Below are positions 1 to 64,000 of a stretch of 64,000 nt of DNA, piece after piece; positions within the stretch are counted from its first letter, which is position 1; the number at the start of each line of letters is the position of its first letter. Location: contig JBEWZL010000261.1 in assembly GCA_045837725.1 (NCBI GenBank), positions 1 to 64,000 of the forward strand. Direction: 5' to 3'. The DNA comes from Vermamoeba vermiformis (taxonomy: Eukaryota). The position numbers and the translations under genes are program-made. Below the pieces are notes generated by a model. The model was not told the origin of the DNA, did no database searches, and worked only from the letters and a program-made list of their open reading frames with translations.

Positions 1-144
1 AACTAATTTTAACTTGAAAATTTAAAAATTGAAATTACGATAAAATAATGTTATAAATGGTGGAAGGATAATTTTAAAAATCTTACCTTAATTTATCTCG
101 GTCAGTGCACCGAGATTTGATCGCGTTTTGTTCGCGATCTTAAA

Positions 145-822
145 GCCGCGCTGGAACGACGCTGAATGTCATTTGGCGCGTGTGTATTGATTGTAAATGA
201 ATAATCTAAATGCCCAAATCGACACTTGTGGTCGATCTGTTGCGAATCCTAGATTCGCTACTGTCAATCCTCGAAATAACACGCGCTGAACGGCCGTGTT
301 GACCGTGGCGCGGCACTATCTGCTGTTAATAAGCAATAATGAATAAATATAACGACCTTTGTGGTCGTTCTGTTGAATTACTGATGCGAAATAGCCCGTG
401 CGCCATTTTCGCATCAGCTCTGATCCAAAATAACTCGCGCTGGAACGGCTCTGATGCCGCGGCGCGTTACTGTCAGCTGTAAATGAACTCAATAATACCA
501 AAAAATAAATAAATCGACCCTTGTGGTCGATCTGTAAAGTAAATTGTAAAATAGTGTCAAAACTTGGCGTGCTATTTTGGAAATTCAAAATAACTCGCGC
601 TGAAACGGCTCTTGATGCCGTGGCGCGTCACTTTCTGTTGTAAATAAACTATTTTGAATAAAAAGTTCGACCCTTGTTCGATCTTCCAATTCCGCATCGG
701 CTCTGCAATCTAAAAATAACTCGCGCTGTAAAGGCTCTTGGGCCGTGGCGCGTTGCTATCAGCTATAATAACGAGTAAATAACAATGATAAATGAATAAA
801 TCGACCAATGTGGTCGATCTGT
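145..822. repeat. Array of ~5 alternating hairpin motifs (period ~133-162 bp)
   Basis: Motif A ATCGACC-n5-GGTCGATCTGT at ~218, 351, 513, 666 (degenerate) and 800. Motif B AAATAAC(T/A)CGCGCTG..CGGC..GCCG.GGCGCG at ~147, 274, 427, 587 and 711. AT-rich variable linkers lie between them. Confidence 0.85.
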
Positions 823-1699
823 CTATATTTAAATTTAAATGACGCTTGCGATCGTTGACTGACTTGGTGATCGCCGCAGAAATTGTTTAAAATGATTTAA
901 ATAATAATAACAAAGATAGTAATTCTATAATTTAACGCGAGTAACGATAATCTCGTTAATCTCGCGGATTTGAATTTCAATAGAGGATCGAATCTGACCT
1001 CGAACGCATCCAATAAATAAAATTTTGCTAATATTGTTATTATTACATACCATGAATCATGCAATAGCCATTAATTGTTCATAAATCTTCCTTGATCCGT
1101 CATTTCGAGTCGACGGATCGGCGCGACGATTTCTAGCTTTCTCTGCCACCGAGAATTTTGGCATTAATTTCGCGCGTTGTTTCTCGGCGGTCTGAATCCA
1201 AAATAATTAACAATAATTAATTGAGAGGTCTGGATCAAAATTAAAAGATCCAGGGGCCCGTTGGCTCCCTCTGATCCCCGCGCTATTTATCGCTTACCTT
1301 GTCGTATTAACTAAAAAAATAATATAGCCATATTAGCTCATTGTTTGAGCTATAGTTTCGCATCAATGCGAAATTGAACACTGTTCGTTCGAGACAGTAC
1401 TGTTCAATTTCGTTCCATTTTTTGCCAGTAAATTCGGGGCGCCAAATTTTCCGGTTTTCCAGTCATTAGGCGCCCCCCAGTGCTCCCCTAACCCTAAAAA
1501 TCCGATTCGTTTTTATTGAAAGAAAATCGTTGAAATTTGGTTACTTTTTAGCGGCGACAGTCGTACCATCCACACTCATTTTTTGTACGTTCTGTTAGAG
1601 TTTTTCGTACAATAATTACGTTTTTACGGACAAAAATGGACTGAGACTCGTGGACTTTGCCATATTCAACAAAATAAACACACTATTTTAGTGTACTCT

Positions 1700-2140
1700 A
1701 TTATCTCTTGATTCTTTGTATACACCTCATATTCAAGTTTAAAGAATGACATTGCATGATATTCAACAACTAAACACTGATTTATCAGCATTCTCTCTTT
1801 ACTCTCTATGTATACGCCCTCTATTTGCATTCATTATCATCATCATCCTATTGTATACACCCCCTCATTCAAATACATTCAATTAGATTACTCAACTCTC
1901 TTCTTTGTATGCACCCTCCAATCAGACTAAAAACATCATTATTATCTTCATTCTCTATCTATGCACCCTCTATTCAGATTCAATATCATACTATCTATGC
2001 ACCCCAATCATCATTCTTCATGAGAATACAGAATGAAATCTCAAACCAAACATCACTTTACTTAATCAACATCACTTTCATTCCCCTTTCTATGCGGGGG
2101 CTAACACCGCTAATATCATCATATTTTCGTACGCCTATCA
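1700..2140. repeat. Degenerate pyrimidine-rich tandem repeat with TAT(A/G)CACCC core
   Basis: Cores tgtatacacc, tatgcaccc or tatacgccc at ~1717, 1808, 1852, 1906, 1959 and 1995, usually followed by ctattc/caatc. Confidence 0.6.
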
Positions 2141-2245
2141 TATGACATTAAAAAAACAGCTATAGAAACTTTGTAGCTACTTTTTACAATATTTTATTTT
2201 TAACCCTCTCACCCCCAAACCCTAAAGCTATATTAATTTTTTTTC

Positions 2246-2660
2246 AAGGGTCGGTTCCTCATGGAACCGGGGTTTGTAGGACTTAGTTTTTTTTAACCCC
2301 CGGTTCCTTGAGGAACCGACCCCTCTTGGACTTTATTTTTTTTCAAGGGTCGGTTCCTTGCCGTACCGGCCCCTCTTTGGACTTTATTTTTTCCCAAAGG
2401 GCAGTTCCTCACAGTACCGGGGTTGCTGGACTTAGTTTTTCTTGCCCCCCGGTTCCTTGAGGAACCGCCCCTTGTTTGAACTTCAATTTTTTTAACAGGT
2501 TGGTTCCATGCGATACCTCCCCCTGTTAGACTTTGTTTTTACATAGGACCAGCACCACACAAACCAGTCTTCCATGTGTCTGTACCCCTGGCTCCTTGTA
2601 GAACCACCCCTTGTTCACCTTTAGCTTTTCAAAGGGGATGTTCCACATTGCACCAGGCAA
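2246..2660. repeat. ~50-bp tandem repeat with palindromic GGTTCC-n5-GGAACC core and GGACTT-T-run tail
   Basis: About 9 units at ~2248, 2298, 2347, 2399, 2446, 2498, 2546, 2585 and 2634, increasingly degenerate rightwards. Confidence 0.85.
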
Positions 2661-3313
2661 TGTTTAACTTAACATTACTTAACTTACTTTAGTCTACAGC
2701 CTATCTTTGGTCCGCAGAGCTTTGCTTTCACTGCCTCGCCAAATAAAAACACCAGTTGTAACTGTTTTATGTAAAAATAAAAAAAACTTCAAACAAACTC
2801 TTGCTGTTCTTTTCTATTTATTGTTTTTCATACATTTATTCTAAGTAAATTAAAGTTAAACTTGTCTCTTAGTGTTTTTATTTTGGCATGCTTTTCAATG
2901 CAAAAGTGACGGCAAAAAGACAAAAAAAGTCAAAAATTTAACAAAAAAGGGGTTTACTGGACTTTAAACTCTATAACCCTTAAATTTCTATAACCCAGAA
3001 GCCTACTATAATCAGCTTTTAGTTTGCAAACAATCTGATTAATTATTGGCAATAAAAGCAGTGGTTGTTCAGTCACTAGATTTTGAATTAATGATAAATA
3101 ACATATTGTTTACATGCCTGCTGCATTACATTTATTCTTCTCCAGAGAGCAAAGCTCAATTTGACCAAGGTGTGTCACTTTTTGCAATACAGGTGGCCGC
3201 ATAATCCTCTCAAGAGCTTGCTCCATCTGATTGAGGTAGGAGGTTACTGAGAAACTAAAATAAGATTCAATAGGCTGTTAATGTAGCCCTATTTATTTGT
3301 TTTAGAGATTACA

Positions 3314-5014
3314 TTAAGCATCACTTGCAAGAGGCTTTTCTTCACCTTCAACCTCAGACATGTGTGATTTTAAAGCCATGCCTTTTGTCTCAGGAACCAA
3401 GAATGTCAATCCCAAACCTATAAGGGAAACAACTGCACAGCCATAGAACACAACTTGATAACCATACATCTTGGCAACAGGAGCAAACAATGCACTTCCT
3501 AAAGCATGTATTAATATCTCACAGAACTGAGTAATTCCCTTTCACTCACCAAGAATTGCACCAACTTTACCAGCCGCAGAGGACAGTCCATGGCAAGTTG
3601 CTCGAATTTCAGCAGGATAGACTTCACCAGGCACAATAAATGTAGTTGAATTTGGACCAAAGTTTGAGAAGAAGAATGTCAAGCCATAGATAACAACGAA
3701 CAAAATGCTTTGCTGCACGAGCCAGTCATAGAACAAGCCCATTGCTCCGAACACGAGGACCATGAAGGAAAAGCCTGTCAACGCATTAGTGAGTTATGGG
3801 CATCCTAATTAGGTCGTACCTAGCAATTGAATTGGTCGTCTGCCCCAAATATCGATCAGTGCAATCGATAACCAATAGCCAGGCAAGGAAATTCCGGCGA
3901 TTATTAACGATGAAATGGCTGTTCTGAACAACACTTCATCGACAGTTCCGTCACCTATAACAGCTATTAGTAACGACATTGCACTAATTCTATCACGAAC
4001 CTGACAAGCCAAGAATGATCAATACAGTCTCCTTGAACAATCCGTTGCCGTAAAAAGTGATGTCAAACAATAACCACGTGCCAGCAGTGCCCAATAACGT
4101 CCATTTGTATTCTTTCCAAATGATTGTCCAAATCATTTTCTGGGAATAAACTCCCTGCGTCTTTTTGAACTGATGAGAATCATGCAGCTTAAATCGATGA
4201 TAGGCCGTGAAAATTCCTAATCGCAATGTCCTGTTAGGAAGATATCTAACACGTTGTTATGCCGAACGTACCAGGAATGGCACCAACACCGAGAGTAATA
4301 CGCCACACATACTCAAGCGGAACTCCAACACCAATCAACAGAAGAACTGTCAAACAGTTAGTCGTCATTATACGTTCAGTGCGCGCTACTTGCCAACGAG
4401 CGGTGCTAGCACGTAGCCCCAGCCTTGCATGGAGAACACGAGGGCCATTTGTCGACCGCGTGACTCGGGCTTGGCTCCTTCAGCAGCGAGTGTCGCACTC
4501 AATGGATATTCACCGCCAATACCAAAACCAAGAATCGTTCGGAAGATTCCAAGCGAAATGTAGATCTGTCTGTGATTCGTGTTAATTCTCGACAGAAAAG
4601 TTACGCTCGTTTACCAGACTTACGAGTTGTTTGGGAATGACAATGCACAAGCTACAGCCATGACCGTGATAATTAATAGAGTAACGATGAACATTTTACG
4701 ACGTCCAATCTTGTCGCCCATTAATCCGAAAAAGAGTTGACCAAGCGTGGCACCAACCTGATTAACCGATGTAAATATGATTGCGAAACTATTAATTGAT
4801 GCCAACATACCAATACTGCAGTTGCGAGAATACTTTCTGCTTGTGTATCTTCTCCATAGATTTCACGCAAAATGACCATGACGATACCAATAACGAATAG
4901 ATCGTATGCGTCGGTCATAAATCCGACCGAAATAACAATTAAACGCACCAAAGGATGCATTTTATAGGCTGCTTTCGGCTTTACGAGAGGGTCTGTTACT
5001 TTGTAGTTTTCCAT
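3314..5014 (-). CDS. MFS inorganic phosphate transporter (PHT1/Pho84 family), multi-exon
   Basis: Motifs [63 protein letters not shown] and [23 protein letters not shown] ~5014, TAA 3314-3316. Confidence 0.92.
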
Positions 5015-5504
5015 TGATTTGTCGATCTGAAAATCAAATAAATAATTTGAATAATTATAAGTCGCGAAATAAATCGCTAAATTATTGTTTGTGAGCGTAA
5101 AAACATTGAAAATTAATTTACAGGTTTTTGACGATGCGATCCGTTGTCCCTCCAACCGTCACATCGTTCTATAAAAGTTTATATTGTGTCTTACCTTGAT
5201 GTAATAAATACTATAGTGTAGTGATCGTCATTACATGTGAAAATGACTTTTTGAGCTCGGGAGACTTTAAGACTACTGCGAGCAAACGATCTCACCAATA
5301 AATCGAGTTAGTGGTGACGTTGTTTGCTATTTTGTATTGTATGCTTTTGCAAGCGTGCAAGTAAATAAATAGTGAAGGAGAAAAGTTCATCGAATCGTCC
5401 CTCGAGGAGACGGCAGAATCACGGGAATTTCGTGCACACGTGCTTTGAAAAAGTCGCCAAAATAGTCAGCGACATTTCGCGGATCAGGTCAGGTTTATTT
5501 CTAG

Positions 5505-8500
5505 TTACATCACGTCCGCTATCTTCAAATACATGCGCAAAAAGGCCTGGTGCAGTTTTCCAACGTGAATAATTTCGTAGCGATAATCACGTGTCTCCTG
5601 CAGCAAGTACAATTCTCGGCCCCGTTCTGACTCTTCAGCGAGCGCTTCAGCAAGTTTGCTCATCACCGAACGGCTGCTCAATGTTAACATCGAGAAGTAG
5701 ATGAATATTTGTATTACTTACCGATCATTATTATCGCCCGACTCGTTGCTATCCTGAGCGCTACCTTGAGCAACAGTAGCCAACAAGCGCGCATATCCGT
5801 AGGCAATGGCCGGTGAACGGTGGCGCAGACCTGATTGCAGAGCTGGTAACACACCTTCGGACACGTATCGGAAGCGCCCTGCGGCTTCAAATGCACGCTG
5901 ATTGACGTAAATGACATCGCTAATGGCACTCTCAAACGCTCTTCGAACATTAGCAGTGACGCGTCGCAGGTAGCCAAGTATCAACATTGCTGAGGCTCGG
6001 CTGGTGAAGAAGATCTCGTCGCACACAGCATCGATCAACAGCTGATCCAGATGAGGATATTCTTGAGCGTGATTTGCAAAGGCTGCAGGCAAGCGTTGAC
6101 ACACGGCAGCACAAGCTTCAATGGCAGCATAACGCGCTTCTACGTCCTCCAAATCAAGCAGAGATTGATCCATACGCAGCGGTTTTGACAAGATCTCAAC
6201 CAGTCTCTTCAACACCACTTCAATCAACCAAGGCGCTGTTTCGTAGAGATCTCCAGCCACGCGATAGTACCGCGAGATGAGGGCAGGATAGTACCAAGGA
6301 TAGTGCTTCACTACATCAGTTAGTGCATCCAGTGCCTCTAAAGGATCTTTTGCAATTGCTGCTAGCTTAGTGAGAGTTGAACCTGCAGCGCTCAGAGCCG
6401 TCGGAGGTGATTTGATGTCGTGCCTCAACCACAGACCTGCCAATGCCTCGCGTACTGCACGCACTACCAATGGTCGCTGCTCGATTTCCAGCAAAGTCAT
6501 GAAATACGACTCGTCGCGTGTAGCTCCCTTGGACTGTTGTGCTAGCGCTACAATACCAAAGGCTGCCACCTTCTCGTTATCGTTTTCAATGCTATACTTG
6601 AGCACGCTAGCGTACTCAGGTATAGGTTTTTGATCGTGTTCCAATGCGCGGAACAAAAAGACCTTCACCTTGTCGCTGTCCGTTTTTGCGTGTAGCTTAA
6701 GCAAGGCTTGTTGAATCTTGCCACGCATTCTCTCAGGCAAATGTTCGGCGGATAAATGTAACAAGTTGTCAGCCGCACGCAACAAAGGAATCTGACAAGT
6801 GTTAGTAGTCGGATTAACAAATTTGTTAGTAGGTATTACCTGGACAGACTCGGTTGAGTTCAATAACAGGTCTAACAGTACGTCCAAAGCAGACCATGCT
6901 AGCAAGTGAATGCGCGACAGAAGGTAATGAGCTTCTTTAGCCTTCGGCCCATTGTTATTGACCAATTGCACAAACTGTTTGATTGCTTCAGGATCATCGT
7001 GAATCGTTCTTTCCCAGAACCATCGCAAGATCTGTGATACTCCCGGCTCGGATCGTGAGTACCTTAAAAGTTTGGTTTAGTAAATGGTTACAGTAGCGGT
7101 ATATAGAAAGGTCATACTTCAACGCTTGGCCAGCTATTTCCAACGCTGTGTCAGTGCCGAATTGAGACACGTTGCGTAGACTCTCAAAGCGCTCAGTGCC
7201 GTTGAACACAAGGACAGCGCGATGTCTGCTGCGATCGTCGCCCATTCGAAGGCATCGAATGAGCACGGGGACGGTGTCTGGTGTTATCAAACCGCCTTCA
7301 CCAAGTAGTAGCGCGGAATAGCGTAGAATCTTCTCGTCAACTGTCAGTGTGATAGGCACATTACTTGATGCATCGTTGGTATTCGATGGCTCATTAGACT
7401 CGTACGCTGTCGGGTCACTAGTAGCCAGTGCTTTCAAAAACCAGTTTTGTACGATTGGGAGGAGGTCTTTTTGGGGTGACCATAAGTACTGCAACAGATC
7501 GGCCACAAGTGCATTTTGATTCATGATAAGTAGTGAGTCTACCACGTATGCAATGTAGTTTGTTAAGAAATAGAACTGGCTAACTCCGTACTGTTTGATG
7601 ATCTAAACATCGCAGGTTAAAGCAATGTTGTAATGACTTTGCTCGAGACTTGAAATTACCTCAACTGCCTGGTTTTGCTTCAGTGGATCTAATAATGCAC
7701 CCCAAAGAGTCTCGTAATGCGGATAAGGAGGCACAGAGTACTCCATCATGATGCTGTTCATGTGATTCTAAAGAAAGGTTAGATACGAGTCCAGTCCTAT
7801 TCACTTTTCTTTGCTCTTACAATCATCATAATGGGAGTCCATCGTCCAATTAGCTCGGGATAGACGTTCATCATGTGCTCATATAGAAGTACATGTTGGA
7901 TTGGCGGGCGATCTTTGGCAATGGATTTGATTCCATCCTGTTAACGAAGGGGTTACTTTCAGAAAACCGATGCATCGACGCTTTACCTTTAGTTTTTCGA
8001 CAAGCTGGGAGTGCCTTTCTTTGAGCTTCTCGTAGGGACTAACGAGGATTTGAGACGAAGCGAGTGTGATTGCCATTTGATACTCCTTCTGCGAACAAAA
8101 GCTTAGTTGGTTGCTACAAAGCCAATGTTACGTACGCTTGACTTCCTGACCACATTCAACACGCTCTGAAGCACTTCGTGTCGCTTGTCACTGTCTAAAT
8201 AAGGTGCTAGAGCTAGCAATGTTTCAGCTTTGATATCCTTGTCGGGAATTTCTTCCGCAGCCTTTGCAGCCTCGGCGAATAATTTCTTTCTGGTATTTAC
8301 ATCCGGGTGATGAAGTCCAATCAACCGTAAAGTGTCACATCGCAGCTTTGGTGATCGAGCAGCATCGCTCATGGTAAGCTGAAGAGCCTTATCGAGCAAC
8401 ATCAGCTTGCCTTCAAGTGGCAACCAAGCTGAGAACCGAACAAATCGCCGCGCTTTTGAATGAACGTCCTCTGCAGCATCCGTGATGGTTTTGATGGCAA

Positions 8501-11500
8501 GCTGCACAGCTTGTTCGGGATTGGCGCTGTACTCATTGTTGAGATAAAATTTCCTAACGGAAGGGTTACAACTATGACTGATACTGTTACAAAATCTGCG
8601 CTTACCCTAAATCAGGCGTGTCGTAGCCCGAGCCCAAAAGAAGTCCCAAGTCTGGTGTGAAGACCGTTCCCAGATTAAGGTTTGCCAAGTAGAGCTCTGA
8701 CCAGCGTCGCTCTGAATGACGAATCGAGTGGAACAGAGCTTCGGACTTGATTGACACCGTGTCGTCCATGGGCATGTATGGCACCTGGAACATTATAAAA
8801 GTAAGTAATGGGTCATTGGTGCCCAATGCGGCATACCAGTGATTTAGCAAACACTAAGCTCTGCACGGGTGTGCCATGAACTGTTTTGATCAAGTTCATG
8901 CCCGGCTCGGTGCCAAGATCTAGTGCCACGGCGAATTCGTAGATTGTGTCGTGATTTTCATGCACGCACTGACTCACTTTCAACAATGAGTCGTGTGCCT
9001 CTTTCAACAGCTTTGGAATGTCAGCAACTGGATAATATGCCGCCACTCGCCACTGAATTAACGTGCGAGCCTTATGGTCAGCAATGTTACGCAGAGCAGT
9101 CCAAGCCATTTGCATCATAATGTTCTTAGTTGTTTCAGGCAACTCGGCTTCATCTAGTGCCTGGAAGGTGGGACTTTCTTCGAGGTTACGAATGACAATT
9201 GTCAACTCGTTGGTCAAGCGAGCCACGTGATTCAAAAATAACTTCACGCAATATTTCTCGAACTCGCCATTATTAGCGGAGTCGATGGATTTGCGTACGT
9301 AGCTGTCATCCTCACCTACGATCGAAATTAAACAAATGCTTGATAAGTAGTCTAATGGTCTTACCAAGTATCGATAAAATCAACAAAGCCTGTGCTTTCA
9401 TTTCCGCGTGTTGGTATGTCACGCACAAATTTGAACTCTCCCACACTGAACAAAGTACGTTCCGCAAAGGCTTAACATTGCCAACAACTATTTGTTTGCC
9501 TTTCAATTTGCTAAAATTGTACGTCAGCAAGGAGTAGAAAAAGTTTTTCAACTAACCTCAAGACAGGTAAAATCTCGTCAGTCAGCAGTGAGTCTCGATA
9601 AATCAATGACGGCTTGAACTTGCCATTGTCTTCAAGTCCTCCGTACAGTGCTACAATTGAGCGATACAACTTCGAGCTCTGAATAGACACGTGTTAGTCA
9701 CTCAACAAAATCACCTGTACAGTGACGTACCAATAACTCTTCGTGTTGCTCGCCATCTTGCAAGAACTTTCTCATCTTCAATTTGTTTTTCAGGACCTCA
9801 TTAGTTTCAAACACGCGATTGTTGTCACGTCGAACCATCAATCGTAAGGCTGAATTGATTGGCCAGCCCCAGTGAGGTGAATCATGATCCACAACATCTA
9901 ACAGCGCGAGGCCAAGGGTGGCACTGCAAAAGCCTAATTAGAGCTATTCTGCCTATTTAAATATCAACCGTACGTACCTAACAAATTCGCAAGAGTTGAT
10001 GATCGTCGCGGCTGCGTACGCGCGATTGAATTGACTTTGTTTTACTGTCTTGCTTTCACCGTGCGATGCAGCAAGGTTAGTATTGTTAGAAGAACTGCTT
10101 TTGATTGGCACGGCGTTAGTCTTCCAAGGCACGTCGTGCTCTTTCTCCTTCAAGACGCTGAGAATCGATTGCAAAACTTGATCGACTTGATCGGGGATCT
10201 CTTGCCTGATCTTCGCAAATGCATTCTGCACTTCAGTCTTAAACTTTTCAGTGATGGGCGAGTAGGTAGACTTATCGCCCTTCTTGTGCGTGTTGGTCAC
10301 AATTCGTGTCATGCGAATGTAGTCGAAATGAGTGTTTTGACAGTAAATCTCCAACAGACGAACGATTGTCTCGGCAACAATAGGCTAGATACACAAGAAT
10401 TAGGACTGTATTCTGAGTATCAAGATAAAGCCAACTTACGCCATCAATGGAGACCCCAGGATTGCTGGCGTATTCAGGCAGAATTTTCGCAATTAGTAAA
10501 GTGATTCGCGGGAACAAACTGGACCATGGTGTTAATGTAGTTGAGCTCTTCTTCGGATTAATGTAACCGTAGATTTCATCGCTACGGAATGGCTTTGCAG
10601 GCTTCTTTTTCTTCCAAATCAACGAAAAAATTCTACAATTAAGTTAGACTGGCACGTGACAAAGTTAAATTTGTACCTCTTTGGTGATTTGCTGCTCTTG
10701 GTAGGACTCTGAGCGAGATTAGAACTGCTTTGACTCGCGCCATCATCGCGCATGACCACGTCCGCTTCATTAATTGACTTGAGCGAGACACCCAAATGCG
10801 GTGCCAATTGACCAGAGTGCTCGGTAAGCAACAGATCCACGATCAACTTGTCACGTGTTGCTTTTGGCCAGGAGTGTCCGACCTCGCCAAGAGCCAAAAT
10901 AATTACTTCTCTCCAGCGAGGTTGATTAACACGCCGTAGAATTTCTGCGGCTGCACTATCGGGGTCACGAACGAGGTAGATCGCCGCGAGATATTCTTGG
11001 AATGTTAAATGCAAAAAGCCATACAAAAACTCTCCTCGAGCAGCGAGCAGTCCTACTTGTTCTCGAAGCGCTGTGACAGTAATTTAGAAATTAGCGCGTT
11101 GTCTAACATATAATAGCAAGGCCGGTCGTACCTGTCAAAAATAAACTGACGTCATTTTCGAATGTGCTTGGAGGATTGTTCGGGTCAATGTTTCGTGCTT
11201 TCGCCAGTGATTTGGCAACGATAGCCTTGAGCTTGTCTTGTTCTATTAATCCCGTTGGATAGTGCGAATGAATATGGAACGCGAGTGGTGACAAAACACC
11301 GATCACTTCTTCGACCATCAAACCTGAGTTACGCCACACCTCCACTAAACATTGTACGGCAATGCGATAAAGCTCCACGCGCTGTTTAGGAAGTGAGCCA
11401 CCGCTGTAGTGAAGTAGTGCCAAAGTGGTTAATAGCAAAGGGTTTGTTGCTAATTCGCGCACACTTGGCTGAGTCAAAATACTCTTTTTCAAAGACAACG

Positions 11501-13591
11501 CTTTGAATCGAAGTTCTTCTGGGCTATTTGCATGGTTAGTACGAAGCAGCCGAGATCATACTGTACTCACTTTAGTTTGCTGCTCGTCACTTTGTGTACA
11601 GCAAGTGTCCACGAGTCACAGAACCGCTCAATTGATGGATTGTCCAGTGGCTCAATAGTGACGTGAATCACGTCATCACTAAAGAACGATTAGATCTTGC
11701 TAGGTACTACAAGACAGTCGTCCTTACCTCAATGGGCACGCATGATATCCAGCAATTCGACTCGTGACAATTAGTTGATTGCCTTGACTTTCAGTTGTTT
11801 CAGTTTGCCTCTTCTTGTCAAATGCATTCCATGGGTTCCAATATTGCTCCACATTGTTACTTTCAGGCAGTCGGACCCATTCGTGAACAAAGGCCTCGAC
11901 TTCTTTCACAATTTCTTCACGCTCGCTGCCAGTGGTAATTTCATCGAGCCCATCCAAAATAATCACCGCTTGATCACGCTTTAAGTACGATTTGATCATC
12001 TCATTTAATGTGTCTGCTGGCACCGGTGGGTATTGACCTGCAAATCCAAAATTAGTCAATTGCACGAGTGATATATCGAGTCACGTACCTAGCCAGGAGT
12101 GAAAGCCCAAAAAGTCAATCAACTTCAATTGAGGCTCCTTGGCTCGTGCCTCACTGTACTCGCTGACACGCACGAGCACGGGGAACTTTGGAGGTCCAGA
12201 CTCGAGGGTCTTCAAGTCGTCTTCCATCACCTCTTGAGGGTTCTTGCGATATCGTTTCTTATTTACAGGCACAGAACTCGCTTCACTTGATATGCTGATG
12301 CTCTCTTCCCCATCTATTTGCATCGCATCTGCTATTGATTCGTCCTCTCCCTCGCCATCATCGTTGTTATTGTTGTCATTCTCTTCACCATTCTGATCGT
12401 GTTCATTGTTGTCCTCGTCTGCATCCTCTCCTTCCTCGTCTTCTTCTTCATAATCTTCGGCCTCTTCGCTAGCAGATTCAATGCTTATGCCATCGCCAAT
12501 CGTCTCATTGTTATTGTTGTTATTTACAGGTTTTTCTTCGGCGGAATGGTTTTCTTCAGAGCCTTTAGTCTCTTTTTGCTCTTTCTTAGCGAGTGCAGAT
12601 CGTTGTAATATTTTGTTCTTGAAATTTATGGCGACTTTTTGTGTGATAAAGCGTGCTAGAGTTGTTTTGCCCGAGCCTGGATCACCCAAAATTACGAGTA
12701 CCTTAGGCGCCATATTAGAAAACGCCAACTAACAAAATTACTACATACTTGTTCTTTTTGGAATGCTTTACCAACGGTTAACTTTTCAGGGCGAATAGTT
12801 GCAAACCGATCCTTTTTATCTGCTTCCCAAGGCCGATCGCGTTCTACCAATGATGGCATAAATGGACTACGACAAGACAATCGTTAGAAATCAGACGAAT
12901 TTACGGAGTTCATCGTCATACCTGAGCGACAAGAATCGCCAGCGCAGTGCCCGAGCATTTTTCCTAACGTGCGGAATTAGATCGAGAAGACAACTGTCTG
13001 AAATTGCAGCCTACCCTTCTCCACCACTGAGATTGTCATTAAATTCAATATCGTCCATCGTGTATTCTAGTTCTCGAAGTTCACGCTCGAATAGCAAACG
13101 GCTCTGTTTTCTTTCGTATCCGCTGGAAAAGTCACCTCTGTAATCAAATAATCCGTTTAGATAATTAAAGAAATTATTTTAATGACCAATTGCCGTATAA
13201 AAAGAATTATTTCTGCAAGAATAACGCGTTGCAGGTCAGATCTGAATTCAATAATTTTTAAAATTCAGAATCTTTTTTTCTCGGGACAAATTTACTACGA
13301 TTAATTTCTTAATACGAGCACTTACTTCAGAGTGACGTAAATCATATCCAAAGGGACCGTGAGAGTCTCACCAGAATTTTTTGTTATTCCACGCAACTCC
13401 ATTTTGGAGTGTTGCTCTAATATCCATTCGATATAATTCTTTAAATATACATCTTCAATATTATGTACAATGCGTTGAAAAAGGTTGTCAGGAAGATCTT
13501 CCCGCAGATTGCCATAAAGGGAGAAATTCTTTGCAATAGTCTTGAGGACTATATTGAACAATGACTCTACTTCGTTTCGCTCGGGGTTCAT
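5505..13591 (-). CDS. Large NACHT-family STAND NTPase with long alpha-helical (HEAT/TPR-like) C-terminal region, multi-exon
   Basis: Walker A VILGDPGSGKTT, Walker B IILDGLDEI, sensor VTSR, HD1 LATNPLLLT and WHD YGFLHLTFQEYLAA, then RWREVIILA. Collinear minus-strand ORFs joined by short GT-AG introns run to the stop at 5505. Confidence 0.85.
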
Positions 13592-13724
13592 ATTTATAAT
13601 GTCATATTACTTGCGTGTGGTATTCATTTTCGTAATTGATTCAGTTACTAAAAACGTCAGAAAGTGAAATTCATTTGAATGACTCACAGAATCCTGAAAC
13701 CTATCGTGCTAGGCAACCGTGCAT

Positions 13725-15308
13725 TTATTTTTCGAACATTCCCTTCTTGACATAGCCAGGTTTTTTCAAGACCTTTCCTTTAGCAATGACATATTTCAGC
13801 TCCAAAGTAGTCTTATCCAGGACGAGCAAATCGGCAGCACCTCCGACAGTGACTTGGCCCTTGCCTTGCTTGTTTAACAAATAAAGAATGGCTGGGTTGA
13901 TCGTCAACGGGCGAAGTGCTTCTGTCAACGACCATTTGTGCACTTTTACGAGCTCTTTCACTAATTCAAGCAACGACGTTGGTTGTGCAGCTGTGTAGCC
14001 GACCAACTCTCCTCGTGAGTCATAGGTGGGCAATGAACCTACATCAACTAAGTGAGAAAATTTACGCCAAGATTGTAACTTACCAAATGCATCAGAGCTG
14101 ACAGTTACTCGCTCTAACGGATGACCCTCTTGCTTCAAATTGAGCATTGATTGCACGACGACTGGATCTAACTGGCCATTCTCGAACTCGGCTGTCAAAT
14201 CGAACCATCCACCCTCTTTCAACCATGTTTTGCCCTCTTCAAACAGCTTGGGGTTTCGGCACATGTGAGTAGGAACGAACGTAGTGATGGGTATCATCGT
14301 CTCCTATATAGCGGCCGATCATTAATCAGTGTCATCAATCACTCTGCAGCCGTACCTTAACGATCTTCCACAGAGGACCAAGACCAGTTTCTCCATCTCC
14401 CATGTGCACGTGCACTTTGCCTGACTTGCCTGACAACATTCCAGCAACACTAATGATAGGTTAGCTTAAAAGACGCTTCTACACAGCTTCGAAGTTACCG
14501 TGCTTCAGAGGCGATTGTGAGCAAATCTTGCATTGAGGGGTAGCTCGATCTACGGCAAGAATGAAAAACGCATCATTGACATTTCGATCGTTATTCTTAC
14601 CTGTGATCTGAGATGCAAATCTCGCCTACACCAATAACTTGTTCGACTAAAGTGATGTCACGTTTGACAGATCCAGTCAAAGTAACCACTGGGAAGTGAT
14701 AGCTACCGGTGTACATGTACGCGGTAATGCCGTCTTCGTTCAGTGCTCGGGCCTTGAAGAGCACCGTTTCTAAATTACGTGACACGTTGTCCGTGCCCAA
14801 CACTCCAATGACAGTAGTAATCTAAAGAACACGTTAAATCAGCGAGTCGTATCATTTGCACGATTCTTACTTACGCCTGCTTCAATGAATTCGGACACCT
14901 GACTTTCTGGCACGCGTGAAGCAGGACCTTTCTCACCACCGCCACCTGAATCGATTAGAAATGACGTGATCGCATTTTAATAATTGCATTAGGCCTACCT
15001 ATAATATGCACGTGGCTATCAACAAATCCTGGAACTACAAGGTCCCCTTGCACGTCAATTACGGTCACATCCGTTCCTGCATCACAGAATAATCGTTTCA
15101 ATTAGTATTTACAGCGTAACTATTTTTTTCTCTATTTTTAAAATATTATTGTGCTATTATAAGCGAAAAATTTCAAGATCTTACCGCTCAACTCGATCTT
15201 GTCACGGATGTCAACAACTTGAGAAGACAGCAGAATATCCTTGATTCCAATATGATCTGGAGAATATATATCCGCGTTTTTTAGTTGAATCAGGATTGGT
15301 GTGGTCAT
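13725..15308 (-). CDS. iadA: Isoaspartyl dipeptidase (beta-aspartyl peptidase, amidohydrolase superfamily), multi-exon
   Basis: Motifs VPGFVDSHVHIIGGGGEKGPASRVPE, GTDNVSRNLETVLFKARALNEDGITAYMYTGSY, ISDHRSS, GKVHVHMGDG, TVSSDAFGSLP and G(G)AADLLVLD match the IadA family. Confidence 0.9.
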
Positions 15309-15461
15309 CTTGTGATTGCAATAAATATCTTCGAACGTGATTTTCCTGCAACCTTTTCTTTTTCAGCATGCCGGGTCCTCTAAAATTATTTCTACACTGG
15401 ACCAGCTGAACACATCTACTTAGGATCTAAGCAAACCTTCTAAACTACAAAGCACAAAGGC

Positions 15462-17247
15462 ATGCTGAAAAACATTGTAACACGGAGCACGGCTTTGGTA
15501 AGTCGATCACTCCCAAAAGTATACTTGAATGAAATTAATTATCCAACGCTAAGCCAATCTTCGAAATGATAACCTTATTTTCCGCTTCTAGATCCGTCGG
15601 AATTTACGTAAAGAAATTAATAAAAATTACTCTTCCAGTCGTACGGTAAGAATTATATGTGATAAATCAAATTTTGGCGTTTGAAATTCTGCACGTTCGG
15701 TACTAACGAAATTGAATCGTTGCCTTCAGTTTAGAACTAAAGATCTCTATTGTTTAGGCCAAATCGAGCTCGCAATTCGCGCAGTGGGTAAGGAAAATTT
15801 TTTTAACGCATTTTGGAGACTTTAAACTAGACTTTTCCAGTGGTCTGAAAATCGATCCGCATCCGCGCAATTTTCTTACAGCTTTTTAGGTCGGCGTAAA
15901 ATCAGGATTCGAAGCCAGTGTCGGCAATACTCCTCTAATTAAATTAAAATCAATTGGCAAGGAGACCGGTTGTGACATTTTAGTTAAAGCGGAGTTTATG
16001 AATCCAGGTACAGTAAACACGTTTACTGCTTGAGCTGAGCCGAACCAACGCTATATCATAAGGTGGGTCCGTTAAAGATCGTGCAGCACTAGCAATTATT
16101 CAAGACGCCGAAAAGAAAGGCTTGCTCAAGCCTGGAGGAACTGTTATTGAAGGTACGTGTTCGAAACACGATTGATGATGTAGCACATTATAACACAGTC
16201 CTTAGGCACTGCTGGAAATACTGGCATAGGCATGGCACACGTATGCAATGCACGAGGGTACAAACTGATCATCTACGTAAGCAATGAAATAGCGCTAAAA
16301 CTGGCATTCTAACACCTGAGTAAAGATGCCAAACACACAGTCACAAGAAAAGATTGACTTGCTGAAAGCTCTCGGAGCTGAAGTGCGACCAGTGCCCGCT
16401 GTGCCGTTTGATAACCCAGCCAATTACAATCACCAGGTCGGTTGTTGAACTAAAATACAATTGCTGTTACTAACGCGGATCCAGGCGAAAAGAGAAGCAG
16501 AGTCCTTACCCAACGCAATTTGGGGCAATCAATTCGATAATGTAGCGAACAGAGACGCACATATTTACACGACAGGACCCGAGGTACGAATCTGGCAAGT
16601 TCATGTCGCGTGCATGTCGACTAACTTGTGACACAGATTTGGGAACAAACGGGCGGAAAGGTCGATGCATGGACAGTAGCTACAGGCACTGGTGGAACTT
16701 ACGCAGGAGTGGCCATGTATTTGAAATCGAAGAACCAAAATATCAAGTGCGTGCTCGCTGATCCACCTGGCAGTGTGCTCGCTTCGTACTTCACCACTGG
16801 AAAGCTAGACCGAGCAGGTACTGATTATAACGAGGAGTTGCACGTTATCTAATCACTCGACTAGGCTCATCGATCACCGAAGGTATCGGACAAGGTCGCG
16901 TGACTGCTAACCTTAAAGGCGCACCAGTAGATTATGCAATGTCAATTCCCGATGAAGATACGATCAAGATGGTCTTCAGACTGTTGCACGAAGAAGGTTT
17001 TTTCGTCGGAGCAAGCAGCGGTTTGAACGTTGTTGCTGCTGTTGAGGTTGCCAAAAAACTTGGTACGCGTATGAAAATATAACGAAACTAGTACTAACTT
17101 ACTATAGGCCCTGGACATACCGTGGTTACGATACTTTGTGACGGCGCCTCTCGTTATCAATCGAGATTGTTGAGCAAGAAGTGGCTCACTAGTAAGAACT
17201 TACTGGATCACGTTCCAAAGAACTATTGGTCTTCTTTGTCTGAATAA
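15462..17247 (+). CDS. Cysteine synthase (PLP-dependent O-acetylserine thiol-lyase family), probable mitochondrial presequence
   Basis: Motifs [46 protein letters not shown] and GASSG. The N-terminus is Arg/Ser-rich. Confidence 0.92.
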
Positions 17248-17347
17248 CACTAATAATAGTGCAATATGTAATATCGGAAATAAATCTCCTTTCGGAGGAA
17301 TTGATCTATTTACAATATTGTACACGGATCGACCCACGTCGATAACA

Positions 17348-18073
17348 TTAATGCTTGCTGTTCAACTGGTCTTCAGCAATCTCTTTTAGCGCCTCTCGTA
17401 CCAAGTGTAATCGATCCTCTATTAATCACAAAGAAGATTATTAGGTTGCATTGTTTGATGGGAATACTTACCAACTAATTTTATCTTTTGCTTTAACTGC
17501 TGTGCTAATTCTTCGTTCTTTTTCTGCAACTCGCTGAGCTTTTCATATTGAATTTGCTCCGTGTCCTCAATGCCAGGCATCGATTCTACCAAAAAATCGT
17601 TAGACGAATATTTTCCAGGCTGTGTCGCTTACCAATATATTGCTCTATTGTTTTACTCGTTTGTACTATGTGAGAAGCGAGCTCTTTCAACTGTTCGTCC
17701 GTTAGTTCTGGTGGTTTTGGTTCGGATGGCGAAGATGCCGGAGCACCGTCTGAAAAAAGCAATAGTTATTTTTAAAATTATTTCCAACGCACAAGATAAT
17801 TTTTTTAACATTCGTTATTCCATAAATGACACCTCTGCGATTTAAAGTATCGAATTATGTGCACAGACGGAAAAACCTCGAGCTCTCAATTCGTCTCGCT
17901 CAGCACAATTAATTCCTGTTTTGCGGCATAGACTCACCTTTAGGCTTTTTTTCTGCTTTGGGAAGCAAACCGAGATTCGCTGGAGGCGCATCTCGTTGTA
18001 TGGCACCAACGGACGTGTAAAAGAGCCTGCCCAGGTCATCAATATAAGATTGGAGCTCCGTTAAGCGGTCCAT
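17348..18073 (-). CDS. MED21: Mediator complex subunit 21 (Srb7)
   Basis: N-terminus MDRLTELQSYIDDLGRLFYTSVGAIQRDAPP and a C-terminal coiled coil after MPGIED. Confidence 0.85.
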
Positions 18074-18270
18074 CGTGGTGTTGTGAATGTACGGGAACAA
18101 TCTGATTCTCTGCTGAATATTTTTCATTTTTGAAATTGCGCTTTTTTTGAAATACACAAGAATCGCTTTGGTTCTGTAATGCAACGCAATTCTAGACCAA
18201 TCCAGATTCATCGCAACCATATTTTGGCGTATAAACTTTTCAGTAGTCATACTTGTTAAATTTCAGCCAG

Positions 18271-20068
18271 ATGGAGGTAAAAATTCGATTTACGCTCTTT
18301 GAATTTTGAAACTAAGAAAAAAATATTTAGAAAATTTTGTAATGTAATTAAAATTTATTAATTCACCTCCATTAATTTAGGTATCAGATGCCTTTTCGAT
18401 CCACAAGCTTGTCAAAGAAAATACAGCAATTCGAATAGTAAAATTGAAACATTTGATCGTCCAAGGCTATGACTGGAACACTTCGCAATGCGAGTTGTTC
18501 GTGGACGCCATTAAACACTGCACCTCATTAACCTCCCTAAGACTGCCATTGGCAAATTACAACCTCGTGTATTTGCTTCGCAACATATTACCCTCGCATC
18601 CTACAATTCGCTCCGTCACCATTCAAGCTGACGAACTCTTCGAGACACAACTCGATAGAAAAAATGATCCAAGACGCACACTGGACAGAACTCAAATTCA
18701 TCGGAGAAGAAGAACCGACCACACCACGCAAGTCTATTATCTAAAATATGTCGTGGCTTAATGAAGAACAACACGATAACAACACTGGATCTGTCGCGGT
18801 GTTTTATCGAGCAACGAGGTATTGAGGACTTAGAAGAATTATTTAAAGTGAACAATACGATCAACTCGCTGCTAATTGATGTCGACAGTGAAGCGAATTT
18901 GGATTTGCTGTCTAACGTGCTACAAGAGAAAAAACAACTCATTTCATTCGGCATTCTGGGTGCTATTGAACAGGATGGCAACTGGACAACCCTGGCGCAA
19001 GCTCTTAGAGCCAACACATCTCTGACGCATTTAGAACTACATCCTCAAGTCAGTGAAGGCAGTGCACAAGAAATTGTCGAATTGATCCACAATAACCAGT
19101 TGAAAAGCTTGGAAGGCGATTTCTACGACGAGGATATGGACCTCATTTACGAAGCGATGTTAGCCAATACGTCTTTGACCAGTCTAGACTTTGGCGGTTC
19201 ATATTACAACAACTGCGACTTGGTCAGTGAAGTCATCAAGGTGCATCCAGCTCTGAAACACTTCTCGCTTTCTGTCGGCAGTTCGAACAAAAGTCAAATT
19301 GTGCCAATATTCGATGCTTTGAGACACAATACCAGCATAACCAGCTTGAATATCGCTGGCAGCACTTTTGATACGATGTGGCAGGAGATTCGGGAAATGT
19401 TCAGCTTTAACACAACAGTGCGTCACTTGACTGTTTCTGACAGTTGCTTCTACAAAGACGATTGGAAATTTTTCAAAGAGGTGTTATGCTCTAGTAGTGC
19501 GTTGAAGAGTCTTACTTACACCAATTCTTTGCCTGAACACTCGGAATGGGAAGAAATGTGTCAAGGCATTAAAATGAACTCGTCACTTACTTCACTAGTA
19601 CTCAAGGTGGATGATGACATGAGCAAGGCAACATTGGACACCTTATTTGCCGCACTCAAAGGAAATACAACCCTGCGATCGCTGACTATCGAGGCTCCAG
19701 CGGTGAACCTCTCCAAATATCACCAAAGCAGTTTTTACGACAATTTGAACCTCGAATCTGTACTTCTCATTGAACTATCACTGGACTCGGGGCTAGTTCG
19801 ACAAATCGAGCAGCGAGGTTTTGAGAGGAAAGTAGCACGACGAAGAGAGGTCACGAATCTCATTATTTCACTGTTCAACATTGCACGTAGACCAGAATCG
19901 TTTGACTTATTTCCAGCTGAGATCTGGCTCCAGATATTTAGGAACATCAACTCGACGTACTTGGATGTACATGGCGTCTTTGCTGCCATCTTGACTGACC
20001 ATACAATAAGAAAGATGGTGGACTTTGACAAAGATGTATTTGTTCCCTTTAGTTGCACCTTCGAATAA
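18271..20068 (+). CDS. Ribonuclease-inhibitor-like leucine-rich repeat protein; apparent frameshift(s) near 18650-18760
   Basis: Repeated L..NTSLTxLxL motifs. Short ATG-GAG first exon, then GT..AG intron. C-terminal F-box-like LFPAEIWLQIF. Confidence 0.75.
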
Positions 20069-20257
20069 ATGTAATACGCAACTTGCTCTTTTTTACTAAT
20101 TAACATATTTTATTAAAATTACAACTAGTAGCTCGTTTTTTTGGCCATGCCGATCAAAAATACAAGAGAGTCAATCCTGTGTTTGCGGATCTCCCCAATA
20201 AATACGATATTGTTATTTATGTTACATTTCTGTTTGCTATTTACTATTGTGGTTATA

Positions 20258-23095
20258 TTACTTGGGCTTTGCGGTGTATTTTTCGAGTTGATCTGTTAAC
20301 CACAACCGACGCGTTCGTGTTTGAGCAAATCCAGGTGCAAAATATGCTGCTCGCTCAGAGTTGATCACTAATAAACGAATATTACATTAGTATACTTGTT
20401 ATACTTTTTTTGAATTTAACAGGACTATTCCGCTGGCCAAAGATAAAATTTAAATTTGTTCGCGATCAGATTTCATTTTTGCAAAATGCCGTCTGAAACC
20501 GATCGAATAGAATTAAATTTGCTTAGCTATTAGATGCACGCCAATGTTAAGCATGTACAATCAGGTATCCAAAGTGGACATTAAATTAATAATAAAGTAT
20601 ACTGCATAAATTACGTCGTGTCTCGAAAAATTTCCAAAATCATTAAAATGTGCACCAATGATATCTTATAATGCCCTATTATATGCTATAAAACACTTAC
20701 ACTTCGTCAGCAAGAAATTCCTGAACTCGTCATTCTGTTCCCAGATCTTGTTTGAAGGCAAAACTGGACCGTGTGGCAAGACACCCTCTTTCGAGCACAT
20801 CGCAAATTTGTATCGCGGCTTATCACCACCGTCCTTGATGAGTTGAACGACTGCGTAGACATCTGTTGTAACAATACTGAATTAAGGAAAAATAGTCGAT
20901 TGTGAGGATCTGACACGAATTTAGAACTCGTATCGAAATAATTTCAGTGGCATATCATAGGTCGCAATATATATGCCCGTGTATTAAAAAACAACGGATG
21001 TATAAGAAGATAGTAAGTCGAATAAGGATACGGTTAAACTTCGATGAAATGGTTTTCGGGTTGAATCCACCGTTAGGTCCGTCTTGGAACACGATCACTA
21101 CGACGTCATTGCCAATGTGACGCTTTCGCTCGAGTTGTTGACGATTGACTGCACTGTGTGGCAACAGTGTTGAGACGTGGAACATGATCTCGAAGCCTTC
21201 GTGTTTAGTGGCATAGGAATGAGTGCCTGTAGTATTCTCTGCAAGTAATATAACGATTAGATTTGTGGCCTAAGCTTTAGACGATTAATGGTTCATGAAA
21301 ATTAAAGTGGAAAAAGAGGCCGAGGGAACGGGTAAATTAATTGCGCCGATGCAAAATGAAATTAGTCAGTGGAGTAATACGATTCTCCTCGAGTAATCCA
21401 CACTTTTCTTAAAGAATAATTGCTAGAAAACAGCGTGACAACTAGATCGGTTGATCCCGCCATCGCCGGAAATATCACCGAGAAATAGCGCCACAATGTT
21501 TGTAATCGATTAAATAGCTCCAAATCATTGCACAACATTAGAGCATGACTTTGTGCACGATTCAATTGGGAGATTGGACGAGATTAAATTAATGGATCGA
21601 ACCAAGAACTTACCGTGCACATCCAAACCTCCGTTGTAGCCTTTGTAACCTTTTAGCTTGACTCTCTCACCCAAAAAATCCAAAAAACTATTAAATGCAT
21701 CGCTGCCGGTCTCTGCAAAAAAAGAATAAGAATGCGATCAGATGGGCACATCTAACGAGGTCCACGTACCGTTACTGAACATATCCATTTCGTCCGTTTG
21801 TCCCTCTGCACAATATACAACGCCCATACGATAGGCTTTAATGAACAAACGGTCTTCCATGTGTAGCAAGTCAGTTTTCAGTTGATCTTCTTTGACCTCC
21901 GTAAACTCCAAGTTCTCGATAAAAATATCTGCTGCTTCTTTTTTCAGCTGTTTTAACATCTTATCGCGCTTTGACGCTTGAATACGATAATAGTAATCAT
22001 CCTATGAAACAATTGTAAGCCTCAAGAGGTCGCAAGAATATTTATTGCAACTTACTTTCTTCGTGCGCACCAAGATCCGCCAGTCTGTTCCTTTCTTGGT
22101 TGTGTTTTCTGCAACTACTGATACAATGTAGGGCGATGCACTATTACCACCGACGTAATTTGTGTGTTCTAATTAGCAAGAGAATGTCAGAACGCAATTT
22201 TAAATTATGTGAAAGGAGGATCGACACGGCGAAAAGTGTCGATGGTAAATGAAACAAGCCCGTTTAATTTAGGGGTTTTCCGAGTCAAAAGACATTAATT
22301 GCGGTGAGCAAAGAAAGGTCGTTAAACGAGGATTAATATCCGCGCGATCCCCTCGATGCGCCAAAGTTAGAAACGGATTCCAACCAAAATTTCAGAATTT
22401 TGCCACCTTTTCATCGAGCATAGTGCTTACCTTTGTTATAGAAATGATCTCTGTAATATAAACTGTGTTTCTCTTGTTGTTCGAGAACTACTTCTCGATT
22501 CGACGGCCGACCGCCAAGTTCGACCCGAAATCCGACCTCAGGAATTATCAATGGAGGGTTCTTAAGATCGATTGGGAAGCCCTGAAGGAATATTAAAGAG
22601 TTAATTACTCAAATACAACAAATTTTTTTAAAGTTAAAAGCCGTTAATTAAATCCAGAATTGGTGAAGGGAGCAGATTACATAATTTGAATGGACAAGAA
22701 ATATTATATTAATACTCGTGGACGCAGACAAAAATATATATTATTCCATTGAGGGTTAATATTGATAATAACTCCGTTTTTGTTTGCATGCAATTTGACC
22801 GATAAAAATATAAAATCAGTGGCCTAATATTGTAATTTACCGATTGTCATAAAAAAATATCAATATAATTACCTCGGGATCTTCAATATATTGATGTAAC
22901 TCGTAAACGTCCTGCTCTTTTTTCGCCATCTCTTTCGTTCTTGGTGAAATTGGATCGCTATCGTTACCGGGGCTGGTAGCAGCTATAAAAATGAATTAAT
23001 ATCGTCGATTTGCGCGCTGCCTGATCGATTGCCAGCCACATACCACTCAAATCTACGACTTTTACTTGTTTTTGCTTGCTTGATTTTCCACCCAT
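20258..23095 (-). CDS. Rap GTPase-activating protein (Rap_GAP domain), multi-exon
   Basis: Motifs GYNGGLDV, FHVSTLLP, QQLERKRHIGNDVVVIVFQ and FLLTK-INSERA. MGGKSSK N-terminus is myristoylation-like. Confidence 0.9.
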
Positions 23096-23743
23096 AAGTT
23101 GTTGTCACTAGGCCATAAATATTGAAAAGTTTCTATAAACCTACAAGACGAGTATTAAGTAAGTCGCCTCGAGGTGGTTGTCTCGTTGGAAAAAATTAAA
23201 TAATTAACCATGGACAAAAACAGGACTTTTAGCTGAAATCGCGCAGCTTGATATTTTCCTTGAAAGAGTAATTTGTATGATAGTATTATTACATGTAATG
23301 ATAATTAGACGAGGCAGTGAACTAAATTTAACAACTGAAACAAAACAAGGGTGTGACAAGATCAATATTTGATCGCAATTTTCCAACGGCCAAGTATATA
23401 TATACTTACTTTTCAAAATGTTTCGGACTCTAGTCGTGGCACTTGTGGATGCTACCAGAAACGCTAAATGTTGTGTGCAGCAATAAATTTTATCTATTCG
23501 GCTTCATTTTTTGGGTTGATTTGATTGACATCTTTTGTTTCGGAATTTCGGCTAGAAACAGGCGGTTCGGCAAGCACGTGCGTTTTGTTGGAGAGCGCCT
23601 AAAGCCGTCATATGGTTGCCTTAGGCACATTTATGACGCAATCACAGCTCACAGCACGATCCAAACGTACATCAAATTTAATATTGCGTAGTGAGTAAAT
23701 GAAAAAAATATCATGATTACCGCGGTCCTAAAGATCGTTTAAA

Positions 23744-25903
23744 TCAACTAAATGGATTATAAACAATGGTCTCTTCTTCCGAATCATCGGAATCACTTTG
23801 ATCAGGCACCAGTTTCGGAGTGCCAGAATTGCCCGCCGTACTCTGAGGAACTTTAATTGGCTCGCTAATGTCGGCCAGTTTCGGTATGTTTCGCGGGTTT
23901 ATCTCGTTGGGCCTCACCATGGGCGTAGTCAGGCTTACTTTCGGTGTCAAGTTGTTGGATGGCGGGGGTGTTTCACCGCTAAGATCGACGAATGTCTTTG
24001 TTTTCGCGGGCTCTTTTGGTGATATAGTTACATTGCTCAGGATCTCCTTGATCATCTCTGTGTCTGACTTGCCCAAACAAGCACTAGATAGCAGGTAAGT
24101 AGCCTCCTATTGCAAGGTCACGAATTAGAACAGGAACTTTAAGTAAAGTAGTGGAGCGGTTATTAAAGTCCTTAATAATCGCGATTATGATTCTGTTTCA
24201 ATGAAATGAGTGGTAATTATCCACGCAGGGATCCGTCGGAGAATTAACTAGGATCCGACGTGACCTGGGTTAAAGCCGTATATAGGACGTACCTGAACTG
24301 CTTCCTCATATTTAGTGCACGTTGTAAATGACGAGGTTTGGAATTTGACTTTGTTCCCCTCAAATATTATTGCGGTGGCTTTCCAAGTTTCAATTCCGTT
24401 GGAGATCTGCGTCGACGGCTCATACTCAAGCTTAAAACCGTTCTTAGAGACATATTCATTGACTCTCTAATCAAATCAAGCGAGGTTAATTTTGTGATTT
24501 GACGTGGGAAAGAATTTAAATTCTAAATTAATTCATACCTTTTGCGCGTCAGCGTAGTAAGTCTGTTTTAAGCTTGGTCCATACGCAACAACTTGCAGTG
24601 ATTGCACGGCTTTCTTTGCCGCAAGCTTCGCTGCATCCTTCTGTTGTTTGACTAGGAAGTTCAGGTTAGTAAACGCCCGTTTCTTTTCTATGACGGGTGC
24701 TCGTTGCATGCGCGGGGTGGGAGCGCTGTGCACGTGGCACGATGGACGCGTGACTGGCACGAAGACGTTGACCTTTGAGCTTCTTGTATCAGACTTCTCA
24801 ATCGCTGAAAGATACTGGTGACTAAGTCTCCGCAAGGAACGATGACCTTGGTAAGTGAAAGATTACCCCGCAGTTGTTGGCTGCCCTCTTTTTTTCGGTC
24901 GGCTTTTTTTGCGGGGTTTTTTTACCGGGGGGGCCCCCTTTTTTGGGATATTTTTTTTTTTTTTTTTTTTTTTAAATATATATATAAAAAAAAAAACTTC
25001 GTGCCAGTCACGCGTCCATTGTGCCACGTGCACAGCGCTCCCACGCCGCGCATGCAACGAGCACCCGTCATAGTGCGTACCTGGACTAGATTTAAAGGCG
25101 AGGCCGTTGATTTCGAGCGAACAGACCCAATAGCGATTGTGCTCGGGACCTTGTTCTGAATAGCTCCACGAGGGCGTTATCGGCCACTTGTTCTTCGCTA
25201 TCAACTCCTATTAAAGTATTAATATACATATTAAGTATAGTCTTAGTATGAGGCTTACTTGCAAGAGCCCTTTCCAATTTGACGGATCAGTGGCAGCATC
25301 GTCAGGTATGAGACCTGGTACCGATTTAACCGATGATCCTTTCGTCAAATGCTTGTAAATATTTTCAGCGACTTGTTGTTCAGCCTCTTTGATGGATTTC
25401 AAGGGCTGGGAAGTGAACTCGAGTTCACGAACAACAACGCGACTTACAAACATCCCCTCAGAATTTTCTATAATTAAATTAATTACTATAATATCCAAAT
25501 ATACTTGTTTCGGTAGTACTGAGAATTTAAATAGATTTTTTGATTGCGAAATATGAAAGATAAAAATAATGCAATTTGTCAACTTACTTGAGGTGTCATA
25601 ATGGACGCTCTGCTTTAAATATTCCTGTAGTCTCCCTTTCCAATTTATTTGAACGGGGTTATTTGTGACTGCAGGAGTTTGAGTTGTTTCGGTAGAGATG
25701 GCATCCAGCGCTGTTTGCGCGGCAAGTTTTTCAGACTCTTTTTTGCTGCCTTTAATATCACCACTAAACTGTCTTCCGTCTGGTAGTATCACTTTGGCTT
25801 GCCAATTCTGTTCACCGAACCTCTCGCTTTCATATCTGATCAGATTTCCCTTTCCGATCTTGTCGAAATGTAATTTTAGCAGAGTCTTAGGGTCTTGCGC
25901 CAT
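23744..25903 (-). CDS. Protein with ~4 double-stranded RNA-binding motifs and low-complexity C-terminus
   Basis: dsRBM signatures DPKTLL...SKKESEKLAAQTAL, NWKGRLQE...SIKEAEQQVAE and NWKGLLQE...QQKDAAKLAAKKA, plus a fourth degenerate motif at ~24290-24470. Confidence 0.8.
24691..25070. mobile_element. MITE-like non-autonomous DNA transposon, 74-bp terminal inverted repeats, TA target-site duplication, inside an intron
   Basis: 24691-24764 and 24997-25070 are reverse complements with 2 mismatches. TA at 24689-90 and 25071-72. Removing the element restores a ~47-nt GTACGC...ACTAAC...CTAG intron. Confidence 0.8.
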
Positions 25904-26108
25904 TGTGCATGGAACCTCTGGCTTCAGTTGTGGTGGAGAATGTTGGAGTAATTCTGGAAAGAAAAGACTTCACGCAGTGTCCAAAAATGCTTGTCCCGCT
26001 GTGTTGGTTTGTGAATTCCACGGACACGCCGTGTTAGACTGAATTGAAAAAACGTCCCTTTCTATTGGATCTGTCTTATTTACACGGCAAATACGTTAAA
26101 TTACAGTA

Positions 26109-27370
26109 TTATTGAGTTGTCAGATGGCGCTTGTTCGCCTCGAGCCATTCAGCTTCTTCTTTTAACAACATGTCCATATAATCATCGTGGACATATTTGA
26201 AGGTATTTTTGCCCCAGTAATCTTCTTCTAATACTTCTTCGTCAATGTGCTCGTAAAGATCTTCCTTCTTTTTTACGAAAATGATTTTCTTCGCTGTAGC
26301 TGGCTGAACAAGTGGCACGCACATCTTCCAGAATGCTGTAAAGTCCGATTTACTAAGAGTCAAAGGCCACATCCGCAAGATTTTCTACATCCGACTTACC
26401 CCAGAAGATCCAGGGTGCTTTCACGATATATAGGGCTCCTAGTCGCTCAGGATAATGATTTGATAGTGCGTCTATAAGCTTGAAAGTCATCTTGATGTGA
26501 GCTGGATTCATCATGTACGAGGGAAAACTCGAGCAATCAACCAGCCACACGGTCTAAAGAGGAATAAGACGGTATTAATGCTCTGTTATAAATAATTCTA
26601 ATGAAAGAAATAGTGGCATGAAGGAGCGATGGGTACCTGTTCTACTCCTTCGCGCATGATCCTGATCGCTCGTTCGACTTGGTAGAGCATAATTTTTAAT
26701 TTGCCAGACACGTCTTCATTCTTATCTAGTTTGCACTACAATTTTAATGGCATTAATATCGGACTATGTCTATGGCAAAGCGAGATGCGTTACCCTCATT
26801 ACTGTGATTGGACGTCCTAATTTGTCAACTCCGTTGTGATAGTTTTTAGCGTGCTTAAAGTGGTGTTCGCAATCTGGGCAATGCGTAAATATAGGATTTA
26901 ATACATAAGCACCCGCGTGCACGGATCGGATCTGCCAACTTACCTTTACACGACATTATATCGACCTTTTGTTCCTTTCTCCATTCAAAAGTGGCCAACA
27001 TCATCTTTTTAGATTTGTTTACCTCGCCAGAAGTGGCACGTATGTATCTATGATGTGGAATTGGGATCAGGCAAGTTAGAAAAACGTAATTTTAATAATT
27101 ACGAAGTAAATTAATTTGAACAAGATTAATTTACAAGCCATAATAAAAATAATATGATGTATTACGGCAGTAAATATTAATTTGATGAATAACTAGCTAT
27201 AATTTGTTATGTGCTGGTCAGTATCTTTATTCTAAGGCTTACCGCGCTAAGGCACTATCTTCTAAATATTTTTTCTCGAGCTCGTTCCATTCTTTCTTTT
27301 CTTCCAACACCAAGTTACGGAGTTTTTCTATATCCGCAACTTTGACACCGTGCTTGGTTTCCTCGGCCAT
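26109..27370 (-). CDS. CRAL-TRIO (Sec14-like) lipid-binding protein
   Basis: Motifs ARYIRAT...ATFEWRK, HNGVDKLGRPI, YQVERAI, HYPERLGALYIVKAPWIF and KIIFV...EEDYWG. Confidence 0.88.
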
Positions 27371-27866
27371 TATTTGAGCCAATTATGTTCGCTTATTCGA
27401 ACAAAACTATAACGCGTGGTGCTTCGATTAATACATCTACAGTTTATTTACGTCAAAAAAAAACCGAACGGTTTATTGGCACGTGCTCAATCTTCCCAAC
27501 CGTATTCAATGGCATACTCGCACGGGTGCCTGCTACTCGCATCACAATATCTCCAAGAACAGTGATCCCAGTACCGTTACATTACATACTAGTAACACCC
27601 GCACAACTCAAAATGTCTGGGCTAGCCGTTTTGTACATCTCTGCAAACGACTTGTTGCCATAGTGCTCGCTCTTGCTTTCGCTCCTCTTTCTTCGAGCTT
27701 TGTGGTTGCTCAGAAATCTGGATTTGCGTAATAGTAAGGCGTATCAAGGCGGGAGAGCAGATACGCATTCAAATAAAAGATCACAGTTTCGGTACAACCT
27801 GTTGAAATTTGTTTGTAGAACTCTTTTCCATGGCATTTACAGCAACAACAATTATTTGTAAAAGAA

Positions 27867-28438
27867 ATGAAGCAAGTGGCGCCAATATTGATTTATTTTT
27901 CCATTATTCTTGTGCAAACGACGTCTGCTCTCGCTGAGGTCGACTGCAGCGAATTTACGACGAACACGACATGTTTAATGCAAGGTTGCAATTGCGCTTA
28001 TTTAATATGCGATACAGACTCGTAAGTGGATTGCCACAAAAAATAGTTGGAATTGCAATCGGGATCCACTTTTAATATTGTCAAAATTATTATTATTATT
28101 ATTATTATGTGATGTACGTAGCAATTAACGCGTCATTGCAATTTAGTGCATGCGTACCAGCCAACGCGACTCACAGCCAACCTGTCAATGTGGACAAGTG
28201 TCAATCATACGAATTCTGCTTCGAATGCTCGCACAAAAGCGATAGTCGCGGAGAAGCACGCTGTTCCGCGGGTTATTCTAGCACTACTGTCGCGCATTGG
28301 AAAATTGCTGTCATCGTGCTCAGCGCCGCGTTCTTCGTGTTTATCGTGATCAGCCTCGTTCTGTATCTGAAAATGCGTAACAAAAAAAACCTGCCAAAGT
28401 CCAAAGAAGTAACCATGGAGTATAATGAAATGAAATAA
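27867..28438 (+). CDS. Small single-pass membrane protein with signal peptide and Cys-rich ectodomain
   Basis: MKQVAPILIYFSIILVQ signal, several Cys, one TM helix (IAVIVLSAAFFVFIVISLVLY), basic stop-transfer segment, one intron. Confidence 0.65.
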
Positions 28439-28687
28439 CAAGTCCACGGAGCCAAATCTAAATTTTGTTGCGGCGATCCGCATCGTGTATTTTTCCACCA
28501 ATTTGTGTATTATAGATCATAGCCAAAGTAAATTGTAATTCATTGGCCATTACTATTAATGTACTATCCGAGTTTGCCCATTACCATTACGGCCCACATT
28601 GATCCAGATCCACCCATCGCAACGGAACTAAACTAGGCTTACTAACATCTATTTACTTCGTGCAACCATCCAAAATAGTTCTGCAGT

Positions 28688-30508
28688 TTAAACTTGCACG
28701 TAAGTAGCGTAATAAGTAAGGCCACAAGTGTCGTGACCCATTTCCAAATGGATGTAGCCGTCTATTCCCCAGTTAGTGTTCCAAGAGTTACGTACAATCC
28801 AATAGGGAGTAGGAGCACTAGTATTGTATCCAACTAACTGCACACAATGGTCCAGTAAGTTCACCTGAGCAAAAAGTGTCAGATCTGCACTATACGCTAT
28901 TTCGCTCGCGATCTGCAACTTACCCAAGCACATTCACTCGCAGTCATCACGCCGCCCGTGTAGTCTTGCCAGTTCATAGCATCCAAGCAGATACTAGCAC
29001 GCAAAATCATTAGCCTCAGCGACAAAACTTAACCACAAACATGCGGTTCAACCGTTATTTTTTGTGCGTCGTACCTAAATGGACCAACAGTCGCGAGACT
29101 CTTCTGCAAATCAGCTTCGTTTGCAAATTCAGTGGCCTAATAATGAAACACTATTAAACCTTTGGAAAGAATTATTCGCAAATTGCAAGTGGATCAACCG
29201 AAATTAATTTAAAATTAATCTTAACCATAGTATCGTTATTAATATCCATCGTGCAATACTTACGTATTTCCAGCCCTTGACCTTGGCAACAGCGAGTGAT
29301 TTGTTGAAGCGACACCAGCCGACTTCAGCTTGATAGGGATAACTTGATTCTGCTTCTTGACCTCCGTTGATCATAACTAAATGAAAATATGAGGTCCATA
29401 TTATAGATACGTATATTATGAGCTTTATGTAAAGTAATGATCGTTGGATCCAGCTCGTTAACCTACCATTGTGAAAAGCACTTCCAGGAATACCACCGTT
29501 GCAGCCCAAGGCAAAATGATCGCAATCAACGAGTTGTTGTGGCGCAAGAGCTAATTTGTCCGCGGTGGATTTGCCTGCTTGAAGCCACGCGGATTCGATC
29601 GTTTCCGTAGCCGAAAATGCCCAACAGCTACGATGAAATTATTAACAATGACATCAATATGGCGTATAGAATATATTCGAATACCTTCCACAGTCGCCTT
29701 GATCTTTCACCGGTGTTACAATACCGTGATCTCGCCTAAAATTATGATCAGATCAACCAAATTCGCTATCATTACTTAGCAGTCTACTAATAACAATACT
29801 AACCAATCGACCGAAGCTGGTAAATTATCTACATTAATGCTGCTAGTCTCTTTACGTTGAAGTTCCGGAGTGATTTTGTTTTTCATTAGGTAAGTGGATC
29901 GGAACTCTTCAGGCGTCAAATCTGCAACGAATATTTAATTACTCCTTTCGTGGCTTGATGCATCGTAAAGCATTTAATTATAAGCAGGCCGATAACAAAC
30001 TGAAAGTAAGCAAATAAAATTCCGTCATACCTGAAAACTTGTTGATCCCGTACGTGGCGCCGTTCGGAAAAGTCTTGGTTCTTTCTTCAATACGCTTTAA
30101 GGATTGCTACATAACATTATTAGAACGATATTAATGATAAAATTAAGGATCAGGCTACAGAAGCTTCCAAAGATATTTCGGACCAAATTAAATTAATATT
30201 TATAATAACAATGTTCAAAATTTTAATATTTAAACGTTGCTGCTATTGAATTATCCGCATTTTTAGAGCTTACCTTGAAAATTTCAAATCTGTGCACCAT
30301 TTCACCGTCTGAAGCGTACTGCTTATTATACGTCTTAGTAAACGTCTGAAAATCATCTAAAAATTACAATATTATTTAGTCAAGGGAGGATTTTATCCAT
30401 CAATACCACGGAAGACGCACCTAAAAACTCAGCGTCTGATCGGCCGGAGAACTGAGCACAACCCCAGCTCGATAATAACACTAGCAATACAAAAAATATG
30501 ATTTGCAT
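28688..30508 (-). CDS. Papain-family (C1A) cysteine protease with I29 propeptide
   Basis: Signal peptide, YGINKFSDLT, PVKDQGDCGSCWAFS, QQLVDCD, GCNGG, DHCVQLVGY and YWIVRNSW. Confidence 0.93.
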
Positions 30509-31064
30509 TGTGGTGTTAGTTAAATACTGCTGAGAACTCTTGTTCCTTTTCCAGCCCGGTACAACTGACCCGCCAAATCGTGCAAACAGTAGTTATATCT
30601 TCTACAGAACAGATTTATTTGAACCGTCGGCTTGAAACATCACTTTGTTGAAAGTACCATACAAATTATGTACGGTGATAGCTAAATGCTTCAGCATCGC
30701 ACATTGGGCATTGTACGCGATCGATCAGAATCAATAATACTAGCAAACCGCCATGAACCTTGCGAATAATGTGAGTAATAATTATTTTAATATATACAAC
30801 CAACTAAATTGAGTATTCGTTGTAATTAAGAGTCGGCTTCGAATCCTCATTTAAACGACTTTCTACAAATTTATTCGCAGGTTGATAACTCATAATAAGT
30901 TATGAAAATATTTGATTAAGCCTTTGAACAAATTCTGATTATCATTTGAATTATTCTAATTATTTTTTAAGAACAAGGAAAACCTGATCGGCAGTAAGGT
31001 TGCGAATAAGCCTCTTAGGTAAGCGATTTAACTCGCTATTTGAGGATTTGAGGTCACCTATCAT

Positions 31065-31345
31065 ATGACATCATCAGTTCCATCCTTCAGGTCAACGCGA
31101 GCTCGCTTAGAGATTAAAAATTGTTTTTCGCGTACTGACGCTTTTAGCTGCATTAGTTGACTCTGTTATTTTCATTTTGTCTGACAACAGCATACCAGGT
31201 CTTGCTTGAAACGAGCTCCTCTAATAGATCTTACCAATCTCTCAGTTAAGCCGTCTCCGAAGAGCAAGAGAGTGACCTTCAATTTCGAGACGACGCCTGA
31301 ATTGAACTTACGCAAAATGAGCGAAAGTAAGCAAGCCAGGATTAT

Positions 31346-31384
<39 letters not shown>

Positions 31385-33845
31385 AGTCCATCCCTGTTTT
31401 TGAACCAAAAAAACTCTGAATCTCCAAATTTTCGGATCGAAATTGACAATTTGACTGATCTACGTATTGTAGTATTCGAGGAAATTAGAAATATGGGAGA
31501 CGTTACTCGTAGAGCCTATTCACGTATCCAAAGAATGCTTACTAGGACCGATGGACCCCGCGTACTGGTCTCGTACCAGCCTGGAGTAACGTTGAAGTAC
31601 CTCAAGTATTTGTTGCAATGCCCTTGGGAGTTCAACGTTGGCGACGACCATGGATCTATTCCTTGGCAGAAGCTAGAGCCCTCGTCGCTCGAATCTGCCA
31701 AGGACGATCCGCTCGTGTACGTGTGTTTGGCGCCCTGACCGCGAGCAATGTCTCCAGATCCACAAGCAATTTGGAACCTTCCATAGAGCAGTCGCGTTGG
31801 TACTTGGCGATGTGGATTTGATGGTCAAGCTAGGTCACGAAATGCGCGTCAATGGTTTGTTACCTGGCTTCGACAAGCCTCTCACATTTGTGGTGACAGA
31901 ACACGACATGGCGCGGTACGTACTGTATATACGAACATTATAGTGCTTATCATTGACCATATTCAAGTCAAGGGCCGTATTATCGAGAGTCCTCCGAGCA
32001 TCGAGCTCTTCTTAACGCTACCGGCGGAATACCGCTTTTGCTCGAAGAATTTGAAACAAAAGAACATCCTGAGTACCGTTGGATTCGAGATAATAAGGTG
32101 TTCGGGCGTCTGTTTGTATTGATGATGATGAATCACCCGATTGAGCCGCACTGGCGCGAACTCAAAACTGGTCTGTCAATGCTTGACTTGGCAGCTGCTT
32201 GTGGATTTACGTTTAGCACGCGGTCTGGTGCAGAACTAAACGTCAGTGTCTTAAGCAACAGTACTTCACTCGCAGCATCGGTGCTAATACTGTGTGAGAA
32301 GTTAAAGCGCATGTACTGCTTGATGAACGAAAAGATGAATACTTTGATGCGTCCGGCTGGCGTTGCCTGGCAAGTTATGGAGAACATTGTCGTGCAGAAT
32401 ATGCAAATAGTCGACAACCATATGCCACGTCAAACTTACAAAAGCCGATATCCTTTTTTGGCAACGTCGTTTTTGGCAGACATACTCCATCAAGTGAACT
32501 GCGCCATTCTTGGACCCAAAATCACCACTGCAGTGCCGGCAGTATCGAATAAGTATCGCACGTTGTATCCCAATGCAGCACCTACTCAGCTACATCCAGA
32601 AGATTGGCGATTTTACTTGTCCGTTGTTCCACAGAACACAGTTATTCAACCACGAGAGGCATCGCACAGTCCGGATGCCTACATCATCGTTGAACAACGC
32701 GATGTCGTCGATGGTATACAGAACTTGGTTCGGCACCTGCTATGCTTTCAAGTGAAATATGGTGCACAAGACTTGCCGCTATGCCAGGTGTTGGACGAGT
32801 TGGCCAAGTGTCCCCAAGTTAGCGTCACAGCTAAGGTAAGATTAAATGCCCCTGACCATTAGATACTAATACTTCCTCACTAGTCTGAAGGAAAACGAAC
32901 GTTAGCCTACAATGAGCTATTCCAAGGCTACGAGAGCATGCCCGCTAAGTATACGCTTACATTTGTCTACGCAGCCATGAACCATGACAAGGCTGTCAAG
33001 CAATTGCTCGCGGATAAGACTTATGACGAGATTCACGAGAGCTACATCAGAATCACTTGCAAGTCATTTGCTTCGATTCCAAATAACGTGGAACTCATCT
33101 TGCTGCGGCGGCCTGGCCTAATTCAGTTACTTGGCAGCGACTTCTACTCATACCTCAAGTCTTTCAAGCCTGCCACCACAATTAGCAGTAGCCGTAAGTG
33201 TCTGAAATGACTACAGTGACATTTACCTGACAAAACACGTGCAGTGCCACAGGTGTACGACAATCCTGCCGTAGCGTTCCTGCAGTGTCAAGGTACAATA
33301 GATGTCATTTATTTGCAGTTATTAAGCAGACTTTAGAGTCCGAAGATGCAGATGCGGTGTTGGATGAGATTAATAGGCTTTGCCGCTCGTACAAGAAATT
33401 CAGCATTGATACTAGTGGGCTCAAACTTATGCGTCGCCCACAAGCAAGCTCAGGAGCCAATTCTGAAACATCCATCGCCGAGGCAAATGTGTCGCCAATA
33501 GGGCATGGACCTCGACCTAGATCTCAAGGAAGTGGTTCGTCAAGCCATTCGCTTAACTCAGCCATCACTTCAGAGGAATCTCAGCCAGCGAACGTGCTTC
33601 CCTTGCCGGTGCCAGTGGTGCGCAGTGCAGTTGCTGGATCAGGTCCTACGGCCGTGAAGCCAAAACTTAATCCTCCTGTCAAAAGAACACTGCTTGTGCC
33701 CGCCAAAAAATATGCAAATGTAAGACCAAGGTACATGGACGCGTTTAACAAGAAAGAGGCCAATCATGAGCCGAAAGAAGAGCCGTACACGAAGAGTTCC
33801 AAAAGCAACACTAATCGAGACAACAATAACAATGCACCAATGTGA
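31065..33845 (+). pseudogene. Crinkler-like gene: degenerate STAND-type NTPase C-terminal part plus PD-(D/E)xK restriction-endonuclease-like domain; frame breaks in 5' half
   Basis: ATGGIPLLL (GxP-like) near 32015-32045 and HSPDAYI...LLCFQVKYG in ORF 32038-32862. No intact Walker A found. Frame discontinuities near 31200 and 31740. Confidence 0.5.
31343..31381. repeat. (TA)n microsatellite within an intron
   Basis: Direct run of TA dinucleotides between a GTAAGC donor and a TAG acceptor. Confidence 0.85.
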
Positions 33846-34123
33846 AGATCAGAGCGTTGACAACTCGTAGTATTACCCACGCATTTTTGGCCGTTACATG
33901 TAAATAAATGCCACGTCGATACAAAAATTCGGTACCATGCTGAAAAAACCTCTAAGAAATATCCTACTCAAATGTTATATCGTTATGGAAACTTGTGGCT
34001 GTAACTCGAGCAAAGTATGCAATTTAACGAAGGATTATCGGCACACATCGAGATTTCGGGAGGTTCATTTAACGTCGACGGATAATTTAATTTATGATTT
34101 ATATTAAACAGCTGCACAACCTC

Positions 34124-36010
34124 ATGAGGCCAGCGCGGGCAACTGCATTGCGCGGTGTCCTTGTGGTTGTGGTAGTGTTTATGGTAATTATGTTAGTTAG
34201 AACAAATCCGAACAGGTAATAATTTTTAATCGTTGAATTTTGTCTTAATTATGACGATCACTATGAGTGCTCCGGAAACCATCAATTCACAATTTTAATT
34301 AATTAACGTCCGCAAAATTTAACAAATCCGAAACTTTAATTTAATCTGACTCAACGGAGCGTGCCAGATAATTATGAATCTCGATGTTGAAAATTACTAC
34401 TGCATGGAATTGTTAACTTACTCAAAATTAATTAGGTATTGGTCTGGCACGTGGGAAAACGAACCAAATCCGCGTAATAATATGCCTCCACCAGCTTTCG
34501 GCAATGTTCACAACAACGTACCTCTAAATCCATGGGAGGATATGCGAATGACACCTTTTGGGCACGCATCCGGACTTTTCGCAGACTGTCCCAACAACGA
34601 CACCACCAAATGCTTGAATTTTCTGCGAAATCATGAACCACTGCTTATTCGCAATACTAGCGACGAGTTGACCATATTTCACACGGCTTGGACTGGCGGA
34701 ATGGTGCCCGTTCATCAATTCTTGCTCTATTCCTACTTAGCCACCCAAAATTTGAACAAGTCGATATTAGTCTATTGGCTCGAGGCACAGGAATACGAAA
34801 ACTTTACATCCAATCCGATGTTGGCTCCATTCAAAGACCATCCGAATATTTATTTCAAATGCTTTACTTTGTCAAACCTCGCAAAGGTACGTAACCGAAC
34901 AGTGTTTATAAGACATTACATCTCGTAGATTACTAATTTATTTTCTGCAAACTGAACTAAATTAAATAAGAAAAAATTACTATTTATGGTAACCGGATAA
35001 TTTTCTAGGACACGCCGTTGGACCTATCAAAAATACAGGACGATAAGCGAAGATTAGCTGTGATTGGCCTGTTAAATGCTAAAGGAGCATTATGGGGAGA
35101 TTTAGTGCGCATGTTAATATTGTACAAGTACGGCGGAATGTACGTGGATGTGGATATCATTTTCTTGCGGCCAATGGACCCGTTTATGGTAAGCTACACT
35201 CAAAAAATATTACATGATCTATTACAGCTAATTTCATATAAAGTGCCATGGAAAATATTTCGTAAATTATTTTGGAAAAGTTTCAAATTACTTTAACGGA
35301 GTTTAAAAACTGTCAATTTTTACTTAACTGATCCGCTCTGATGTTATGTTATCGCTAGCAAAATGAATTCGCGTACTTGTGGGCAGCGCAAACAAGCAGG
35401 ATGAACACGGCAGTATTCTCGTTGCAGCGCGGAGGCAAATCAGTTAAAACAATGTTCCTGCGCATTGTTGGCAGGAGAGCCAATTTTCATCCGTGGAAAT
35501 TGTTCGACATTATCAACGAGCAAGGTTTGCCCGTGGTAATCTATCCCTCGGCGTACTTCGATCCGGTTTGGAACATTGTTGAAAAAGCTAGTCCTAAGAA
35601 AGACTTGCCATTTGATAGGTAAGTAATCTTATGATATTACGACATAATAATATAATATCAAAATATTTACTGAAATATTATTTCAATATTTTGAAGATCC
35701 CAGATCCAGATCAATGGTTGAATAATTCGAATGATTGTTGTATCCTACCTCATAATTAATCCTGTTATATTGTAGATTTTCACATTTCTTCGGCAAGGTT
35801 AATGGAGAATTTAAATTTTGGGAAGGCGCGTACGCGTACCATTTCCATAATATGTATAAGACGCACTCATGGGAACCGGACACTTTTGCAGGAAGATTAT
35901 TACAGCAATTCCAGGAACAAATCAGAAATAATGCGAATAATAGCTACGAGTTAACAGGAATTACGCCCGAGATTGCTGATCTACTCGTCGAACAATGTAC
36001 AGAGACATAA
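34124..36010 (+). CDS. Glycosyltransferase family 32-like (DXD sugar-binding) type II membrane protein
   Basis: N-terminal TM, IFHTAW, GDLVRMLILYKYGGMYVDVDIIFLRP, MNTAV and AYAYHFHN. Confidence 0.85.
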
Positions 36011-36188
36011 ATACGCTAAAAATTAGCTTATTTTCGTTGATTTCAACTAAAATATCTATAATTATATGTTCACCTACTTACATTATTATCTGACGCAAAA
36101 TCTTGAAGATCTCAACTCGATCTCCAAACAGATCTATTCTTCGCTTGCAAAGTCTTGGTTAAACTCTATTACTGCTTTATAAATATAA

Positions 36189-37131
36189 TCAATTGATGGT
36201 AGGAACGATAAAGTAATCAACTTGTTTGTCGTAGTGTTCTCTGTTCTTCTCGTACAATTCACGGGCAATAACCGATTCTTTGTCTAGCGCACGATCAACA
36301 GCCAATACACCTGAAAATTAATAGCGATCAATTACGATCTGAAAATATTTCAGCCTCGGTTTTGACACGTGTCAATTCTGGCCTCAAAAAATCTGCATCC
36401 GTAAAGGCGCGGTATTTTTTAATGGGAATAAACAAATACCAACAGGGGATTCATAATAAAGCTATATAATATATATTATAGTATAGCGCTTACCATCCAA
36501 ATGATCAATTTCGTGCTGCAGCAGTTCGCTGAGTGCTTGATCAATGTTCTTCCACTGTTGCTTTGTTCCTTTTTCGTCGATATATTCGATGTCTATTGAT
36601 GAATGGCGTTGCACTTTGACCATCAGCCAAGGGAAACTCATGCCTATATAAATATATTTAGAGAGATGGAATTAGGCTGCAGTGCACTGCAATGTAAATT
36701 AATATCGATCCGGATCTCGACTAATTGAACTTACAATCGTCCCACATGGTAAATGTATTAGTGCTCGTTGATGTTATTTTCGGATTTATAATTACAAAGG
36801 TGCCGCGCTCATCGCCCAAGTTCAAGGCAATAAATCGTTTCTGGATGCCGATTTGTGGTGCAGAAACTCCTCTGTTTGAGTCAATAATTAGTTATAAGAT
36901 TGTTAATTAATAGATTGCTTATAAAATCGCTGCTAAAGTTCGCGATTAATTATTGAAATTAATTTTGGTCGGATCTATTTACCTGCCAAACCCATTCTCT
37001 TTTCTGAAGGCATCTAATACCGCCCTTAATCTCTTACTCTCTTCCAAGAAAGCAAATTCATTAACATCGGTTACCTCTTTAGAGACTACGCGCAATTTTG
37101 GGTCTCCGATCAACAAAACGCTTCCCGACAT
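36189..37131 (-). CDS. def: Peptide deformylase (variant motifs)
   Basis: Motifs LIGDPKLR, GVSAPQIG, IINPKI, DDCMSFP (in place of EGCLS) and QHEIDHLDG. Three introns. Confidence 0.85.
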
Positions 37132-37461
37132 TTTGATATCGTTATTACTAAATTTGAATATTACACCTTTTATGTGTATAATGCTTATTGGAGATGAAAA
37201 AGATACGCGTTGGAAGTTTCAGAAGAAGAAAACTACTGACGCGTGGCCAAGCACGTGATCGATCCCAAACGAAATCACTTAGCGGGGCAGTCGGAAAGTG
37301 TTTATTCGTACAACAAGCACTATAGTGCATCACGTAGTAGCGAAAATAACTCAACCTATTATTTGCGGGTGAATAGCGGACTTGATCATACTTCTCGGGT
37401 CATTTTTATTCGCATTGATTTTGTAAATTTGTCATATATATTTCTATAATTATTGTACATA

Positions 37462-38390
37462 ATGGGCAGTGACCACCAGCTATCAAAAGGTAAGTTCCAA
37501 GCAATGGAACAACACAATAATTGCCAAAAAAACAATTCAATCAGAAAGTATTATTAGGATCCTAAAGAAAATTATCTCCATGATATATTTAGATGGCACT
37601 TTATTATATTTCACGCGCTAGAATATTCTGCTTTATTTTCTAGCGCGTGAATTAAAAATGTCACATTTGGCCTATGCTTACGCTTGGAATATTACTAGGA
37701 AAACGATGCTGGCGATTTTTCTATCGATGGTATCCATTAGTAGGCGTTCTAGTCGGAGTTAGTGCTGCAGGTGGATTCTGGAGTTTAGGTACGTACCGAT
37801 TTATCTTGTTTGGCATCCAACGCGACTATTAATATTCTCAATATTTATATTCTAATTGGTGTTTTTAGGAAATACAAGCGCCGTAATTTTAGCAATTACA
37901 AGCTCAGTATTCGCATCCGTCAGTTTATTTGACATGATTCTCGTGCACAAACTCTGCGGCAAAGGAGATTCTTACATTCATAAGTACAGAGAGCCTAGTT
38001 ACGCTCAATATGTAATGCGAGTAAGTCATAAGCTCCTCATACAAATATTGATTTTGTGATCACGGATCCAATCCACAAGCCGAGTTTTGTGGCAACTTAT
38101 TAAATATTATTAAATCGTATTTCTAATTTCTTATGCATCGATACTAATGAAAATTGCGTTTACAGAGGTTCTTTGCTTGGATCTTGACCCTCGCGTCCGT
38201 GGCTAGTATGATCTATTTTATCGTGATATCAGCACAAAACCAAGAGCCACTGACCGGCCAATCGCATTGGATGGGCGTTGTGTGGAGCTTCATGTGCTTG
38301 AAGTGGGCTGGATTTGCATTGGGGCATTTCTACATGCATCACAAGTACGACCAGTACCAACACTTGCGCGAGGAAGATCTCATCGAGTAG
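37462..38390 (+). CDS. Four-TM protein resembling HRG-1/SLC48 heme transporter
   Basis: Four hydrophobic helices. The last, SHWMGVVWSFMCLKW, resembles the HRG family VWxFMxxKW motif. Confidence 0.55.
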
Positions 38391-39010
38391 ACGGGAATTG
38401 CCATTTGCAAATAATGTAAGGTGTATAAATATACCATATTACGCGAACACAATGCTGTAAGTTGCTAATTGACGAAAATTGAGAACAAATTTGGGTACAA
38501 TTAAGCGCACGGTTTTGCCAACAAAAATTGTACAGTGTACTTTTCTGCCAAACCGAGGTAAAGATAGTAAAACAGGCGGAGAGGAAAGCCAAGGAATGCT
38601 CTAGCGTAGATGAGCACCAATGACTAGCACCATAATGACGTTGTATGATCATTTCAAGAGTCGTTCTGAATTTAATGTTGCAATGTTGAAGAAGCTTGTT
38701 GGCCACAAAGCGGTATGAAAAGCCTGTCCAAAAAACTAAAAGACGAGTGTTGCCTTGAAAGAATGAGAGTGGCACCAAGCAAATTCCAGGCACTGAGGGC
38801 ACTAAGTGGTTGTCTAATTGGTTGTTAAGAACGTTTACTGAAGCTTTGAAGTTTCAAAAGTATGCCCCCTAAAAATATGGAACGTGCCAAAATAATTCTT
38901 CGTTTGCTTGTTCTTATTGGGATTAACTGACTCCGATTCTCTTACAGCCTTAATTGAGCTAGACTACTGACAGCTCATGAGAGCTCGGTTCTGCCGCCCT
39001 CGCATTTGTT

Positions 39011-40938
39011 TCAAAAGGCAACTTCCATCGTCATCATCAGCGAGAACCCAGCCACCATACCAAAGTTTCCAATCGTCTTGCTACTCGCTTGACTTCGCGG
39101 AATTAATTCTTTGACCACGACGTAGATCATCGCGCCAGCTGCGAATGAAAGTGCGTAGGGCAAGATGGAGTCGATGAAGTAGACCATGGTCGCACCTAAT
39201 AGTGCTCCTATAACTTCGACGAATCCAGACAGCTGTCCGTACATGAAAGATTTAAAAGTGGATAAGCCTGCTTTTTTCAGGGGCAACTAAAAATACCGAA
39301 ATGTTAGTGATTCGAACGGATCCCGAAACCAAATCACAAACTAATGTCGCTGGGCTGCTATTGTGGGGAATGTATAGGCAATATATGAACACTAGTATAT
39401 ACTTACAGCTACGGCAGCACCTTCAGGGATATTTTGCAAACCTGTTCGAAGAGGCGATTAGATCTGCTGTGTTCACGCCTGTGTTCAAAGACTACAACGT
39501 ACCTATAGCCAGTGCCAATAACATAGATTGGATCAAGGCGTCTTTAAGATTGTCCTGTTCATAGACCGAACCAAAACTGACTCCTAGAATAGGTAAATTA
39601 GTTTCCGAAACACGTTCTTTGAACGAACTGAAAGATAAACCAAAAGTGATTATTATTTCAAAATTATGAGATATTTTCGAATATATTATTGAACGGTAAT
39701 AGTTTTAGCCATTATAAGATGTGAAGGCTTGCGCCATCTGGATGCGATCACTTACCGACAACAAATCCTTCAGGAAGATTGTGAATAGTGACTGCTATTA
39801 CTAACAGCAACATATTCTTTGGCAGTCGGTCAATAAATTCAGCTAAAAGGTTATAATAATCAGTCAACAAAGTCAAAAAACAGATCGTGTCCCGCATCAC
39901 TTACAGTTCTCATCGTACTGCTTAGTAACTTCTATATCGATATTAGTATCGTCTAAATTTGTTGAGACCTCCGAGTCCAAGCTCATATTCAACTCATCAT
40001 CCACTGTGGCTTCGTTGCCTGTGTTTGCCTCCAACGGGAAATTATCCACACGAGACTCACCTGAAATATCAACCTTTAGTTCTCGTATTAAATAAGGCAG
40101 TTCCTATTGAGTATGTGATATTAAGCGGACATTTAAATATAAAGCACATCGAGTGTTCGGAGATTACATTCGAAAATGCAAAGTTAAAGTGATCGATGTG
40201 TGCGCGCTACTTTTAAGCACAGTAGAACTCTGTGAATATTATAGAATAATGCGCACGTGTGTTTAAGACACTAGAAACGTACTTCTCGAGGTGAAGCAAC
40301 ATAATTTACCACCTCCTGGCTCGTTCTCTGGTATCAGCCAGTCCGCCAACTCGAGGGCTCCAACGCCCAACAAAAATCCACCCAACACGGGAATAAACGC
40401 TGTTTACGACAAACGTTAGTCTAAATAAGCATACATAATATATCGTATACTACGCACCTGGATATGAAAGCTCGCGGCTCAGGGCAAGTGACGGCATCAA
40501 GAGCGAGAAAAAGCTCGCGGCTAACATAACGCCCGCACTAGCACCAAATAGAAAATCAAGAGTAGTGGCTAATTGAGTTCATATTAATATCTAAAGCTAG
40601 GCTTAAACTGTCGCAGCAGATCAAACACGGCGGCTGTCAAAATTTAATTTGATATTTTAATTTATAAACAGTCTAAAACGAACAAGTTTAATAATAAGAT
40701 AAAAAGAGGAAAGCGCAACATATTTCTAAATTTTTGTAAATAAATTTCTGCCAGATTCAGACCGAAATGACAAAAAATCTTTTTTGATATGTAACTGCCG
40801 CTAAACAATAGGAGACTTACGTTTGAAACCATGTCGTCCAAAACAAAATACTACGGATGCGCCAAGCGCAGTAGTTCCCCAGGTAAATAAGGAGCTCAAG
40901 AACGCTAGCAAGATGGGATGATAATCTTCTAGTCCCAT
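39011..40938 (-). CDS. ZIP family metal transporter (ZIP11/GufA-like)
   Basis: Motifs FTWGTTALGAS, GVMLAASFFSLLMP, AVTIHNLPEG, QNIPEGAAV, GQLSGFVE and LSFAAGAMIYVV. Confidence 0.92.
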
Positions 40939-42093
40939 CGTAAAAATAATCCTATAAATTAATAAAGGCCGTTTGATGTCGCGCGTGGCCTGTCAATAAA
41001 TAATGATTGAAAAGGCCAAACAAGTAAACCCACGCCACACACAGAACTGCAACAATAATATCCGATACCTTAAAAATGATAACATACTGTATTGTTACCA
41101 ACGCCTCACATCGTACGATCGCTTTGTTTGGATCCAATCCATGCATCCTGAAATCCGCTCTTTGAGGAAGGGACACAGCTATGCATTTGCCTCCATTTCG
41201 TTTATATGCGCACTAATAGACGATGGTCTATCTACCCAGGGCATTCCGTCGCCGACAATAAGTCGTGGTTTCAGTAAGTCTGAATTACATAAAATCAGAC
41301 TTTGTTATTTTCAGACAGAAGCGGATGCATGGCGGTTCGAACACTGAAGTTAAGAATCTTGGGCACCACCGTCATAGCCTTCTCATTTGTACCAAAAGTT
41401 CGCAACCAAGCTTGTTGATGGAAACCGAGATTTGCTCCTTTTTAGGAAATCAAGAGCGGTACGAAGGATTAGCGTTCCGTCGCACGACGGGGGAATAGAA
41501 GGAACTATTATTATCAACAAATATCTTTGAAATTATGTGTTCTTCTTTCAGGTTCAAAAATGTGAGCCAGTTTTGGGAAGTGCAACAGTCGATTGAATTG
41601 CAACGCTTCCTTGGGCGACATGTTAACAATTGACATTGCTCGTTCGGGGATAAGACGCCAATACAATGCATGAGGAGCTCGTAGTAGGACGGACAAAATA
41701 CCAGCACATCCACGGTAAATCCATGAATACGTCCCTTCGACGAACTACGCTCGAAAAGCCAAACTTTAGTTCGAAATTCGTAGATCCGACGGGATTTTGG
41801 GTTATTTTCCCGTTTTTCCGCACGTGGTTTCCAAAAATGGCAGAAGAAAATTAAACCCGCGAGTTGTTTGAACTCATTTTTTGCTTCTTATGTCAACACT
41901 TGAACACAACTCATACAACCAGACCTTCAGACTATCACAATGGAGTTGTAGACTTTAACACGACGCGTCCGTTCAACAAACATTTATTTATTTACCACAT
42001 CTTTTGCCATGACCACTGCATCAAAAAATCTTTATACTTTATCAATACAATCCTCAATATCAACACTGTAACTAGACTACCAACACCACTGCA

Positions 42094-42674
42094 ATGAACA
42101 ACGACGACTTTATGTTTGAAATGGAGCTCGAGGCTCCTGCCGACATCCTCTCCTTCTCTTCGATGGGATCAACAAGCTCTCTGGCTATCAGTGACAGCGA
42201 CGATTGCTTGGCTATACGCGAAGATAACACTCCCGTTGGCTCATACGTCGACGATTTAACATATTTCGAAGAATACCACGCAAGCAGGAAGAAAGAAACC
42301 TCCGTTACTCCGCCGATCCCCATCACTAAGCCAAAAGGCCCAATCATGGACTTTGTGCCTCAAAAACCAGCGGCCAACATGCGTAGTGATATCGACATTT
42401 TAAGAGATCTCAACGCCGAGTCGTACAAGGTAATTAATCTTCACTTTTTCGCCACATCGTCCCTTTCCATCGAACGTTCTACACACTTTTTTTGTGTGCT
42501 CGTCAAGATTGGCTAGAACGTAAATCGCGCAGTTATTTTAAAATCACATCATATAAGTATTAACGCTCTTTAAATCTTTAGTTTGTTCCACCCCATCAGC
42601 TCGTCTCCCGTGACGGATTCTCTGTGTGGAAACACAACAACCGTCTTAATCAAACCAAGATAGCATTCAACTGA
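42094..42674 (+). CDS. Small hypothetical protein with C-terminal FVPPH motif
   Basis: ORF 42094-42429, GT-AG intron, second exon FVPPHQLVSRDGFSVW ending TGA 42674. Confidence 0.65.
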
Positions 42675-43208
42675 ACGCGAGCATAGTCAACTACATGGTA
42701 CTCGATTTAGAAACTTTACTGAGACGAGAATTTTGATTTTCGAGCTCGATCAGGATCGTGATCTAAAAACAGCACCATTTATGTAAATACTCAAAACTCT
42801 ACCGCAAATAAGCGCTTCGGCGCATCATGTTTAATATAAGAAAGTGTACATAAGAATCAAAACGTTGTATTTAATAACACAATAAACCAACGAGGAAATG
42901 AAATGTTTCTGACAGCATGATCTGAAACAAACCTCCGTTTAACATATTAATACTTGTCCGTCACTTTCAATCTAGGTTGTTCAACAGTACTGAATAGCAT
43001 CTTAACCGCCAGATTGTGTTTACAAAAGTAAATCGCTAATTATGCCGTGCGTCTAAAAATACATAACTTCAAATTTGGCAACGGAGTTAATTGCGATTAG
43101 GTAACGCTCCCTCACTATCTCGGTTAATGCTGCCTTGCGGCGAATTTTATTTTACAGCTTGTAATGTACAGTTTAGTTCTGAAGAGCGCATCCACAAAAT
43201 TATGTGTT

Positions 43209-45098
43209 TCAAGCAACTCGCTTGAATTCCTTTTCTTTAAACACGGCGATATAATACACGTTACCGTTCTCCTTCTTCTCCGTCAGCGAAAGCACGGCTT
43301 GGTTCAGAGATCCGTCTTTATGGCGCGTGGTAACTCTCCTACCGATGCCTATCAATTTTGATTCTCCAGTCTGAGCATATTTTTCCAAATACGCGTCGTG
43401 TTTCTATATTATATATTCAAATTAGCTTTAGTACATTTTTTTGGCGGGCAATTAATTTAAAATTTTTCGGGTGATTTCCTAATTAGTGTTCGCGGTTCTT
43501 ACCTCTGCATGCCGATCGGTCATGAAGATCTTAACATTCTTGCCAACGGCATCTGCTAAGCTATGTCCGAAGAACTTCTCACAAGCCTTGTTGATGCACA
43601 AAATAACCCCGTGAACATCGCTGATTACTCCTGGCATTGAGAGCTGATCCAACGCTTCTCGTTCACGCTGTAGCAGTGACTTGACTTGGGGTTGCTCGCG
43701 GAACTTTTTGAGAAGGCCCACGAAGAATGGTTTACCGTCTAGTACACGTGCTGAGACTTCGAGGTGAATCGGAACGAGTGTACTATCCTGCGTGCACATG
43801 ATGTTTTAGGCGATTGATAGTCGAGCCAATAGCATTATTTAGACCTACCTTTCGTTGCAATACGACATCCTTGCCAATACCGATAATTTTTGTTCTTCCA
43901 GAGGCAACAAAGTTCTTAATGTAAGTGTCGTGATTCTCGCGATCAGCTAGGGGAGATCAAGTTAGATCCGGGCCAGGTGAACCTTAGTACGCTCTGAAAC
44001 AACATACCAGCTGTCATTAAGATATTGACGTTTCGTCCTTTGAGGCTTCTGGCAGTAAATCCAGTCAGCTGTTCAGTCGCCCTATTCACATAATGCATGA
44101 TTCCTAAGTGATCGATAACAATGACCGGATCTGCCATTTCTTCGAACATCGAATACATCGAGAATGTTGGCGATGACGAGCTTGCCCTTAATACCGAGTT
44201 TCGTGCTGCAGGTAGCGCGAGAGTTAGTAAACTAGACGTTAATGCGGATCCACGTCAAATTTTGCATACCTGGTACGCTAATAGTGAAAGTCAATGTTAC
44301 TTTGTGCCTAATGGCAAACGCGAAGGCTACTTGGACGCTATCATCGCTGTCTACTGTTATAACGTCATTCTCTTCGTCCGTGTACTTAATCTGAAGTGGA
44401 ATTTGCATTTCTGTGGTGTAATTTCGAGCGTTTAACTCGTGGTTGAACAATTTCGTTACTGCTTTGCGTAATTCTTTGATTCCTGCCGTCAATTTAAATT
44501 TCTGTTTTCGGATCTCGCCCTCAAAATTGAGCTTAACGAGGATATTGCCTATTATATACATTAGAACACATTCTTAAAGATTAAGTGCAACATTGCGGTC
44601 TGTTTGACGGGCAGATTCGGTCGACTTACCTATTCCAACAGCTCCATCGCTTACTGTAGGTGAATTTTGGATAGATTGGTTTTGTGCCATATTTAATTCT
44701 TCTATTTTTCTTAGGATCTTCTTTCGTGGCCCCATCTTTGTTATACCAATGCTGACCAGATCTTCATCCGTCAAAGTTAACAATTCTGATCCAGATATCT
44801 CGTTTTCGACGAAGAATTTTTTAGAATCGTGTAAATCAAATGATTCAAGCCAGATTCCAACATCCTCTATTGACCACAATTTCACATCTAAATAATTTGT
44901 AAATTTACTTATTTATTAGAGAATCAAATTTAAGATTTTACCTTTAGCCTGGATTTTCCTTAGTGGGATATTTAATGAGTCATCTCTTCTAGGAGAAAGA
45001 AGGCTCTTCAGCGCCAATTTATGCTCCATTGTCGGACTCGATCCACAACTTGCCGGTCGGTTAGGCAAATACGAGGATGTGGAATACCTGAGTGCCAT
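43209..45098 (-). CDS. SAM + PB1 + two FixL-like PAS domain protein
   Basis: SAM (WSIEDVGIWL...ENEISGSELLTL...GPRKKIL), PB1 (VKLNFEGEIR...IKYTDEENDVITVDSD) and PAS (GRNVNILM..HDTYI...KIIGIG; GKNVKIFM..HDAYL...KLIGIG). Confidence 0.85.
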
Positions 45099-45424
45099 GG
45101 TACTGCGTTAATTTAATTAACTAAAACATAAGGGATTAAATAACCGTCGTGCAGTGCTGTGGTCTCTTTGTGACACTGCAATATTTGAATGAAAACCAGA
45201 TCGTCCGAAAAAAATTGTTGCAATTATTCCGTACGAATTAAAATTAATGTGGTGAGCAGGCGTCGGAGGTTCGTAGCGTAAACGATTTTTTGATTATCCG
45301 AAAATGACGGCGAATTCAAACTCGCACTAATTAACCAATTCACACAAGAGATTTAAAATCTGCCGCTTGACCTCTGAGAAACTATTTAATAGAGGATAAT
45401 AGGCGAGTACATAACTTCATAACA

Positions 45425-46714
45425 TTACTCGTTCTTCTTGTCGTCAGTGGTAGGCTTTGCGGCGTTTTCGCGGGCAGCCTTGTCCAAGGGTGTTTCTTCA
45501 CCATTGCGCTTAAGATAGCCGACTACAGGGTACTTCATCTCATACTATAGTATAATAAGCTAGACATTAGTAAGGTATTTTCATGTTTGCGAATGATGTG
45601 TAATGTTAAACAGTGGTATAATTTCACGTTAAAGTTCACCAGTCGCACGTGAATAATTTCCCGCAAATCATTCGAATTCTTTCTTGCACGAGCTCATACT
45701 AATGTCGCAGTATATAAAATTGTATAGTAAGGTATAGGGTAGCACTTACAGTCATAATCCAATCGTTCAAAGCGTCGAGTTCGGATGGGGACAAACCTTC
45801 AAGAGAGTAGTTGTCCACGTCCTTAAGATCGGTGCTTTGCAAGGCCAACGCTCTAAGATAGGCGTAAATTAATACGTAAATCAAGTATACGTCAAGCAAT
45901 AAACTTAATAACGCCGTTCATGAACGAGCGAGAGTTGACCATAAAAGTAAATTTAAAGCGCAACTTGAATAACTTTGAATTGTTGCGCAATTGCTGCTTG
46001 GCATTAAAATGATAAATTACTTATATTATCACCACTATAGTACCCACCTTGAAGCATCACGACCAGCAAATACGGCATAGGGACCACCGGGACCGTAGAA
46101 CATTCTGCTGCGAGTGCAGTCGTAGATCTGATAGCAAATAAGTCTCGGTATTTTTATAGCGTAAATAATAATATACGAGCATAGGGTATAATAGGTTGGT
46201 GAATGTGATAGTTCGCGGATTCAGACTTACTTTACCCTTGACACAAATGTAAATAGGAGTCTCGTCATTACGACCATCAAATTGTTTCAATTCCTCTTCG
46301 GTAAAGTTGCGCAAAATAATTTCGCGTGGCTTGATGACGACTGGTTGACGAACAGGCTCGCTGGAAGTAACAGAAAAAATTAGTGAAACAAATCCAGTCT
46401 AAAAATTACAATAAGGCCTGAATTGCATCAAATAAGATTTTTCAGTGCATATATAAATATTATAACACAATTAGAATTGATAGGATTGGATCGGAGAAGT
46501 AGTAAATCCGTACGGAAGGGAAATACTCCGAATAATTCAAATAAATAATTATAATATTGCTTGGTGTATGCTCGATAATTAACACTTACGAGGAGAATAA
46601 AAGCTTCTTGAGCATATACAAAATAAATACAATAAGAATTGCAGTGATCGAAATCTCTAGCGTGCTCATTTGATTCTCGTCAGCCTGCGTATTATCTGTG
46701 TTTTGGTCAGCCAT
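45425..46714 (-). CDS. Membrane-associated progesterone receptor family (cytochrome b5-like heme/steroid-binding)
   Basis: N-terminal [43 protein letters not shown] and KYPVVGYL. Confidence 0.9.
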
Positions 46715-46871
46715 ATTTAATATTACTTTATGTTGTGCTGTGGTGGTTGAGTTGATCGGTGCTAAAAAACAGGGAAAACTTTATTCCTCCTTATGACATT
46801 TTTTGGATAAGACCAACAGCATATCTGGGCTAGTACTATAAGCAATATTGTAGTAGCCGTATAATTCAACA

Positions 46872-48321
46872 ATGTTGTCGAACCTGGGAGCCCGCCTCAA
46901 TTTGTTGAGCAGATTTACTAGCTCGACTTCGGTAAGTGAACTCACTCTCTAAAACAAATAATTATGAGTATCCCATCTTCATACGACATATTTTTTGCTT
47001 TCGTGCACAGAACGGACGCAAATTGGCCTAATTTTTGCTGGGATCTGAGGATCGCGACGTTCGATCTCCTCTCAAAAATAGAGAATAAATCCTACTTGTA
47101 TTTATTTCCCTGATTTAATTATTTTAATACATTTGTTGACAATTTTAATCACTTTTAAATTTATTGGTGAGAGCTAACTTCATTTTAATTTTGATCAAGC
47201 GCCGTGTCATTCAAAAGCAATACTTATTCGAGTCAAATGGCTCAATATTTACCAGATTTACAAGCGCACATTTTTCCACCTCAATTGGGGTCCACAAAGA
47301 CAAATCAACAAAAGAAGATAACCGCAGAACGCTTTTCATGCACCGGATGCAGAAGAAAATCAACCACGAGGACTTTGAAGGTGCATTAAGCGTATATAGA
47401 AAGCTAAGATCATTGAGGTTAGACGACCACGTTGGCGTATTCAATAAGTTATTCAATTTGGCGATCGCGCAGGACGATCCAACCAAGCTCGAGCAAGTCC
47501 TGAGTGAAATGCACGCTGCAAATGTTCAGCCTATATCAAAAACATTAGAGATATTGTTCCCTTATTTAATTGAAAAAGATATGCGAACCCACATTCTCAA
47601 GTTGGTGGATCAGATGAAGAAACACAACATTGTTATTCGCGAGGTAGAGATTCAAGAGGTCATTGGACGGGTATCTCAAACGACCTCCGAAAGGAGGAAG
47701 AAGAATTGCCTAAAAAGGAAAAATCTACAAAGAAGAAGGCGAAAGAGACCGACGAGGAAGAAAAACCAGCAAAGAAGCCGAAATCAATCACGTACATTAC
47801 CAACGAAAAGCAGCTTAAAAAGGAAATCGAAAAATATTTGCAAAGTAAGGAAGGCGGTGAAGCCGATGGTTCACTGAAGAAAGTTTCATCGGACAAGAAG
47901 AGCAAGAAAAAGAGCAAAAAACTTGATGAAGACGAGGACGAGGACGATCAGCACGATGAAGAAAATTACCAAAAAAGGAGATTCAATTAAGATTAAAGAA
48001 AAGTCGGTCAAAACTGAAGTCGATAAAGAAGGCAAGACTAAAAAAGTAACGAAACAAAAATCTGAAACTGTGCTTGAAGCCAAGAAGACTAAAAAAGATC
48101 AAAAGAAGCACGAAGAAGATAAAAAATCGAATAAGAAGCAAGAAATTATCGAAGAAGATGAATTTGATGACGAAGAGTTCGACGACGATGAATTTGACGA
48201 TGACGATGATGAAGTGATCGAAAAAGTCGAGAAAAAGAAGAAAACGAAGAAAATCAGCAAGAGCGGCGTTAAGAAAGTCAAAAAGACCGTCAAAAAAATC
48301 AAAAAAGTGTCGACAAAATAA
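46872..48321 (+). CDS. PPR-like helical-repeat protein with presequence-like N-terminus and K/E/D-rich tail; two apparent frameshifts
   Basis: PPR-like helices (ALSVYRKLR..VGVFNKLF; VLSEMHAANVQP; LVDQMKKHNI). Frame changes near 47670 and 47965. Confidence 0.55.
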
Positions 48322-48827
48322 ATTATAATACGCAAAAAGAAATGCAACATTATTTGCAGCCTTCTAGAACCACACCTTGCAATTGCTACGAAGATTTCTG
48401 ATGCTCATACGTAACTACATAGTATTATTTCATTACAGGACGAAAGATGGTGGTTGAACATCAACGATGCGGATTTGCTGAAAGTGAGACACGGATGGAT
48501 AATACGCTCATCTAAGTCGTACCCGATAGTCCTGGTTGCTATTGCAAAGTTTATGTACTGATTAATTATTCGCGACAGTACCCGGTGAACTCGGTGAGCG
48601 TTAGCTCATGAAGTTATTCGATATGATCTGGTAATATCAAGAAAATCTTGCATAATGACATATGACGGTAAGCTCGCGGTATTTCTCGTGAACAGGAGAC
48701 CCAATGTCCGCTTTTTTTTTCTGCGTTCCTTTTTTGTCTTTTATTAATTTTATTCCGGACGAGAATCTATTTAGCGCTGCATTATTATGATTAGTTTATT
48801 TTAAATCTCATTCTTCATTCAAACACT

Positions 48828-50462
48828 ATGCGTAGTTTCGTTGATTTATTACTCCTTGTTCTCGGCTGTGTTGCTATCGCCAATGCAGGCTGGCAACTGA
48901 CATTCGCAGACGAGTTTAATGGTCAAACACTGCTCAATACGACTGCTTGGCAAACATCTTATTCATTCGCACCAGCAACGATCAATAGCGAGCTTCAGTT
49001 CTACTCACCTGGCGGTTTCACTTTTGGATCAAGTTATTTGCGCATCGTTGGAGAGAAAAAATCTATCAACGGCTTCAACTATCAGTCGGGCGTTATTACT
49101 ACGAATGGTCGATTCAGCCAAACGTTTGGATATTTTGAAATGCGAGCACGATGGATGTCAGGTCGAGGATTATGGCCCGCTTTCTGGCTTTATGGACAAT
49201 ACACATCAATATGTAAGTACACTAGAGCTATTTAAGAAACAAAAGCGTATTTTCGCAATCAACTTCGGATCAAATTGTTACGGTTCACATTGCGTGTCTG
49301 ACAGGTGTCACATTTGATATTCCAAATCTTAATAGAATCTAAATTAACGAGTTTAATATCTTCGCAGCCGGTGCAACTGAAATCGACGTATTGGAGGCGT
49401 TGTTACAAAACCCAGAAACTGCTCACTTGACTTACCACTGCAAAGACAAAACAGCAGTATCAACGACTTACACGAGCAACGCTCTTGCTGATCAAAGCTG
49501 GCACACGTACAGCGTGCAATGGAATCCAAACATCATCATTTGGTACATTGATGGCATTCAACGCTTCAACACCACCACGTGTGTGCCCAAGTATCCGATG
49601 TTCATTCTTGCCAACATGGCTATTGGTGGCTCTTGGCCTGGTCCTCCAAATGCCACAACACCGTTCCCAGCATATATGGACGTGGACTACATTCGTGCTT
49701 ACAAGTACGTGTCATCGGGAGGTGTCAGTGTGACTGGCCCCGGCAACGGTTTATCATTCACAATGCCAACACTGCCCACCTTGCCCACCATCACCTTCGG
49801 AGCCCCTCCTACGGTGAAGCCGAACAAAGCCAATCGAGGATCTAACGTGACCTTCACTTTCACTTTTACTGTGCGCGGAACAAGTAGTCTGATCACTCCG
49901 AATGTGGCGATGTACGTGCAGAGTTGGATGAACACAAATGGCTCGCAAAGTATTATCACTCGTACGACTCAACTGCCTACTTTGACCGTTGGCACAACGC
50001 GCACGGTGAGCTACACAGCATCGATTCCTAATAATGCCGCAGATGGGTACTACCGAGTTGTATTTGGCGTGTGGAACAATACGTGGGGCAACAACGTATT
50101 CTGGCAGAATAGCGTCGCAGAACTTGGAATCAATAGCATCGTTGGTGGTCGAGGTAAGTCAAAGCCACATCCACGACCTCCGATCAAATTATGATTTGAA
50201 GGTCTTCTTATTAGTGCGTTGTAACTGACTGCCAATATGGTTAGTGCTGTCCACGAGTCTTTTGGACAAATCAAATCCTTCCGTCGACGCTGAAAGTCCC
50301 GCGGTTGCAACTTCTTCCGTTAGCCAAGACGACCCTGCCTTAGAACAATCTCCGCATGCTGAGCAATTGCCGTACGAGGGAGTTACAAGCACAGCTGATT
50401 TTGTAAAACTTAATGCTTTCGTGGCTCTGTGCGCAATTGTGATCTTTGCTGTATCGTTCTAA
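48828..50462 (+). CDS. GH16 glycoside hydrolase (laminarinase-like) + Ig-like domain + GPI/TM tail, copy 1
   Basis: Signal peptide, WQLTFADEFNG, FGYFEMRAR, GLWPAFWL, catalytic EIDVLE, WHTYSVQW, MDVDYIRAY and hydrophobic C-terminus. Confidence 0.9.
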
Positions 50463-50684
50463 TTGCGTTTGCGAGCAAGTTCTGCGTTTACAAAACGAGA
50501 TTTTACGCATAAAACAATTTCAGTATTAGTAAAAGCGACTCAAGGTTCACATTTGTTACGAATCCTCCCGACAAATCACCCGATTTTTGGCATTTTTATT
50601 AATCTTATTTACAACCAAATCTTTTTACCCAACTTGGCGTGCTTCATGGGATTTATTGTTTTAATAATATCTACAGCACCAGAA

Positions 50685-52210
50685 ATGCGTAACTTATTGC
50701 TCCTTGTTCTTGGATTCGTTGCTATCGCCAATGCAGGCTGGCAACTGACATTCGCAGACGAGTTCAATGGTCAAACATTGCTCAATACGACTGCTTGGCA
50801 AACGTCGTATTCATTCGCGCCAGCAACTATCAACGGAGAGCTTCAGTTCTACTCGCCTGGCGGTTTCACTTTTGGTTCTGATTATCTGCGCATCGTTGGA
50901 GAGAAAAAATCTATCAATGGATTCGATTATCAATCTGGACTCATTACCACTAATGGCAGATTTGTACAAACGTTTGGTTATTTCGAAATCCGCGCACGAT
51001 GGATGTCAGGCCGAGGACTATGGCCCGCTTTCTGGCTTTACGGACAATATACATCAATTTGTAAGTAAAATTATAGAATAAGTATAGAGGTTAAAGCGTT
51101 AATTACTAAACGCAATCAATTTGTTTCGGATCACATTGTGATTTTGACACTTGTCACCCGACTTGATTTATTTCCCGAATCTTACTAACGATATAATATC
51201 TACCAAGCTGGAGCTACCGAAATCGACATATTAGAAGCGCTGTTGCAAAATCCTGAGATAGCCCACTTGACTTACCACTGCAAAGATAAGACAGCAGTAT
51301 CAACGACTTACACTGGCAATGAACTTGCCGATCAAAGCTGGCACACGTACAGCGTGCAATGGAATCCAAACATCATCATTTGGTACATTGATGGCATTCA
51401 ACGCTTCAACACCACCACGTGCGTGCCCAGAGTATCCGATGTTCATTCTTGCCAACATGGCTATTGGTGGCTCTTGGCCTGGTCCTCCAAATGCCACAAC
51501 GCCATTCCCAGCGTATATGGATGTGGATTACATTCGTGCTTACAAGTACGTGTCATCGGGAGGTGTCAGTTTGACAGGTCCTGGCGAGGGCTTGCCGTTC
51601 ACAATGCCAACACTGCCCACCTTGCCCACCATCACCTTCGGAGCTCCTCCGACAGTGACACCAAACAATGCCAATCGCGGTGACAACGTGACCTTCACTT
51701 TCACTTTTACGGTCGAGGGCACTACTAGTCTCCTCACGCCAATGGTTGCAATGTACGTGCAGAGCTGGATGAACACTACGACCAATTTCATCTCTCGTTC
51801 CACGCAACTGTCTACATTGGCTGTCGGTGCCACGCACACAGTGAGCTACACGGTGACTATTCCTGACACTCTTGACGACGGCTACTACCGCGTTGTGTTT
51901 GGCGTGTGGAACAATACTTGGGGCAATGGTGTGTTTTGGCAGAATAGCGTTGCCGAGCTTGGTATCAATAGTATCGTTGGTGGTAGAGGTAAGTCACCCG
52001 GATCCAAGCGATTTGAAATTTAACGATAATTGTTTAGAAATGCCCGTTGTTCCTATCGACAATTCAACTCCTACTGCTGCAAATTCTCCTGCTGCCAATG
52101 GTAATACGCCAACAAAAACGCCTACAGGTCTTGTTAACAGCACGGCCAATTTTGTTGGATTCGGATCCGTTGTTGTTTTGCTTTCTGTTGTTCTCGCACT
52201 TGTACTCTAG
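50685..52210 (+). CDS. GH16 glycoside hydrolase copy 2 (1-bp frameshift near 51427)
   Basis: Same motifs as copy 1 with EIDILE. GTGCCCAGAGTAT has one extra base compared with the paralogues. Confidence 0.85.
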
Positions 52211-52251
52211 TTAATAAATAGGTTTTTTATTGGCATTATTCTATTATTTAG

Positions 52252-54019
52252 CTAAGAATAAGTGCATTTATGGCTCACCAAAAACTGTGAGATACCAAAC
52301 GAGTCAACTTTTCCCTTAAGACGCCTGTATCCGCAGAAAAATGCAGCTTTTGCAAGCTCACCAACTTGGTCAAGTAAATCCCTGTCACTCCTCCGCTCGT
52401 TGTAGGAAACTCTAACCTTGTCAAATTCGTTAACACGGACAGCGAGCCGATAAATTCTTCCGAATCCACTCCCCATACTTCCAAGTGCTCCAATCCTCGT
52501 AAACTCGTACATAAATCGTTTATATGTTGCTGCAGTTCAATTTCCAATCTGGATAGGAGTGTCGGCGAAAATTAGGCCGAAGGAGGCTCAACAACGTTGG
52601 GTTGGTAAGACCGCGGTGGCGAGAGATCTCGTCTGGATTGTGTAAACCGCAGGGACGCTGGGTTACTGGAGAAATTCCAAGTCGTCAGGAGGTAATCCTC
52701 GGATTCGTTTTGGGCTGCATTGCAAGTACTTCAATGTCTCTAATTGGCCTAGCACTGTGTATATAGCCGAGTGCGTATATTTTGCCAGTAAATCGAGTTT
52801 CGTTAAATTTTTCAAACAAGTCAAAGCCTCGCAATTAGGAACATTGGTCCTCAAATCATCTACGTACAGTTCCAATAACGATGGTGTTTTGATTAAGTGA
52901 TCAAAGTTGATTGGTCGTGGAACGAATAATCGAGTGAGTTTCTGAGAATTTAAATATTGCAATCCTGATTCAACGAGTTGGTGCGTAAAAAGAGAGAAGT
53001 CTTCTAGTGCGGTCAATTCCGACAGAAATGAGCAGGCGTCTGTCGACATTGGGCAAGACAAGAATAAAACTTTCAAATTTTTGAGCTGTGAAAGTGATCC
53101 AATGTTTCGTGCACCATTATATAGAGTGACCGATAAAGCAGTTAATCGTGTCAAATAACCAACGTCTTCCCATAAATGCTCTTTTACATCCAAACTTTCC
53201 AAATTAGTCAGGTGCTTAATGTCGTACAAGAAATTTTGAGCTGTCACGCTGAGCTTTTTTAAGTTCGTGAAGTTGGTGATGTTGTCCAAATCGCTTTTCG
53301 TCACAATAGCATTCGATAGTGATATATTAAGTGAGGTTAAGCGAGTAGGGTTGGCTACCATCGATAACGCGTCTATAGTGCCTTGTGCATTGTAATCTAA
53401 GTGGCGCAAGTTGGTGTAAAGTGCGAGGTATTGAGGTGAAGCCACGGAAAGTGTTGTCAAATTTGTGAAGGCGCTGGTACCAATTATCGGCGTTATTTTT
53501 TGCAAATTCGTTAATACGTATAATTCTGAGGCATTTGTAAGGTTTTTGAATCTTCCAAAAGTATTAAATTGGAGACTGGTCAGATTCGTCAATCGGGCAA
53601 AATGATGGAAGGGAAAGTCGTCCGGTTCTGATACAATCTTATCTAAGGTTAGTCCAATAGGGATATTCTCGTAGTATTTTAGGAAATGTTGAACGATATC
53701 CGGGACGGTTTTGGGATTCGCAAAGTAGATCGTAAACTCGTCCAACTGAATGTACGAAAGCCAATATTTGTTGGTGGATCGCAATGATCGCTTAGTTTTG
53801 TCTTCAGTATATTGCAGAAATAGGTCAATAATTTCTTTTGGAAAGGAGTTGCGGATGTCGTCCTGAAAATTTATTTTAAAATTAATCACCAATGCCTACA
53901 GAAATATAAATCGATCCTCTTCTGTAAAATATTAGTTTGCTAATTTTTAAAATTAATTAGAATAATATTGAGCGCTTTGTGATTAAGAAACAACCTTCGA
54001 AATTTGTCGTACATACCAT
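52252..54019 (-). pseudogene. F-box-like + leucine-rich repeat protein, paralogue A; disrupted near 52560-52665
   Basis: ATG-only first exon, FPKEIIDLFL..RSLRSTNKYW, many LTNLxxL repeats. Stop at 52663, and LRR-like sequence continues in other frames. Confidence 0.65.
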
Positions 54020-54257
54020 TCTTATTTACATCGGTAAGTCCAAATGTTATTATATAGAAATAACACGCAGTAGTGTGTCGTTAGTGGATGAGATTTGTGG
54101 TTGTCTATCGATTTGGCGAACAAAAAGTTACGGATTTGATTTTATTTGAATAACACTGAAAAGTTAAGATTAGGTTTATTAGCAACCGTGTCTTTCGTAG
54201 TAATACAGATTAGGTTCTTACAACGTTATGAGCAATAAAAGTTCGGTTTGGGAGCCC

Positions 54258-56136
54258 CTACGAACTCAAAAACTTCCTGCGCAAAAAAGGAAATTTTTCG
54301 AGCCAAAAATCATCGGTCTTCTTTTCGTAGTATTTTCGAGCTGGTTTGCAAATAAATTCGAGATCTTGCAAGTTCGATAGCTTGGTCAAATCACCTCCGT
54401 AGGCTCCACGACATCTCTTTAAATATAATGTTGTTAACTTCGTTAATTCTACCAATGAATTGAATGTTTTCTCGCTGTACACATGCCAAACGCTCAAGTA
54501 CTCCAGATCCGTTAATTTTGGCATTAAATTCCATAAATGCTCGGAGTCATTGGTGTCGGTTCTAAATTTCAACTGATCATATAAAACCAGCTTTCGTAAC
54601 GGTAAATTTTCCAAGGCAGTAACGTTCGTCAAAAACACTTCAGCTGTCAACGCAAATTCCAAACTTGTCAAACGTGTCAAATAAGACAAGTCGCCGTACG
54701 TCACTGGTGAGGGTTGGAATGCTAGAGTAAGCTTTTCCAAATTAGTCAAGTGCTTGAACGTCAGATCTTCGGGCGTTAATTGCTTGTTGCCGCTAATTTC
54801 CAACGCTTTCAATGACTCCAAGTGATTAAGCACAGTACGTTGAGCTGATTCTATGAAATCTGACCGGACGGATAGGCTAGTCAAGTTTTTTAAATGAATG
54901 ATTGCATCGTAATTTGGCTGCTCGAGTCTTGCTCCAATATCCAATTCAACAACGATGTGAGCTCTTGACAGGTGATTTAAGTCAACTGCGCAATTAACAG
55001 TGAAGGCCAATTGGGTGAGATTCGAAGAATTCAAGTATTGTACCCCATCTGAAGCTTCATGAACAGAGCACGGGTGAAAACTCTCCAACGAAGTCAATGC
55101 CGACAACCATGAATAATCAGCTTCATTATAGATTTTGTCATTGAAACTTAAGGTCATGTACTTCAATTTGTGCAGTGCTGATAATACTCGGAGGGCAAAG
55201 TTAGGTTTTTCCGCGCTGAGCGTCAAGTGCGTCAACTGAGTCAGTTGTGAAATCTCGCTTCCAATCGAAATGTTCCTCAACACTAAGCTTTCTAGACTCG
55301 TTAATTGTGATATATAACTCGGTACGGAGTCTGTCGTGCGCAACTACAAGCCAATGAGCAACTGTTTCAAATTTTTGAATTGAGCGAGCATGTTGGCACC
55401 ATTTTCCACTGGTTCGTAGTTTGGTATTGTGCATAATAGGTAAGTCAATATGCTAGGGTTGGGGACCAGTGAAAATGGATCGACAGACGAGTCTAAGTAT
55501 TGAAGTGTTAAGGACCGTAGCTTGGTGTAATGTGCTAGTTGTTCAGGGTGTCGCGCTTTTCCGTTGAGTGCAGTTAAATTCGTTAAAGTGCTGCCAGCAT
55601 CAATCGCGGCAGAAAATCGTTGCAAATTCGTCAATGCATACAACGTTGATATTTTTGGAAGGTCTTCTCGAGGGACTTCTAGCGAGGTCAGTTGCGTCAA
55701 TTGGAGCAAGAGATGCGTTGGAAAATCTATGGCTTTAGGAGCGTTAACACTTTGCAACTTGATTCCAATAGGAATATTGTCATAACATTTTGAAAAGTGC
55801 TGCACAATTGCTGGTAGATTTTTTGGATTTGGGAAGTAGATCGTAAACTCGTCCAATCTGATGTGCGAAAACCAATATCTGTTCGTTGACCTTAACGTTC
55901 TCTTCGTTTTGATATCCATCATCGAAATTACCACGTCGATAATCTCTCGCGGAAAATGTTTCTGCAAGACATCCTGAATTTTTATTATTATTATTAAATT
56001 AAAATCAATAAAAAATGCTCATCGAAGGCATTTAAAAATTATTGTAGGTATCATTTATAAATTATAAACCATTTTAAGCAATTTTTTGGTGAAAAGAAAA
56101 ACCGTTAACTTTTAAGAGAGATCTGAAGCCTACCAT
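54258..56136 (-). pseudogene. F-box-like + leucine-rich repeat protein, paralogue B; in-frame TAG at 55344-55346
   Basis: ATG-only first exon, FPREIIDVVI..RTLRSTNRYW. ORFs 55344-55967 and 54258-55343 abut in the same frame across a single TAG. Confidence 0.65.
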
Positions 56137-56280
56137 CGTGGTTACCGATTCGATTTCTACGAATTTTGATTATATTTTAATCGGTTTGTAGTAAAATATG
56201 GAGCTTGCTGGTCCACAACCTGCTTCTGCAACGAACTTAAGTCTTGAACGGAAGGTTTGCCCATTTTGCTCGTTAGAAAT

Positions 56281-57185
56281 TTACACTTTTATTTTAGGCC
56301 CAGCATAAACAAACTCTTCCATACCAAAATTAGCGGAGGAGGGCGCTAAGACAACTTGTTCTTTCGAAATCCGCGTTTGGATCTTGTAGTAGTTGCAGTT
56401 TCTTTCCACAAAATCGTAGGGCGGGGTCAAAATATCGAAAAATATAGCGTCACTTAAGGCTGTAATTGTATGCACGTTATATTTGTCTGAAATATCGAGG
56501 TTAAAAATAGAAGCAGCAAGTCATCAGTTGGATCTTACTTGGTAGTAATACAAAGGGCTCAGCGCCAAATTCAATAGTCTTTTCTAATGATAGATGGGCC
56601 TCTAATAATAATAATTGTTAATTCATCGCTGTTAGAAGATCGGTAAACCGGATCAAGCGTTTTAAATCACTTCAAAACCGGTTGTAAGAGGTGCAATTGA
56701 TAAATTATGTGCTATATACATACCTCTTAAATATGAATCCGTTTGATCCTTCCAATCGTACGCAGTTATCCTGATTGATCCGAATAAAACTTTGGTGAAC
56801 ACCATCATCGAAGGATGGTCCTAAAATAATTAAAATAAATTACTTAAATATTATTTCAAAAATATACCGTTAATATTATCAATTGGGCCACTGAAGTTTA
56901 TTAATTATCAAAAAATATAATTATACTTACGTGAATTGGCATTACGCTGCCTTTTGGCATGGCAAAGACATCCATATCAAATTCTTTGCCTTTATAAATA
57001 CTAGCAGCTTTAATTGACGGCGAATCTTTCACGAACAATTTCGGCTTGTGTCGATCTAAATCTAGATCTGTCGTTCTAAGCTTATGTAAGTGCGATTTTA
57101 GCGTATTAATATCGCCTGCAGGTATGCTTAGTGCATTGGGATGCTTTAGTAGCAACCTTGCTTGGTTAAACACTTGTTGCAACAT
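56281..57185 (-). CDS. Cysteamine dioxygenase / plant cysteine oxidase (PCO_ADO cupin)
   Basis: Motifs MPIHDHPSMMVFTKVLFGS, AYDW, NVHTITA and FFDILTPPYD..RNCNYY. Confidence 0.9.
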
Positions 57186-57375
57186 GTTTTGATTATTTGA
57201 TTTTCTATTTTCAAATGAGCACGAAGCTCTTGGCCTGGCCCTCAATGAATATTAATTTATAGTATTTAATATATAGTCATGTTAGGAAGAATCGGAGCTG
57301 CAGCGGGATGTTGTGCTAGGAGCAGGATTATTAGATCGGATGTTCAAACCAGTTCATCGTTATTTCAATTGAACA

Positions 57376-58556
57376 ATGCTACGAAAAAATTGGTAAATAA
57401 TTTAATGCAACTATGCATTAATATATTGCCTTAATTGGTGCTCACAGCGGTTACCTGTAATTAATGACATTTTTTTTAGGATCTGCTTTGCACGCGTCAA
57501 ATTGCTGGGTGCTTCATATTAAAAAGAAACAACCGATCAAAATTGACTCGATTTTATTCTACACGAACAGCAGCTCATCCAGTTATTAATTCAAACTACA
57601 TCCGACCACCGTTAATCAAATCAATAGGCCAATATTTACTATGGACGCCATGCTTAGTATTATCAACAGCATTAGCGCTATTATTAAAGCCATTTCCAAG
57701 GGTGCAATACGACGCAGCAACCAAACTGTTGGTTGGATCCACGAAGAAAATATTTAACGTAGAAATCGTTGTCGAAGATAAGAACAAAAATTATAATAAT
57801 GCTCCTTATTTATTTTGCATATTAAATCAAAATAGTCTTTTAGAGGTGAGTCAAAACGAGATCTTTTGGTTTGCCATCGCCATTTTACACAAACTAACAG
57901 AGACTGAATCTAGATGATTATTTATTATGCAGCTGCGCCGATACGTGTTAAATTAATACAAAATATAGAATTTACAGTGATACCTTTCTTTGGGTAAGTC
58001 GACATTTGACTTAACGGATCTGACCATGTTTTGACAGATGGATCTCGGCGTTGTTGGGTTCAGTTACGATTATAAGGCAAATAACAAAGCAAGCCCACCG
58101 AGGTATATACTTCTATATAATATTAAGTTTTAATAAGTCAATTTCTAATGTCGGTTTAGGGATGAAAAAAGTAGCCTCGACAATCCGCGAAAAAAACGAT
58201 AATTTCGTAGTGAGCGTTGAAGGCAGGCGATCAATTGATGGTCAATTATCTCCATTTAAGAAGGTAAGTAGTTATGTACCTCCTCATTATTAATATTAAA
58301 TAAGAAGATGACATTAATTTTATTTAGGGACCAGCGATTGTAGCAATAGATTCTAAAGCGCGGAGTAATTCCGGTCACGTTACAAGGCGCACGTGACATT
58401 TTGCCGTTCGGTGAATGGCGGATTAATAGCGGAAAAGTTATCGTTACGCTGCATGAGCCCATCGACACAAGTTCATTGACCTTCGCGGATCGAGATGTTG
58501 TCACGAATCAAATGCGAGAAATTGCAGAAAAAGAGTTCATAAAGCATAGTAGTTAA
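57376..58556 (+). CDS. PlsC/LPAAT-like acyltransferase with presequence-like N-terminus
   Basis: Motifs IPFFGW, VEGRRS.DGQLSPFKKG, VIPVTLQG and VTLHEPIDT. Motif I reads LNQNSLLE. Confidence 0.8.
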
Positions 58557-59189
58557 TATTACAACTTATTGGCAGTCATCCTGGTGCACCAGAAGCTTCA
58601 GGTAGACATACTTGCTGCCACAAGCGCTGTTGGCTGTGAATGACAACCTGCTGGATCCAAAGTTAGAGAGGTGCGCAATGAGCTAAAGCAGGTACGAAGG
58701 AGCGCGTAAGTGACTAACCACCGCTTTTTTCTTTCTCTTTGTCTTCGCGCCTAATTGTTTTGATAGATGTCGATTTGGAGGTGATTTGGACTCAAGTCTT
58801 CGACGCTTATGTCATCAATGAGGCCGTTAATATCGCCAGTAGTGATCATTGACACATCAGCTTGTCATGGCACCTGCGAAGAAAGGTGTTTCGATTGCCT
58901 CACCCGCGAAACAATCTCGTACAACCGTGCGCGCAACTCCTTCACCGCCAAAAGAGCCCATGAAGAAAAAAACCGAAGGCTAAGAAAGCCCCGCGGTTTG
59001 AGAACGTGATGCTCCTTTGATGACATTCCTGAACCGCGAGGAGGTTTGTTTATCGTTTTTTTCCAAATATGGCAAAGTTTGTGTTGTGTAACGTTGTTTG
59101 GCACGTGCCAAAGGTCCACCTTTCACGAATTAAATTGGGTCATACCGTGCTTATTTACTGTATCCAATGCAACACATATAGCGCGACAT

Positions 59190-60735
59190 ATGTTCTCAAA
59201 TTTATTTATATGTTTATTATTGTTTGGCATTGGTTGCAGAAGCGTCGTGATTACAGATGTGACAACCGAATCTAGTTGGACTTTTGCAACCGTTCCATTT
59301 AATCCTCAATCAAATCAAACTAAATATGCACTTCAAAATAATATTACAGCAGAGTTGGTTTACTTAGAGGAGTCCATCTGTCAAAAGATCGAGCGAGACG
59401 TTGCGAACAAAATTGTCATTTTTCAAGACGGCCAATGCGACTATTTATCCGCTGTAAATAATTTAATTGATTCGCAAGCCTTGGCTGGATTATATTTTGC
59501 AACAGTATTTCGAGAGCCTGGATGGTTCTTGACGAGTGACAAGAAGATTGCGACAGTAGATTATCCGTTATTTGAAATATCGAGACAAGATGCACTTGTT
59601 GTTATAGAAAATTTACAAGCCAATTACAGCGCGACTGGATTCACAATGACCAATTTAAGCGTAAGTCATGTATTGAATCAACGTCAAATGGAATAACTCG
59701 AATCGTCATATCATTTTACGGTGTATTAATGTTCGATCAAGCTAATTTTTATTGGAACAAGGCGACGCTGGATGCAAATCCAAATCTTTGGCTACAGGCT
59801 TTCAATCATGGAGCCTTCTGGTTCTTTTGGCTATTCTTCTTTGCTATCGTTGGATTCTCACTAGCTTATGCATTGTACAAGTTCATTGCAATTATCCGCA
59901 TCCGAGGAGTCAATTTTAGAACGGGATCACCCGGATCCGTTCCGCAGATAACGCTACTCCTCATCATACTGTGCCTTCTTTTTCTATGGGCTACAAATAT
60001 CGATCCTTTCTATTCTCGAAGACTATATACGTACCAAGAGAGCGAGTGTGTCGCCGGATTTACCCTTCCGATCCTGCTGGTCTCGTGCATCTTTACTGCG
60101 ACATATTGGCTGCAATTAACGAGCAAATTTTTCTACGCGGCTCGTTGGGTCACGCGCTACAAGCTCGTCTTTTGGCTCGCTGCTGGTGCCATCAGTGCGG
60201 TCTACGTGATCTTGGTTTTCCTTCGAGCTTTCTATGTCTTGGATACTGCAGCCTCATTCATTATCGCATTCTTATTCGAGGTAGCAGTTATTATATTCTA
60301 CATCGTAGTTGGCGTCAGGGTAATTCGAAGATTACAAGGCAAAAATGCTGCATCCAACGCACGTGTTGTTTCAGAGAACAAAAAGAAAGTTATATTAAAG
60401 GTAAGCGCATATTAATATCATGTTAATGCGTGACTTACATATTAAAATAGGTTACTCAAGCGATCTTACTTTGCAGTGGCGGATTAGCTTTACACGCGAT
60501 AGCGGCACTAATTTTTCTCGCGGTGAATTTCTCAACGGCATTTCGAAGTCCTATAGCTCAAATCACTATCTTATATACATTCCCTTACGCTATAATGTTG
60601 ACAGCTAATGCACAAACATACGCGATTCAAGTACCAACTTCGAACGGCTCATCAAAATCCACAACCGGTGGAACGCACGACCGTAGCAACAGCATTGGTG
60701 GCTCACAGATGACTCCTCGTGCATCTAAAATGTAA
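59190..60735 (+). CDS. Signal peptide + PA-like domain + multi-pass (about 7 TM) membrane protein
   Basis: PA-like NKIVIFQDGQCDYLSAV..ALAGL segment, followed by serial hydrophobic helices in ORFs 59729-60415 and 60523-60735. Confidence 0.65.
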
Positions 60736-61160
60736 ATAAATCGATTGGTTTAACGTCTTCAGCTATTTTTGAAATCAAAGGCAACAATCTTGTACCGCGC
60801 GATAGGCGATAAAAATTATTTAGGATTTATTCGAATCTGTTGTGCCACGTGCCTGTGTATTTACAACGAATTTTCCTCGCGCGAAATTTCACTGTGGCAA
60901 AGTTACTGTTTCGCCAACGGTGCATAAAAATTTTAAACCGGAGTATGACGACCCCAGTGAGTTAAAACACCTCGCGGATGGATAGTATGTTATAATATGC
61001 TCATGTTATGTTACCATTAGAATTTCCATTCTTGAAACGCTGTCAACGAATTTATGAATAAAACATAAATTTTATCTTTTTAATTTTATCTTTTTAGTAC
61101 AAATTCAAAATTATTCGGCGTTGTTTTCATCTTTTGTAATAACATATTCACAGCAACACA

Positions 61161-62729
61161 ATGCGCAGCACTGTATTTTTAATCCTTGTTGTTCTCGGAT
61201 GCACTGCAGTTGCTCGAGCTGGATGGCAACTTACATTCGGTGACGAGTTTAATGGTCAAACAGTGCTTAATTCTACTGCTTGGAGAACTTCATACACTTT
61301 TGCGCCACTGCCTATTAACGGAGAGCTTCAGTTCTACTCGCCTGGCGGTTTCACTTTCGGTTCTGATTATCTGCGCATCGTTGGAGAGAATAAATCTATC
61401 AATGGATTCGATTATCAATCTGGACTTATTACTACCAATGGAAGATATACACAAACTTTTGGATATTTCGAGATCCGATCTCGGTGGACTTCTGGTCGGG
61501 GCCTGTGGCCCGCTTTCTGGCTTTACGGGCAGTATGGAATGTGTAAGTACATTATACAGCACGAACCACTCCTATTAATTTCAGTTTCAAATCGAAAGTT
61601 GATTTCGCATCCGAATCTACTGATAACTACTAATTTTTGATCAATAGCAAAAACTACTGAAATCGACATTCTAGAATCTCTGTTACAAAACCCTGAAACG
61701 GCCTATTTGACCTACCACTGCGAAGATGGAACAAAACAGTACGCATCGTACACCGGAAACGAACTCGCGGATCAAGAGTGGCACACTTTTAGCGTGCAAT
61801 GGAATCCAAACATCATCATTTGGTACATTGATGGCATTCAACGCTTCAACACAACCACGTGCGTGCCAGACTATCCCATGTTCATTCTTGCCAACTTGGC
61901 TATCGGTGGTACTTGGCCTGGTCCTCCAAATGCCACAACGCCATTCCCGGCTTTTATGGATATGGATTACATTCGTGCTTACAAGTATGTGGCCTCAGGA
62001 GGTGTCAGTTTGACTGGTCCTGGCGAGGGCTTGCCGTTCACGATGCCGACATTGCCTGCCTTGCCGCTGGTCTCCTTCGGAGCTCCTCCGACAGTAACGC
62101 CTAACAACGCTAATCGCGGTGACAACGTGACCTTCACTTTCACTTTTACTGTTGGGGAACCTGGTTTGACCACTCCTGTAGTAGCAATGTACGTGCAAAG
62201 ATGGATGAACGGTTCTGAATCGCCCATTTCTCGCAACACTAACTTGGACTCGTTGACTGTCGGTACTACACACACAGTGAGCTTTACTGCTACGATTCCT
62301 GACTCAATGGAGGACGGTTATTACCGCGTCATTTTCGGTGTGTGGGACAACAATTGGAGTAAGAACGTTTTCTGGCAAGATTGTGTCGCTGAACTTGGTA
62401 TCAATAGCATTGTTGGTGGTCGAGGTAAGCCAGGTCACCGATACCAGTGGCCGTCAGATTTTTCTTATTTCGAACTAACTTATTGTATTTTATTAGAAAT
62501 GCAACAAGTTTCTCCTGTTGACGGAACCAGTCCAAATGGAAATTCCAACAATCCTATTGATGGATCTAGCCCTAGTGGTGGTTCTAATAATCCTGTTGAC
62601 GGATATACTCCCAATGGTGGTTCTTCTAATCCTTCGAAATCTCCCTCTGTTCGTCCCAGTACGGCCAGTTTTGTTGGATTCGAATTCGTCGTCCAATTTT
62701 CTATCGCTCTCATCGCGCTTATATTGTAA
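61161..62729 (+). CDS. GH16 glycoside hydrolase copy 3 + Ig-like domain + S/N/P linker + GPI-type tail
   Basis: Same motifs with EIDILE and the same two intron positions as copies 1 and 2. Confidence 0.9.
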
Positions 62730-63067
62730 TGTATTACAATGCCGTTTTAATATCTTGTTGTCACTTTTAAATAAACAAGTGCATGTCGATGCAGCGTATT
62801 TCTCTCAAAGATAGATAAATCGTGCTATATTGTCACCGTCCATTGCATTTGTTGCTATTGAAAGCATCGTTAAATTCTTAAGCCAGTAAATTCTTCATTG
62901 ATAAACACCTCCTTCATTTTAAGTGGTCATCAATTCCAACAGCGATGAAATTCTCGCTAGCTGCAATGTACTTGACGGCATTGATGTACCATGCTTCTAT
63001 GCTATTAATATTCGTTTTGGTCGCACTGAAGTTGCTTGGTCGGAGTCTCGTTTGAGGGATCATGTCC

Positions 63068-64000
63068 TTATTTTTGTTTATCGCGATGCAATATTATCAT
63101 TAATATGAATGCTACAACGCGATATCCGACGCCTAAGCCAATCATAGCAGCCATGTCTATGCCAAATCGATTGAGATTATAGTCCCACGTGTTGCTGCCC
63201 AGATCCAAGTCGTAAATATTCGCAAACGGAGCAACTTCACCAGCATAATACGCCTCGCTACTCCAAAATGCATATGATATGGCTTTGAGTTCGTAAGGGA
63301 ATAGCGTGATGAATCCACTCATAATGGCAGCGACTAACGTGGCAATAACAGCAGTCAAAGGAGCGTCTTTGCGATCAAAAATCATCGAGATCAGTGAGCC
63401 CAAGCCATAAACTGCAAAGTAGATGCCAAGACAGATCAAATACATTCGGCCTAGTGACGCCATAGGCATGCCAACCACGTACAACATGATGACGAAGTGA
63501 AGTGCAGCCAATGCAATGCGATAAAGCACGGACAAAGTGACGCCCAAGAAGTAACTCGCTCTGTTGTGTCCTGATGCTGCTTCGCGCCAGTAAATCACTC
63601 GTTCATCACCGAATGTTCGTACGCCTGCTGCTGATGCGGCGAGGCCGACAGCTACGTTCATGAACAGACCTTTCTGCGGGATAATGAACTCGAGAGATGA
63701 CGCGGAGAAAAGGACATATGGCGCTTTCAAAATGCCTCTGTACGCGCCACTGGCGGCCAATCCGATCAATATGCCAGCAATCAACGACAATCCGAGTTCG
63801 ATCAAGAGTGAGAGGTATCCAACTGCTTGTTGTTTGACTGCTCGAACATGAGCCAAATAGAGTTGCGTGAAGAAATTTGCACCACGTCTTCGTGCTACTT
63901 TCTTGATGTTGAAGTCTTTGTACGTCTCCGAAATCTCCTCTTTGTCCTTGGATTTCGATATTTTCTCTGTTGCTGATTTTTCCTCGTCGCTTGTAGACGA
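63068..64000 (-). CDS. ABC transporter G family, C-terminal membrane domain (5' part outside window)
   Basis: Motifs RGANFFTQLYLAHVR, FGDERVIYWREAASG, SYAFWSSEA and GVGYRVVAFILM. Confidence 0.88.
   Translation of the reverse strand, partial: SSTSDEEKSATEKISKSKDKEEISETYKDFNIKKVARRRGANFFTQLYLAHVRAVKQQAVGYLSLLIELGLSLIAGILIGLAASGAYRGILKAPYVLFSASSLEFIIPQKGLFMNVAVGLAASAAGVRTFGDERVIYWREAASGHNRASYFLGVTLSVLYRIALAALHFVIMLYVVGMPMASLGRMYLICLGIYFAVYGLGSLISMIFDRKDAPLTAVIATLVAAIMSGFITLFPYELKAISYAFWSSEAYYAGEVAPFANIYDLDLGSNTWDYNLNRFGIDMAAMIGLGVGYRVVAFILMIILHRDKQK

Follow-up and report, generated by a model that had tools for sequence, protein, structure and literature searches.

A hairpin array in non-coding, telomere-polar elements of Vermamoeba vermiformis that might attach to chromosome ends

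To our knowledge, retroelements that attach to telomeres through a template-like tail have been reported in rotifers and a few other groups, and always carry their own reverse transcriptase (RT) and a hammerhead. In yeast, Y' elements and subtelomeric long non-coding RNAs (lncRNAs) combine telomeric repeats at an inner junction with polarity, mosaic copies and a transcript that runs toward the telomere. The Terminons of bdelloid rotifers expose telomeric repeats, in reverse complement, to the chromosome end by means of a 3' fold, and they occur as 5'-truncated copies in head-to-tail chains (available text of PMC6431247). The TART element makes a multi-intron, non-coding antisense RNA, and the accessible portion of PMC1636488 leaves open why such intron-rich antisense RNAs are kept.

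The DNA analyzed here, called the window, is a stretch of 64,000 nucleotides at the start of a contig (C261) from a 43-Mb genome with short introns, TTAGGG telomeres and one TERT. Near its beginning lies a hairpin array that is located close to the inner end of a non-coding element of 1.5-7 kb, within which no ORF was found. The element occupies chromosome ends with a shared polarity, stops sharply on its inner side, is truncated to varying extents on the telomere side, stands in head-to-tail chains and gives rise to a spliced antisense transcript. We judge the chance to be about one in two (roughly 0.5) that it is a non-autonomous, non-coding telomere-attaching retroelement whose array serves as a repeated protein-binding module.

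The element resembles Terminons/Athena, which are endonuclease-deficient Penelope-like elements, in its end location, polarity, chains and 5' truncation capped by telomeric repeats, and, like Terminons, it has telomeric repeats in reverse complement immediately behind a 3' fold (both as described in the available text of PMC6431247). However, the fold here is a plain covarying stem rather than a hammerhead, the element has neither an RT nor any other ORF, and its antisense units of intron plus hairpin exon and its array have no counterpart in that part of the source. Its telomeric head-to-tail arrays and long non-coding part recall Drosophila HeT-A/TART, as does an antisense RNA that lacks a long ORF and whose several introns are similar in size (excerpts of PMC1636488 and PMC5537684). 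Unlike HeT-A/TART, it resides in a host with TERT and TTAGGG telomeres, has no gag or RT ORF, and finishes in a telomere-complementary tail instead of a long oligo(A) end. Because the features that define them are lacking, we place the element in neither Terminons nor HeT-A/TART, though it appears to work like them. TERC-ITS insertions also combine telomeric repeats with flanking RNA-derived sequence at breaks, but these are rare telomerase RNA fragments (partial text of PMC2246262), whereas here we observe multi-kb families of many copies. Yeast Y' likewise shares the telomeric repeats at the inner junction; the element differs in having no helicase ORF (among 113 flanking ORFs), and in its conserved terminal stem and exact tail ends.

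No description of such elements in amoebae or other protists, or of elements mobilized by telomerase, was found in the literature covered, which consisted mostly of papers outside subscription and did not include the primary Terminon paper. Here, several non-coding families of one telomerase-positive protist follow the same end logic without their own RT or hammerhead, and one of them adds a regular hairpin array resembling protein sites, along with spliced antisense micro-intron units of ~143 bp that number in the dozens. With this system one can ask, in a tractable way, which enzyme uses foreign RNA to heal chromosome ends, and whether TERT can copy kilobase templates. It also bears on why telomeric elements keep intron-rich antisense RNAs.

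Five B and five A hairpins alternate across window 87-822, with self-folding spacers, and all array features quoted in an earlier note on this DNA are present where it had placed them. Unit 0 (87-215), a member of module family 'a' (36 of the 475 outer modules described below), includes hairpins at 96-115 and 119-139, a long hairpin B0 at 147-180 and an AT-rich linker. Unit 1 (218-345) is composed of hairpin A at 218-236 with a 6-bp stem, a spacer-1 hairpin at 242-258, hairpin B at 282-312 and another AT-rich linker. In unit 2 (351-510), a variant hairpin A (AACGACC/GGTCGTT, 351-369) is followed by the spacer-2 hairpin at 381-417, which is longer than first quoted, hairpin B at 436-466 and a linker. 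Unit 3 (513-665) has hairpin A at 513-531, a spacer-3 hairpin at 548-578, hairpin B at 596-627 and a linker, and unit 4 (666-822) has a shortened hairpin A at 666-682, a short spacer, hairpin B at 722-752 and the last hairpin A at 800-818.

Hairpin B is 31 nt long in most units, whatever its inner register, and the linker from B to A is mostly 39-40 nt of free AT-rich sequence. A minus-strand AG lies 4 nt from hairpin B in all 84 aligned units (window 316-317, 470-471, 631-632 and 756-757) and is acceptor-like, without a canonical donor. The possibility that it closes non-canonical introns inside the array, with a GTCG donor in hairpin A, was set aside, because these putative introns would measure ~41 nt versus 45-65 nt for canonical ones and would have no branch motif, and because the B0 linkers are equally long yet lack the AG. 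The motifs expected for K-turns and Sm sites are not conserved, and these readings were dropped. The earlier note had also allowed for identity with an rDNA spacer or a satellite; neither applies, given that there is no rRNA in window 1-3000 or at seven loci and that TRF makes no call on 90-830.

The fold predicted for window 90-830 has an energy of -227 kcal/mol (z -5.0), which none of 20 shuffles equals. The z scores of units 0-3, folded as RNA of either strand, are -2.6 to -5.3; unit 4 is the weakest (only -0.7/-1.6), and three control stretches range from 0.0 to +2.2. The compensatory pair of hairpin A at 351-369, highlighted in the earlier note, is present. Among 88 copies the pair is T-A in 58, A-T in 19, an A.A mismatch in 9 and T.T in 2, and 18 of the 19 A-T copies are the same positional unit, the one with spacer 2. 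The quoted change is therefore mostly one inherited event.

Stronger evidence of covariation is given by hairpin B, which was aligned for 84 of the 89 units found by pattern, with five that have indels or strong divergence omitted. The outer helix is 96.8% paired in this alignment, a value inflated because the selecting pattern demanded both arms. There are 20 two-sided cells versus 4.6 in shuffles, counts that related copies inflate and that come from an alignment in which two subtypes are out of register, and a G-C pair of the inner stem becomes A-T in 14 of the 84 units. Together with the terminal stems (6 of 14 pairs, below), these changes support the earlier proposal that selection acts on structure.

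Signals for the strand of folding are mixed. B pairs 14-35 and 15-34, a tandem U.G/G.U, hold in all 84 aligned units, but only as plus-strand RNA, and CpG decay could be an alternative source of these letters. An inner pair of B is C.A on the plus strand in 30 of 89 units (G.U on the minus strand). The last 200 nt fold better on plus and the whole 735 nt better on minus, and consensus folding of single hairpin families, with mixed orientations and poor alignments, gave no strand choice. Nonetheless, from the fixed length of B, the fixed B-to-A linker and the plus-strand tandem U.G/G.U, we consider the A/B array most likely to be a repeated protein-binding module near the 3' end of a template.

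The same regularities have been weighed for another function. Each unit might be a small-RNA gene or precursor with a constant hairpin A and a variable hairpin, served by B and the 39-40-nt linker as a promoter or processing signal. The fixed B length and B-to-A spacing amid free AT-rich sequence, the constant-plus-variable layout and the invariant minus-strand AG after the linker would all suit this arrangement. We nevertheless regard it as improbable, since the spacers are orthologous by position and have no outside target matches, and Rfam offers no family, with chance-level matches only for window 1-3000 and seven loci. The unit stems are also short compared with those of microRNA precursors.

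The array is followed by a conserved inner-end region (823-1435) with hairpins at 1094-1119, 1334-1352 and 1369-1412 and, on the minus strand, purely predicted splice donors at 1050-1045 and 1297-1292. Next comes a plus-strand terminal stem, GGGGCGCC/GGCGCCCC (1436-1476), which covaries across subfamilies, and the element ends ~680 nt right of the last A hairpin in a telomere-complementary tail on the plus strand, CCCTAACCCTAAAA (1486-1499). This finish, a covarying stem plus CCCTAACCCTAA, is sharp. Six copies of the window's subfamily are common up to CCCTAACCCTAAAA and then diverge at once, and in other subfamilies the end consists of two or three repeats, some exact and some degenerate. In 11 aligned ends, 96.7% of 151 cells of the two terminal stems are paired and six of the 14 pairs have changed on both sides; none of 500 shuffles comes as high, and slid controls give 27-52%. 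The one-sided changes are G.U on the plus strand. The last stem closes 9 nt ahead of the tail, which is single-stranded in the fold.

Many arrays are internal and lead into further modules instead of a tail. A telomerase RNA gene was rejected as an explanation because the copies share nothing downstream of the template-like tail. In one copy (C86; L053 right of 1820), the flank after the tail is reverse-strand tRNA-like by eye. The tail at 1486-1499, the link to telomeres and the antisense introns all go beyond what the earlier note had described.

The array is present in many copies. Window 60-1300 has 54 matches in the genome at 71-100% identity, in answer to the earlier note's interest in further copies, and patterns for hairpins A and B have 93 matches on 38 contigs (control 0) and 124 matches (control 4), respectively. 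Contigs of at least 60 kb number 25; of their 67 A matches, 66 lie no farther than 45 kb from a contig end, and at 24 of 27 ends the polarity is shared, with the tail pointing inward. True telomeres are distal to arrays on C8, C164, C177, C226, C252, C258 and C260. The exceptions to polarity are C11, C221 and one reversed array of C258, and the array of C30 lies 108 kb inside its contig. At C258:16460-18274, two opposed arrays are only 0.8 kb apart; this pair, with C11 and C221, possibly reflects end fusions. Near-identical duplicated stretches that include arrays are seen between C110:1-20000 and C11:755001-775000, and between C243 and C124.

Spacers 1-4 recur at the same positions across copies, with units lost or repeated. 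Thus, the variable spacers do fold on themselves as the earlier note reported, but they are not unique to one copy. Their orthology by position also indicates that they are not newly acquired, unlike those of a CRISPR-like array. A guide-RNA array of this type is further opposed by the absence of an effector among the flanking ORFs and by a CRISPR-DR22 match that is at chance level (E 1.4).

Outside this genome, the exact 20-nt hairpin-A pattern matches one viral contig and five metagenome sequences, in each case singly, in unrelated DNA and without hairpin B, and a phage blastn search gave no match. Since such exact-pattern scans find no relative elsewhere at their given sensitivity, the family is apparently restricted to this lineage. 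Among the 113 flanking ORFs there is no RT, helicase, viral hallmark or CRISPR effector; their Pfam matches include SET, ankyrin, His-Me endonuclease, DDE transposase, a weak TET/JBP and host-type domains. Of the functions proposed in the earlier note, an endogenous virus therefore loses support, given no real viral or phage match and no hallmark in these ORFs, and a small-RNA array does as well. Its ideas of selection on structure and of a mobile-element cis-signal fit the data.

To the right of the array element, the window holds a plus-strand 3' fragment of a second telomere-polar family (1502-2237), with a fixed right end and the tail CCCTAAAGCTATATTAAT, and a plus-strand fragment of a third (2238-3000), which is 98% identical at C123 and C272 and holds a 50-bp tandem repeat (2236-2540). 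Because both are 3' fragments of other families in the same polarity, window 1-3000 is a chain of three elements. Although its right end is fixed, the left ends of the second family take 10 or more different positions, between 153 and 661 of the query, and its C137 copy rests on the final ~170 nt of an array element. Copies of the array element are also truncated variably telomere-ward, with coverage dropping stepwise in that direction, and are chained head-to-tail with other families that share the tail motif.

At least five unrelated families, including one array subfamily, end in CCCYAAA-N1-3-STATATWA(T) and are followed by unrelated DNA. This shared motif has 53 matches versus 1 in the control, and 32 of 33 forward matches lie within 49 kb of a contig start. 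Examples are found at window 2220-2237, the end of C44 (L159), C258:59 and 12046, and C162:7450 and 7607. At the end of C44, a true telomere stands directly on a tail of the shared type. The TATATAA of this tail could alternatively be a TATA box directed into the next element. The 50-bp unit at window 2236-2540 is palindromic and forms a subtelomeric tandem repeat; others occur at L040:1000-3700 and L048:7356-8481, and the types include CCCCTGCGGGG units and GC-rich repeats.

Chains of this kind might instead be built from a subtelomeric DNA repeat of the Y' type that spreads through ectopic recombination or through break-induced replication primed at the internal CCCTAA tail. Subtelomeric recombination yields both polarity and mosaics, which weighs against the retroelement reading. 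The copies are indeed mosaic: module order next to the array is fixed as e-d-c-f-b-a, and on C86 the inner end is 97-99% identical and the array 84%. However, recombination requires neither a covarying stem beside the tail nor tail ends at the same base across unrelated families. Very short 3' fragments beneath other elements or telomeres (~60 nt on C252, ~170 nt on C137) also speak against it. We view this route as possible but lean against it.

The outer part of the element extends 1-6 kb telomere-ward, where assembled, in units of ~143 bp. In each unit an AT-rich stretch, mostly 45-65 nt long, has on the minus strand the signals of a canonical intron (GTAAGT, branch motif, YAG); the rest is an exon of 80-100 nt with GATC- and CGCG-rich hairpins that fold on the minus strand. 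The donor motif occurs at 3.32 versus 0.10 per kb on the two strands (33x), with host values of 0.69 and 0.51. Of 206 predicted junctions, none is intron-less in the genomic DNA examined, and the introns have probably persisted in all copies owing to their antisense orientation relative to a plus-strand template. By loose clustering, 475 modules from 30 stretches form 57 families and 182 singletons. Their order is kept beside the array and varies farther out, and further arrays, with no tail, stand within the chains. Coding exons were excluded on the grounds that homologous exons are out of frame or carry stops. An A-family hairpin is also seen in outer introns (L034:6465-6533 and homologues), where one pair is switched (C-G in 52 and G-C in 29 of 85).

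The first nucleotides of the window (1-86, minus strand) appear to be the 5' part of an intron of the telomere-ward transcript, with the donor GTAAGA at 86-81. This intron runs off the contig start and is ~185 nt long in other copies. Expression was assessed by mapping four runs on C43:200001-210000, which holds two arrays and outer modules and is a different copy from that of the window. One run contributes a 172-nt contig (X1), presumed to be RNA, that matches perfectly and lacks a GT..AG intron of 48 nt read on the minus strand of the element. The other three (X12-X14) are raw RNA reads, with 56-86 partial reads each, and appear to come from another strain or species because the host DNA beside the element is nearly uncovered. 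In eleven of these reads the unit-0 exon runs straight into the exon that follows, as if the intron with the donor at window 86 had been removed, which suggests splicing at the homologous unit-0 junction in related material.

RNA depth over the array core is at most 0.09, and both mates map alike. No RNA data set is recorded as containing window 1-6000, which counts neither for nor against transcription. No plus-strand RNA is shown in the four runs on C43:200001-210000, and no pile-up of read ends was seen in these low-depth, standard RNA-seq data from another strain or species. The RNA evidence thus points to a long spliced antisense transcript running telomere-ward, and away from a small RNA per unit. 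A telomere-ward spliced lncRNA is also the product expected of a Y'-like repeat, whose hairpins would act in RNA or as DNA-protein sites. For that alternative it counts that minus-strand spliced RNA is the only RNA with evidence, that the exons fold on the minus strand and that no RT was found.

Returning to a telomere-attaching retroelement, head-to-tail stacking at ends together with a folded, telomere-like tail suggests that the element may be copied onto broken ends by an RT. The Terminon-like end anatomy and the TART antisense precedent lead us to propose that the plus strand is the template, the introns are antisense passengers and the array is a binding module. A plus-strand RNA, reading from telomere to interior, would present a CCCUAACCCUAA(AA) tail beside the stem, and this tail would pair with the 3' end of a chromosome that has eroded or broken. 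An RT supplied in trans would then copy the RNA, and telomerase or the next element would cap the added copy. Candidates for the enzyme are TERT, a Penelope-type RT that escaped detection, and a non-LTR RT that works without its endonuclease. The points against this proposal are that no partner RT, no hammerhead and no plus-strand RNA were found, that strand signals are mixed and that many arrays are internal.

The search for partners was as follows. Thirteen of 55 RVT_1 loci were inspected, and by ORF layout they are gypsy-, DIRS- and non-LTR-like, none with an array; the exon-by-exon search can miss a divergent, intron-split RT, and the assembly is incomplete at ends. On C260, a gypsy-like insertion lies between two arrays. 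The hammerhead core motif was sought in window 1-3000 and in 14 contig-end stretches, where it has four matches, none near an end. A genome search with the TERT motif-C exon matched only itself.

No RT of the TERT clade other than TERT itself was detected, at least five unrelated families share the tail, and on C44 a telomere stands on such a tail. These facts admit a version in which non-coding RNA families imitate the telomerase RNA template and host TERT copies them onto broken ends, which would make them telomerase-dependent retroelements. The stem, CCCUAACCCUAA and a short AU-rich tail would be the template mimic, the A/B array would bind the RNP, and the hairpin modules of intron and exon would be a growing string. 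We hold this version to be doubtful.

A multi-exon gene cassette is present at ~20 places (e.g. L085:1828-10000 on C164 and L131 on C260), transcribed toward contig ends. It lies distal to arrays on C164, C209, C226 and C260. Eight other contigs with the cassette (C32, C56, C149, C205, C240, C265, C270 and C272) show neither an array in the stretches read nor an A match, and we treat it as co-resident. Its protein has 24 homologues, mostly unnamed fragments, and no Pfam, Atlas or fold assignment, with helical bundles only (best Z 7.4). A model of a 370-aa fragment (pLDDT 63) has no informative Foldseek or VIA-align match, and its linkage to the hairpins is loose. Two of its motifs resemble those of Rep_trans initiators, but a Rep-like protein was discarded because Pfam, Atlas, Foldseek and VIA-align were uninformative.

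The hairpins might also act in single-stranded DNA, as the origin, nick or recombination sites that a rolling-circle or tyrosine-recombinase element would need, with this telomere-linked gene cassette serving the element. Units 0-3 fold on both strands with RNA and DNA parameters alike, as such signals would, and the cassette's ~20 places and transcription toward ends also agree. We think this quite unlikely, given that the cassette gene has no family match, that eight cassette contigs lack the array, and that canonical spliced introns and a telomeric tail are foreign to such elements.

Several other genes were noted. Host genes at window 3100-13000 (minus) and 18668-20068 (plus) include transporter-like, large NACHT/STAND-like with HEAT-like repeats, and LRR genes; the transporter-like gene was called by eye, and its scanned fragment has no Pfam match. 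Two near-end ORFs, L156:350-1522 (C16) and L084:3-884 (C163, no Pfam match), look by eye like degenerate tyrosine recombinases. ORFs for TET/JBP-like 2OG-Fe(II) oxygenases occur in or beside structured regions at L032:1938-2849, L044:4155-4799 and L087:3799-4389 (one weak Pfam match, E 0.003). Subtelomeric islands also carry ORFs for two His-Me endonucleases and a SET-domain protein (L039:8830-9999, L111:6228-7136 and L036:6951-7529).
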